This document shows, piece by piece, positions 1 to 49,660 of a stretch of 49,660 nt of DNA. The DNA comes from an uncultured archaeon (GTDB taxonomy: Archaea; Aenigmatarchaeota; Aenigmatarchaeia; CG10238-14): assembly GCA_964392445.1 (NCBI GenBank), contig CAYMPD010000006.1:1-49660 (forward strand), given 5' to 3'. Both the position numbers and the translations under genes were made by a program. Positions within the stretch are counted from its first letter, which is position 1. Every line of letters starts with the position of its first letter. A model generated the notes under the pieces. The model was given only the letters and a program-made list of their open reading frames with translations, made no database searches and was not told the DNA's origin.

Positions 1-2
1 AT

Positions 3-269
3 GAAAGGCTTCTTAAAAAACTTTATGAAACAATTAATTTTATGTTGGATGTTCTGGGTAAAACATACGAAACCAAATCCTTCAATATCGGATGTAACAT
101 TTGTCCTGCTGCTGGCGCAACTTATGAGCATCTACATTTCCAGATAATTCCGAGATGGGTAGGCGATTCGGGATTTATGGAAGTCTTTGCGGATACAAGA
201 GTAATGAAAGAACCTCCAAAAAAAACGGTTAAAAGGTTAAGGGAAACTATATCTTCTATTGAGAGTTAA
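3..269 (+). CDS. HIT family nucleotide hydrolase/transferase, 5'-truncated by the window edge
   Basis: Frame is open from position 3 (ERLLKKLYETINFMLD...). Contains FNIGCN..AAGA and HLHFQIIPRW.GD, typical of archaeal HIT proteins. Confidence 0.85.
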   Translation, partial: ERLLKKLYETINFMLDVLGKTYETKSFNIGCNICPAAGATYEHLHFQIIPRWVGDSGFMEVFADTRVMKEPPKKTVKRLRETISSIES

Positions 270-351
270 TCCCCAGAATAAAAAATTAATTACTAGAGAC
301 CTAATAGGTTTTATGCTTTCGATAAAAAGTCTAATAAAGAGGGGTGAGAAA

Positions 352-717
352 ATGAACGTCTTGGTAATTGTTGGGTTTTGCGTGATATTTGGTATATTAG
401 GACAATTATTCATGAAAAGAGGAATGAATGAGGTTGGAGAAATAACAATTAAACAAATATTCTCACCAAAAGTTCTCTCTGTGATTTTTCAGAAGTACGT
501 TTTTATTGGAATATCATTCTATGTAATCGGTAATATGCTTTGGCTCGTTGCCCTCTCAATAGCGGAATTAAGTTATATCTACCCTCTTATTGGAACAGGT
601 TATTTAATAACAGCGATACTGGCTTGGGTTCTTTTTGGAGAAAGTTTAACAGTAGTTAGGATATTGGGAATATTATTCATCTCTTTGGGAGCATATTTGG
701 TAGTAATTAAAATATAA
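352..717 (+). CDS. EamA/SMR-type small membrane transporter (ArnE/ArnF-like putative lipid-linked sugar flippase)
   Basis: About 121 aa with 4 hydrophobic helices; motif LWLVALS..ELSYIYPL. SD GGGGTGAG precedes ATG 352, so the ORF-track start at 259 is probably too long. Confidence 0.75.
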   Translation: MNVLVIVGFCVIFGILGQLFMKRGMNEVGEITIKQIFSPKVLSVIFQKYVFIGISFYVIGNMLWLVALSIAELSYIYPLIGTGYLITAILAWVLFGESLTVVRILGILFISLGAYLVVIKI

Positions 718-730
718 GTGGCGACTTTAT

Positions 731-2035
731 TCAACTTAGAATTAATTCAGATAACTTATTTCCTTCCAATACAGCCCCCTCTACAGATCTTTCAGGATAG
801 ATATTGAACATCCCTCCTAAAAATAGATTTTTCACTGGTGCTTTATAACCTACCCTTTTATCATGATAACCTATTTCATAAACTATTCCAGCGTTTTTAT
901 CTCTTGATAATTCCCACCATTTAATATCTTCCTTTTTTAGTTTTGGGAATAAAGTCTTTAGTTCTTTGAAATATCTCTCAAAAACTTTTTTACCTGACAA
1001 CTTCCAAACATTTGAAATATAATTCGGATAACTTGCTAAATAAACTATATGATCCTTATAATTCTCCAAGGGCTGAAAGTTTGTATGCTCTATTATCGCA
1101 CCTATCAGTGAATCATCAATTATGTTTGTCCAATAGAAGTCCGTCAATTTTTTATCCATCCCAAAAATTAAACATATGGCTCCTTGGTATTTTATTGAAG
1201 ATATTTTGTCTCGGAATTTCTTTGGTATTTCATTGTATTTACTCAGTTCAGGCAATGGAATGGTACTTATGACATGGTTTGATTTAATTTTTTTTCCGTT
1301 AAGAACTACACCCTTAACTTCATTTTTATCAATAAGCAACTTATCTGCGGTCTTGTTATTCACAATCTTCCCACCATTTTTCAGAATATTTTTTTCAAGG
1401 TTTTCAATCAGTATTTTAAATCCACCATCTAGGTACCCAAGTCTTTCTTTTTTTATCCCCCCAGTCGTCCTGAGATTAATCCTTTCAATAAACCAGAAAG
1501 CCGATATTTTATCCAGATTTTCGCCGTATTTACTCTTCAAGAGAGGGGAGAAAAATTTTTCATAAACATTTTTTCCAGTATTTCTAATTACCCATTCTTT
1601 AGCGGGGATTTTTTCCAATTTTTTCCCTATTTCAGTCTTTTCTTTTAAAAAACCAATTAATTTAATTTTAGCCCCTAGGAAAGCAAATTTTAGTTTTTCA
1701 ATTAAAGTCAATGGACTGTATCTGAAAATATACAAAGGTGTTGACATGTCATGAATTTTTCCGTTATTATAAAATCCTAAAGTAGATTCAATCCAGTCGA
1801 ATTTATCTTCTATTCCCAAATCTTTTATCAATTCAAAGAAATTCTTATCTCCCTTGAACACGTGATGATAATATTTTTCTATAGGACACCCTTTGGTTTC
1901 AATTGATCCTAGTAATCCACCCAATTCATCTGATTTCTCGATTATTAGAACTTTTTTATTTTTTTCAGATAGTTTATAACCAGCAGATAATCCGGTTAAA
2001 CCTCCGCCTAGAATAATTACATCATAATCTTCCAT
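731..2035 (-). CDS. NAD(P)/FAD-dependent oxidoreductase (amine oxidase/HemY-like, PRK07233-type)
   Basis: N-terminal GGGLTGL FAD motif, E.....GG, IEKYYHH; C-terminal ERSVEGAVLEG. Overlaps the upstream GT2 by 14 bp. Confidence 0.8.
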   Translation of the reverse strand: MEDYDVIILGGGLTGLSAGYKLSEKNKKVLIIEKSDELGGLLGSIETKGCPIEKYYHHVFKGDKNFFELIKDLGIEDKFDWIESTLGFYNNGKIHDMSTPLYIFRYSPLTLIEKLKFAFLGAKIKLIGFLKEKTEIGKKLEKIPAKEWVIRNTGKNVYEKFFSPLLKSKYGENLDKISAFWFIERINLRTTGGIKKERLGYLDGGFKILIENLEKNILKNGGKIVNNKTADKLLIDKNEVKGVVLNGKKIKSNHVISTIPLPELSKYNEIPKKFRDKISSIKYQGAICLIFGMDKKLTDFYWTNIIDDSLIGAIIEHTNFQPLENYKDHIVYLASYPNYISNVWKLSGKKVFERYFKELKTLFPKLKKEDIKWWELSRDKNAGIVYEIGYHDKRVGYKAPVKNLFLGGMFNIYPERSVEGAVLEGNKLSELILS

Positions 2036-2735
2036 TTTCTTTCAACTCCTTCCTAACCCTGAAAACATTCCTCAAATAACTTTCAACAGTTTTCTTGACA
2101 TTTACAGTGGTGCCCTTATCTTCCACCCATTTTACTGGTATTGGTTTTAGTCTATAACCTTGATTTAACCCCTTTATTAACAATTCACTGTCAAAAAACC
2201 ACTCGTTGTTCTCTATTTTAGGAACCAATTCTTGGGCAGTTCTTTTGTTTATTGCTTTGAAACCGCATTGGGCATCATCAAATGGGAAGTTTAGGAATAT
2301 TTTTAAGATAAAATTATAACCTTTGGACAAGAAATCACGTTTAAATGAGCGTTCTAACTCCGATTCTTTTTTATGACGTGAACCAAATGATATATCATAA
2401 CCTTGCTCTATTGCATCTGTTAAGGGTTTTAGGCATTTTAGATCAGTTGATAAATCCACATCCATATAACACATTACATCTGCGTCAGTTGTCGTCCAAG
2501 CTTTTTTAAGCGCTCTACCTCGTCCTTTTTGATCAAGATGGAGATATTTGACTTGTTTGTATTTTTTTGATAGTTTTTTCGCTATGTTTAAGGTCCTATC
2601 AGTAGAAGCATTATCTGCGACCAGGATTTCAAAGTTCTTATAGTTTTTCTTACAATATTCCAGGACAGTTTCAACACTCCAACTAAGTTGTTCTTCCTCA
2701 TTGTAGCACGGGATAACCACACATATTTTTGGCAT
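2022..2735 (-). CDS. GT2 dolichyl-phosphate glycosyltransferase (Alg5/DPG synthase-like)
   Basis: VIPCYNEE, DNASTD, KGRGRA, DVD (DxD), DAQCGFKA, WFFDSELL. Confidence 0.85.
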   Translation of the reverse strand: MPKICVVIPCYNEEEQLSWSVETVLEYCKKNYKNFEILVADNASTDRTLNIAKKLSKKYKQVKYLHLDQKGRGRALKKAWTTTDADVMCYMDVDLSTDLKCLKPLTDAIEQGYDISFGSRHKKESELERSFKRDFLSKGYNFILKIFLNFPFDDAQCGFKAINKRTAQELVPKIENNEWFFDSELLIKGLNQGYRLKPIPVKWVEDKGTTVNVKKTVESYLRNVFRVRKELKENGRL

Positions 2736-2848
2736 TTATTTTAACCTTATTAAAACTATTTCCCCCTGAATAATCCAAACTAATATTTTTATTTAACAAA
2801 TAAATAACGTAGATTGAGGGTGTTAAAAGGATTAAAGGAGGATAATAA

Positions 2849-5281
2849 ATGAAAATAAAGACCGAATTTAAAGTAATAATATTACTTTTCCTTTTAACTT
2901 GTCTATTTTTTTGGAGAATTTTACTTCACCCTAATCATATGTTATATCCTGTACAGGACGTTATGGAACAGTTTTCTGTTTGGAAGTTTCTTATTCACCA
3001 AAATTTTCAAAAATATGGAGAGTTACCCTGATGGAACCCCTATTATTATTCGGGTCATCCCTTTGTTAGTAATGTGCTTTCTGCCATGTTCTATCCAGTT
3101 AATTTTGTTTATCTTTTCTTTAATCCTGATTTAGCATTCAACTTTGTATTTTTACTTGATATATTTTTAGTTGGGGTCTTCACATTCTTTTTCAGTAAGC
3201 AATTAGGAATGAAGAATGAAAGTGCGTTCTTTTCAGCCTTAACTTTTATGTTCAGTGCTTATTTTGCCGATCACATTTTTGCCGGTCATTTAGCTAATAT
3301 AGATGCGATAATTTGGATACCAGTAACTTTCCTCTTTACGGAAATTCTAATAAAGAAAAGAAGACCGATCTATATTTTTCCTTTATCCATTGTACTTTCA
3401 CTTCAGTTTCTTGCTGGGCACATACAGCATTCTTTTTACAGTAATATAGCTTTGGGGATATTTTTTTTGGTAAGAAATATACAGATTTTTTTAAAGGAGA
3501 AGAAACTCAAAATTAACATCAAGTTAGTCTCACTCTTCGCCTTATCTATTCTGATTTTTCTATTATTGTCTTCAATTCAGTTATTCCCATCTTTCGAGTT
3601 TTTCTTTTCCAGTACAAGATCTGGTGGTTTACCTTTTGAGTCGGCTTCTTTATTTTCTCTGTCACCTTATCAGTTAGTTGGATTCGTGGTTCCAGAATTT
3701 TTTGGAACACCTTTGGATCAAAGTTATTGGGGCGGAAGAAATTTCTTTGAGCTTACTGCTTATATAGGAATCATTAGTATTTTGTTAGCAATTATAGGAT
3801 TTCTATTCGTTAAGAACGATTACATGCTTGTATTCACTATTATAATTATATTCTCACTTCTCTACGCTTTTGGAAAGTATACGCCTTTTTATCGTTTTTT
3901 CTTTAATTATATCCCCGGATTTAATGTTTTTAGGATACCGGCCACAACTCTTTTTATTTATGTTTTTTCAATGTCAATTTTATCTGGATTTGGGTTTTCA
4001 TTTTTATTTTCAAAACTCTCTAGAAAAAAGAAAAAGAAATTATTGAATCTTGTCAAGTTTTTGACTATAATTTTAATTTTGCTGATAATAATTCTGATTA
4101 TACTATATTTTCAAAAACAAAGGATTCTTGATCTAGGTAAGAAAATTTTGCTAAGGAAATATGAAGTCCATTCAAATGGCAATGTTTTAAAATCGGTTGA
4201 TAGATATCTAGAAAAAATCCCACTGGTCTACAAACACATCATAGAGAGTTTATTACTCCTAACAACATTGCTTTTCACATCTATTTTACTACTATACCTC
4301 AGAATTTATAGGAAAATCCCGAATAAAACACTAAAAATCCTTATTATAATCCTACTTTTAATCGATTTGTGGTTTTTTTGGCAGAAATATTTGTTAATTG
4401 TCAGGCCAGAGGAGATATATGAGAAACCGAAAATAGAGGAAATAGATGTTTTAGATATAATTTCAATCGTTAAAGAAAAAGACGATATGTTTAGAGTTTA
4501 TGATAGTTCGGAGTGGACAATCCCTCAACATATAACTATAAGAAATGGAATAGAACTAGTTAATGGTTATGATCTCTCCATACTCGATAGATATGAAACT
4601 TTTATCGTCGAGATGCTGGGATACAAAGGACCAATAGACAAAGAGTATCTATCCAGAGGAATGTCTTTATTGAATACTAAATACGTAGTTACTCATGAAA
4701 AACTCAATAATACTGATGACTTCAAATTGGTTTACTATACTAATAGAACAATAAAAATGATGCCTCGGGCTTTCATTGCGACTTCTAAATACGAAACAAA
4801 TCAAACTTATGTGTACCTTAACGAGAAATTTTTACCAAGAGCGTATGTAGTACCGAATGCTAGGATAATAAAAAATGGTGAGATGGTTCTGGAAGAATTA
4901 AAGTCAGAAGAATTCAATCCCTTAGAAGAAGTAATCATTGAGGAAGATCTAAAAACCCCATTGAGTAACGATGGAAAGTTCCAACGAGCTAACTTAACAT
5001 TCTATTCCCCAAATAAGATAGTAGTTGAGGTAGATTCAAAGTACCCGGGATATTTGATATTGAGTGAAAATTGGTATCCTGGATGGAAAGCTTACGATAA
5101 TGGAAAAGAAGTTGAAATATTTAGAGCGAACTATATATTAAGGTCTATTTATTTGGAGAAGGGTAAACACGAAATAAAATTAATTTACAAACCAACGTCT
5201 CTTAAAATTGGGTCTTGGATATCTTTTACAACTCTTTTATTTTTAATCATTGTAATTATCTATAAATGCAAAAGAGGATGA
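2849..5281 (+). pseudogene. YfhO-family GT-C membrane glycosyltransferase interrupted by one in-frame TGA (3029-3031)
   Basis: ORFs 2849-3031 and 3074-5281 share a frame and read GELP*WNPYYYSGHPF..N..SAMFYP across the stop. Multi-TM body; C-terminal LPRAY and ENWYPGWKAYDNG...RANYILR motifs typical of YfhO. Confidence 0.75.
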
Positions 5282-5286
5282 TTGTT

Positions 5287-6738
5287 ATGAAAATCTTAAT
5301 GCTAAACCCACCTTTCAAGTCACATTATTCACGTAACTCTCGATCTCCTGCAGTAACTAAAGGAGGAACGATTTACTACCCAATTTGGTTGTCATATGCT
5401 ACTGGTGTTTTGGACGAAGAAGGATTTGACATCAAACTTCTAGATGCTCCTGCTAAAGGGTTAAGTCTTGATGAAGTTGTAGAAACAGTAAAGGACTTTA
5501 GCCCCGATCTAATAGTCTCTGACACCTCAACTCCCAGTATAGATAATGATGTCAAAGTCGCCGATAGACTAAAAGAAGAAACAGATGCTTTTGTTGTTCT
5601 TGTTGGAACTCATGTTAGTGCACTCCCGGATGAAGTCATGAAGTCTTCTAATGTTGATGGAATAGCGAGAAAGGAATACGACTACACACTCAGAGACTTA
5701 GCTTACGCTTTGGAAAAGGGAAAAGATTTGAAAACTGTTAAAGGGCTAACATTCAGAAAAGGTAAGAAAATAATCCACAACCCAGATAGACCTTACATTC
5801 AGGATTTGGATGAATTACCTTTTGTTTCATCAGTTTACAAAAAATATCTTAATATCGAAGATTACTTTTATTCTTCTGCTAATCATCCCATGGTTATGAT
5901 GATGACTGGGAGAGGTTGTCCCTACCATTGTTTTTTCTGTTCATGGCCCCAAGTCTTCTTAGGCCGTAGTTATAGGTTAAGAAGCGCTGAAGACGTTGTC
6001 GCAGAATTTGAATGGATAATTAAAAATTTACCAGAAGTCAGGGAAGTTGGAGTAGAAGATGATACATTAACTGCGGATTTGAAAAGGGCAAGAAAGATTT
6101 GTCGGTTATTGATTGAAAAAGGAATAAACAAAAAAATGAACTGGTGGGCAAACGTTAGGGTTAACCTAGATTTGAAAACAATGAAATTGATGAAAAAAGC
6201 CGGTTGCCGTCTTATAATACCAGGCTACGAAAGTGGAGTTCAAGAAATTCTTAATAGCTCGAACAAAGGGATAACATTAGAACAATCAAGAAAATTTGCC
6301 GAGAATGCTAAGAAAGCTGGATTAATGGTTCATGGATGTTTTATACTTGGTTTACCTGGGGAGACTGAAGAAACAATTAAAAAAACAATTGAATTCGCAA
6401 AAGAACTAGATCCTGATGATGCACAATTCTTCCCGTTAATACCATATCCTGCAACCGAAGCTTACGAATGGGCGAAAAAGAAAGGATATCTTGTTACCGA
6501 GAACTTCTCAAATTGGAACACAAAAGAAGGATGGCACGGATGTGTGATATCAACTCCAGAGTTAACAAACGAGGAAATACTGGAATGGACACATAAAGCG
6601 AAAATGAGTTTTTACCTTAGACCTAAATTCTTTTTCAAAGCGTTCAAAAGAGCACTAACTAGTTGGGATGAGATGAAGAGGACTATTAAAGCAAGTAGAG
6701 TATTTTTTAGGTATATTGCTAAAATTATGTTGGATTAA
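5287..6738 (+). CDS. B12-binding-domain radical SAM protein (HpnJ/BchE-like class B)
   Basis: CxxxCxxC in GRGCPYHCFFC; N-terminal YPIWLSY...DAPA cobalamin-binding-type domain; GYESG and GLPGET motifs. Confidence 0.88.
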   Translation: MKILMLNPPFKSHYSRNSRSPAVTKGGTIYYPIWLSYATGVLDEEGFDIKLLDAPAKGLSLDEVVETVKDFSPDLIVSDTSTPSIDNDVKVADRLKEETDAFVVLVGTHVSALPDEVMKSSNVDGIARKEYDYTLRDLAYALEKGKDLKTVKGLTFRKGKKIIHNPDRPYIQDLDELPFVSSVYKKYLNIEDYFYSSANHPMVMMMTGRGCPYHCFFCSWPQVFLGRSYRLRSAEDVVAEFEWIIKNLPEVREVGVEDDTLTADLKRARKICRLLIEKGINKKMNWWANVRVNLDLKTMKLMKKAGCRLIIPGYESGVQEILNSSNKGITLEQSRKFAENAKKAGLMVHGCFILGLPGETEETIKKTIEFAKELDPDDAQFFPLIPYPATEAYEWAKKKGYLVTENFSNWNTKEGWHGCVISTPELTNEEILEWTHKAKMSFYLRPKFFFKAFKRALTSWDEMKRTIKASRVFFRYIAKIMLD

Positions 6739-7599
6739 TCAAATTCTTCTCGCTTCAATCCACCCACTGGTCATGCCAATCAACCAGGCAACATTCCTCA
6801 AGGCCGCAAAAAATGGTAGAGAGAACAATCTAACATCTTTAACTTTTGGAAACATTCTAATAACGACCGGAATTGCAAATAAAAATGTGGTTGAAATAAG
6901 CATCTTCCAACTCGAGTACTCATCCGCTAATTTACCATACAATTTTTTGTGAACTATTCTATATCTTGAATGTTGGATTCTTCTTTTAAACCAATGACCC
7001 AATGACTCATCACCATGCTCATGAACTACAAGAACTTTGTTTGTGTGGTATATTTTATGTCCCTTTAGAACTAACCTTGTCGAAAAATCCCAGTCTTCTC
7101 CTGTTGCTTCCCCCCGACTATAGTCCTGAAATCCACCAACATCCTCAAAAGCATTTTTTCGGACACCCAAGCAAGTAGTAGCGGCAACACTAACATATCC
7201 CTCACCCATCTGGTTAAACCGATCTTCATATTCCCATCCAGTTACAGTCCCAAGGAGATTTCCATGTCTAGGAGCTAGAGTTTTACCTGAGATAGCATCG
7301 GCATCAAGTTCTTTGAACAGCTTAACAAGTGTTTTAATCGAATCTTTAAGGATAACACAATCAGAGTCTAGGAAAAATAATATATCTCCACTTGCTTTTT
7401 TTGCACCGAAATTTCTTTTTTCACCAACCCCTCCCCATTTAGGGTTATAAAAAGATTTTACATCTTCTATTTCTAGTTCTGTTTTATCACTCAAAGTAAT
7501 TATTTCAATATCCTTATAGTTTTGTTTTTTCACAGATTCTATACAGTTAATTACTTTGCTGTTTTTTTGTCGGAACGGTATAATTACGGATACCTTCAT
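6739..7599 (-). CDS. GT2 glycosyltransferase
   Basis: VSVIIP, RNFGA, FLDSDC (DxD), GEDWDF, C-terminal TM segments. Confidence 0.85.
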   Translation of the reverse strand: MKVSVIIPFRQKNSKVINCIESVKKQNYKDIEIITLSDKTELEIEDVKSFYNPKWGGVGEKRNFGAKKASGDILFFLDSDCVILKDSIKTLVKLFKELDADAISGKTLAPRHGNLLGTVTGWEYEDRFNQMGEGYVSVAATTCLGVRKNAFEDVGGFQDYSRGEATGEDWDFSTRLVLKGHKIYHTNKVLVVHEHGDESLGHWFKRRIQHSRYRIVHKKLYGKLADEYSSWKMLISTTFLFAIPVVIRMFPKVKDVRLFSLPFFAALRNVAWLIGMTSGWIEARRI

Positions 7600-7658
7600 A
7601 CTAAAACATTAACTCAACGAAAATATTTAAATCAATAAAAACCCCTTTAAACTGGTAT

Positions 7659-8372
7659 ATGCAAGTCGTAATATTATGTGGGGGTAAGGGAACAAGACTG
7701 TTACCAAAGACAGAGAAAGTTCCTAAACCACTAATTTCTGTGGGTAGTAAACCAATACTTTGGCATCTAATGAAGGTTTATTCAAGTTATGGACATAATG
7801 ATTTTGTTCTCTGTTTAGGGTATCTGGGAGATAAAATAAAGGAATACTTTCGGGATCCTGATAATGTTGAGAAAGATTGGAAAATTACTTTCGTTGATAC
7901 AGGTTTGGAGAGCAGTAAAGGTGAAAGGCTAAGAAGAATCAAGGATTATATTAAATCTGAGAACTTCTTGGTTTCTTATGGTGATGATTTATCTGACGTT
8001 AATATTGAGGAATTGGTGAAATTTCATAAAAAGAACAAAAAAATAGCAACTTTAACGGCTATAAATCCCGTTTATGACTATGGAGTTCTTCAAATGAATG
8101 GCAATAATGAGATAATAGGATTTAAGGAAAAACCTAAACTTGATCATTGGATTAATGCCGGGTTCTTTGTTTTTAATAGAAAGATATTCGATTATTTGAA
8201 AGAAGGATGGGATTTAGAAAAAGAAATATTCACTAATCTTTCAAAAGATAGACAACTTTCAGCTTTTAAACATACAGGTTTTTGGAAATCAATGAATACA
8301 ATAAAGGATTCCATAGAATTGAATGAGATGTGGGAAACTAGTGATCTTAAGAAGATACTTTGGAAGTGTTAG
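7659..8372 (+). CDS. rfbF: Glucose-1-phosphate cytidylyltransferase-like nucleotidyltransferase
   Basis: ILCGGKGTRL, PKPL..VG.KPILWH.MK.YS.YG.NDF.LCLGY, INAGFFV, GFWKSMNT. Confidence 0.8.
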   Translation: MQVVILCGGKGTRLLPKTEKVPKPLISVGSKPILWHLMKVYSSYGHNDFVLCLGYLGDKIKEYFRDPDNVEKDWKITFVDTGLESSKGERLRRIKDYIKSENFLVSYGDDLSDVNIEELVKFHKKNKKIATLTAINPVYDYGVLQMNGNNEIIGFKEKPKLDHWINAGFFVFNRKIFDYLKEGWDLEKEIFTNLSKDRQLSAFKHTGFWKSMNTIKDSIELNEMWETSDLKKILWKC

Positions 8373-9336
8373 TAAAATATTGTTCATACCATTTGATTGT
8401 TCTTTTTAGACCTTCATCCAAGGGGACTTCCGGTTCCCATCTTAGTATTTTCTTGGCTTTTTTACTGGAAAGGTATTGTTCATCTATTTCTGCATGTGGC
8501 TTTTTCTTACCTTTAACTTCTGCTTCGATTTTTTTCCCAGATACTTTTATGATTTTGTTAACTAGGTCAAGTATGTTGATAGGAGAATTGCTACCGAAAT
8601 TGAAAGCATCACCTTTTACAGATTTTTTGTTTACGTTTTCTGCTAGAGTAAGGTAAGCGTTGACAACATCTTCTATGTATATGAAGTCTCTTACGGGTGT
8701 ACCATCACTTCTTATGACTGGGCTTCTTTTGAAGATAACTGCTTTAACTGTTTCCGGTATTATTCTTGAGAAATTAAGATCTCCTCCCCCGTAAATATTG
8801 CAACATCTTGTAATACCAATCGGTAAACCATAAGTCACAGAATAAGTCCTTGCTAACATATCTGCACAGGCTTTGGAAGCATCATAAGGGTAACTTGCAT
8901 TAAGTGGGTGTTCTTCTGTTATTGGTAATTCAGATGGTTCGCCATAGACTTTATCAGTCGAAGTTATTACTAGTCTTTCTAATGTCTCACATTTTCTCGC
9001 CACTTCAAGAATATTCCATGTTCCCTCGATGTTTGTTTTAAACGTTGGGATTGGATTTCGATTGGCTATGGTGACTATCGGTTGTGCGGCTACATGTAAA
9101 CAAGTATCTATTTCGTATTCGTTGAATATTCTTCTTACTGAGTTATAATCGACTATATCTCCTCTTGCAGCTTTTATTTTGGGATAAGTTCCATTGTAGA
9201 ATAAGGGTGAACTGGGAAAGTGATCTCTGATTAATACAACAACATTAGCTTTTTTTTCAACTAAATTTTTGGTCAGCCAAGAGCCTACAAATCCTGTTGC
9301 TCCTGTTATTAAGACATTTTTTTCTTCCCATTTCAT
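8347..9336 (-). CDS. CDP-glucose 4,6-dehydratase-like extended SDR
   Basis: W..K.VLITGATGFVGSWL, AAQPIV, TSTDKVY, YDASK (YxxxK), NIYGGGD. Confidence 0.75.
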   Translation of the reverse strand: MKWEEKNVLITGATGFVGSWLTKNLVEKKANVVVLIRDHFPSSPLFYNGTYPKIKAARGDIVDYNSVRRIFNEYEIDTCLHVAAQPIVTIANRNPIPTFKTNIEGTWNILEVARKCETLERLVITSTDKVYGEPSELPITEEHPLNASYPYDASKACADMLARTYSVTYGLPIGITRCCNIYGGGDLNFSRIIPETVKAVIFKRSPVIRSDGTPVRDFIYIEDVVNAYLTLAENVNKKSVKGDAFNFGSNSPINILDLVNKIIKVSGKKIEAEVKGKKKPHAEIDEQYLSSKKAKKILRWEPEVPLDEGLKRTIKWYEQYFTNTSKVSS

Positions 9337-9372
9337 TTTATCTCCTTTAGTAATGATTAGTTTGGAATATTT

Positions 9373-10185
9373 TTATTGTTTTATTTTTTTAATTTCTAAA
9401 TAAGGTACTTCTACCAATTCCTTGTATCTCTTGTAATTTTCAGAATGACCAAATTTACCATGTTCACCTAACATCTCGCCATGATCTGAAGTTATTACCA
9501 CAGTTTTCTTTATTTCTTGGATTAGTTTTGAAATATCCTTCAAGGCCAGAAGAAGATTTTTTTCATATTCCTCTCTCAATTTCTCTAAATTATATTTTTC
9601 TAATATGTAAACCATTTGGTTGGGATATGGAGTATTTAGAACCTCTCGAATTTTGTTTTTCAATTTTCTAGTAATATGGAATCTTTGTAGAATATCGCCA
9701 ATAAAAATTGTAATTGAATTCTCAGGAGCATTAGTTCGGGCTTTTGTGTTTATTCTAGATTCTGGTTCAGTTTCACTCAACTTAATATAGGGGAAATGGG
9801 GTTGCATATAATGTAAAACAAATCTTTTATCAGGGTATGAACTCCTAACTTTTAAGTAAGATTTGCTCACCTCTTCGGGCTTCACAGTTTTATTCTTATG
9901 ATCCCACCCAAAGTCCCAAACATCAACTACTTTATGGAAATTATTACTAGCTAATATACCATCAATTTTGACTTTAGAATTCAAGTAAGGGTTACCGGAT
10001 ATGTATACAATATCATCCCTGTAAACCTTAAAATTTTTCTTAAACCATTCAGTTGTAGCTCGACCTAAGCTTTCTTTTTTTTTGAGCTTACCTTTGAAAA
10101 AATCTTTATAATTTTTTTTAAAATAGTCATACCTGCAAGCATCCAGAATTATAAGTACATCCCAATCCTGTTCAGCTATACTCAT
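9373..10185 (-). CDS. Alkaline phosphatase/sulfatase superfamily protein (soluble)
   Basis: LDACRYD, ATTEW, HYMQPHFPY, TSDHGEMLGE..GH metal-binding motifs. Confidence 0.7.
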   Translation of the reverse strand: MSIAEQDWDVLIILDACRYDYFKKNYKDFFKGKLKKKESLGRATTEWFKKNFKVYRDDIVYISGNPYLNSKVKIDGILASNNFHKVVDVWDFGWDHKNKTVKPEEVSKSYLKVRSSYPDKRFVLHYMQPHFPYIKLSETEPESRINTKARTNAPENSITIFIGDILQRFHITRKLKNKIREVLNTPYPNQMVYILEKYNLEKLREEYEKNLLLALKDISKLIQEIKKTVVITSDHGEMLGEHGKFGHSENYKRYKELVEVPYLEIKKIKQ

Positions 10186-10193
10186 TTAACCAT

Positions 10194-11795
10194 CTAATAC
10201 TTTACTTCATAAACAATGTTCCCATCACATCCACCCATCTGCAAACACTCTTGTAATTTGGATCCATTCTCAAAAACATTAACAAAATGTTCAGGGTTAC
10301 TTTCTAGGAATCGAGCAAATTCAACCGTATATTTTTCAGACATAGGTTCGTTACTAAGACTGAATTTATGTAAAAATATGTGTGTAACCCCATACTCTTT
10401 TGTTTTATTCAGTGTATAATTCACATCTGTACTTAATGATATATCAACTACATTCCCAACCACATTTCTTTGGCAATTATAAACCGCGCGATTAGACCAG
10501 ATAGTCATGATAACAGAATCTTGTGGTGTATTTTCTTTTATCCAATCACAGGCTTTAAAGTACATAGGAGAGAATTGTTTTACATCCATCATAGTGTCTG
10601 TCTTTTGCTTCAAATTGAGAAAGCTAATAACTATTACGAAAACAAATACCATCAGAGCAAGTTGTTTTTGATATTTTCTGATAAATTTATAAACTTCGGT
10701 GAAGTATCTTCCAACAATAACAGCTATTATTGGTATCCAACCTAGAGTGTATCTAGCCGTATCTTCAGCTCTTTTGAAAATACCCTGAGTTGTTATTATT
10801 AAGATAGTTGAGAGTGAAAGTAAGATTAGAACATCCATTTTATTTCTTTTCGCAAACATCAAGATTATCCCAGATATTAACCCGAAGACAACCAGCCACA
10901 TATGACCGTAAGCAAATTTCAAATAATTCATTAAACCCATTTTAAGAACACCAGTCTCTGTACCTACTTGTTGAGTCCTTTGAGGAAATTCATGATCAGA
11001 TTCAATTGGTTCTTTTAGAGTCGTCATTGGTTCAAACAGAGGTATAGGTGCACCAACCATAGGAGTTTTAAAATAATAGAGACTTCTTAGGAAAAAGCCC
11101 CCTTGGATCAGCATTAAGATAACTATAACTAGAAAATATTTTTTAAAGAGAAATTGGAAATCTTTTTTCTTGAATAATTCATAAAGAAACACTAAACCGA
11201 ATACCAAATAAACAACTAAACCTGGGAGCTTGGTCATTAAGGCAAAGGAACCGAAGACAGAGGACAAAATAAGATATTTTTTCTCATCTTTTTTCAGGGA
11301 TAAGAGTAATGTAAAGACACAAAGGGAAAAGTAAAACGTGAAAAGAGCGTCAGTGTAAAGAAGAACAGAATAAGTAACAAATGAAGGAACAGTTACAGAG
11401 ATTACGCCTGCGATAAATCCAACTTCTTCATTGTAAAGTTCTTTTACTAAAAGATAAACAGATAAACCTGTGAAAAATGCTATAAGGGGCGGAAGTAATT
11501 TCCCTACAATTTCTCTGAAACCAAGTAAAAGATAAAACCCCGCTTCTGTTAGATTCCAAAGAGGAGGTCTTGCAAAAGCATTTGTAGGTTCTGTTCCATG
11601 AAAAGGTATCCAAGCAAAGACATCTTTTTCCTGAGCAAACCATTGGGCGATTCTTGTATGGAAACCCTCATCGCCAAAATTAATAGGTGTTTTAATTGTG
11701 ACTCTTACATTCAGGAAAAGTACTATTCCTAGGAAAATTATCAATACTAGCAGTTCTGGTTTTTTGATTTCTAGACTAATTTCTTTTTCGGGCAA
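10194..11795 (-). CDS. ArnT/PMT-like GT-C membrane glycosyltransferase
   Basis: Multi-TM; FGDEGFH, RPPLW, YTDALF, TK..G motifs; soluble C-terminal domain. TTG start with SD GAGGAG. Confidence 0.75.
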   Translation of the reverse strand: MPEKEISLEIKKPELLVLIIFLGIVLFLNVRVTIKTPINFGDEGFHTRIAQWFAQEKDVFAWIPFHGTEPTNAFARPPLWNLTEAGFYLLLGFREIVGKLLPPLIAFFTGLSVYLLVKELYNEEVGFIAGVISVTVPSFVTYSVLLYTDALFTFYFSLCVFTLLLSLKKDEKKYLILSSVFGSFALMTKLPGLVVYLVFGLVFLYELFKKKDFQFLFKKYFLVIVILMLIQGGFFLRSLYYFKTPMVGAPIPLFEPMTTLKEPIESDHEFPQRTQQVGTETGVLKMGLMNYLKFAYGHMWLVVFGLISGIILMFAKRNKMDVLILLSLSTILIITTQGIFKRAEDTARYTLGWIPIIAVIVGRYFTEVYKFIRKYQKQLALMVFVFVIVISFLNLKQKTDTMMDVKQFSPMYFKACDWIKENTPQDSVIMTIWSNRAVYNCQRNVVGNVVDISLSTDVNYTLNKTKEYGVTHIFLHKFSLSNEPMSEKYTVEFARFLESNPEHFVNVFENGSKLQECLQMGGCDGNIVYEVKY

Positions 11796-11876
11796 TTGAT
11801 CTCCTCGAGATAATACAAGATTAATAGTAATTTCAAATTTTAATCTTTTTAGATTTATAGTACTAAAATATTTTAC

Positions 11877-12932
11877 ATGAAAGTTTGTCTTCTTGCATAT
11901 GAAGTTTCCAAATCAACTGGTCAAGGAGTATGTAGATATGGCGCAGAGCTTTATGATGAATTATTAAGAAATGGAATAGACGTTGAATTAGTAACAAAAA
12001 AAACAATCGAAACCCCAATGATACACGACAACTTCGTTATACCCTTTGAAATAATCAAAAGATTGGGTAAGAATTTTATTTTTCATTCAATAACACCCAG
12101 ACAAGGGATATATACACCTCTTATCTTAAGACCCAAAAGTATTGTAACAATATTAGACATGATACCTCTAAGGGAACAGGAAATAAAAGATTCACCTTCA
12201 CCTTTCTTAGCTTCCATCTACGGTAGATACGTGTATAACATGGCTAAAAAAGCAAGGAAAATAATAACCATTTCTAGTTTGATTAAAAAGGAAATAATAG
12301 AAAATCTAAATGTAGATGAATCTAAAATAGAGATAGCTCATTTGGCTGCAGGTAATCAGTTTAAACCACTTAAAGTTAAAAAAGAAAAGTTAAGAGTTGG
12401 ATATGTTGGAGGTCTTGCTCCTAGGAAGAGGGTGGGGATACTAATTAAGAGTTTCAATATTTTAATGAAAAATCATCCTGATTTAGATTGTGAATTGTTT
12501 ATATATGGACCAAAAGGAGAAACTAGTTTGATAAATGAGTATCCAAAACTTCTTGAAATGACAAAGCAAATGGGACTAAAAAATGTTCATTTTGGAGGAT
12601 TTGTTCCCTACGAAAAGTTAGTTCCTACTTATAATTCTTTAGATGTTTTTGTTTTTCCAACTAAATATGAAGGTTTTGGGATGCCAATTATAGAAGCTCA
12701 GAGGTGTGGTCTTCCTGTAATAACAATGGAAGATGGGAATAATCCAGAAGAAGTTGTTAAAAAGACCATCCAATGCAAAGACGAGAAGGAGGTTTCAGAA
12801 ATGATATTCAGACTTTTAACTGATAAAAAATTTAAGAATAAAATATCCAAGGAAGGACTAAAGTACTCAAAAAGATTCACTTGGGAGAATTGTGCTAAAA
12901 AAACAATAAAAGTGTATGAGGAGTTGGTTTAA
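11877..12932 (+). CDS. GT4 glycosyltransferase
   Basis: YVGGLAPRK, YEGFGMPIIEAQRCG (Ex7E), FTWENCA. Confidence 0.88.
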   Translation: MKVCLLAYEVSKSTGQGVCRYGAELYDELLRNGIDVELVTKKTIETPMIHDNFVIPFEIIKRLGKNFIFHSITPRQGIYTPLILRPKSIVTILDMIPLREQEIKDSPSPFLASIYGRYVYNMAKKARKIITISSLIKKEIIENLNVDESKIEIAHLAAGNQFKPLKVKKEKLRVGYVGGLAPRKRVGILIKSFNILMKNHPDLDCELFIYGPKGETSLINEYPKLLEMTKQMGLKNVHFGGFVPYEKLVPTYNSLDVFVFPTKYEGFGMPIIEAQRCGLPVITMEDGNNPEEVVKKTIQCKDEKEVSEMIFRLLTDKKFKNKISKEGLKYSKRFTWENCAKKTIKVYEELV

Positions 12933-13951
12933 TGAATAGAATTTTAGTTACAGGTGGTGTTGGTTTTATCGGTTCAAATTTAGTAGATTATTTTTTAGAA
13001 AAGGGATATAAAATTACGATAATGGATAATTTTTCAAGAGAAGGATCTGAAATTAATGCTGAATATCTTTTGAAAAAACACAAAAATTTAGATATAGAAA
13101 GGGTAGATATAAGAGATATTAAAAAACTAAAAAATATACTCAAAAAAAAGAAAATAGACACAATATTTCACGCAGCAGGTCAAACGGCAGTTACAACTTC
13201 CGTTGAATATCCTAGAGAAGATTTCGAAGTTAATGCTTTGGGAACTTTTAATGTTTTAGAGGCAGCTCGACTTTCTGTTAACAACCCATCAATAATTTTT
13301 ACATCAACCAATAAAGTATACGGAAATAATGTAAATAAAATACCAATTAATGAAAGAGACAAAAGATACGAATTCGGGGATGAGAAATTTAAATTCGGGA
13401 TTCCAGAAGATTTCCCGACAGACGCAAATGAACATACCCCATACGGTTGTTCAAAATACACGGCCGATATTTATATGAGAGATTATTGTGAAATATTTGG
13501 GCTAAAAACATTGGTCTTTAGAATGTCATGTATTTATGGTCCTATGCAAAATGGAACAGAGGATCAGGGATGGTTAGCTCACTTCTTAATTTCAGGGTTA
13601 AAGAATAACCAATTAACAATATTTGGTGATGGAAAGCAGGTTAGGGACGTTCTGTTTGCTAGTGATTTGTGCAGGCTCTTTGAACTAGCTTTGAAAAATA
13701 TAGATAAAGTGAGTGGAGAAGTTTATAATGTGGGCGGAGGGCATAATAACACTCTTTCATTAATAGAATTATTAGAATTAATGGGAAAGAAAAATATAGA
13801 ACCAAAATATTCCTTTTCTGATTGGAGACCTGCTGATCAAAAAGTTTACATCTCGGATATAAGAAAAGCTAAAAAAGATTTTAAATGGGAACCGAAAATT
13901 GGCCCAGAGGAAGGAGTTGAAAAATTTTTAAAATGGTTCAAAGGGGATTAG
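12932..13951 (+). CDS. CDP-paratose 2-epimerase (RfbE/tyvelose epimerase)-like SDR
   Basis: GGVGFIGSN, AGQTAVTTS...PREDFEVNA.GT, STNKVYG, PYGCSK, EDQGWLAHF, WRPADQKVY. Confidence 0.75.
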   Translation: MNRILVTGGVGFIGSNLVDYFLEKGYKITIMDNFSREGSEINAEYLLKKHKNLDIERVDIRDIKKLKNILKKKKIDTIFHAAGQTAVTTSVEYPREDFEVNALGTFNVLEAARLSVNNPSIIFTSTNKVYGNNVNKIPINERDKRYEFGDEKFKFGIPEDFPTDANEHTPYGCSKYTADIYMRDYCEIFGLKTLVFRMSCIYGPMQNGTEDQGWLAHFLISGLKNNQLTIFGDGKQVRDVLFASDLCRLFELALKNIDKVSGEVYNVGGGHNNTLSLIELLELMGKKNIEPKYSFSDWRPADQKVYISDIRKAKKDFKWEPKIGPEEGVEKFLKWFKGD

Positions 13952-14027
13952 TATTTTATAAATTTTTATTTAATTGATTTACGAGAAAGATTTCTCGGAC
14001 GATTGATAAAAAAATATAATAAAGGAA

Positions 14028-14978
14028 GTGAATTTTTTGCCATCAAAAAAACAAAAATTACCAAAAGTCACTGTAATAATTCCTGCATATAATGAAGAAT
14101 ATCATATTGAGAAATGCCTTGAATCAATTAAAAAAGTAAATTATCCTAGGAACAAAATTGAAGTTATTGTGATAGATGATGGTTCTACGGATGATACAAG
14201 GAAAATAGTTTCCAGTTTTGATGTTAAATTAATTAAAGGGAAACATGAAGGAGTTGGTGTTTCAAGAAATTTAGGCATTAAAAAATCAACCGGCAAAATT
14301 ATATTATTTCTGGATGCGGATGAAACCATTAATAAGAATTTTATTATAGAAGTTGTAAAGCCTTTTAGAGATGAAAAAATTATTGCTGTAGATTCTTCCT
14401 ATAAACTGGTGAATAAAGGCATCATTCCAAAACTCCATTTCCTTAGAATTCTATTAGGTATTGATTATGAAGATTCTGTATTTCCAAAGATTTGTAGGAA
14501 AAAGACGATCAAAGATATTGGTATGATAAAACCCAAGTTTGGTTATTATGATGATTGGGATTTCAAGGTTAGAATGTCTAAGAAAGGGAAATTAGTTAGA
14601 GTTAAAGAAGCTATTTGTGGTAAAATTGAGCCAGAGAACTTGAGAGAGATGTGGAGACAAAATAAATGGGCGGGAGAATCAATAGTTAAATTATTTTTTG
14701 GTTATAGAAAAGATACAATCAGAAAACTGTTATTTTCATTTATGTGTGCTCCAATACCAATTTATTTAATGATGCTTTTAACCCCATTTTGGTTTTTGGG
14801 ATTATTTGGTATTTTGCCTTTTCTTTTTGTAGAGTTAAAAAGGTCATTTCAAATGTATAGAAAGACTAAATGGTTAGAATCTTTTTTAACACCGTTTTTT
14901 GATGTCTTTACCATGGATATGTATTTTATTGGTATTCTCATAGGTCTCTTGAATATTAGATCGATACCAAAAGTATAA
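14028..14978 (+). CDS. GT2 glycosyltransferase
   Basis: IIPAYNEE, DDGSTD, FLDAD, C-terminal TM helices. Confidence 0.85.
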   Translation: MNFLPSKKQKLPKVTVIIPAYNEEYHIEKCLESIKKVNYPRNKIEVIVIDDGSTDDTRKIVSSFDVKLIKGKHEGVGVSRNLGIKKSTGKIILFLDADETINKNFIIEVVKPFRDEKIIAVDSSYKLVNKGIIPKLHFLRILLGIDYEDSVFPKICRKKTIKDIGMIKPKFGYYDDWDFKVRMSKKGKLVRVKEAICGKIEPENLREMWRQNKWAGESIVKLFFGYRKDTIRKLLFSFMCAPIPIYLMMLLTPFWFLGLFGILPFLFVELKRSFQMYRKTKWLESFLTPFFDVFTMDMYFIGILIGLLNIRSIPKV

Positions 14979-15005
14979 TTATTTTGAAGTTTGAAAAGGT
15001 TATTT

Positions 15006-16055
15006 ATGAGGGTTCTCTTTACTCATGAATTATTCCCCCCAGATATTGCTGGAGGGGGAGAGAAGTTAACACTTAGAATAATAAAGGGTTTGATGGAAAG
15101 AGGGATGGAAGTAGAAGTCTTAACTAGTGGAAATCCAAAAATAAAGGAATGTGAAGGTATTAAAACAACTAGAATACCAGTTAATAGATATTTAATGAAC
15201 TTTACTTTTCGGGTCATTAGGAAAAAGGCTAAGGATTTTGATCTTATACAGACTAGTAGTGGGAATATGGCATTCCCCTCTTGGGTAGCTGCTAAACTAT
15301 CAGGAAAACCCTGTGTATGTTATATTCACCACATATTAGGACCATATTGGATAGATGTTAGAGGATTTTTTTTGGGAAATATATTCCATTTAGGAGAAAA
15401 AATAATATTTTCGAGAGATTTTGGACGAATTATTTTTCAGAATTATACCTCTAGAGATTTGGGATTGAAACTTGGAGCTAAAGAGGAGAGAATTTCGATA
15501 TTACAGCCAGGTATAAATCATCAAAAATTCCAATTAAAAGGTATTAAAAGAAAACCATTTGTTTTGTTTGTTGGTAATTTCCATATGGACAAAAGTATGT
15601 CCAAATATAAGGGATTTGATTACTTTCTAGAAGCCACGGAAAACTTCCCAGATATAAATTTTGTTGTTGTGGGGGGTGGCAGCTATTTTGATAAGATTAA
15701 GAAAAATAATCCCAAAAACATCAGATTTACTGGTCCTTTAAACGAAGAAGAATTGATTAAGCTATATAACGAGTGTTTAGTTTTTTGTTCTTCCTCCCTT
15801 ACAGAGGGATTTGGTCTAGTTATTCAAGAAGCTATGACATCTGGTTGTCCCATAGTTTCTACTGTTGATATAGGTCAAAAAGGGATATTTGTACCTACTA
15901 AGAACTCTAAGGAACTTACTAATGCTATAAGGTATTATTTTGATAATATAGATGAAGCTCTTGAGATTGGAAAAGAAAACCAGAAACTCTCAAAGAAATT
16001 TTCTTGGGATAAATATTTTGATGGTTTTGTAAATATATATGAAGAATTAATTTGA
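15006..16055 (+). CDS. GT4 glycosyltransferase
   Basis: FPPDIAGGGE, EGFGLVIQEAMTSG, FSWD. ATG 15006 preferred over TTG 14991. Confidence 0.85.
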   Translation: MRVLFTHELFPPDIAGGGEKLTLRIIKGLMERGMEVEVLTSGNPKIKECEGIKTTRIPVNRYLMNFTFRVIRKKAKDFDLIQTSSGNMAFPSWVAAKLSGKPCVCYIHHILGPYWIDVRGFFLGNIFHLGEKIIFSRDFGRIIFQNYTSRDLGLKLGAKEERISILQPGINHQKFQLKGIKRKPFVLFVGNFHMDKSMSKYKGFDYFLEATENFPDINFVVVGGGSYFDKIKKNNPKNIRFTGPLNEEELIKLYNECLVFCSSSLTEGFGLVIQEAMTSGCPIVSTVDIGQKGIFVPTKNSKELTNAIRYYFDNIDEALEIGKENQKLSKKFSWDKYFDGFVNIYEELI

Positions 16056-16132
16056 TGAATATAATTTAATTTATTAAAAAATTATTGATTAAAAACAAAA
16101 AAGGTTTATATTTTGGACACGAATTGATTAAA

Positions 16133-18310
16133 ATGGAAAAGAAAAAAATATCAATATCATTAAACACAATCTTAATCCCAGTAATACTTCTATCCCTCTT
16201 TGCGTTTTCAATGTGGACAAGATTGGGGACGATGAAAGCAAAAACAATTTTGGATTATGATCCTTGGTGGCAATATAGATACGCAAAAACAATAGTAGAA
16301 AATAATTTAAAGGCACCAAAATGGGATATATTAAGTTTTTTTCCACCAGGGAGACCTATTGGTAAAACGATGGGTTGGGAATATACCATGATATTATTCT
16401 ATAAAATACTCTCACCTTTTATCAAAAATTTCACTTTTATGGAAGCTGCAAAATTAGCTCCCGCTTTAATGGTTGGTTTAGCTAGTATTTCAGCATTTTT
16501 CTTGGGTAGAGTATTAAGTAATAAATGGGGGGGGGTATTGACAGGCATTTTCGCTGCATCTACACCAACATTTATAGGTGTATCTATGGCAGGCTATTGC
16601 GATACGGATGCGGTAGTTGTATTTTATACATTTCTATGTATTTTCTCAATATTTCTGGCTTTGAAGAAAAAGAAGATATTTTATTATGTTTTTGCTTTTC
16701 TTGTTAATGTTCTATTCATTTTCAATTGGTGGTTTGGTTGGTATATATCATTTTTCTTCTTCTTATTCATTCCAAGTTTAGTGGGATATAAACTATTTGA
16801 AAGTCTTATTTACGATAAAAAAATAAATCTATCAAAAATATGGAAAGACGTAAAATCCGTAATTGTACCTTTGTTTGTTTTTATCTTAGCTTTGAATCTA
16901 TTTGGAATTGTTTTTAACTTTGGAAACACTCTTCAATTTGTTAGAATAGGAATGGGATTTGCTGGGGGGGCTGGTGGAAATATAGTAAATGTATCTGTAG
17001 CAGAATTACAACCGATAAACATCCTAACTAAATCAGGTTTTATGGCTATTGCTGGTAGAGTGGGCATGGGACCTATTCTTTTGTTTATAATAGGACTTCC
17101 TTTGTTGGTCGTTTATAAAATTTACAAAAAAGAAAAAGTTGGTATTACTGAAATCTTCCTTTTTATGTGGTCTGTCTTAACTTTTTACTTGATACTCCAT
17201 GGAGTTAGATTTTCCTTATTATTCTCATGTGCTGTTACAGCTGCTGCTGGCTATGTTTTTGGAAATCTCGTAAAATTGTTAAAAAAAGATATTGTTGGTA
17301 TCACAGTTTTTGGAATTGTGGGTTTATTAGTTTTGATTTTTGTTTCTAATGCTTTGACTTTTGCTAATCAATCCAGTGCTATGGAAGTTGGTCAAAATTG
17401 GTTAGATATGTTAGATTGGTTAAATGAAAATGCTGACCAAAACGCCATTGTATCAACTTGGTGGGACCCTGGTCACATAATAGCTGGGTATACGGATTTA
17501 AGAGTCCATGGTGATGGTGCACACTGCGGAAAAGGGGAATGTTTACCCTACCCACATGATACAAGAATACAGGATATGGGGAGGATAATGTCAACTACTA
17601 ACGAAACAGAGGCGGTTGAATTATTGGAAAAATACATGGATCTCACAGACAAAGATTGTGAAGAGGTAAAGGAAAAGTATGGAGATATTGTCCCGAGGGA
17701 AGCATGTGAACCAGCTTCTGAGATGTACTTTATAGCAAGTTCTGACTTGATTGGTAAGTTTACTTGGATGAATTATTTCGGTGGCTACAGAGCACCTATA
17801 GCCTCATCACAAGATTTTGAAAGAAATCCAGGCATATGTTGTCCATCCACACCTAAAACAGAACCAGGTCAGATGTCGTGTGGAGAATTTGCTGATCAGG
17901 GTAGAGGTGTTTGGGTCTGGTGTCCTTGGATATTCAGTTTTACGGACCAACAACAGGATCAAGAAGGTAATCCAGTTTATGTCTACGATTATTCTGGTTT
18001 GAAAATGGCTGTCGTCCAGAAAGGAGAACAGTTAATTCCAATTTACAGCAACAAATACGTTATCAATAATATGTTATTTTATAATCAAGGACAAGAACAA
18101 AGGTTAGATTTATCAAATGCTACTCTTAACTTACAAAAAATAGATGGATTAGTTTGGGTGGACCCTGGTTTTAATAACTTGATTTATTTTGCCCCATCAC
18201 TTAAAGACAGCATATTTACCAGAACATTTTTCTTTGACGGGAAAGATTTAGACCATTTTGAATTGGTATTTTCTAATAGTGAGATTAAGCTGTTCAAGGT
18301 CAACTTTTAA
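16133..18310 (+). CDS. aglB: Oligosaccharyltransferase AglB (STT3)
   Basis: DYDPWW, GYCDTD, VSVAE, WWDPG (WWDxG) and DLIGK (DK motif); about 13 TM helices then a soluble domain. ATG 16133 preferred over TTG 16085. Confidence 0.92.
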   Translation: MEKKKISISLNTILIPVILLSLFAFSMWTRLGTMKAKTILDYDPWWQYRYAKTIVENNLKAPKWDILSFFPPGRPIGKTMGWEYTMILFYKILSPFIKNFTFMEAAKLAPALMVGLASISAFFLGRVLSNKWGGVLTGIFAASTPTFIGVSMAGYCDTDAVVVFYTFLCIFSIFLALKKKKIFYYVFAFLVNVLFIFNWWFGWYISFFFFLFIPSLVGYKLFESLIYDKKINLSKIWKDVKSVIVPLFVFILALNLFGIVFNFGNTLQFVRIGMGFAGGAGGNIVNVSVAELQPINILTKSGFMAIAGRVGMGPILLFIIGLPLLVVYKIYKKEKVGITEIFLFMWSVLTFYLILHGVRFSLLFSCAVTAAAGYVFGNLVKLLKKDIVGITVFGIVGLLVLIFVSNALTFANQSSAMEVGQNWLDMLDWLNENADQNAIVSTWWDPGHIIAGYTDLRVHGDGAHCGKGECLPYPHDTRIQDMGRIMSTTNETEAVELLEKYMDLTDKDCEEVKEKYGDIVPREACEPASEMYFIASSDLIGKFTWMNYFGGYRAPIASSQDFERNPGICCPSTPKTEPGQMSCGEFADQGRGVWVWCPWIFSFTDQQQDQEGNPVYVYDYSGLKMAVVQKGEQLIPIYSNKYVINNMLFYNQGQEQRLDLSNATLNLQKIDGLVWVDPGFNNLIYFAPSLKDSIFTRTFFFDGKDLDHFELVFSNSEIKLFKVNF

Positions 18311-18334
18311 TAAGACTCAATCCATTTAATTTCT

Positions 18335-21300
18335 ATGAAAGAGAAAATAGTTTTATTTTTTATAGTAATTTTAATTTCTTTTAATGTTTCTTATTCTTGG
18401 TGGAATTCATCTTGGAAATATTGTAGGGAAATTACCTTTAATGAGGTTTCTGGAGCACCTAGAAGAAATGAACCTGTAGATATTTTTGTTGATTTTTCTG
18501 ATTCTGAAATAAAACCTAACAAAGATTCTATAAGGATAATAAATGATGCCTGTGATGATATAGGTAAGGAGATAGCATATTCTATATGGAACGAGACTTT
18601 TGATGGGGACGGAAGTTTAGAATCACTCAATTTGCTTTTTCATGTTAACGTGACTGAAAATTCCAAAATTAAATTCTCAATTTATTATGATTCAATTTCA
18701 AAACCAGAAGTGAATTATCCAGGAATTATTTGGCCGTCCCCTACTTATGATTGGAGGATAAAAACCCAAAAATATGATTTAGATCATGATAAGTCTGGAA
18801 ATTATAAAGGATTCAAAATATTCAAATATATTTCCGAGGGGGATTTAGAAACAAATTATGCGGGTAGTTATGGAGGGGGACCTTTAAGTCTATTAAGATT
18901 TCCAAGATTGAAAAATCAATTTTTTCTTTATCAAACCCCAATTTGTACTAAATATCTTAATTTTTTTGATGATAATTTAGTTTCATGTAAAATATGTCAA
19001 AACTCAGAAATAATTTATTGTGAAAATATGGGGACTAATGAATCTCAATTTTCTAATAGCGCATCTAGGAATATTTTTTATGATAACATCACCCCAGAGA
19101 ATTTATATTATAGAACGAACGAAGACGTTGAAATCAAGAGATCTAATTTAGATCGTACATCATATAAAGATCAATTTAGATTTGGTGTTGCCAATACAAC
19201 GGAGGGAACAAATTTCATTTCTGTGATAACAAATGGATCTAGTTTTTGGGATACAAGTGTAAAGTGGTATATGGTTCATAATCCTAGTGTATCTTTGGAC
19301 AATTATGGTGCTTTGCCGTCCCGTCCTAACCCTATCATATGGAAAACAATCTGGGTAGCAGTAACCAACGAAACACTCGAGAAAGCATATGAAAGAGCAG
19401 CCAATTGGAGTAAAGCAATAGATCACCCACTTGAGGATTATGTGACAGTCACTGCACAGCAAAAATATTCAGGAATAAAACTAAATTCATCTATCCCCAC
19501 CCACAATTTCAGTCCTGGTGAAATTCACATAAACACAAAAGTTCTTTACGAAAATAATCCATTAACTAATCTAACTCAAGACAATTTCGAAATATATTTG
19601 GACAATATCTCCACCCCATTAGTAAATTTCCAGAACCACAATAATGGTTCTTACAGTCTTACCACACAAGTATCTTCAAAAAAACTTGGAGTCCATGAAA
19701 TCAATGTTAAATTAAACTACAATAATGAAATAACCGAAGATGAGAATGAAATTGTATTACTAACTACCCTGAAAACCAAACCACTGATAATAACTAACAA
19801 TGCCTGGAAAAATTATATTTCAGCAGTATCTACTAAAAACCCAGTTCTAATTCACATATCCTCAAGAAAACTAATCGACAAATTCATACAAGATTACAAC
19901 CCAGACCAAATATTCCAATTAGGAACAAATCTCACTTTTGCAACAGATAATTACCTTGTTGATTCCAGAGAAACACTAATCAAAATCTTCTTTAACCAAT
20001 CGGATTTAATTATCCCATTAGACAAGGAAGCGGCATTAAAATCACCATTCATGAATCTACCAATCCTCTTCGAACCTTCTCAAGAAACCTTTGATTATCT
20101 TAACCCTGAAACCATTTACAATTTCACGGGAATCAATCAACTAGACATCCTATTCAAGGAGAAAATCCCAGAACCCGATTATTTTATCCTAACCGACCCA
20201 GATAATCAAAAATCAATGTTCTCTTTCACACTTTCCAAGAAAAAAGACGCATTTGTAGTTCTTTCCAATGATGAACCCCCACAACAATCCAAGAACAAAC
20301 TAATCCAAAAAATCAATCAATTCAATCCACCAGATTCCTATCATTTCGACAACACCATTTACCTAGCACTACTGGGAATACCTCACTTTTCTGTTCAGGA
20401 TCCAGTTGACAATAACGAGCAAATAACCACCGACATCCCATATTGTGACATCAACGAGGACGGTTACCAAGACCTCTCATGTGGAAGATTGGATGGTTCT
20501 CCCGAAGTTCTATCATACCAACTAGAATATTCGAAATTGTTCGAAGAAGATAAAACCGCTCTTATCCTAGCTTCTTACAACACCCCCGGAAAATTTTTTG
20601 ATCCTTTGACTTTAGGTGGAACTATGCTTGCTGGCTTAAAAACAGAACTCCAATTGGCGACAAAAGGATTTGAGATCACAAGATTAGTGGAAAAAAGATC
20701 AGAATTAGATCAATTAGACGCATCCATACTCAACGAGTTGAATGGGATTGCAGAGGTTCTAGGTTTAACACAAGCCGTGTCTTATCCAGCAGTATTCTCG
20801 GGTTTAATTGGTGATTTCACGAAATTGAGTTTAATTTCGAACGCTGGCAGTAAGATTCTTTATTCCATCTACGAATTTGATTGGGTTAGTTTTTGGAGGA
20901 GTATAATAGGACTGGAAAAACAATACCCCCAACATTTACCCGTCTTCAACGAAGATAACCTCAAGGAAGAAATCAAAAACAACCAAGTAGTAGCTTATTT
21001 TTCAAAGGGAAACGAAACCCACTGGTTCATACCAATAGAATCCGATTGGAAATCAACCACATACCAAGAGTTCAACCCCTCCAGTTTAGATAACACCCCC
21101 CTCTTCTATTACCTCATTTACTCGAAAAGTTACGGAATTAAGAATAAAATGCTAGATTTGGGAACATTATCCATGGTTTCATCGACAAGTGATTTTTACA
21201 GTCTTTACTCTGGACAGACCGCTAGTTATTTCTTCAAGAACTTTGATCAAACAGTCGGTAAAGCTATGCTGAAGGCAAACAACAGGAACTATGAAATTTC

Positions 21301-22549
21301 TCAAACTGAGTTAAATAAAAATAAAACCTACGAAAAAGAATACTATGACAAAATTCTTCTCGGAGATCCTTCATTAACATTTGATCCGAACTTAAAAACC
21401 CAACAATCCCCAGAGGTAGAATTGGAAGGCGGCACTTACACCATCACTTACGCAATAGAACCAAATTACGAACTCATCACTTTTAATGATTCCCGATACC
21501 TCATTTTCAACAACGCAGATGATTACATAATCGAGGATAATAAACCAATAATCCCAATTTACAGAGAAAGTTTCACATTACCTACAGATTCTGAACTAGT
21601 TGACTTTTCCTTAGAACTTTCTAACACCACTTACGATAACCTTGAGTTACCTATAATCGGTTCAGATATGAGTCAATTTACCGAACCATTCCCAGAGGAG
21701 TTATACTGGAACTACGAAATTGAGCTTCTTGACAACAGAAAAGTCTTCACCACGTTATTTTCACCCGTAATTTACTATCCAGACAATTCAGCGAAGGTTT
21801 TCGACACTATAACCATATCTTTCAGATATACTTCTCCGATTGAAATCACTAAAATCAATACAACTAACATCGAACAAGGGAACCCACAAAAAATCAACTT
21901 AGAAATATTTAATTCTTTAACTGAAATCAGGACAGCAGGATTTTCCTTGAAAGTTACCACAAATGAATTCGAGGATGAAATAACCAGCCATCTAAAACTT
22001 AGTCCAGGTATAAACACCTTCGAGATAGATTATGAAAACACCAATTATTTAGGAGATTACTCAGTTTCTGCGGTTCTCACTGATGACGATATTGTTGTCG
22101 GGCCAAGGTACACTCACTTCACGGTCTCGAAAATATCCATCCTCAAAAAAATCTTACACCCAATTTTCACATTTTTTAAAGCAAACTTCCAAGGATTTAC
22201 CAAACAAACAAGAAGCTTCAAAGAAGATTACACCATCAAAAAACAAGGAGGTAAAACTATCCTTGAATATATTTCTCTGCAAATGACCATAAAAATAGAA
22301 CAAGACAAGGAAAAAACAATAACATGGATGAAAACCAATAAAGGAGAATTAAAAATAGAACAAAAATTTGGTTTAATAGAGTATAAACTTTCAACCCCCG
22401 AAGGATCACTTCATATAATCAAAGAAAAAGGTAAAATAAAACAAAACTACAATGGAGACTCAGAAAAACTTAAGGAAATTCTGAACGAAATGGTAAATTC
22501 CTACAAAAATAAGGCAGAAGAACTACAATTAACCTCCCAAAAAACCTAA
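18335..22549 (+). CDS. Large secreted multidomain protein (DUF2341-like N-terminus, peptidase C25-like core, C25 propeptide-like domain)
   Basis: Signal peptide followed by WWNSSWKY; DIPYCDINEDGYQDLSCGRL and LLGDPSL resemble the C25 fold; KPIIPIY...FP..LY...SPVIYYP resembles Propeptide_C25. Confidence 0.6.
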   Translation: MKEKIVLFFIVILISFNVSYSWWNSSWKYCREITFNEVSGAPRRNEPVDIFVDFSDSEIKPNKDSIRIINDACDDIGKEIAYSIWNETFDGDGSLESLNLLFHVNVTENSKIKFSIYYDSISKPEVNYPGIIWPSPTYDWRIKTQKYDLDHDKSGNYKGFKIFKYISEGDLETNYAGSYGGGPLSLLRFPRLKNQFFLYQTPICTKYLNFFDDNLVSCKICQNSEIIYCENMGTNESQFSNSASRNIFYDNITPENLYYRTNEDVEIKRSNLDRTSYKDQFRFGVANTTEGTNFISVITNGSSFWDTSVKWYMVHNPSVSLDNYGALPSRPNPIIWKTIWVAVTNETLEKAYERAANWSKAIDHPLEDYVTVTAQQKYSGIKLNSSIPTHNFSPGEIHINTKVLYENNPLTNLTQDNFEIYLDNISTPLVNFQNHNNGSYSLTTQVSSKKLGVHEINVKLNYNNEITEDENEIVLLTTLKTKPLIITNNAWKNYISAVSTKNPVLIHISSRKLIDKFIQDYNPDQIFQLGTNLTFATDNYLVDSRETLIKIFFNQSDLIIPLDKEAALKSPFMNLPILFEPSQETFDYLNPETIYNFTGINQLDILFKEKIPEPDYFILTDPDNQKSMFSFTLSKKKDAFVVLSNDEPPQQSKNKLIQKINQFNPPDSYHFDNTIYLALLGIPHFSVQDPVDNNEQITTDIPYCDINEDGYQDLSCGRLDGSPEVLSYQLEYSKLFEEDKTALILASYNTPGKFFDPLTLGGTMLAGLKTELQLATKGFEITRLVEKRSELDQLDASILNELNGIAEVLGLTQAVSYPAVFSGLIGDFTKLSLISNAGSKILYSIYEFDWVSFWRSIIGLEKQYPQHLPVFNEDNLKEEIKNNQVVAYFSKGNETHWFIPIESDWKSTTYQEFNPSSLDNTPLFYYLIYSKSYGIKNKMLDLGTLSMVSSTSDFYSLYSGQTASYFFKNFDQTVGKAMLKANNRNYEISQTELNKNKTYEKEYYDKILLGDPSLTFDPNLKTQQSPEVELEGGTYTITYAIEPNYELITFNDSRYLIFNNADDYIIEDNKPIIPIYRESFTLPTDSELVDFSLELSNTTYDNLELPIIGSDMSQFTEPFPEELYWNYEIELLDNRKVFTTLFSPVIYYPDNSAKVFDTITISFRYTSPIEITKINTTNIEQGNPQKINLEIFNSLTEIRTAGFSLKVTTNEFEDEITSHLKLSPGINTFEIDYENTNYLGDYSVSAVLTDDDIVVGPRYTHFTVSKISILKKILHPIFTFFKANFQGFTKQTRSFKEDYTIKKQGGKTILEYISLQMTIKIEQDKEKTITWMKTNKGELKIEQKFGLIEYKLSTPEGSLHIIKEKGKIKQNYNGDSEKLKEILNEMVNSYKNKAEELQLTSQKT

Positions 22550-22622
22550 AAACCTATTAAATCAATCACCAATATCCTTAAATATCTCCTTTTACCTTTT
22601 AATTATATAGAGGTGTAATTTA

Positions 22623-22844
22623 ATGGGAAAATCGAGTAAAGAATTGCCATTGGCTCCGCTTGAAAGGGTTTTAAGAAAAGCAGGTGCAAAAAGAGTCTCA
22701 AAGAAAGCAGTAAAAGAATTCGCAAATGTCATCGCAGATTACGCTTATAGTCTGTCCACAGAAGCATCTGCATTAGCTAAGCATGCTGGGAGAAAAACCA
22801 TTATTGACAAGGATGTTAGAATGGCAAGAAGAAGAATGGTCTAA
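22623..22844 (+). CDS. Archaeal histone (HMf-type)
   Basis: ELPLAPLERVLRKAGAKRVS...AKHAGRKTI..KDV histone-fold signature; SD GAGGTG. Confidence 0.93.
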   Translation: MGKSSKELPLAPLERVLRKAGAKRVSKKAVKEFANVIADYAYSLSTEASALAKHAGRKTIIDKDVRMARRRMV

Positions 22845-22913
22845 ATTTTTTTCTATTTAAGATAAGTCTAATGTATTTTACTTTTACCTACTATAAAATG
22901 TCAGGGGGTGTAT

Positions 22914-23387
22914 ATGGAAACAATAGTTGATTTTATTGGTAAATTTTCGGGCATGGTTAAGGATTCGATAAGGGAAACCAATTCATGCATCGGAAAAGAA
23001 TTCATTGATACCACAGCTGGAAAAAAAGGAGTTTGTGTCGATAGAATAACAGATTTTTTTGGAACAAAGATATCCTTTTTGGGCGTCAAGTATAAAAAAG
23101 AGGAATTAGATAGAATAGATAACACAACCGGGGATGTACTTGTTTGTCAGACTGACAATGATAGGTTGTTTATACCAATGACTGGCATTAAAGCAGTGGG
23201 AGAATCGATTATTTTACTGAAAACCGAATTAAAAGTTCCTGAAATTACTGGAGCTACTGCCAAGAAAACAGACGTATTCAAAAGATATCACCTAACAGTT
23301 GAGGCGATCAAGGATAGTCTTCCGACCGCGGTTCCAATGGGGACAGAAGAAGGTAGAGGATGGTTGAAAAAATTAGTTGGAGAATAG
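22914..23387 (+). CDS. Putative PRC-barrel domain protein
   Basis: IGKEFIDTTAGKKGVCVD and LFIPMTGIKAVGESIILL resemble PRC-barrel strands; SD GGGGTG before ATG 22914. Confidence 0.5.
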   Translation: METIVDFIGKFSGMVKDSIRETNSCIGKEFIDTTAGKKGVCVDRITDFFGTKISFLGVKYKKEELDRIDNTTGDVLVCQTDNDRLFIPMTGIKAVGESIILLKTELKVPEITGATAKKTDVFKRYHLTVEAIKDSLPTAVPMGTEEGRGWLKKLVGE

Positions 23388-23388
23388 A

Positions 23389-24393
23389 ATGCTTACTTTA
23401 GAAGAGATATTAATTGAATTAGAAGATAAAACGAAATTCTCTCGTGAAAACCTCCAAGAAAAAATAAAAGAAAAACACAAAGAACTCTCGGGTTTAGTTT
23501 CATTAGAGGGCGCAGGACATCTAGTTGCTAGGGATCTTGGGGTTAATTTGCTTACTGTTGATAGGAAACCGTTGAAAGTAGATCAGTTATCAGAAGGCAT
23601 GAAAAACATCAAAGTTAAAGGAAGAATAACTCAAATATCTGGGATAAGAGAATTTAAAAGAAAAGATGGTTCAGAAGGAAGGGTTTCTAACATTTTTATC
23701 TCAGATGATACTGGTCAGGTCAGAATACCACTCTGGGATAAACAGGTGAAGATGATCGAGGATGGAACACTGTCGAGTGGCGATGTGGTTCAAGTAGAAG
23801 GAGGAAACATAAAAAAGAACATTTATGGAGGTTTGGAAATTGCATTACCAAAACATTCTCAGATAAAAAAACTAGAGGATGATGAATCAATACCCGAAAC
23901 CCCAACTAAGATTACTTCGGAAAGAATTGATATAAAGGACGCTCAAGAAGGATTTTATGAGATTCAAGGAACATTCGTTCAATTGTTTAACACCAATCCA
24001 ATATTCCAATTATGTCCCAAGTGCCGAAAAGGATTGGAGGAGAAGGACGATGATTATGTTTGCGAAGAGCATGGTAAGGTTAAACCTGACAATGCTATGA
24101 TAATTTCGGGTATTGTCGATGATGGTACTTCCAGTATGAGAGCGGTCTTTTTTAGAGATCAAGCCGAAGAGTTTACGGGATTAGAAAACTCAGTTTTAAT
24201 GGATCTTTCAAAGGATGAAGCAACAGATATGATTGAGGAGAACGTTTTGGGGAAGGAGGTTGTACTTTCGGGAAGAATAAGAAGAAATAAATTGTTTGAT
24301 AATCTTGAACTTGCTGTTAATAATGTGAAAGAACTAAATATCAAAAAAGAGACGAAAAAACTTATAGATGAAATAGAAAGTTATGGTGGATAA
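23389..24393 (+). CDS. rpa: Replication protein A (OB folds plus zinc finger)
   Basis: [28 protein letters not shown] fold; CPKC...CEEH Zn finger; [12 protein letters not shown]. Confidence 0.85.
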
Positions 24394-24395
24394 TT

Positions 24396-26957
24396 ATGGC
24401 AGAGGAAAAAAAGAAAGAGAAATCGGAATCACAAAAACCAGAAAAGCTTGATAAACATCAACTTCAGGATATTTCTGGTGTGGGACCTAAACTTGAAGAT
24501 AAGTTAGTTGAGTCTGGACTAAGAGATCCTATGGCCATTGCCGTTTCCTCGCCTGGTGAACTTGCTAGTATATTGGAAATAGGTGAAGCTACAGCCGGGA
24601 AAATAATTAACGGTGCCAGGCAGATGCTTGAGATGGGGTTCACTTCTGCGGATAAGGTCTGGGAACAGAGAAAAAAGATGGCAAAGATAACTACTAGCAG
24701 TGAGAATCTGGATAATCTTCTTGGTGGAGGCGTTGAAACACAAGCTATTACGGAGATTTACGGGGGATTTGGCAGCGGAAAAACCCAAATAGCTTTCCAA
24801 TTAGCCGTTAACGTTCAATTATCAGAGAAAAAAGGCGGTTTAGGCGCTAATTGCCTCTTTATTGACACAGAGAATAGTCTTCCTTATGATGAAAAAATAT
24901 TAATAGCGACGAAAAAAGGATATGAGTTTGTCAAAATAGGTAAACTTGTTGAGGAAAGAATAGAAAATGGTGATAAAAAAGAGTTTAGAGGAACTTTATT
25001 TACAGAAGATAATCCAGAAAAAATTAAGGCAGTAAGTTTTGATCCAAAGTCTTTTAAAATAAACACCTTTGAAATAACCGGATTTATGAAACATCCTGAG
25101 AATGATATTTACGAGGTCACTCTAGCAAGTGGTAGAAAAGTTAGAGTCACAAGTCATCATAATTTTTTCACATTGTCGGAACAGGGAGATTTGAGAGAAA
25201 TATCTACGGATGAATTGAATGAAGATACCTTTGTAGCAATTCCAGGCAAATTACCTGAGATAAAATCACCAGATATTTTAGAACTGGATGAACTTTTTTA
25301 TGAAAATAAATTATTTGATTTTTATGTGAGAGGAGATACTAAATTTATCAAATTTTTGAAGAAAAATAAGAAATTATTAAAAGAAGTATCTAAATCGGAT
25401 TACCATAAGGACTCTTATCATAGTTTTGCAACTAATGGAAGTTTACCGCTTAAAATTTTCATGAAAATTAAAGATTCTTTACCAGAAAATATTTTAAATG
25501 AACTTAGAATTGGTAGTTGGTCTAGAACTAACTCCTTACCGATTCAAATGAAAATAGATGAAGAATTAGTCAGATTTTTGGGATTTTACTTGGCTGAGGG
25601 TTGTTGCTTGCATGTAAATAATTCAGTTTTAATCACTACCGGAAAAGAGAAGGGAAGAAGGATTATCCAAGATTTTGCCGATTTAAATAATTTGAATGTA
25701 CAAGAAGTCAAAAATGGATTCGATTTTAAGATAACTTCAAAAACTTTATTAAATTTCTTAGACATCATTGGAATAGGTAAAAATTCTCATGAAAAAAGTA
25801 TACCACCATTCATCTTTGGATTGGATGAAAATTTAAAGTCCGAATTTCTAGAATCTTATCTCTTTGGTGATGGTACTGTAGATTCTATAACCGGTCAAAC
25901 TTCTTGTGAAACAGTTAGTGAAGATCTAAAATCCGATCTACTTTATTTCACTATGGGAATAGGAATACCTTCTCGAGGATATCTAATTAGAAGAAAGAAG
26001 ACAAAAAGAGATGGGTTTAATATAAGTCATCAAATTACATGGGCAACCGAACCCAGAAAGGATCCTAAGTTACTCCATATTCCAAATAGTTCAGGACAAG
26101 TTGGCGGAATAATAAGACAGTGTAGAAATCAAAATAACCTTACTATGGAGAAATTTTCTAATAATTTAGGCTACAGAACTTTAACACCCATTTCACAAGT
26201 TGAAAATTCATACGTTAAGAAAATAGGGAGAACTAAATTGAATAAATTTATCGGATTTTTGAAAAAATATAAACCAACAAAAAGAATAGAAATTTTGGAT
26301 AAGTTAGTAAAAAGCAACATTTGGTTCGATAGAGTAAAGAATATAGAAAAGACTGGAAAAGAACCTACATATGATGTAGAAGTTCTACCAAAAGGAAAGA
26401 AAATACAAAATTTCGTTGCTGGGAATGGTGGCATATTCTTACACAATACATTCCGTCCCAACCGAATAATAGAACTCGCTAAAGCGTTGGAATTAGATGA
26501 AAAGGAAATTTTAAAAAATATTTTTGTAGCTAGGGCATATAATTCCGACCACCAGATGTTTTTGGTTGACCAGGCTTCAGATATGATAGAGAAGAATAAT
26601 GTGAAATTGATTGTGGTTGATAGTCTTACGTCTCATTTTCGTGCGGAATACATGGGTAGAGGACAACTAGCTCCAAGACAACAGAAATTAAACAAACACC
26701 TTCATGCTCTGCAGAGAATGGCAGATGCTCACAATCTTGCTGTTTATGTTACTAATCAGGTTCAGGCTAATCCTGCTATACTTTTCGGTGATCCTACTAA
26801 ACCTGTTGGTGGTCATATAGTTGCTCATCAGACGTCTTATAGGTTGTATTTAAGGAAGTCTAAAGGCGAAAAAAGAATTGCTAAGATAATGGACTCACCT
26901 GATCTTCCTCCTGGTGAATGTGTGTTCAAGGTTTTAGGTGAAGGGGTTAGGGATTAA
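24396..26957 (+). CDS. radA: DNA repair and recombination protein RadA containing an intein
   Basis: N-terminal HhH domain, Walker [18 protein letters not shown], Walker [23 protein letters not shown]. Exteins of 160 + 169 aa give 329 aa. Confidence 0.95.
24876..26447 (+). mobile_element. Intein (524 aa) with LAGLIDADG homing endonuclease and an HTH-like insert
   Basis: Block A SLPYDEKI, block B TSHH, LAGLIDADG-like GFYLAEG and SYLFGDG, block F YDVEV, terminal HN followed by Thr+1. Confidence 0.92.
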
Positions 26958-27005
26958 GAGTAAACCTATAAAACTATAACACTATTAATTCTAAGAAGGA
27001 TTCTT

Positions 27006-27416
27006 ATGGAAGAACTATTGGAAATTTTAGAGGAGGAAGAATTCCTGGAATTGGAAGAAGAGGATTTGGTTCAAACCGAAGAGGAAACCGAAGAAATCAA
27101 AGATCAAGATGCCCAAGAAAAAGGAGAATCTGAGAAAAAACAAGGATATCAATCTAAAACCCAAAATTACAACTCTTATCATCCCGTCGATGAAAACCTC
27201 GAAAGTTCCTATTTCCCACCAGGGGTTCTAGGATTTGCAAAACCTTCAACAGGTGAAGCATTTGTTAATCCCGATGTTTACGGACAGATGAGAGAAGTAG
27301 TTAAACTCCATGAAAGACTCCATTTAATGTATCCCCACTTGAATGAAACATCAATCAGAGTTATGACAAACAATCTAAGTAATGGCCCTTATGTTCCGAC
27401 AGGGAGGGCTTACTGA
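27006..27416 (+). CDS. Hypothetical protein: acidic N-terminal tract plus HExxH (HERLH) mini-zincin domain
   Basis: 17 of the first 30 residues are E/D; VLGF...HERLH......NE in the C-terminal half. Confidence 0.6.
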   Translation: MEELLEILEEEEFLELEEEDLVQTEEETEEIKDQDAQEKGESEKKQGYQSKTQNYNSYHPVDENLESSYFPPGVLGFAKPSTGEAFVNPDVYGQMREVVKLHERLHLMYPHLNETSIRVMTNNLSNGPYVPTGRAY

Positions 27417-27425
27417 GGTTAATAA

Positions 27426-28055
27426 ATGACAATAAAAGTAATAGTATTTGATCTTTGGTATACTCTAGCTTATGATACTTCCCATGAAATACACGAAAAA
27501 ATAGCTGGGCTTTTGGGATTTGAGAACAGACACGAATTCTGGAGTCATTTGGATGAACGTTTTTTCGGGACGAGAATGACCTTTTACGACTACATCAGAA
27601 AGATAATTGAAGAAAAGAATTTGTCAGAAGAAACATTCGATGAAATAGTAAATCTATGGAATAAGGCTAAAATAAATGTTGACATTTTTCCAGAAACAAT
27701 TGAAATTTTGGAAAGACTGAGTCAAAAATATAAACTAGTTCTTTTATCAAACACGGCTGAAAAGGAAGGAAAAGAAGTCATAGAAAGATTTGGGTTAAAG
27801 AAATATTTTGACGAGATAATACTCTCGGGTAGTGTAGGATTAGCAAAACCAGATCCGAGAATATTTGAATTGGTACTTGAGAAAATGAATGTTAAACCCG
27901 AGCAGGTTTTAATGGTCGGAGATAATTTGAATACGGATATTATTCCCGCAAGGAATTTAGGTATGAAGGGTATACTTGTCGATACTAAGAAAAAGTATCC
28001 TAAATATGAAGACGAAGACTGGTATATTAATTCTTTAAGTCAGATTGACGTCTAA
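27426..28055 (+). CDS. HAD-superfamily hydrolase
   Basis: VFDLWYTL, LSN, KPDPRIF, MVGDNLNTDI. Confidence 0.9.
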   Translation: MTIKVIVFDLWYTLAYDTSHEIHEKIAGLLGFENRHEFWSHLDERFFGTRMTFYDYIRKIIEEKNLSEETFDEIVNLWNKAKINVDIFPETIEILERLSQKYKLVLLSNTAEKEGKEVIERFGLKKYFDEIILSGSVGLAKPDPRIFELVLEKMNVKPEQVLMVGDNLNTDIIPARNLGMKGILVDTKKKYPKYEDEDWYINSLSQIDV

Positions 28056-28056
28056 A

Positions 28057-28239
28057 TTAGTTTTTTTTGGATTGTATTATGAACATTCCTAGTAATCCTA
28101 TACCTAACCCTAGAAATATTCCTCCAACAAGTTGATCGGTAATAAAACCAAATCCCATCCCGATTAAAAGGCATGCTGGGACTAAAAGACCACTTCTATC
28201 CTCTTTTTTACCCTTCTTCCTCTTTTTCGTTTTTGCTAT
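28057..28239 (-). CDS. Small 2-TM membrane protein (60 aa) with an apparent ATA start; absent from the ORF track
   Basis: IAKTKKRKKGKKEDRSGLLVPACLLIGMGFGFITDQLVGGIFLGLGIGLLGMFIIQSKKN*. No ATG/GTG/TTG lies between the upstream in-frame stop and the ATA. Confidence 0.55.
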   Translation of the reverse strand: MAKTKKRKKGKKEDRSGLLVPACLLIGMGFGFITDQLVGGIFLGLGIGLLGMFIIQSKKN

Positions 28240-28307
28240 GAGAGTAATTGAATTATTTGGAACATATTTTTAACGAACTTAAGTTATAACCACTAAAATA
28301 ATTACTC
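28240..28307. promoter_or_regulatory. Divergent promoter region with dyad symmetry
   Basis: Central perfect palindrome AACTTAAGTT (28276-28285). AATTACTC(TC) immediately precedes both divergent start codons. Confidence 0.45.
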
Positions 28308-29576
28308 ATGAAGGTTTTCGCTGATTTGCATATACATTCCAAATACGCAAGAGCTACAAGCGATAAGATGGATCTTGAAAATCTTGCTAAGTATGGTGAA
28401 ACCAAAGGACTGGATATAATAGGGACAGGAGATTTCTCACAGCCTGAATGGTTCAATGAAATCAAAAATAAATTAAACCCCATATCAGATTCTGGACTCT
28501 ACGAATACAAAAAAATGAAATTCATGCTTACAACTGAAATCAATACAATTTATCGACAAGAAAATCAAACAAGAAAAGTTCATCACGTTATCTTCGTCTC
28601 TTCAATCGAAATCGTGGAGCAAATCAATGAAATTTTCAAAAAAATGGGAGGGGATTTGGGAACTGATGGAAGACTAATGCTAAGCAAGTCAAGTCCAGAG
28701 GTTGTTGAGAAGTTAATTAACATTTCTAAGGATATACTTATTGTTCCAGCCCACATTTGGACTCCATGGTTCGGTTGCTTAGGAAGTAAGTCGGGTTTTG
28801 ATTCAATAGAAGATTGTTATCAGGATCAAACTAAAAACATATACGCTTTGGAGACTGGGTTGTCAAGTGATCCAGCCATGAACTGGAGGTTGTCAAGTTT
28901 AGATAAATTCTCACTTGTTAGCAATTCTGACAGTCACTCACCTTGGCCGTGGCGTTTGGGAAGGGAATGTAATGTATTCGAACTAACCAAAATTTCCTAC
29001 TATGAGATTATTTCAGCAATTAAGGAGAGGGACAGTAAAAAGTTCCTTTTCACGATAGAAGTCGACCCAGCCTACGGAAAGTACCACTGGACTGGTCATA
29101 GGAAATGTGGCGTTCAGATGTCTCCTAAACAAGCAATAAGGAGGAACAATCTATGTCCCAAGTGTGGAAGGAAGCTTACAGTGGGTGTAGAACAGAGAGT
29201 GGAACAATTAGCCGACAGAGAAGAAGGATTCAAACCTAAGAATGCTATACCCTTTAAGAAATTAATTCCTCTTTCTGAACTAATAAAAATAGTCACCGGG
29301 ATAAAGTCCTTTTACGCCAAAACTATATGGGAGGAATATTATAAATTGGTAAATGAATTTGAGAATGAATTCAAGGTACTTTTGGATGTGGATAGAAAAG
29401 ATTTGGAAAAGATTACCAATAAAAAATTAGCTGATTTAATTATTTTAAACAGACAACAAAAGATAGATATAGATCCGGGTTATGATGGTGTTTATGGCAA
29501 ACCTATTTCCGGGGATGGAAAGAAAGATACAAAAGGAATAAAAGAAAAACAGAAGGGTTTAAAAGATTTCAGTTAG
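28308..29576 (+). CDS. Endonuclease Q family (PHP domain plus zinc finger)
   Basis: ADLHIHSKYARATS, GTGDF, PAHIWTPWF, ETGLSSDPAMNW, SNSDSHS, GKYHWTGHRKC, CPKCG...GVEQRV. Confidence 0.88.
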   Translation: MKVFADLHIHSKYARATSDKMDLENLAKYGETKGLDIIGTGDFSQPEWFNEIKNKLNPISDSGLYEYKKMKFMLTTEINTIYRQENQTRKVHHVIFVSSIEIVEQINEIFKKMGGDLGTDGRLMLSKSSPEVVEKLINISKDILIVPAHIWTPWFGCLGSKSGFDSIEDCYQDQTKNIYALETGLSSDPAMNWRLSSLDKFSLVSNSDSHSPWPWRLGRECNVFELTKISYYEIISAIKERDSKKFLFTIEVDPAYGKYHWTGHRKCGVQMSPKQAIRRNNLCPKCGRKLTVGVEQRVEQLADREEGFKPKNAIPFKKLIPLSELIKIVTGIKSFYAKTIWEEYYKLVNEFENEFKVLLDVDRKDLEKITNKKLADLIILNRQQKIDIDPGYDGVYGKPISGDGKKDTKGIKEKQKGLKDFS

Positions 29577-29650
29577 GGTTCGTGGTCTAACCTGGTTAGG
29601 ACGTTGCCTTCACATGGCAAAGATCGTCGGTTCAAATCCGGCCGAACCCA
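29576..29650 (+). tRNA. tRNA-Val(CAC), intronless, CCA not encoded
   Basis: Acceptor GGGTTCG/CGAACCC plus A73; anticodon arm TTGCC-TTCACAT-GGCAA; T arm GTCGG-TTCAAAT-CCGGC. Confidence 0.92.
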
Positions 29651-29657
29651 TAGAAAA

Positions 29658-30482
29658 TCATTTCCCTGTATCGTGGTAATAGATATCGGAATTTGCACTC
29701 ACATAATAGTCATAATTTATTTCGACTAAAATATCCGTTGGTACCTCATCACTCCCTGCTTTGTCAATGGTACAATAAGTTTCAAACTGATTGTTAATCA
29801 ATTCCACATCTCCACTTTCTTCACAGTTAAGATTATTTGGTCTGAGACTTACTCTATTATTTTGAAGATGTCCCTTTCCGTTATTTTTAATTGTTAATTT
29901 AACTTCTGGGAATTCGATAAACTCAACTGTTTCTATATCAATGTTGACTGGCCCTAAGGAACTTTTTTCCACTGTAAGTCCCCTCCCAGATAAAGTTTCA
30001 TCTATAAGCGCTTGGTCACCACTATCCACAACTCTATCATATTCACTTTGACTTAACCAGGAGAAAACACCTCTGAATACTGTACCGTAATCAAACTCAT
30101 ATCTAACTTCAACAGGGTAAGTTATGTCGAATTCATATCCTGAAGTACCGGGTGATGTAACTTTCCATCTTTTCATTACTTCTTGACCTGGTTTAATAGA
30201 AAAACTATGTTGACGATTTGAGGGATCATTAAATTGCCAATCACTACCTAATCCAATTAGTCTAGCAGTACCTCCATCTACAATTGCACCACCGTCGTTT
30301 CTAAAAACAGCAGTTAAAGTAACAGGTCTGCCATTTCTAACAGGCTGACCTTGAGTACCAATAGTCACAGGACCAAAGTTTGAAATCGTTATAGAAGGTG
30401 CTCCACCTCCCCCACCTCCAACAGTACATCCAGAAATTACAACCACACCTAAAACCAAAAGAACCATTAACAATTTTTTCAT
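29658..30482 (-). CDS. Secreted lipoprotein (lipobox ISG/C) with beta-rich surface domain
   Basis: MKKLLMVLLVLGVVVISGC followed by a poly-Gly linker; SD GGAGGT. Confidence 0.7.
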   Translation of the reverse strand: MKKLLMVLLVLGVVVISGCTVGGGGGGAPSITISNFGPVTIGTQGQPVRNGRPVTLTAVFRNDGGAIVDGGTARLIGLGSDWQFNDPSNRQHSFSIKPGQEVMKRWKVTSPGTSGYEFDITYPVEVRYEFDYGTVFRGVFSWLSQSEYDRVVDSGDQALIDETLSGRGLTVEKSSLGPVNIDIETVEFIEFPEVKLTIKNNGKGHLQNNRVSLRPNNLNCEESGDVELINNQFETYCTIDKAGSDEVPTDILVEINYDYYVSANSDIYYHDTGK

Positions 30483-30543
30483 TTAACCTCCCTCTACAAT
30501 TATTATTGATATATATCTATTTTAATTTTCCCTCTTTTTAAGT

Positions 30544-31206
30544 TTAGTACGGGACCAGTTTAGTATTAGTTTTGCCAATTATTAAACTCATTAAAAGACT
30601 CTCAGTGAGTAAAGAAATAAAAAATAAGGTCGCAGTATCAATCCAAAATCTTTTTGGGTATAGTTGTATTAATGTGTCTTGAGGACTAAAAGTCCAGAAA
30701 CCTTGAGGGAATAATATTTCATGAAATTTAAGGAAAAGGAAATCAAAATTAAGGAAAATTAGTACCAGGATCAAAAGTACAGTCCCAGAAGTAATTAGAA
30801 AATCAAGAAAAATGTAGTGAACTAATTGATAGTTCTCTCCACCCGTCAAAGTAAATAAAAATACTGAGATAGCAAACAACACCAAACTTATTCCTCTAAT
30901 TAAATTCAGTTTTTTAGTTAGAACCCTAACATCATTCAAGTGCCGAATTTCTCTTTGTGCGAATAATCCAGAGTTTTCCAAATTAGAAACATCATCCATA
31001 TTTTTGACATATCTCAGAACGTTTTCACTCAATTCCAGTCTTTCTTCATCTGAAAATATAGTAGATTCAGGAAAATTTTCTTTTGAATACTCCCATTTTA
31101 GGTAGATGGGGTTGAGGAATAGTAATGTGTTACAAGAAAACATAATTATAGGAATTACTAGGATGATTATCGCTCCCAGAATTTTTGTTATCACCCTCGT
31201 TTCCAT
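30544..31206 (-). CDS. DUF1461/TIGR01906 membrane protein (Lit lipoprotein intramolecular transacylase-like)
   Basis: 4 TM helices; EIRHLNDVR, FLKFHEILF, W.F...D.LIQLYP..FW match the family pattern including both His residues. Confidence 0.75.
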   Translation of the reverse strand: METRVITKILGAIIILVIPIIMFSCNTLLFLNPIYLKWEYSKENFPESTIFSDEERLELSENVLRYVKNMDDVSNLENSGLFAQREIRHLNDVRVLTKKLNLIRGISLVLFAISVFLFTLTGGENYQLVHYIFLDFLITSGTVLLILVLIFLNFDFLFLKFHEILFPQGFWTFSPQDTLIQLYPKRFWIDTATLFFISLLTESLLMSLIIGKTNTKLVPY

Positions 31207-31242
31207 AAACTAGTTTATATTTTCTCAAGTAATAATTATTTC

Positions 31243-32019
31243 ATGTCTTTAACAGACTTCTTTCAAAAGTACTTTATCCAGCCAATCAATCTTGGTACAG
31301 GCTATAATCCCATTAACACCTTTGCTTATGCTTTACTCTTCGTAGTTGTCACTTACTTAGTCTATGAATTCCTAAAAAAACTTAAGATAAAACCAGATCA
31401 AGCATTCGTGTTGGCAATAATACCTTGGGTGATATTCGGGATTTTTTTAAGGGTTATGGAAGATTCGGGTTTGATAAAAAGTAAGCTCTTTGTCACACCA
31501 AACATATGGTTATTATTCACTTTTTTGATAGCTTTGGGTTTATTCTTTTCAAAGTTTATAGAGAAGAAATATAAGATACCCTACTTTAAGTTCATTTTTA
31601 TTTCGGGACTAATGGGTGTTGGGATATTAATACCTTTTTTGAAGATTAGAAACTTTGAAGGATTTTTGTACACGTTTTTATGGTTTATACCGTGGCTGAT
31701 ACTCTCGAGAGTTATTCGATGGTCAAAGGAAAACAAGTTTGTGACATCGGCTCAGTTGTTTGACGCTACTGCAACTTTTGTCTCACTTCAATATTTTGGG
31801 TATTTTGAGCAGCATGTTTTACCTAGATTTATTATTGAATTAACTGGAATACCGTTTTCTTTTGTTATTGTTAAACTTATTGTAGTTGTGGTTATTCTGA
31901 AAACTCTGGACAAATATTCGGATGATAAAGAATTTGCTAGTTACTTGAAGATTGTTATAGGACTTCTTGGTTTTATTACTGGGTTTAGGGATTTGTTAAG
32001 GTTGGTTATGTTTGTTTAG
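31243..32019 (+). CDS. DUF63 family membrane protein
   Basis: GYNPINT..YA, LRVMEDSG, QLFDATATF, YFEQHVLPR, LGFITGFRDLLR. Confidence 0.75.
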   Translation: MSLTDFFQKYFIQPINLGTGYNPINTFAYALLFVVVTYLVYEFLKKLKIKPDQAFVLAIIPWVIFGIFLRVMEDSGLIKSKLFVTPNIWLLFTFLIALGLFFSKFIEKKYKIPYFKFIFISGLMGVGILIPFLKIRNFEGFLYTFLWFIPWLILSRVIRWSKENKFVTSAQLFDATATFVSLQYFGYFEQHVLPRFIIELTGIPFSFVIVKLIVVVVILKTLDKYSDDKEFASYLKIVIGLLGFITGFRDLLRLVMFV

Positions 32020-32023
32020 ATAA

Positions 32024-32230
32024 GTGATTGTTAAACTGGTAGTTGATTTTATGATAGATAAGAAAGAATTTGGAAATGATTTAACAGAGCTCAAATGTCC
32101 GTGCGGTGGGATAATGAAACAGGTTAAAGTAAGACTTTATGGGCATTCAGTTAGGGGTTGGAAGTGTAAAAAATGTGGAGAATTAACAGTGGATTCCATG
32201 GAATCTGATAGAGTTAGACAGCAGAAATAA
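32024..32230 (+). CDS. Small zinc-ribbon protein (CPC...CKKC)
   Basis: KCPCGG.M and GWKCKKCGE; alternative ATG at 32051. Confidence 0.55.
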   Translation: MIVKLVVDFMIDKKEFGNDLTELKCPCGGIMKQVKVRLYGHSVRGWKCKKCGELTVDSMESDRVRQQK

Positions 32231-32236
32231 TAACCA

Positions 32237-33355
32237 TCACTTAGCATTAATCTCAACATTACTTATAACAAAATTACCGTCAGTAGCCTCAAAAGTAACA
32301 GTATTCTTTCCCCTATCCACATAATCCTTGTTAAAACTAACAGTCTTTGTCTCACCGACAGAATAGGATTGAAATGCTTCAGTTGGATGTTTATGTCCAG
32401 CGGTATCAGTTATTGTAACTAGAAGGTTACCTTGATAATCAGCATCTGTAATACGAAAACTAACTTCTCCCTCCAAATTATCATTCCAAGAATTACCAAC
32501 AGTAAAGTCAAATGATCTGGATTTTGTTGCTTTCTCCTCTCTTATTATCGTCAAAACAGCATCAGTAATATCATAAGTAGATCCACTCTCGGCTTTAAAA
32601 GATATTGAATTAAGTCCATGAGTTAAACCAACATCATATTGGTCAAAAGACTGGTAAAAATTAAGACTGGGCTGTCCTTTGTAAATTCTATGACCGTTAA
32701 TTGAGATAATTAAATCCCCATCTCCCGATTGCTCTTTGAGACGGAATGAAATTTCTCCATTCCTAAATCTACTCAACTCCTCAGGATAAACATGAAATTC
32801 CTCCACTTTTTGCAAATTTCCATAAAAATTAACTCCAAATTCAATCTTATCCAATTCATAATAAGGTTTAGAAAACAAATTCCAACCAGAGCTAGAAGTC
32901 TTTACCTCAATCACATTATAATCTTTTAAAAATCCTTTGTCTACTGGTATCTCAACCTTTCCAACAGTAGTCTCTTGATTAAAAACCTCGTTACCATTCA
33001 AAATAACAACCAATTCTCCCTTCTGATTAGTTTCTCTAACATAAACTGTCATAAATCCCCCAGTAACCATAGACATGTCTTGATCCAAAGTGACAGTCAT
33101 TGAAAAGTCATCTTTACCCTTCACCTCAATATCATTTTTTGTTTCAATGACTTCAGAACCGACAGCATAACTAACTTTAAAATCACCAATTGATTCTTGT
33201 CTGGGGACGTCTTTTGGAAACATTCCAATTGAGAACGGGTTTTCTATCAGCACTTCAGTCCCGTTAACCCCATTTTCACCTGGTTCCCCCCAAGCTACGA
33301 GTAGAATACCAATCATAAGTAGCCCTGCTAACAGAACAAATATAAATTCATCCAT
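32237..33355 (-). CDS. Membrane-anchored, beta-rich surface protein
   Basis: N-terminal hydrophobic anchor MDEFIFVLLAGLLMIGILLVAWG with SD GGTG; remainder polar and beta-strand-like. Confidence 0.6.
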   Translation of the reverse strand: MDEFIFVLLAGLLMIGILLVAWGEPGENGVNGTEVLIENPFSIGMFPKDVPRQESIGDFKVSYAVGSEVIETKNDIEVKGKDDFSMTVTLDQDMSMVTGGFMTVYVRETNQKGELVVILNGNEVFNQETTVGKVEIPVDKGFLKDYNVIEVKTSSSGWNLFSKPYYELDKIEFGVNFYGNLQKVEEFHVYPEELSRFRNGEISFRLKEQSGDGDLIISINGHRIYKGQPSLNFYQSFDQYDVGLTHGLNSISFKAESGSTYDITDAVLTIIREEKATKSRSFDFTVGNSWNDNLEGEVSFRITDADYQGNLLVTITDTAGHKHPTEAFQSYSVGETKTVSFNKDYVDRGKNTVTFEATDGNFVISNVEINAK

Positions 33356-33402
33356 GATTACACCTAAAAACACTTTTGTTTTTGAACTAATTATATTTTA
33401 TC

Positions 33403-34437
33403 ATGAGAATAATTAAATCTGAGTTAAAAAGAGGAGTTCTTGTTTTGAAAATAGAGGTAGAAGAGGATTTGTGGCATTTGAAGGGAATAGTTGAGCCAGG
33501 AGACCGGATCAAATCCAGAACAATGAGAAGTGAATTCATAGAAAGAGGCGGGAAAAAAATAAAAACAGGCAAAAGGCCAATGATGTTAACAATAGATCTG
33601 GAGAAGGTTGAGTTCAAGGATTATGCTTACAAAATCAGATTGCTGGGTAAAATTATTGAAGGACCAGATGATGTTCCTTTAGGTTCTTATCACACTATTG
33701 AAATTGGAGTGAGAGATATACTAACAATAACTAAAGAAAAATGGAAAAAATATCAATTGGAAAAAATAAAAAAATCCCAAAAGAGAGTGCCAAAAGTGTT
33801 TCTTTCAGTAGTCGACAATAGAGAGGCGACCTTTGCTGTTTTGGGCGGAACAGGTTTAAAAATAGTTTCTCAGTTAAACAATCCTTATTCTATTCAACAC
33901 GAAGAAGAAAAAACACCTGAATTCTACAAATCTGTTGCTAAGGAAATAAATAAACTATCCCAAAACACCAAAAAAATAGTTCTTGCAGGACCAGGATTTG
34001 CAAAAGAACATATCAAAAAAATAATAGATGAAAAATACCCAGAAATAAGCCAAAAACTCATCTTAGATTCTACATCCTCAGCAACCGAATCTGGTATAAA
34101 CGAAATTTTGAAAAGGGGAAATTTAGAAAAAATAATCCGAGAGAGTGAAATACTAAGAGAGACCAGATTGATAGAAGAGTTCTTTTCACATCTAAAAAAA
34201 GAAGACAAACTCGGAGTTTATGGTTTAGATGAAGTTAAAAAAGCGGATGAAATAGGTGCGATAGAAACGGTTCTTATCTCTGACAAAAAAATCAGGGAAA
34301 AAGGAATGGAAAAATTGCTGAAATCAATTGAAGACAAAGGAGGGAAAGTCGAAGTTATATCAACCACACATGAATCAGGAGAGCAATTTCATCGAATGGG
34401 GGGATTGGGGGCACTATTGAGATTTAAATTGTACTAA
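33403..34437 (+). CDS. pelA: mRNA surveillance protein Pelota (aDom34)
   Basis: EDLWHL..I...D, RPMMLTI..EKVEF, GSYHTI, LAGPGFAK, GGLGALLRF. Confidence 0.93.
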   Translation: MRIIKSELKRGVLVLKIEVEEDLWHLKGIVEPGDRIKSRTMRSEFIERGGKKIKTGKRPMMLTIDLEKVEFKDYAYKIRLLGKIIEGPDDVPLGSYHTIEIGVRDILTITKEKWKKYQLEKIKKSQKRVPKVFLSVVDNREATFAVLGGTGLKIVSQLNNPYSIQHEEEKTPEFYKSVAKEINKLSQNTKKIVLAGPGFAKEHIKKIIDEKYPEISQKLILDSTSSATESGINEILKRGNLEKIIRESEILRETRLIEEFFSHLKKEDKLGVYGLDEVKKADEIGAIETVLISDKKIREKGMEKLLKSIEDKGGKVEVISTTHESGEQFHRMGGLGALLRFKLY

Positions 34438-34461
34438 AAGAATTAATTATTTGGTGAGAAC

Positions 34462-35049
34462 TTGAACAAAATCCTTGTCAGAAAAAGAGGAGGCTATCTC
34501 GAGAATTTTGATATTGATAAAATTAAATCCTCACTCCTAAAAGCTGGTTGCATTCAAATTGAAGCGGAAAAGATTGCTAAAAATATAAAAAAATGGGCAG
34601 AGAAACAACCTGGAAAACTGGTAAGATCTATAGAAATAGAGAGAAAAGTTATTGAACACACGAAAAATGAACATAAAGATACATTAATATCTTTCCTTGC
34701 CCACGGTAAAAATAAAATAGGGACTGTGAATAGAATATTTGACCGTAAAGATATTGCCCAGATGCTAACCTCACTTTTTGTGATAATTCAAGTTTATGTT
34801 TTGGATCCTGTTAGCTTATCATTTCAAGACTCTATCCCAGTTCTCTTCACTAGTATGGGCACTTGTTTGGTAATATTATGGTTGATGGAAAGAGATGAAA
34901 TTTGGAAACATTTTGTTTTTGGTTTAGTTTTGGTCTCACTTCTATCGACGATTGTAGGTTTGATTTTGAATGTAGACCTTCCTAATATTTTAACAGCAAT
35001 TTCTGTTGGTTTGCCGGTTGCTGCGATGGTTAATATGTTGAGGGACTAA
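34462..35049 (+). CDS. ATP-cone domain fused to a 3-4 TM membrane domain
   Basis: ILVRKRGGYLENFDIDKIKSSLLKAG...SIEIERKV resembles an ATP-cone; hydrophobic C-terminal half. Confidence 0.65.
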   Translation: MNKILVRKRGGYLENFDIDKIKSSLLKAGCIQIEAEKIAKNIKKWAEKQPGKLVRSIEIERKVIEHTKNEHKDTLISFLAHGKNKIGTVNRIFDRKDIAQMLTSLFVIIQVYVLDPVSLSFQDSIPVLFTSMGTCLVILWLMERDEIWKHFVFGLVLVSLLSTIVGLILNVDLPNILTAISVGLPVAAMVNMLRD

Positions 35050-35058
35050 GGAGTTATC
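35044..35058. repeat. 15-bp direct repeat GACTAAGGAGTTATC, copy 1
   Basis: Identical to 35364-35378. Confidence 0.9.
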
Positions 35059-35089
35059 AATTTATACTTGGAATTAGTTATTTTATCTT

Positions 35090-35161
35090 ATGGTTGAACC
35101 TCTTTTAGTGATAGGATTGGTATTATTAGTTATCTTTCTAGTAGTATTGTTTACGAGATGA
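35090..35161 (+). CDS. 23-aa single-TM peptide (MVEPLLVIGLVLLVIFLVVLFTR)
   Basis: TATA-like TTTATAC at 35061-35067; ATGA overlap with the next ORF. Confidence 0.35.
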   Translation: MVEPLLVIGLVLLVIFLVVLFTR

Positions 35162-35364
35162 TTATGAGTTCGAGAAATGGATTTCTTTTAAAATATGTTA
35201 CTTTAGTTTTTTACTTTATCAATTTATTCACTTTGCTAAAACCGCTTATGGAAAAGTATGTAAATTGGTGGTATTTTTTTCTTGGTGTTGGGTGTACATT
35301 TCTTTTAAGGGAACTTTACAGTGATTTTATTAAAAATGTTTATGTGAGGAATAAACCCGAATAG
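35158..35364 (+). CDS. Small membrane protein inside the 320-bp insertion
   Basis: 68 aa with two hydrophobic segments; no recognisable family. Confidence 0.4.
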   Translation: MIMSSRNGFLLKYVTLVFYFINLFTLLKPLMEKYVNWWYFFLGVGCTFLLRELYSDFIKNVYVRNKPE

Positions 35365-35378
35365 ACTAAGGAGTTATC
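35364..35378. repeat. 15-bp direct repeat GACTAAGGAGTTATC, copy 2 (contains the endA stop codon)
   Basis: Identical to 35044-35058. Confidence 0.9.
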
Positions 35379-35908
35379 CTCTTAATAGAATAATAAGTCA
35401 CATCACTTTCAGAATCTACAACTGCCCATATCATCTCAGTTCGGATGTTTTGTGCTAATCTGACCGCACGAGAAAGTTCAGGAAAAGAACAAGTGAATTC
35501 TTCTGGGATTGCATGTACGACCCATTTGGTGTGCTCATGTGCGGCTTTAGGTCCCTTCTTGATTTTTACCCCCCTAGCATAAACCCTGAAGTCGCACCCA
35601 AATTTAAATCCAGTCTTAACCACAAACCCTCTTTCTCTGAGATCTGTGTACACAATCAATCTCGCATGAAAATTATGTTCGTTCTTTTTACAATATCTGA
35701 GAAAATCTTCTTTTGTCATTTTTTTCTTATTTTTCAGAACTTCTATTTTTTCTCTGCTCATAAGATATATTGCTTCCACTAAAGCCAATTCCCATCTGTC
35801 ATCTACCCATTTTCCATAACCAGATTCTATCATTTCAGTTATTTCTTTTGATTCTTCGAATATTGTTACTCTTTGTTCGACTAATTCTCCTGATAGCATG
35901 TCATTCAC
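35366..35908 (-). CDS. endA: tRNA-splicing endonuclease EndA (single unit, about 180 aa)
   Basis: LALVEAIYL, VYTDLRERGFVVKTGFKFGCDFRVY, EH, AVVDSESDVTYY. Alternative ATG at 35899. Confidence 0.9.
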   Translation of the reverse strand: MNDMLSGELVEQRVTIFEESKEITEMIESGYGKWVDDRWELALVEAIYLMSREKIEVLKNKKKMTKEDFLRYCKKNEHNFHARLIVYTDLRERGFVVKTGFKFGCDFRVYARGVKIKKGPKAAHEHTKWVVHAIPEEFTCSFPELSRAVRLAQNIRTEMIWAVVDSESDVTYYSIKRITP

Positions 35909-35997
35909 TTATCCTTTGAAGATATTTAAAGATTTTGTGTTTTGGGCATAAATTTGTCTTTGGAGAGGATTTTTCCCAGATATAAGAAATGGAAGAA

Positions 35998-36125
35998 TGG
36001 GACAGCGGAGATTTGAACTCCGGACATTCCGCGACAAGGGCTTTCACCCACCATCTCCACGGTCTTCAGCCGTTTAAGCTATGTTTTTAAGACATATGTG
36101 CTCTCCCAGGCTGAGCTACTGTCCC
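35998..36125 (-). tRNA. tRNA-Phe(GAA) with two non-canonical introns (27/28, 24 nt, 36074-36097; 44/45, 30 nt, 36027-36056)
   Basis: Removing both introns gives a 74-nt cloverleaf: GGGACAG/CTGTCCC and CACGG-CTGAAGA-CCGTG. Both junctions form bulge-helix-bulge cores. Confidence 0.9.
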
Positions 36126-36163
36126 TCAATATTTACTTTATTTTACCCAATTAAATTCTTAAA

Positions 36164-36910
36164 TTATCCTCCTTTCGAAAAAATAAATCTTGTTTTCACT
36201 ATATTATTGTATATCTTAAGTTTTATTCCAAACCTGTATTTGAAACCTTCTTCCATGATAAATATGAAATTTCCGAGAAAGAATCTTATACCAGTAATTC
36301 CACCCCTTTTTTTTGGATAATGAACTTTGACTGGAACTTGTTTTATATTGAGATCATTTTCTACGGCTATAGCCAACATTACATTATCGATTATATACCC
36401 ACCATAACTCTTCTTGGACACTATTTTCATTGCTTTTCTGTTCATGCTAATAAAACCACAATTACTGTCTAGAAGTTGAGTTCCAAAGAGTATGTTGAAA
36501 GAAGTCCTCCAAAGAAAATTAGCTATTCTATGTCTGAGTGGAACATCTCTTTTCCAATGCCTAGCACCGACAACATAATCATAACCTTCTCGGAGTTTTT
36601 TAATTAGTTTGTTCGCATCTTCAGGATCATATTGAGAATCGGCATCGATGATAACCACATAATCAATCTTTGGGTGGTTTTCAAGTATTTCTTTGAACCC
36701 GGTTACTAATGCCTCGCCCTTTCCTTTGTTTTTCTTGTGCCTAATTACCACAGCACCATTTCTTTTGGCTATCCTACAAGTTTTGTCGTCAGAGTGATCA
36801 TCTACTACTATTATCTTTGCCCCGAGGGACTTCTTCGACCTTTTGATAACATCTTCTATATTTTCTTCCTCATTATAAGCGGGTACTATAACCCCAACAT
36901 CTTTTACCAT
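36164..36910 (-). CDS. GT2 glycosyltransferase (Dol-P-Man synthase-like)
   Basis: IVPAYNEE, DDHSDD, NKGKG.A, DADSQYDP, DSNCGF. Confidence 0.85.
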   Translation of the reverse strand: MVKDVGVIVPAYNEEENIEDVIKRSKKSLGAKIIVVDDHSDDKTCRIAKRNGAVVIRHKKNKGKGEALVTGFKEILENHPKIDYVVIIDADSQYDPEDANKLIKKLREGYDYVVGARHWKRDVPLRHRIANFLWRTSFNILFGTQLLDSNCGFISMNRKAMKIVSKKSYGGYIIDNVMLAIAVENDLNIKQVPVKVHYPKKRGGITGIRFFLGNFIFIMEEGFKYRFGIKLKIYNNIVKTRFIFSKGG

Positions 36911-36944
36911 AAGAATAATTGGAAGTTAAGAAATTTTAAATACC

Positions 36945-37112
36945 TTAAACCTTTCCATTGTTGGAAATGACATCAAGTTTCGCATCAATCTTTTCCAGCG
37001 ACTTTAGGATATTATCTAAAACTCTGTTTCCGTAGCTTCTTTGAACGGTAGCCGATAGAAAGGGGCAAGTAGCGTATTCTTGACAAGTTTTACATTCTTC
37101 AAATGGACACAT
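36945..37112 (-). CDS. 55-aa Cys4 microprotein with C-terminal amphipathic helix; below the ORF-track cutoff
   Basis: MCPFEECKTCQEYATCPFLSATVQRSYGNRVLDNILKSLEKIDAKLDVISNNGKV*; SD-like GTGAT upstream. Confidence 0.55.
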   Translation of the reverse strand: MCPFEECKTCQEYATCPFLSATVQRSYGNRVLDNILKSLEKIDAKLDVISNNGKV

Positions 37113-37274
37113 GTCAAATCACAATGCCCAATTTATTGGAAGTTTATCTTCTTAAATTTTTACTTTGTGGGATGAAATACGACTTATTCGTTTTAATAGT
37201 CCCGGGCAAAAGCATTAAAAATCTGGGAAAAGAATATAAGGATGTAAAAAAAGTTTTAAAAGAAGGTACAATAA

Positions 37275-37514
37275 ATGAAGCAGATACTCGGAGCATTAAA
37301 AATTAATAGTGAAGATAAACTAGAAAGAGCAGAGGGATTTTGCATACTTTCAACCTTCATCGGAGGAATCATCCTCTCATTAGGCATAGGTTTAAGTATT
37401 TTAAGCACAAAAGGTGTATCTGCGATATTGGCAATGTTAGGGAGTGTTTGGGCATTCCTTTCAACCTTAGCTTTAATAATTGTATGGTTAATAGAAGAAT
37501 GGACTGGTGAATAA
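37275..37514 (+). CDS. Small 2-TM membrane protein
   Basis: 79 aa with two hydrophobic helices; abuts the rps15 start. Confidence 0.6.
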   Translation: MKQILGALKINSEDKLERAEGFCILSTFIGGIILSLGIGLSILSTKGVSAILAMLGSVWAFLSTLALIIVWLIEEWTGE

Positions 37515-37976
37515 ATGGCGAGAATTCATGCGAGAAAAAGAGGAAAAGCAGGGTCAACAAGACCTATGGGTAGAGGTGCACCTAGATGGGTCAAATACAA
37601 GAAAGGCGAAGTAGAAAAACTAGTAGTAAAATATGCAAAAGAAGGTAAATCCTCAGCAGAAATAGGAATGATACTCCGTGATCAATTTGGAATTCCGCTC
37701 ACAAAAAGAATAACCGGAAAAACTATTTCTCAGATTATGAAGGAAAACAATCTTTATCCTAAGTTCCCAGAAGACATATTCAATCTTTTCGAACAAGCGG
37801 TTAGATTAAGAGAACATCTTGCTAAAAATAACACGGATTATACATCCAAAAGGGGCTTAGAACTTTTAGAGTCAAAAATAAGAAGACTTGGAAAATATTA
37901 CGCGAAAGAAGGTGTTTTTCCAGAAGACTGGAAATATGATCCAGCAAAGGTTAAACTACTGATACAACAGAAGTGA
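37515..37976 (+). CDS. rps15: 30S ribosomal protein uS15 (S15/S13e)
   Basis: MARIHARKRGKAGSTRP, IGMILRDQFGIP, RGLELLESKIRRL. Confidence 0.96.
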   Translation: MARIHARKRGKAGSTRPMGRGAPRWVKYKKGEVEKLVVKYAKEGKSSAEIGMILRDQFGIPLTKRITGKTISQIMKENNLYPKFPEDIFNLFEQAVRLREHLAKNNTDYTSKRGLELLESKIRRLGKYYAKEGVFPEDWKYDPAKVKLLIQQK

Positions 37977-37980
37977 TGAG

Positions 37981-38532
37981 ATGGCAAAGAAAATCAAGGG
38001 AAAACAATGGTACACACTTGTAGCACCTAAATTATTTAATAATAAAGTTCTTGGAGAAACACCTGTAGGAGATCCTAAAACTGTTCGAAATCGAACGGTG
38101 ACGCTTTCACTTACTAATTTGATCAACGATCCAAGTAAATATTATTTGAAAATTACTTTTAAGGTCAAGGAAGTTAAAGATGGGAAAGCTTTAACAGAAT
38201 TCTGGAAATTAGAATGTTTAAGGGACTATATTTCAAGAATGGTAAGGCACGGACTTCTAAGAATGGATAATGTTAATGATGTCAAAACTAAGGATGGTGT
38301 TGAACTTCGGGTAAAGACAATCGCATTGACAAGTAGAAAAGCGAAAAAAGAGGCTGAGGTTGCTATAAGGAAATACATTGATGGACAGATAAAGAAAAAA
38401 GTTTCAAATTTAACCTTAGATGATTTTCTTAAAAAAGCTATAAACGACAAAATCAAAAGATCAATAATTGAAGAAGGAGGTAAAATTTATCCTATTTACA
38501 AGTTTGAACTCAGAAAGATTGAAAGATTATAA
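37981..38532 (+). CDS. rps3ae: 30S ribosomal protein eS1 (S3Ae)
   Basis: KQWYTLVAP..F...GETP, DYISRMVR, KIYPIYKFELRK. Confidence 0.92.
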   Translation: MAKKIKGKQWYTLVAPKLFNNKVLGETPVGDPKTVRNRTVTLSLTNLINDPSKYYLKITFKVKEVKDGKALTEFWKLECLRDYISRMVRHGLLRMDNVNDVKTKDGVELRVKTIALTSRKAKKEAEVAIRKYIDGQIKKKVSNLTLDDFLKKAINDKIKRSIIEEGGKIYPIYKFELRKIERL

Positions 38533-39702
38533 TATTCCTAAACCTCTTAGAATACTTCCAATATCAACAAAACTAACAACAAGTAGTGAATAAGTGATTA
38601 CCGACATTACAATTATCATTCTTTTTGCAAGTTCTTTGTTCTTTGTTATTGCTTCGAATATCGCTTGCCAGAGAATCCCTCCATCAAACGGTAGAAACGG
38701 AAGAAGATTTACTATCGCTACACTGACAGTTATTAAACCAAGCCAATCGACGAGACCAGCGAACCAGTTGATTAGTGTTTTTTGGAACTTTGGATACCCT
38801 TCTTTAACTTCGTAAAAAACGTTTGGGTTATTCCCTAGTATTTTTGTCAGGATATTTTCTCTTATTATTGAGACTCCCAAGAAACTTTTCCCAGGTTTTT
38901 CTGGGTGCTCTATTAATGTTACATTGTAAACTCTTTCTTCGGTTTTAATTTTTATTTCATCTCCGGGTTTTGTTTGTCCCAGTACATTTTCAAAATCTCC
39001 CACACTTCTTATCCTAACACCATTCATCTCTTTGATTATCCCAGTTAAGTTCGCTTGTTTTGCAGGATATTCTGTGTCATTAATCGGGAATATAACCAAT
39101 CCCGCACTAGTGTAAAAGCATCTAAAGATTAAATTACCTAAGATTATCAGAATTAAAAAAGTACAAACATTCGCAATACTTCCTACAACAGCAACCCTCA
39201 TTCTTGTTTTAGGTTTACTGTTTCGGAATTGATCCTCATCTGGCTCTACAAACCCACCGGGAAAGATAAGAAATAAAAGAAAACCTACAGACTTGATTCG
39301 GATATTTTCTAATGCGAACAAGAAACCATGAAATAATTCATGAGGTACAATAATCACAAACAACCCTATCACCCAATACCACAGGGGCATAAAGAAAACA
39401 ACTTTTTGAACACCTTCACTAGCCTCTCCTGGAAAGACCTTTGGTAAAATTAGTCTCACACCAGCTCCTCTGAACATGTAAAAGAACCCGACAATCGAGA
39501 GGAGAATTGCAATAACCACACCCACATTAGCGAAAGTATTGAAAAATTTACTGTGTTTTTTTGCAAAATTTTTTATTTTATTTTTTCCTCTTTGTGTTCT
39601 TCTGATGAGTATTAAACCGAACTCGATCTTTTTTCTGTCTAAGAATACCCATGTTCCGAGTAATCCGAAAAATACTAATATAGATAACAATTCAATATCC
39701 AT
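38527..39702 (-). CDS. Site-2 protease (M50) with PDZ-like insert
   Basis: HELFH, GGFVEPDE, VGSIAN, NLLPFLPFDGG. Confidence 0.9.
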   Translation of the reverse strand: MDIELLSILVFFGLLGTWVFLDRKKIEFGLILIRRTQRGKNKIKNFAKKHSKFFNTFANVGVVIAILLSIVGFFYMFRGAGVRLILPKVFPGEASEGVQKVVFFMPLWYWVIGLFVIIVPHELFHGFLFALENIRIKSVGFLLFLIFPGGFVEPDEDQFRNSKPKTRMRVAVVGSIANVCTFLILIILGNLIFRCFYTSAGLVIFPINDTEYPAKQANLTGIIKEMNGVRIRSVGDFENVLGQTKPGDEIKIKTEERVYNVTLIEHPEKPGKSFLGVSIIRENILTKILGNNPNVFYEVKEGYPKFQKTLINWFAGLVDWLGLITVSVAIVNLLPFLPFDGGILWQAIFEAITKNKELAKRMIIVMSVITYSLLVVSFVDIGSILRGLGIL

Positions 39703-39785
39703 TCAATCAACACTTACTAACTTTAGGAGATATTAATTAATAAGTTATTAAAACACGTAGGTTAAAACTAGAATAGGTAGTTGTC

Positions 39786-40589
39786 ATGGTAACAGAATAT
39801 GTTTCAAAATCATGGAAAATTTACAAAAAGAATGCGGGCAGTTTTATAGCTTCAGAATTAATTGTTGGGATTATACCTTTGATTTTAATAGTGCTCGGGG
39901 TTGGGATATTTTTGGCTTCGATCCTTCCTATGATAAATTTGGAAATGATTGTTAATATGGAAGAAGATCTTTTGATGCAGTATTTCACGGACTTATTTAA
40001 AACACCAGGATTCATTAACTCTCTTCTACAAGGGATTTTAGGATTTGGTACATTTCTTTTAATAGCAATTTTAATCTCTACTTATCTGAAAATAGGTCAA
40101 TACGGGATGGCTTATGAGTCTTTGAAAAGAAGAACTAAAATTAAAACTATGTTCAAGGTTTCTGGGAAAATAGGTTTGAGATGGATAGCTACTGTTTTAA
40201 TACTTTTTGTGATTGGTTTTATCGCTTTAATCCCAATTGTTATTATTGGGGTTTTGACTTTAGGATTAGGTTTTGTCATTATTTTATTGGTTTTACCCAT
40301 ACTTTCTTTAATAGCACCTGCGATGGTTGTAAGTGATATCTCACCATTCGAATCAATTAAAAAGGCTTTCAGGGTTGCTAAAAAGAATTACTTGAACTTG
40401 TTTGCCTTGTGGTTGATATATTATATAGGTATGATTTTGATATCATTTTTGGGAGGTACTTTGTCTTTTGTTCCAGGTATTGGGGGACTGATTAATTTAT
40501 CTACGACTTTATTTGTGGTTTTTGTTGTCCAACCGATGGTTAAGATTTCTTTCGTTAATTTTTACAAGAGGAATAAGCGGGGATCTTAG
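39786..40589 (+). CDS. Hypothetical polytopic membrane protein
   Basis: 5-6 TM helices; SWKIYKKN and ESIKKAF repeats typical of DUF7544/DUF975-like membrane proteins. Confidence 0.6.
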   Translation: MVTEYVSKSWKIYKKNAGSFIASELIVGIIPLILIVLGVGIFLASILPMINLEMIVNMEEDLLMQYFTDLFKTPGFINSLLQGILGFGTFLLIAILISTYLKIGQYGMAYESLKRRTKIKTMFKVSGKIGLRWIATVLILFVIGFIALIPIVIIGVLTLGLGFVIILLVLPILSLIAPAMVVSDISPFESIKKAFRVAKKNYLNLFALWLIYYIGMILISFLGGTLSFVPGIGGLINLSTTLFVVFVVQPMVKISFVNFYKRNKRGS

Positions 40590-40600
40590 TAGTTAGTATT

Positions 40601-41065
40601 TTATCTTAAAGACCTATCAATTCCAGTGCCTATTGAAAATCCTATCATGACAAAAACAGGCATAGTTACCATGGCTAAAGTACCAAGAGGATTCCACACA
40701 TTGGTCATCAGAGTCAATAAATACATCAAGAAACCCATTTTCATTCCTTTAGTTGAGTATGGTTCTTGCTCCCATTCTTCTATCATTGAGACCAGAAAAT
40801 ATGCACCCATAAATGAATAACCAAAAAATATTGTGTGAATGAAAAATCTTCCTATAGTTGGAATATCTTTGAAAATGGAGTCAATAATTGGATCAATTTT
40901 TTCAGGAGTTAATTTTGTTAAGAATGGAATGAAAAAAATGATAGATAGTAAAATTACACAAATGGGGATTAAGGTTTCTCGTTTGAGCAGATTTTCCATA
41001 ACTAATTTTGGGTTTTTTGGGTTATAAAGTGTTTTTGGTGAGATTTGAACATAGAAATTAACCAC
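40601..41065 (-). CDS. Hypothetical membrane protein
   Basis: 154 aa with 4 hydrophobic segments; no family recognised. Confidence 0.5.
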   Translation of the reverse strand: MVNFYVQISPKTLYNPKNPKLVMENLLKRETLIPICVILLSIIFFIPFLTKLTPEKIDPIIDSIFKDIPTIGRFFIHTIFFGYSFMGAYFLVSMIEEWEQEPYSTKGMKMGFLMYLLTLMTNVWNPLGTLAMVTMPVFVMIGFSIGTGIDRSLR

Positions 41066-41279
41066 TACTCACTCTTTCATAATCACTCCCTTCTATCATT
41101 AGTATATTTTCATCAATTCCAATTGCTTCTATTTTTGAATTCAAGGAGATATTAGAAACTGGATCTTGATCAATAGGTCTTAACGCAACCCTTAAAGTAT
41201 CGAATACAACGACATAAATATTTGGATGCTCGTCATAAACTTGGCGGTCAACCAAAATTCCTTCATATACTCCAGACAT
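41058..41279 (-). CDS. Hypothetical 73-aa protein
   Basis: ATG start, 8-bp overlap with the next gene, beta-rich composition. Confidence 0.5.
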   Translation of the reverse strand: MSGVYEGILVDRQVYDEHPNIYVVVFDTLRVALRPIDQDPVSNISLNSKIEAIGIDENILMIEGSDYERVSSG

Positions 41280-41344
41280 AAGAAATCTTCCATTATTATT
41301 CTTAAATCTCTAACTTTTCCTCTTAGATAGAAAACAAGAATCAG

Positions 41345-41463
41345 TGCGGGGGGTGAGATTCGAACTCACGAACCGACTAACGGACAGGATATCCCAAGCT
41401 GATCTTCTTAAGTTTCGCATTCAAATGAATCCTGCGCCTTTGACCAGACTTGGCAACCCCCGC
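41345..41463 (-). tRNA. tRNA-Leu(TAA) with two introns (30/31, 17 nt, 41414-41430; 37/38, 16 nt, 41391-41406)
   Basis: Leu-type body (long variable arm, A73). Splicing gives CAGGA-CTTAAGA-TCCTG. BHB central helices are CGCA/TGCG and CTTA/TGGG. Confidence 0.88.
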
Positions 41464-41526
41464 TTGACTAGTTAATATTATAGAATAAGTTATTTAAAAA
41501 CTAATTAAATGTTATCCTTTGGGGCT

Positions 41527-42147
41527 TTATTCCAATCTTTCAACATCCTTCCTAAAATCTTTCAGCTTTCCCTTTAGAATATCAAAACTTTTCTTAACAA
41601 CTTCTTCAGTAGTCAGTCCACAGGCAGTTTCAACAACAAACTCGTACTTATCCCCATCTTTCCCAGAGACATCATAGCCAACAACCGCTCCTTGCCATTT
41701 AGCATGGTCCTTCCCCAGTCCAAGTTGAGTAGTAGCTTCAAATTCTAATTCCTGGTCCTCAAAAAGTTCCACTATCGGAATATTATCATAAGCCGGTTTA
41801 ACTTTATCATCAGATGATTTAAGATCTCCAGAATAAACCATACAAGGACCTTTTTTCTTCAAGGCAAAAGTAACTTGACAATGAACACACCCTTTACCAT
41901 CACATTCACACACGTCTTTCATATTAAAGAACTTAGGATCAAACGTTAAAGGAATCAGTCCAACACGACTAGCAATTATCTCATCCCAAAGAACAGAGTC
42001 ATTCTGATGAAAATCTAACCATTTTATCGCCATTGTTGGTATTTCTGAAAGCATTATCCTCCTTAATTCTCCTGCTAAACCAGGTGTTAGTCCTTCTACC
42101 TCAAACTCAAGTTTTTCTTCTGATGTTTTCAACATTTTTACTTTCAA
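41527..42147 (-). CDS. rpoD: RNA polymerase subunit Rpo3 (D)
   Basis: ELRRIMLSEIPTMAI, N.SVLWDEIIASRVGLIPL, CECDGKGCVHC, GLGKDHAKWQ. Confidence 0.93.
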   Translation of the reverse strand: MKVKMLKTSEEKLEFEVEGLTPGLAGELRRIMLSEIPTMAIKWLDFHQNDSVLWDEIIASRVGLIPLTFDPKFFNMKDVCECDGKGCVHCQVTFALKKKGPCMVYSGDLKSSDDKVKPAYDNIPIVELFEDQELEFEATTQLGLGKDHAKWQGAVVGYDVSGKDGDKYEFVVETACGLTTEEVVKKSFDILKGKLKDFRKDVERLE

Positions 42148-42162
42148 GTTATCACCTATTAT

Positions 42163-42609
42163 TTAGACCCTTCTCCCACGCCTGCCTCCAGGTTTTCTTG
42201 TCGAATCTGTTGGGATTGGAGTGACATCCTCAATGAGTCCTATTCTTAATCCCACCCTTGCCAAAGCACGAATTGCAGGTTGTGCACCTTTACCTGGAGA
42301 TTTTTTATGATGACCACCTTTGCCTCTCACTCTTATGTGAACACCATCAATACCCTTTTCCTTTGCCTCTTCAGCCGCTTTTCTTGCAGCTTTCATTGCT
42401 GGGAATGGACTACCTTTGTCTCTATCTCTATTAGTCATCATTCCCCCAGAGTATCTAGCAATAGTTTCTGAACTTGTAATGTCAGTAATGTGAACAATAG
42501 TATTATTAACACTTGAAAATATATGAGCTACTCCCCATGCTCCTCCTTTTCGACTCTTTATTTCATACTTTTTCTTGACATATTTTTTGGATCTTTTCCT
42601 TTTCGCCAA
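42163..42609 (-). CDS. rps11: 30S ribosomal protein uS11
   Basis: [42 protein letters not shown]. Confidence 0.96.
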
Positions 42610-43173
42610 CTAATCACCTTTATCTGATTCTACTTTTCCCTTTTTCTTCTCGGATTCTTCTTTAGATGGTATCCCTTCTTTTTTAACCTTTTTAGGTTTC
42701 ATTTTTTCCAGTTTAAAATTACCATAATAATCAATCTTCCCTTCCAAATCACGAGGTACAAGATAACTGGGAAATGTAGTTCTTCTTCCATCAACAGCTA
42801 TATGGCCATGAACTATGAGTTGACGAGCATGCATTGGTGTGTTCGCCAAGTTCTTTTCAAAAACTAATGTTTGTAACCTTCTTTTCAGGATATCATCTAT
42901 TCCCAAATCAAGTACTTCATCCAATTCAACATCCTTCTTGTCAAATATTCCCATTTTGTGGAGTTTGTTTAGTAGTATTTTTTCACCTTCTTTGTCGTTC
43001 TGGGCCGCGATATTTCTGGCCCTCCGTCTGTAATTTCTCAGGATAGATTCAACCTTGTAGATCTCTCTTTTTCTCCTTAGACCATACTTCTGTTTTAATT
43101 TTGCTTCTTCTTTTATTCTATCTTCTTCCCATGGTCTCAGTGGTTTTTTGAGTTTTTTCTTTATTTTTCTCAT
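42610..43173 (-). CDS. rps4: 30S ribosomal protein uS4
   Basis: KYGLRRKREI, RRLQTLVF, ARQLIVHGHI. Confidence 0.95.
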   Translation of the reverse strand: MRKIKKKLKKPLRPWEEDRIKEEAKLKQKYGLRRKREIYKVESILRNYRRRARNIAAQNDKEGEKILLNKLHKMGIFDKKDVELDEVLDLGIDDILKRRLQTLVFEKNLANTPMHARQLIVHGHIAVDGRRTTFPSYLVPRDLEGKIDYYGNFKLEKMKPKKVKKEGIPSKEESEKKKGKVESDKGD

Positions 43174-43177
43174 TCAA

Positions 43178-43672
43178 TCACTTCTTACCTTTTTTCTTTT
43201 TGGGTTGCTGTTTTTTCCTGTGATAACCAACAGTTTTCCCTCCTCTGAATGAACTCTTTGTTCTCTGACCTCTGACAGGTAAACCATACATATGCCTTAC
43301 TCCACGATAAGTTTTGATGTTAATCATACCTTTAATGTCTTGGGTTTCAGTGAATTTAACATCTGCTCCTGATAGATGAAGATCTTTTCCTGTTTTTGGG
43401 TCTTTTTTTCGGTTTAACATCCATTTAGGTATACCAGCTTTGACTGGGTCATCAAGAATTTTTTCTATTTTTTTAATATCTTCGTTTGTTAATGTCCCTA
43501 CTTTTTTGTTTCTTTTAAATTTACCAACCTTACAGATAGCATTAGCTAAATTTGCTCCTACACCATCTATTCTTTGGAGTGATACGAAAAGATTTCTTTC
43601 TCCTTTAAGGTCAGCACCTTTTATTCTTATAATTCCTCTTAATTCTTGTTTGGGTTTCTTTTCTTTTGCCAT
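43178..43672 (-). CDS. rps13: 30S ribosomal protein uS13
   Basis: IDGVG..LA, PKWMLNR.KD..TG, YRGVRHMYGLPVRGQRTKS. Confidence 0.96.
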   Translation of the reverse strand: MAKEKKPKQELRGIIRIKGADLKGERNLFVSLQRIDGVGANLANAICKVGKFKRNKKVGTLTNEDIKKIEKILDDPVKAGIPKWMLNRKKDPKTGKDLHLSGADVKFTETQDIKGMINIKTYRGVRHMYGLPVRGQRTKSSFRGGKTVGYHRKKQQPKKKKGKK

Positions 43673-43724
43673 GTAACTCTCACATTTATTTTAAACTAAA
43701 GGTTTTTAAATCTTATAAGCATCA

Positions 43725-43818
43725 TGGACCGATGGGGACTTGAACCCCAAGCCTTCTCCATTCAGGTCTGCTTTAACCAAATCGCCAAGGAGACGATCTA
43801 CCATTGATCTATCGGCCC
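43725..43818 (-). tRNA. tRNA-Ala(GGC) with a 22-nt intron at 37/38 (43761-43782)
   Basis: G3:U70 identity pair in GGGCCGA/TCGGTCC; TCTCC-TTGGCG/T-GGAGA; 72-nt mature cloverleaf. Confidence 0.88.
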
Positions 43819-43852
43819 TCAACTAAAAATATTAAGAAAGGAAGTAATAACT

Positions 43853-44035
43853 TTAACCCGACTTCCTGAGTTCTTTGTAAGTCTTTGTCCACTTGACCTT
43901 TTTGGGATTTCTCTTCATTCTCCAGTTTTTTTCACATTTCCCTGAGCAGAAATAGAAGATCCTGTTAGCATTAGTAACAAACATTTTCCCTACTCCTTCT
44001 TCAAATTTTTCTCCACAGAATGAACACTTAGACAT
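43853..44035 (-). CDS. rpl24e: 50S ribosomal protein eL24
   Basis: CSFCG...G.GKMFV......FCSGKC, NPKKVKWT. Confidence 0.95.
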   Translation of the reverse strand: MSKCSFCGEKFEEGVGKMFVTNANRIFYFCSGKCEKNWRMKRNPKKVKWTKTYKELRKSG

Positions 44036-44245
44036 CTATCTCCTCCCCATCTTACCTGAGAATTCCATTTCTGTTTCTCTCAGCATTAGTATATCCTTGA
44101 CTCTTACAGGACCAAACACGTTTCTGATCAATACTTTCCCTTTATCTCTACCATCCAGTACCCTGCATCTTACTCTCATTACTCCACGTACACCTGATCT
44201 TCCAAGTAGTTCCACGACTTCTGCTGGTACTGCATCTTCTGCCAT
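44036..44245 (-). CDS. rps28e: 30S ribosomal protein eS28
   Basis: PAEVVE..GRSG..G...[24 protein letters not shown]. Confidence 0.95.
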
Positions 44246-44251
44246 TAATTA

Positions 44252-44611
44252 TCAACCTTTCTTTAATTCTTCTATTTTTTTAAGTATTTCTGATAGATTT
44301 GACTTTCCCTCTCCTGGCTCTACTATTGCCGCTGATGCTGTTGGGACGTTTATACCAGTGGATCTACCTAACTCCTCCTTTGATGGAATGTATACACAAG
44401 GTATTTTTTTCTCTTCACATAGGATTGGTAGATGCATTACTATCTCTGGTGGTTGAACATCTTCTGCTATTACTACTAATTTTGCATTTCCTCTTTCGAT
44501 TGCTTTGGTAGTCTCGTTTGTCCCCTTCTTAACTTTACCGGTGTTTCTGGCGAGTTCTAAAGTCTGTAAAATCTTATTTTCTACTTCTTTTGGTACTTCA
44601 AATTTAGTCAT
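44252..44611 (-). CDS. rpl7ae: 50S ribosomal protein eL8 (L7Ae)
   Basis: [36 protein letters not shown]; SD GGAGGTGA. Confidence 0.96.
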
Positions 44612-44693
44612 CAAATTTCACCTCCAAATTTTTGGATCAATTTATCCTTCATTATTTGCTAACATGTGTAAGGTTTAAAGATTTATAAAGGTT

Positions 44694-46346
44694 TCATTTA
44701 TGTGTAAAGTAGAATCTTAGTTTTTCTTTATTATCCAACCTACAGAAACCAACCCTATAAAACTGAATAATATCATCAACTTTTAACCCTTTAACTTCAG
44801 GTTCGGCTATACCTTTCTTTTTAGTCCCATTATCCATGACAATACTCACGGGAACATTTTCCTCAGAGACCCATTGAATCTTAGGCATTTCTTGAACTAT
44901 TTTATTCCCAGAATACTCAGATTTTTTATCTAGTTTAATATTGAACAACCCAATTAGTCTCACTTCTTGACCTTGATATTTTTCGAAATCTTTTTTGCAT
45001 ATGTAAATTTTATTTGTGTTCACAGGGATAGTTCTATTTCCTCTTTCTGGGCAGTCTGGGTGTAGGGGTTCTTTTGCTTCAGTAACTTCAGGAGAATTAC
45101 TAACAGTAATTTCAAAAGGTCCAAAAATGGCAAAGTATCGGTTAGCTATAGGATCAATCACACTTCTGTTAAAACTTTCAAACTTATCCCATGTTATCAT
45201 AGATTCACTTTTACTTACTCCTGTTGAGACTAGAAAATTTCTGATGGCTTCTGGTTGGAATCCGCGTCTTTTCAATGCCATTAATGTAACTAATCGAGGA
45301 TCATCCCATCCCAATAGTTCACCAGATTGTATTTTCTCTCTTATTTTTCTCCCGGAAGTTTCAACACCTTCTAGTGTAAATCTGGCTATCTCATCTATAT
45401 AAGGAACATGAAGTCCTAGCGATTTCTGAATAAATTCCTGTATTTCTTTTCTCATTTCAAATTCTTTTGACCTTATTCTATGGGTAATTCCTTCCCATGA
45501 ATCCATTAAAGATGTTCCAAAATCGTACATTGGCCAGACTCTGTATTTATTACCAGTTCTCACATGGGGTTTATCTATTATCCTCATTATTGATGGGTCT
45601 CTCATTGCGGCATTTTTATGGGACATTGATATTTTTAGACGAACTGAAGCTTCACCTTCTTTGATTTCTCCTGATAACATTTTTCCCCAGTTTTCGAGAT
45701 TTTCATCCACAGATTCAGTTCTACATCGACATTCAGTCATTTCTCTCCTCTGGATTTTGATATCTTCCGATTTGCAAAAACAGACGTAAGCTTTATTTTT
45801 CTTAATCAATTTCTCAGTTGCTTGGTAATAATCTTCTATGTGATCAGTAATGTGATCAACTTCATCCCATTCTATTTCTAACCATTTCAAACCATCTTTC
45901 ATAGCGTCATAGTACTCCAATTTCGAAAGTTCGGGATTTGTATCTTCGAATCTAAGAATGAATTTACCATCATATTTTTTGGCGTACAGATAGTTGATTA
46001 AAGCGGCTTTGGCATGTCCTATATGAGGATATTTTGAAGGTTCTGGGGGGAATGCAGTAATAACTTCTCTTTCATCTGATTTTGGGAGTTCAGGTAACTC
46101 ATAAGTTTTATCTCCGGACTTTCTCTCAACCTCCAATCCCATTTCTTTAAGTTTTTGCTTCTGTTCTTCTAATGACCAGGAATTAATTTCTCTTATCACT
46201 TCTTTCGTTTCTTTTATAGTACTTTTCATATCTTTTTTGAAATCGGGGTTTTCAGCAATTAGTTTTCCCACTACCGATTTAAGATTAGCTTCTCCTCCGT
46301 ATTCTACCGCATTTAGAAGGACATGTTTGAGTATAGTTTCGTTCAT
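44694..46346 (-). CDS. gltX: Glutamate--tRNA ligase
   Basis: FPPEPSKYPHIGHAKA, LRFEDTNP, DSWEGITH.IR.KE, GWDDPRL, QFYRVGFCRLD. Confidence 0.95.
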   Translation of the reverse strand: MNETILKHVLLNAVEYGGEANLKSVVGKLIAENPDFKKDMKSTIKETKEVIREINSWSLEEQKQKLKEMGLEVERKSGDKTYELPELPKSDEREVITAFPPEPSKYPHIGHAKAALINYLYAKKYDGKFILRFEDTNPELSKLEYYDAMKDGLKWLEIEWDEVDHITDHIEDYYQATEKLIKKNKAYVCFCKSEDIKIQRREMTECRCRTESVDENLENWGKMLSGEIKEGEASVRLKISMSHKNAAMRDPSIMRIIDKPHVRTGNKYRVWPMYDFGTSLMDSWEGITHRIRSKEFEMRKEIQEFIQKSLGLHVPYIDEIARFTLEGVETSGRKIREKIQSGELLGWDDPRLVTLMALKRRGFQPEAIRNFLVSTGVSKSESMITWDKFESFNRSVIDPIANRYFAIFGPFEITVSNSPEVTEAKEPLHPDCPERGNRTIPVNTNKIYICKKDFEKYQGQEVRLIGLFNIKLDKKSEYSGNKIVQEMPKIQWVSEENVPVSIVMDNGTKKKGIAEPEVKGLKVDDIIQFYRVGFCRLDNKEKLRFYFTHK

Positions 46347-46378
46347 ACTTATCTATTGATGTATAAAGAAATAAAGGA

Positions 46379-47212
46379 TTAACTGAAGATAATACTCCCA
46401 TACCCAACAACCTGAACCTTATTCCCAGTCACATCCCCAGAAGTAGCGTATTTCAATAATTTTCCCTTCTTTGAATCAAGCTCTTTAGCAGCAATCATAG
46501 TCGTAGCAATTCCGCCATAACCACAAATACTTGCACTCCTTTCCTGAACTCTATCAAAAAATTCTTCTTCGTCCAATTTAATAATACTTTCAATCACATA
46601 ATTATCCGTATCGTAAGCCTGCTCATAAGGAACATAATGAGAGAAATCTGATGAAGCGATTACAATCCAGTCATTCTTTTCCTTTTTAACCACATCAGCA
46701 ATAACCTTCCCTAGAACCTCACATTCCTCCAGAAAATCAAAAGTCGGGGAATAATTAGTAATAACAATAGGAACAAAACTGAAATCGTCTTCAAACCGGT
46801 ACTGGATGAATGGTAATTGGACTTCAATCGAATGTTCTGGTCTGTGAGAATTAGGATCATTTTTTAACAAAGGACATTTTTTCATTAGTTTTTCGGCTAC
46901 TTCTTCATCAATTTTAACTTCACCCAGAGGAGTTTTCCATTTACCAGAGGTCATTATCGCGTATTTATTCCCCCCAGGTCTGTGATTTGGACCGATGATG
47001 ATATAATTCGCTTTTTTGATCTTAGTATACACATGAGCGGCAATAGGACCAGAATACAGATAACCGGCATGAGGAACTATACAAGCTTTGAAATATTCTT
47101 CATTTATTTCCCCCGGACCTAAATCTCTATGAAAAGATGATTTTATTTGTTTTTTCAATTTTTCAGGTTCTAAATCGTAAAAACTTCCGGCTACTGCTGG
47201 AGGACGGATCAT
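46379..47212 (-). CDS. MEMO1 family protein (AmmeMemoRadiSam system protein B)
   Basis: IRPPAVAGSFY, PHAGYLYSG, GPNH, WKTPLG, EHSIEVQLPF, ASSDFSHY, SICGYG, YATSGD. Confidence 0.92.
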   Translation of the reverse strand: MIRPPAVAGSFYDLEPEKLKKQIKSSFHRDLGPGEINEEYFKACIVPHAGYLYSGPIAAHVYTKIKKANYIIIGPNHRPGGNKYAIMTSGKWKTPLGEVKIDEEVAEKLMKKCPLLKNDPNSHRPEHSIEVQLPFIQYRFEDDFSFVPIVITNYSPTFDFLEECEVLGKVIADVVKKEKNDWIVIASSDFSHYVPYEQAYDTDNYVIESIIKLDEEEFFDRVQERSASICGYGGIATTMIAAKELDSKKGKLLKYATSGDVTGNKVQVVGYGSIIFS

Positions 47213-48640
47213 CTAAACACCTAAAGTCTCCTTTTCGAAGTATTTTCTTAGAAATATACCAAATTTCTTGTTTTTTAGCAGTTTACTTATTTTTTGGTCT
47301 TTCAGTATTTCAAACCCCTCCATTATTTCTGTTGCTATATAACTAGGAATCCCCTTCTCTCTTAATATTTTTTCTTTATCACTTAGACTGTCTTTTAATT
47401 TACCTAAAGCTGATTTCCATTCCCTTTTGACTTCCACACGCCATCTATCATCTCGTATATAGGGTCCATTAATGGCTATATCTTTGTATTTTTTGATGAA
47501 GTCTTTAGAATTCTTCGGATTCCAGACTTTTGGTCCTATTCTTTCATTGATTGCAGGTAATTTTGGAACTTCTAATTCTATTAATATCACACAAGTTTTT
47601 TCCTCATCGCTCCAGTAATCACTTCTGTGTATATGAAACTCATATTCTTTTAGTATATCTTCCAGTCTCCCAGTGGCCTTTCTCAATTGTGGCCAAAGTA
47701 TATCGGGGACAACGTTAGGTTTTTCGAATTTAAGCGCTAATAGTTCCGTTTCCCTCTTTCGAATTAGAATGTCTAACTCCTCTTTATTTACAGTTTCAGG
47801 AATTTTCTTGAAAAATAACTCCTTTTTGGGATTTTTAGTGAACTTTCTTGATACTTTCTTAAATTTATAGAAACTTTCAGGTGAAATGGCCGCTGCCGCA
47901 TTCCTTTTTTTGTCCACGGGATCTATTACAATCAATACCTCGTCCTTGAACTTACTTCTTATTTTTCTATGGTCTTTTTCTTTCCAATGGTTTTCCACGT
48001 CTATTATTTCTTTGACGTTCCACTTATCAACGGCTTTTATTACACTATGAAATCTTCCGTAATTTATGACAAGCAATTCACAAATATACCCGGAGAATCC
48101 TTCAGTTTTTGCATCTGCGCCGTAGATATCATGTGCTTTTAGAAGCGCTTTCAATAACCTAACATCATCGGAAAGTTGTTGCGGAAAATTTTCATCAAGG
48201 TATTTGACATGGAAAGGGGTCCTATCAACAGCTGATTTAATATCTTTGCCTGAATTCACTCTATAACACGGTACTATGTCAATGTCAACATCTTTAACAG
48301 TACCGCGGATATATGGATGTTGCGCATATTCTATTTTCCATACCCCATGCATTTTTTCTATGACACTTTTACCAATTTTTAGACCATATTCTTCTAGTTG
48401 TTCTTCCGTGATGTCAGTAGGAAATATAATAAAAACATCAAATTCATTTTTTGCTGGTAGCCATGTATTCCTAGTTAAGGATCCAGCTATTATTGCTGCT
48501 CCGCGATATTTTCTAGCTTCTTTATTTGTTACTTCAAGTATTTGGCCGCTGAGTTCATTTAATTCCCTTCTTTCCTCTACTGTAGGCTTGATTTCCTTTA
48601 GGACTTCTTTTAGGATAGTTCTCACTTTTTTTGATGGCAT
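47213..48640 (-). CDS. cca: CCA-adding enzyme (archaeal class I)
   Basis: GSLTRNTWL...EFDVF, YAQHPY, DIDIVPCY, AVDRTPFH, GFSGYICELL, DPVD..RNAAAA. Confidence 0.95.
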   Translation of the reverse strand: MPSKKVRTILKEVLKEIKPTVEERRELNELSGQILEVTNKEARKYRGAAIIAGSLTRNTWLPAKNEFDVFIIFPTDITEEQLEEYGLKIGKSVIEKMHGVWKIEYAQHPYIRGTVKDVDIDIVPCYRVNSGKDIKSAVDRTPFHVKYLDENFPQQLSDDVRLLKALLKAHDIYGADAKTEGFSGYICELLVINYGRFHSVIKAVDKWNVKEIIDVENHWKEKDHRKIRSKFKDEVLIVIDPVDKKRNAAAAISPESFYKFKKVSRKFTKNPKKELFFKKIPETVNKEELDILIRKRETELLALKFEKPNVVPDILWPQLRKATGRLEDILKEYEFHIHRSDYWSDEEKTCVILIELEVPKLPAINERIGPKVWNPKNSKDFIKKYKDIAINGPYIRDDRWRVEVKREWKSALGKLKDSLSDKEKILREKGIPSYIATEIMEGFEILKDQKISKLLKNKKFGIFLRKYFEKETLGV

Positions 48641-48752
48641 GTATAATATTGGGTGTTTTTGTATAAAGAAGTTTAGTTTATTAATTATTTTTAATTGGAT
48701 GAATTAAACAAGTTGGAATTATTTATATTAGTAAAAAAATAAAATTTTTTAG

Positions 48753-49610
48753 ATGACAAAGTATCGAGGAAAATTAAGAGAGATTTTGATTTTTGATGAT
48801 TCCGATCAAAATCATTTTAGTGTTATAAGGAACTCAGATCAGATTAGAGAAACTTTATATAAAATATCGTCACATAGGACAAGAGACAACCCAGAGGATG
48901 TTGCAAGGAAATTAAGGGAGGGAACCCATTATGTGGTAGTAGGGGGTAATAGGACCCCTTATAGGTTGCAACTATCCCAATATGCTCCAGATCATGTGGA
49001 ATTTTTGACCCAAGAATATCAAAGAGACCAAGAATTTCCAGAAAGACCTTTAGGAGAAAAAGAGAATTTAATTTATGACATAACTGTAAAAGGTGAAAAA
49101 ACGAAGAGAATCGATTTGAATAACCCTCGATTAGAGAGATTAGTAATCAAAGCAAATCCCCAACCACAAGGTGGAACTAATTTTGGCCCTGATTATCTCT
49201 TAATCGTTGCTGAAAGAAGGCGTAGATATTTAGACGAACCTGATAAACATTTCAGGATTTTTATTGTTGAAGGAAAAGGAGAAAGTGATGATGTTTACGA
49301 AAGTCCAGGATATAACAACAAGGTGGGGCCTCGGGCGAGATTACATGCTCGGGAACTTAGCAGAGAAAGAGACTATTCTGATCGAGAAATAGTACAAGAA
49401 ACGAATGTCCCGGGCGAATTATCAAGACTTTCGGGGGATACGCATCTCAGAGACCTTCAACAGCGAGAAATAGAGGAAAGGGGTATGTCAGGTGGCTATA
49501 GAGTTGGTCACGGGGACTTTAGTCTAGGAGAAGATTTAAAAGGGATATTAGAAAAGGGAGATGCTTTGCATATTGTAGATTCGGATGGGAGAAAATTAAC
49601 AACTAACTAA
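48753..49610 (+). CDS. Orphan protein with a possible PD-(D/E)xK nuclease motif
   Basis: 285-aa open frame; GPDYLLIV...FIVEGKG; Arg-rich composition unlike its neighbours. Confidence 0.5.
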   Translation: MTKYRGKLREILIFDDSDQNHFSVIRNSDQIRETLYKISSHRTRDNPEDVARKLREGTHYVVVGGNRTPYRLQLSQYAPDHVEFLTQEYQRDQEFPERPLGEKENLIYDITVKGEKTKRIDLNNPRLERLVIKANPQPQGGTNFGPDYLLIVAERRRRYLDEPDKHFRIFIVEGKGESDDVYESPGYNNKVGPRARLHARELSRERDYSDREIVQETNVPGELSRLSGDTHLRDLQQREIEERGMSGGYRVGHGDFSLGEDLKGILEKGDALHIVDSDGRKLTTN

Positions 49611-49660
49611 AGTTTTGCGTTTTTAACGTTAATTATTTGTTTTAGGAATAAGAATACTAT

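Follow-up and report, generated by a model that had tools for sequence, protein, structure and literature searches.

A Lit-family membrane protein with a predicted intact active site is encoded between AliA-family and lipobox protein genes in an uncultured archaeon

Here we describe an archaeal locus where an integral membrane protein of the Lit family, whose active site is predicted to be intact, is encoded between an AliA-family protein, a putative prolipoprotein lipid transferase, and a secreted protein with a lipobox. AliA is the first, recently gained enzyme of archaeal lipoprotein maturation and, to our knowledge, neither the signal peptidase nor any N-terminal modifying enzyme of archaeal lipoproteins has been identified. 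A Lit protein in this position is a concrete candidate for a post-lipidation step. The initial annotation of this DNA knew of no description of the combination, and we likewise found none, either of an archaeal Lit or of its pairing with AliA, in the literature that could be searched.

The window, i.e. the whole stretch of 49,660 nucleotides that was analysed, indeed contains the three adjacent genes that had been annotated. The gene of the lipobox protein (274 aa; 29658..30482, minus strand), recognised by its ORF and sequence and as a conserved neighbour of AliA, is separated by a spacer of 61 bp (30483..30543, minus strand) from the Lit-family gene (220 aa; 30544..31206, minus strand). The AliA-family gene (258 aa; 31243..32019, plus strand) is divergent, and the intergenic region up to the Lit start codon (31207..31242, no strand assigned) measures exactly the 36 bp previously given. 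Convergent with AliA there is the gene of p378, a single-pass surface protein of 378 aa (32237..33373, minus strand). The source genome has 1.2 Mb and is 94.9% complete. Contamination was ruled out, because the 49.7-kb contig carries archaeal genes on both sides (S3Ae, S13/S15, EndA, Pelota) and also because the gene order is identical in independent assemblies.

Regarding the two short non-coding regions, a GGAGG-like putative ribosome-binding site precedes the ATG by 5 nt in the 61-bp spacer, where there is also a stretch rich in AT that resembles a TATA box. The Lit and lipoprotein genes may be co-transcribed, or the lipoprotein gene may have its own promoter. The 36-bp region is AT-rich, with TTTATATT around 25 nt upstream of the AliA ATG and, on the minus strand, AATAATTATT at a similar distance (around 25 nt) from the ATG of Lit. 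Two promoters placed back to back and mRNAs almost without leaders may explain this, a tentative assignment because the whole genome is AT-rich.

The assignment of the central gene to DUF1461/TIGR01906 was confirmed by profile searches, with 95.6 bits for PF07314 (E 4.7e-27, cut-off 24) and 96.9 bits for TIGR01906 (cut-off 74.8). Nevertheless, the protein fails the NCBIfam equivalog model of Lit, NF051877, with 32.6 bits against a cut-off of 400; it is a member of the family and not a close orthologue of the characterised enzymes. A phmmer comparison with the B. cereus Lit structure 7B0O gave a full-length match (E 1e-7), and the identity to B. cereus Lit is 17-18%. The Lit family is predominantly bacterial.

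The AlphaFold2 (AF2) model (pLDDT 92.6, pTM 0.86) has four transmembrane helices and an extracytoplasmic cap, an arrangement that is unique to Lit, and Foldseek retrieved 7b0p_A with a TM score of 0.79 and no other match at E<0.1. When the model was superposed by VIA on 7B0O, Z was 20.1, with an rmsd of 2.4 Å over 210 residues, whereas unrelated helical bundles gave a Z of 11 or less. Both histidine motifs claimed in the initial annotation, RHLNDV and KFHEILF, were found and align to His85 and His153, the dyad described for B. cereus Lit together with the highly conserved residues and their roles (PMC8275575). Therefore H89 and H162 are the predicted equivalents of the catalytic dyad, and the predicted cage comprises D92, V93, R94, F158, F161, F166, W171 and F173. 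All six highly conserved residues of B. cereus Lit (H85, V89, F149, H153, F157 and W162) are kept, V93, F158, F166 and W171 being the counterparts of Val89, Phe149, Phe157 and Trp162, and so are D88 and K90, as D92 and R94 (Lys to Arg). Model, superposition and conserved residues thus bear out the proposal that the histidine pair lies in a Lit-like active site. All of 20 archaeal homologues keep H162 and F166, and 19 of them keep H89; the congener G052 has a tyrosine at the first catalytic histidine, and the proteins of the g29 clade lack the equivalent of Trp162.

The divergent gene encodes a protein that matches PF01889 over profile positions 2-269 of 269 (E 8.8e-59). DUF63 is indeed the AliA/AliB family, as the initial annotation had tentatively stated: AliA is HVO_2859 / arCOG02177 (PMC12462473), HVO_2859 carries the annotation DUF63 (PMC9426492) and Pfam labels PF01889 'AliA_AliB'. 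In the control genomes, matches to PF01889 were obtained for Hfx. volcanii, M. jannaschii and M. acetivorans. Haloferax AliA is required for thioether-archaeol lipidation (PMC13631571), and the thioether lipidation of lipobox cysteines has been demonstrated solely for the AliA of Hfx. volcanii (PMC12462473, PMC13631571). The protein of the window shares with it the family, the single copy in the genome and an adjoining gene of a predicted lipoprotein. Two conserved arginines are described for the pocket of AliA (histidines in AliB); in 19 aligned AliA-family sequences including Nanoclepta, exactly two arginines, R70 and R249, are invariant, and these may be their counterparts. There are also differences. 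The published aliA neighbours IMPase, GldA and SpoIIM were not seen here, where AliA is accompanied by the tandem-Ig lipoprotein, the pilin-like protein and, in some genera, Lit. Moreover, Haloferax AliA installs archaeol of the cell's own making, whereas the organism of the window probably has to use acquired lipids.

The lipobox protein has a predicted signal peptide at residues 1-18, with a Lys-rich n-region and a hydrophobic h-region recognised by reading the sequence. The annotated lipobox (ISG/C) stands: the N-terminus MKKLLMVLLVLGVVVISG, followed by the cysteine, fits the published pattern [LVI][ASTVI][GAS]C, here I-S-G-C19. The pair G18-C19 is invariant in an alignment of 13 orthologues, and therefore the lipobox is not a chance match; C220 and C237 are invariant too. 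A Gly-rich linker and two Ig-like beta-sandwich domains follow. The AF2 model is all-beta (pLDDT 87.6), and only generic Ig-like structures in the PDB and a weak match to PF10633 were retrieved. At least seven convincing lipobox ORFs were found in the source genome. Regarding p378, the profile search matched no Pfam family, and its clusters are Archaea-only and without an assigned function. The N-termini of its orthologues read K-G-Q-x-K-x-D-E-F, then comes a transmembrane helix, and the whole resembles a signal peptide of class III (type IV pilin-like). The protein is conserved beside AliA in families f1 and f5.

The order lipoprotein-Lit-AliA recurs. Besides the window genome, we found it in six other genomes, belonging with it to three genera, and on two metagenomic contigs; the protein identities fall to 25-47% and the gaps between Lit and the lipoprotein gene are still of 2-61 bp. 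A search for related loci in genome contigs with the Lit protein alone gave no match, and with AliA the matches were one congener MAG and Nanoclepta. The three genes had been presented as a unit acting in one process. The neighbours of Lit are as described, but the conserved unit, which spans two families, is lipoprotein, AliA and p378, without Lit. Actually, AliA is present in 321 of the 371 genomes of the phylum and Lit in only 22, so that 349 genomes lack it; therefore Lit is accessory, and archaeal lipoproteins can mature without it. It adjoins AliA in three of the six Lit-bearing genera, and in g8 and g29 both genes are on the same contig, 7-11 kb apart (a proximity expected by chance in around 2-3% of cases for one genome), so in five of the six genera the distance is at most 11 kb. 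The Lit genes next to AliA are inside a block of wider conserved synteny, with TIGR00375, HAD and RadA on one side and Pelota and EndA on the other, and the adjacency could be a single passive event. An AU test did not reject a single clade for all the Lit genes of the order (p = 0.315), and therefore the linked arrangements cannot be counted as independent cases. That Lit is functionally coupled to AliA and the lipoprotein is a reasonable inference and no stronger, because of the low frequency of Lit, its adjacency in only half of the genera and the conservation of the surrounding synteny.

In sister genomes, the same two chromosomal slots are occupied by a small membrane protein of 122-149 aa that never co-occurs with Lit. 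We considered whether it was a degraded Lit and ruled this out, given an hhalign probability of 0.4% and the lack of histidines.

The initial annotation had also supposed a cell that scavenges its lipids, and the gene content supports this premise. Profile searches of the 94.9%-complete genome found no Lgt (PF01790), Lsp (PF01252) or PlsC-type acyltransferase (PF01553), and neither GGGP synthase (GGGPS/PcrB) nor a UbiA-family prenyltransferase was found; therefore the lipids are probably acquired by scavenging. Lgt is absent from all 22 genomes of the family. We found no ester-lipid genes or direct sign of ester lipids in the source genome. For cyclopropane-fatty-acid synthase (PF02353) there were only partial matches to the methyltransferase core, and 13 of the 14 control genomes match too, so this profile is uninformative as a marker of acyl lipids. 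The uptake of bacterial-type lipids from hosts has been proposed for some DPANN (PMC11868695).

Compared with the Lit proteins of B. cereus and E. faecalis (PDB 7B0O-7B0R), the homologue shares the family, the fold of four transmembrane helices plus cap, the His-His dyad, the Phe/Trp cage and a similar length. However, its gene partner is AliA and not Lgt, and the archaeal host has no Lgt, Lsp or diacylglycerol-lipid pathway, so the canonical Lit substrate is not obviously available. With fold, outward-facing cap, dyad and aromatic cage intact in sequence and model, the known activity of the family would be the most likely one. We tentatively prefer the reading, quite possible although somewhat short of an even chance, that the proteins lipidated by AliA are the substrates of Lit, which would modify their N-terminus and would need for this an ester-bound acyl chain from scavenged lipids; the substrates of Lit, the kind of lipid and the reaction itself are all three inferred. 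The locus would serve lipoprotein lipidation in a small DPANN-type archaeon that is auxotrophic for lipids. There AliA, as the archaeal functional analogue of bacterial Lgt, would form a thioether between a glycerolipid and the cysteine in the lipobox of secreted proteins, among them the divergent tandem-Ig lipoprotein. In the genus of the window and two sister genera, Lit would have come to lie between the AliA and lipoprotein genes, forming an operon-like pair with the latter. After a peptidase had removed the signal peptide, the Lit pocket would take the lipidated N-terminal cysteine, and an ester-bound acyl chain of the glyceryl part would be moved onto the free alpha-amine, leaving an N-acylated 'lyso-form' anchor.

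As the cell has no Lgt and no synthesis of ester or ether lipids, this mechanism could work only if AliA loads scavenged lipids with at least one ester-bound chain. Against it, the archaeol installed by Haloferax AliA has two ether bonds and no transferable acyl chain (PMC13631571). The locus raises a chemical question, namely whether an archaeal lipoprotein anchor carries an ester-bound acyl. Canonical activity of Lit would mean that ester lipids are present in these DPANN cells, with implications for their hosts and for mixed membranes; otherwise, the Lit fold supports a second chemistry. A more elaborate proposal, which we regard as rather unlikely, is a hybrid pathway where AliA attaches an acquired, ester-bearing glycerolipid, a Lit of bacterial derivation shifts the chain to the alpha-amine, so that an archaeon makes lyso-form lipoproteins, and the small membrane protein is a non-homologous substitute in the sister lineages. 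If true, it would place ester or mixed ether/ester lipids in the membranes, perhaps taken from bacterial hosts.

The alternative that survives best, somewhat unlikely in our opinion, is that Lit remodels scavenged membrane lipids, for instance through the migration of acyl chains or through transacylation on glycerolipids or lysolipids, or plays a different part in the membrane, the adjacency to AliA being a by-product of synteny. In g8, g29 and G057 Lit is a stand-alone gene beside unrelated genes (pgk, top6A/B and others), in other lineages it follows an ABC ATPase with no AliA nearby, and an unrelated small membrane protein can take its slots. The exhaustive homologue search gave 6777 representatives of the family (a word-indexed search found 7 relatives), of which few are characterised. 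Furthermore, in the crystal structure monoolein head groups are on both histidines (PMC8275575), and therefore free glycerolipids can enter the pocket. However, the N-termini of lipoproteins are the sole targets characterised for the family (PMC8275575, PMC12345273), and Lit lies between a lipid transferase and its partner lipoprotein with an operon-like spacing kept in three genera. The proximity to AliA in five of the six genera, and the direct adjacency of Lit to Lgt on a bacterial-type contig, also speak for a link with lipoproteins.

It is also conceivable, but unlikely, that Lit acts on ether (archaeol-type) AliA anchors and that its dyad carries out a different acyl or acetyl transfer to the alpha-amine, for instance from an external lipid-linked donor. 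Archaeol is what Haloferax AliA installs, and an archaeal halocyanin, in a report cited in PMC12462473, is N-acetylated on its diether-lipidated cysteine. The model for such a job would be LhaT (YpjA, DUF1405), the lipoprotein N-acetyltransferase of B. subtilis. Like Lit it is an integral membrane enzyme, and it works on the outer face, where the alpha-amine of lipoproteins is capped; it is encoded beside lit in B. anthracis, its family is unrelated to Lit, and its donor is acetyl-heptaprenylglycerol, which PcrB and YvoF make. Bacillus thus has an extracellular acetyl donor linked to a lipid, and Haloferax has DUF1405 (PMC12345273). DUF1405/LhaT was found neither in the source genome nor in any of the 118 genomes of the order, and therefore another enzyme would be needed if N-capping occurs. 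Nevertheless, GGGPS/PcrB is missing, so the cell could not make the acetyl-prenylglycerol donor itself, and both Lit and DUF1405 are lacking in most of the phylum's genomes. We know of no intermolecular activity in the Lit family. The pocket of Lit is shaped for an intramolecular shift within one substrate (PMC8275575).

Finally, it is highly improbable that Lit has lost its function and is decaying after an ancient transfer from bacteria, even if its patchy distribution with many apparent losses, its fast change (37-46% identity within the genus against 58-66% for AliA) and the tyrosine of G052 could suggest so, because none of the 22 genomes has a broken reading frame, archaeal sequences of just 21-43% identity share the catalytic and cage residues with few or no exceptions and the fold is predicted by AF2 at high confidence.

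A parallel to this gene pairing was found in bacteria. On the bacterial-type contig L079, Lit is directly upstream of Lgt in a copper-resistance cluster (csoR, copA, copZ, Lit, Lgt), and Lit2 of Listeria and Enterococcus is copper-induced. As in the window, Lit there adjoins the gene of an S-lipidating enzyme, although the partner is Lgt in a context of copper stress, whereas here it is the non-homologous AliA with no copper genes nearby. The position of Lit beside the gene of an S-lipidating enzyme suggests co-regulation of lipidation and N-terminal remodelling. As a separate observation, the relative G102 carries both Lgt and Lit.

All three open reading frames that the initial annotation had claimed at 29658-32019 are present exactly there. 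The lipoprotein gene (29658-30482, minus strand) encodes 274 aa, with a Lys-rich n-region and a hydrophobic h-region followed by I-S-G-C at the N-terminus. The gene of the Lit homologue (30544-31206, minus strand; a 220-aa membrane protein) lies 61 bp upstream of it, and the gene of the AliA-family protein (31243-32019, plus strand; a 258-aa membrane protein) is divergent from Lit, 36 bp apart. The contig surrounding the locus is archaeal and encodes ribosomal S3Ae, S13/S15, a tRNA-intron endonuclease and Pelota, and the genome comprises 1.215 Mb in 54 contigs (completeness 94.9%, contamination 0.37%). A 68-aa open reading frame, zinc-ribbon-like in having two CxxC pairs, begins 4 bp past the AliA stop codon (32024-32230, plus strand). 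It gave no tblastn match in any related locus; therefore it does not belong to the conserved unit, and it may be no true gene.

Regarding the 220-aa protein, its DUF1461/TIGR01906 assignment was borne out by profile comparison (PF07314 'Lit' of Pfam, 95.6 bits; TIGR01906 of NCBIfam, 96.9 bits, cut-off 74.8), and phmmer aligned it end to end with the B. cereus Lit (7B0O) with an E-value of 1e-7. Besides the catalytic His, Val89, Phe149, Phe157 and Trp162 are highly conserved in Lit, supported by Asp88 and Lys90, which is often Arg (PMC8275575). At the equivalent positions our protein has H89, D92, V93, R94, F158, H162, F166 and W171, so that both His motifs proposed from the sequence are indeed retained in a Lit-like active site. 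An AlphaFold2 model, for which an alignment of 20 archaeal homologues was the input, reached a pLDDT of 92.6 and a pTM of 0.86. Lit was the sole match of this model in the PDB by Foldseek (TM 0.79, rmsd 2.9 Å), and its superposition on the B. cereus structure by VIA gave a Z of 20.1 and an rmsd of 2.4 Å over 210 residues, the runners-up being unrelated helical bundles with Z of 11 or less. The protein is 17-18% identical to the characterised Lit enzymes and scores 32.6 bits in the NCBI Lit equivalog model against a cut-off of 400; therefore it is no close orthologue of them.

Some variants of the family were also observed. The Lit of G052, a genome of the same genus (L005:1399-2067, minus strand), has a Tyr at the first catalytic His (H85 of B. 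cereus) and keeps the second; in B. cereus Lit all the H85 substitutions that could be expressed and assayed were essentially inactive (PMC8275575). The Lit clade of g29, a genus of the sister family (L011-L013, L016, L018-L020, L022, L023), keeps both His and is missing the Trp162 equivalent, with F-V-K/R-x-N-F replacing F-P-x-G-N-W. In the Lit-family fusions of 311-714 aa (P0036, P0073, P0090, P0105, P0120, P0124, P0140, P0144) the Lit domain is always C-terminal, and the N-terminal extensions of around 75-480 residues matched no Pfam family.

DUF63 is indeed the AliA/AliB family, as the initial annotation had suggested. The 258-aa protein matches PF01889 with an E-value of 8.8e-59 (Pfam), the same profile matched Haloferax volcanii among the control genomes, and the precomputed Pfam labels of the contigs name it AliA_AliB. 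Furthermore, HVO_2859, annotated as 'DUF63 family protein' (PMC9426492), is AliA (arCOG02177), AliB being HVO_2611 (arCOG02178) (PMC12462473). AliA is required for the thioether-linked archaeol on Haloferax lipoproteins (PMC13631571). The published signature consists of two Arg in AliA, with His in AliB. When 19 sequences of this order and Nanoclepta were aligned, R70 and R249 were the sole invariant arginines of the window's protein, a pair that may correspond to the AliA signature.

Profile searches of the window's genome, with positive controls that matched the expected reference genomes every time, found no Lgt (PF01790), Lsp (PF01252), PlsC-type acyltransferase (PF01553), GGGP synthase/PcrB (PF01884), UbiA-family prenyltransferase (PF01040) or DUF1405/LhaT (PF07187). 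Thus, the cell appears unable to make ether or ester core lipids, which supports the premise of a DPANN cell that cannot make its own, the genome being 94.9% complete. This agrees with the DPANN literature, where the same is written of many lineages and some have been proposed to take bacterial-type lipids from their hosts (PMC11868695). Among the 371 genomes of the phylum, PF01889 was found in 321, PF07314 in 22 and PF01790 in 3 (none of the 22 in the window's family), and PF07187 in none of the 118 genomes of the order. Lit is carried by the window's own genome, by 11 of the 22 relatives in its family and by 10 of the 11 genomes of g29. One g29 genome, G102, has both Lit and a bacterial Lgt, being one of the three with Lgt in the phylum.

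Our preferred reading, held tentatively, is that Lit may act on AliA-lipidated N-termini, where the alpha-amine would receive an ester-bound acyl group. AliA would lipidate Cys19 of the neighbouring lipoprotein, and other lipoproteins, using acquired lipid; a peptidase would remove the signal peptide; and the outward-facing pocket of Lit would then take the lipidated N-terminus for the transfer. This reading calls for an anchor with at least one ester-linked chain. Literature searches on DUF1461, and on Lit with archaea, found no description of an archaeal Lit, in agreement with the claim that the combination is undescribed; here Lit is paired with the archaeal AliA in a lineage with neither Lgt nor Lsp.

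The Lit-DUF63 adjacency stressed in the initial annotation does recur, but the deeper conserved unit is without Lit. The block TIGR00375 / lipoprotein / Lit / AliA / p378, the last a 378-aa pilin-like surface protein, occurs in 7 genomes of three genera (g1, g3, g10) and also on two metagenomic contigs. The lowest identities across these blocks are 25-27% for the lipoprotein, 37-38% for Lit and 47% for AliA, with Lit-to-lipoprotein gaps of 2-61 bp. The deeper unit, lipoprotein / AliA / p378, was found in g6, g7, g8 and g9 of the window's family as well as in g29 of the sister family. In g8 and g29, Lit and AliA are on one contig, 7-11 kb apart with EndA and a GT2 gene between them, and in G057 (g7) they are on different contigs. 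The chance of Lit lying this close to AliA in a single genome of 0.7-1.2 Mb is about 2-3%. These cases cannot be counted as independent: the AU test did not reject one clade comprising every Lit gene of the order together with the metagenomic relatives (p = 0.315), and the neighbourhood shows synteny. If the sister family is taken as outgroup, it is most simply explained by Lit having moved once, in the common ancestor of g1, g3 and g10, into the spacer between AliA and the lipoprotein, although a move in the opposite direction may have occurred instead.

On L079, a bacterial-type contig (LonA, H+-PPase), Lit (8001-8651) is directly upstream of Lgt (8662-9420), the two being the last genes of a csoR-copA-copZ copper cluster (1762-9420; CsoR-like repressor, cupredoxin, CopA-type ATPase, DsbD-cupredoxin protein, CopZ-like HMA protein). 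The partner of Lit is Lgt there, whereas it is AliA here, thus Lit adjoins both of the non-homologous lipid transferases that S-lipidate the lipobox cysteine. In two other lineages the gene before Lit encodes an ABC ATPase, and neither AliA nor Lgt is close by. A role of the Lit homologue unrelated to lipoproteins is rather unlikely in our judgement. Non-canonical N-capping on ether anchors seems less plausible still. That the homologue is a relic is very improbable, its active site and fold being intact. In another lineage, at L026:4238-6672 and on the P0034 contig, Lit overlaps the stop codon of a double-ABC ATPase gene of 586-588 aa, and an AsnC regulator, a GCD14-type methyltransferase and a beta-propeller protein are kept downstream on these two distinct contigs.

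In G056 and G058 (g7) and G064-G066 (g9) the AliA-lipoprotein spacer holds not Lit but the gene of a small membrane protein of 122-149 aa, with around 4 TM helices and a C-terminal N-C-M-N-C motif. Three Glu, as well as Arg and Trp residues, are invariant in its alignment, which includes the copies at L062:5338-5718 (plus), L063:4124-4573 (minus) and L068:3853-4221 (minus). It matched no Pfam family, has no copy in the window's genome and is not detectably similar to Lit, with an hhalign probability of 0.4%. In G087 its gene lies right beside AliA. In the sister family (g30, g21, g35) it is just downstream of a 361-aa/531-aa gene pair, probably top6A/top6B from size and order only, and Lit occupies this same place in g29; between G102 (g29) and G109 (g30) the flanking 361-aa protein is 86% identical and the 531-aa protein 71%. 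Among the 118 genomes of the order, 18 have the small membrane protein, 22 have Lit and none has both (naive hypergeometric probability 0.017, ignoring relatedness). Within g7, G057 has only Lit, whereas G056 and G058 have only the small membrane protein. This protein could be a functional analogue displacing Lit in situ; alternatively, the two slots could be merely permissive insertion sites.

In the alignment of the lipoprotein orthologues the lipobox G-C is invariant (13 of 13), the Thr after it is nearly so, and two further cysteines are invariant. Its model (pLDDT 87.6) has a Gly-rich linker followed by two Ig-like beta sandwiches and gave generic matches only in the PDB; it is a surface protein to which the structure matches assign no role. 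A crude regular-expression scan gave 9 lipobox candidates in the window's genome, 7 of them convincing. In G087 an apparent tandem-Ig orthologue beside AliA (L068:5089-6078, plus strand) has L-T-G-H in place of the lipobox L-x-G-C, and so seems to have lost the cysteine that would be lipidated.

The p378 gene (32237-33373, minus strand) is convergent with AliA and neighbours it in both families examined. In the Atlas it belongs to archaea-only clusters with no assigned function. The orthologues begin with K-G-Q-x-K-x-D-E-F and continue into a TM helix, an arrangement that resembles a class III (prepilin-type) signal peptide. The window's p378, read from its listed GTG start, is without K-G-Q, thus its start may be mis-set or may have diverged.
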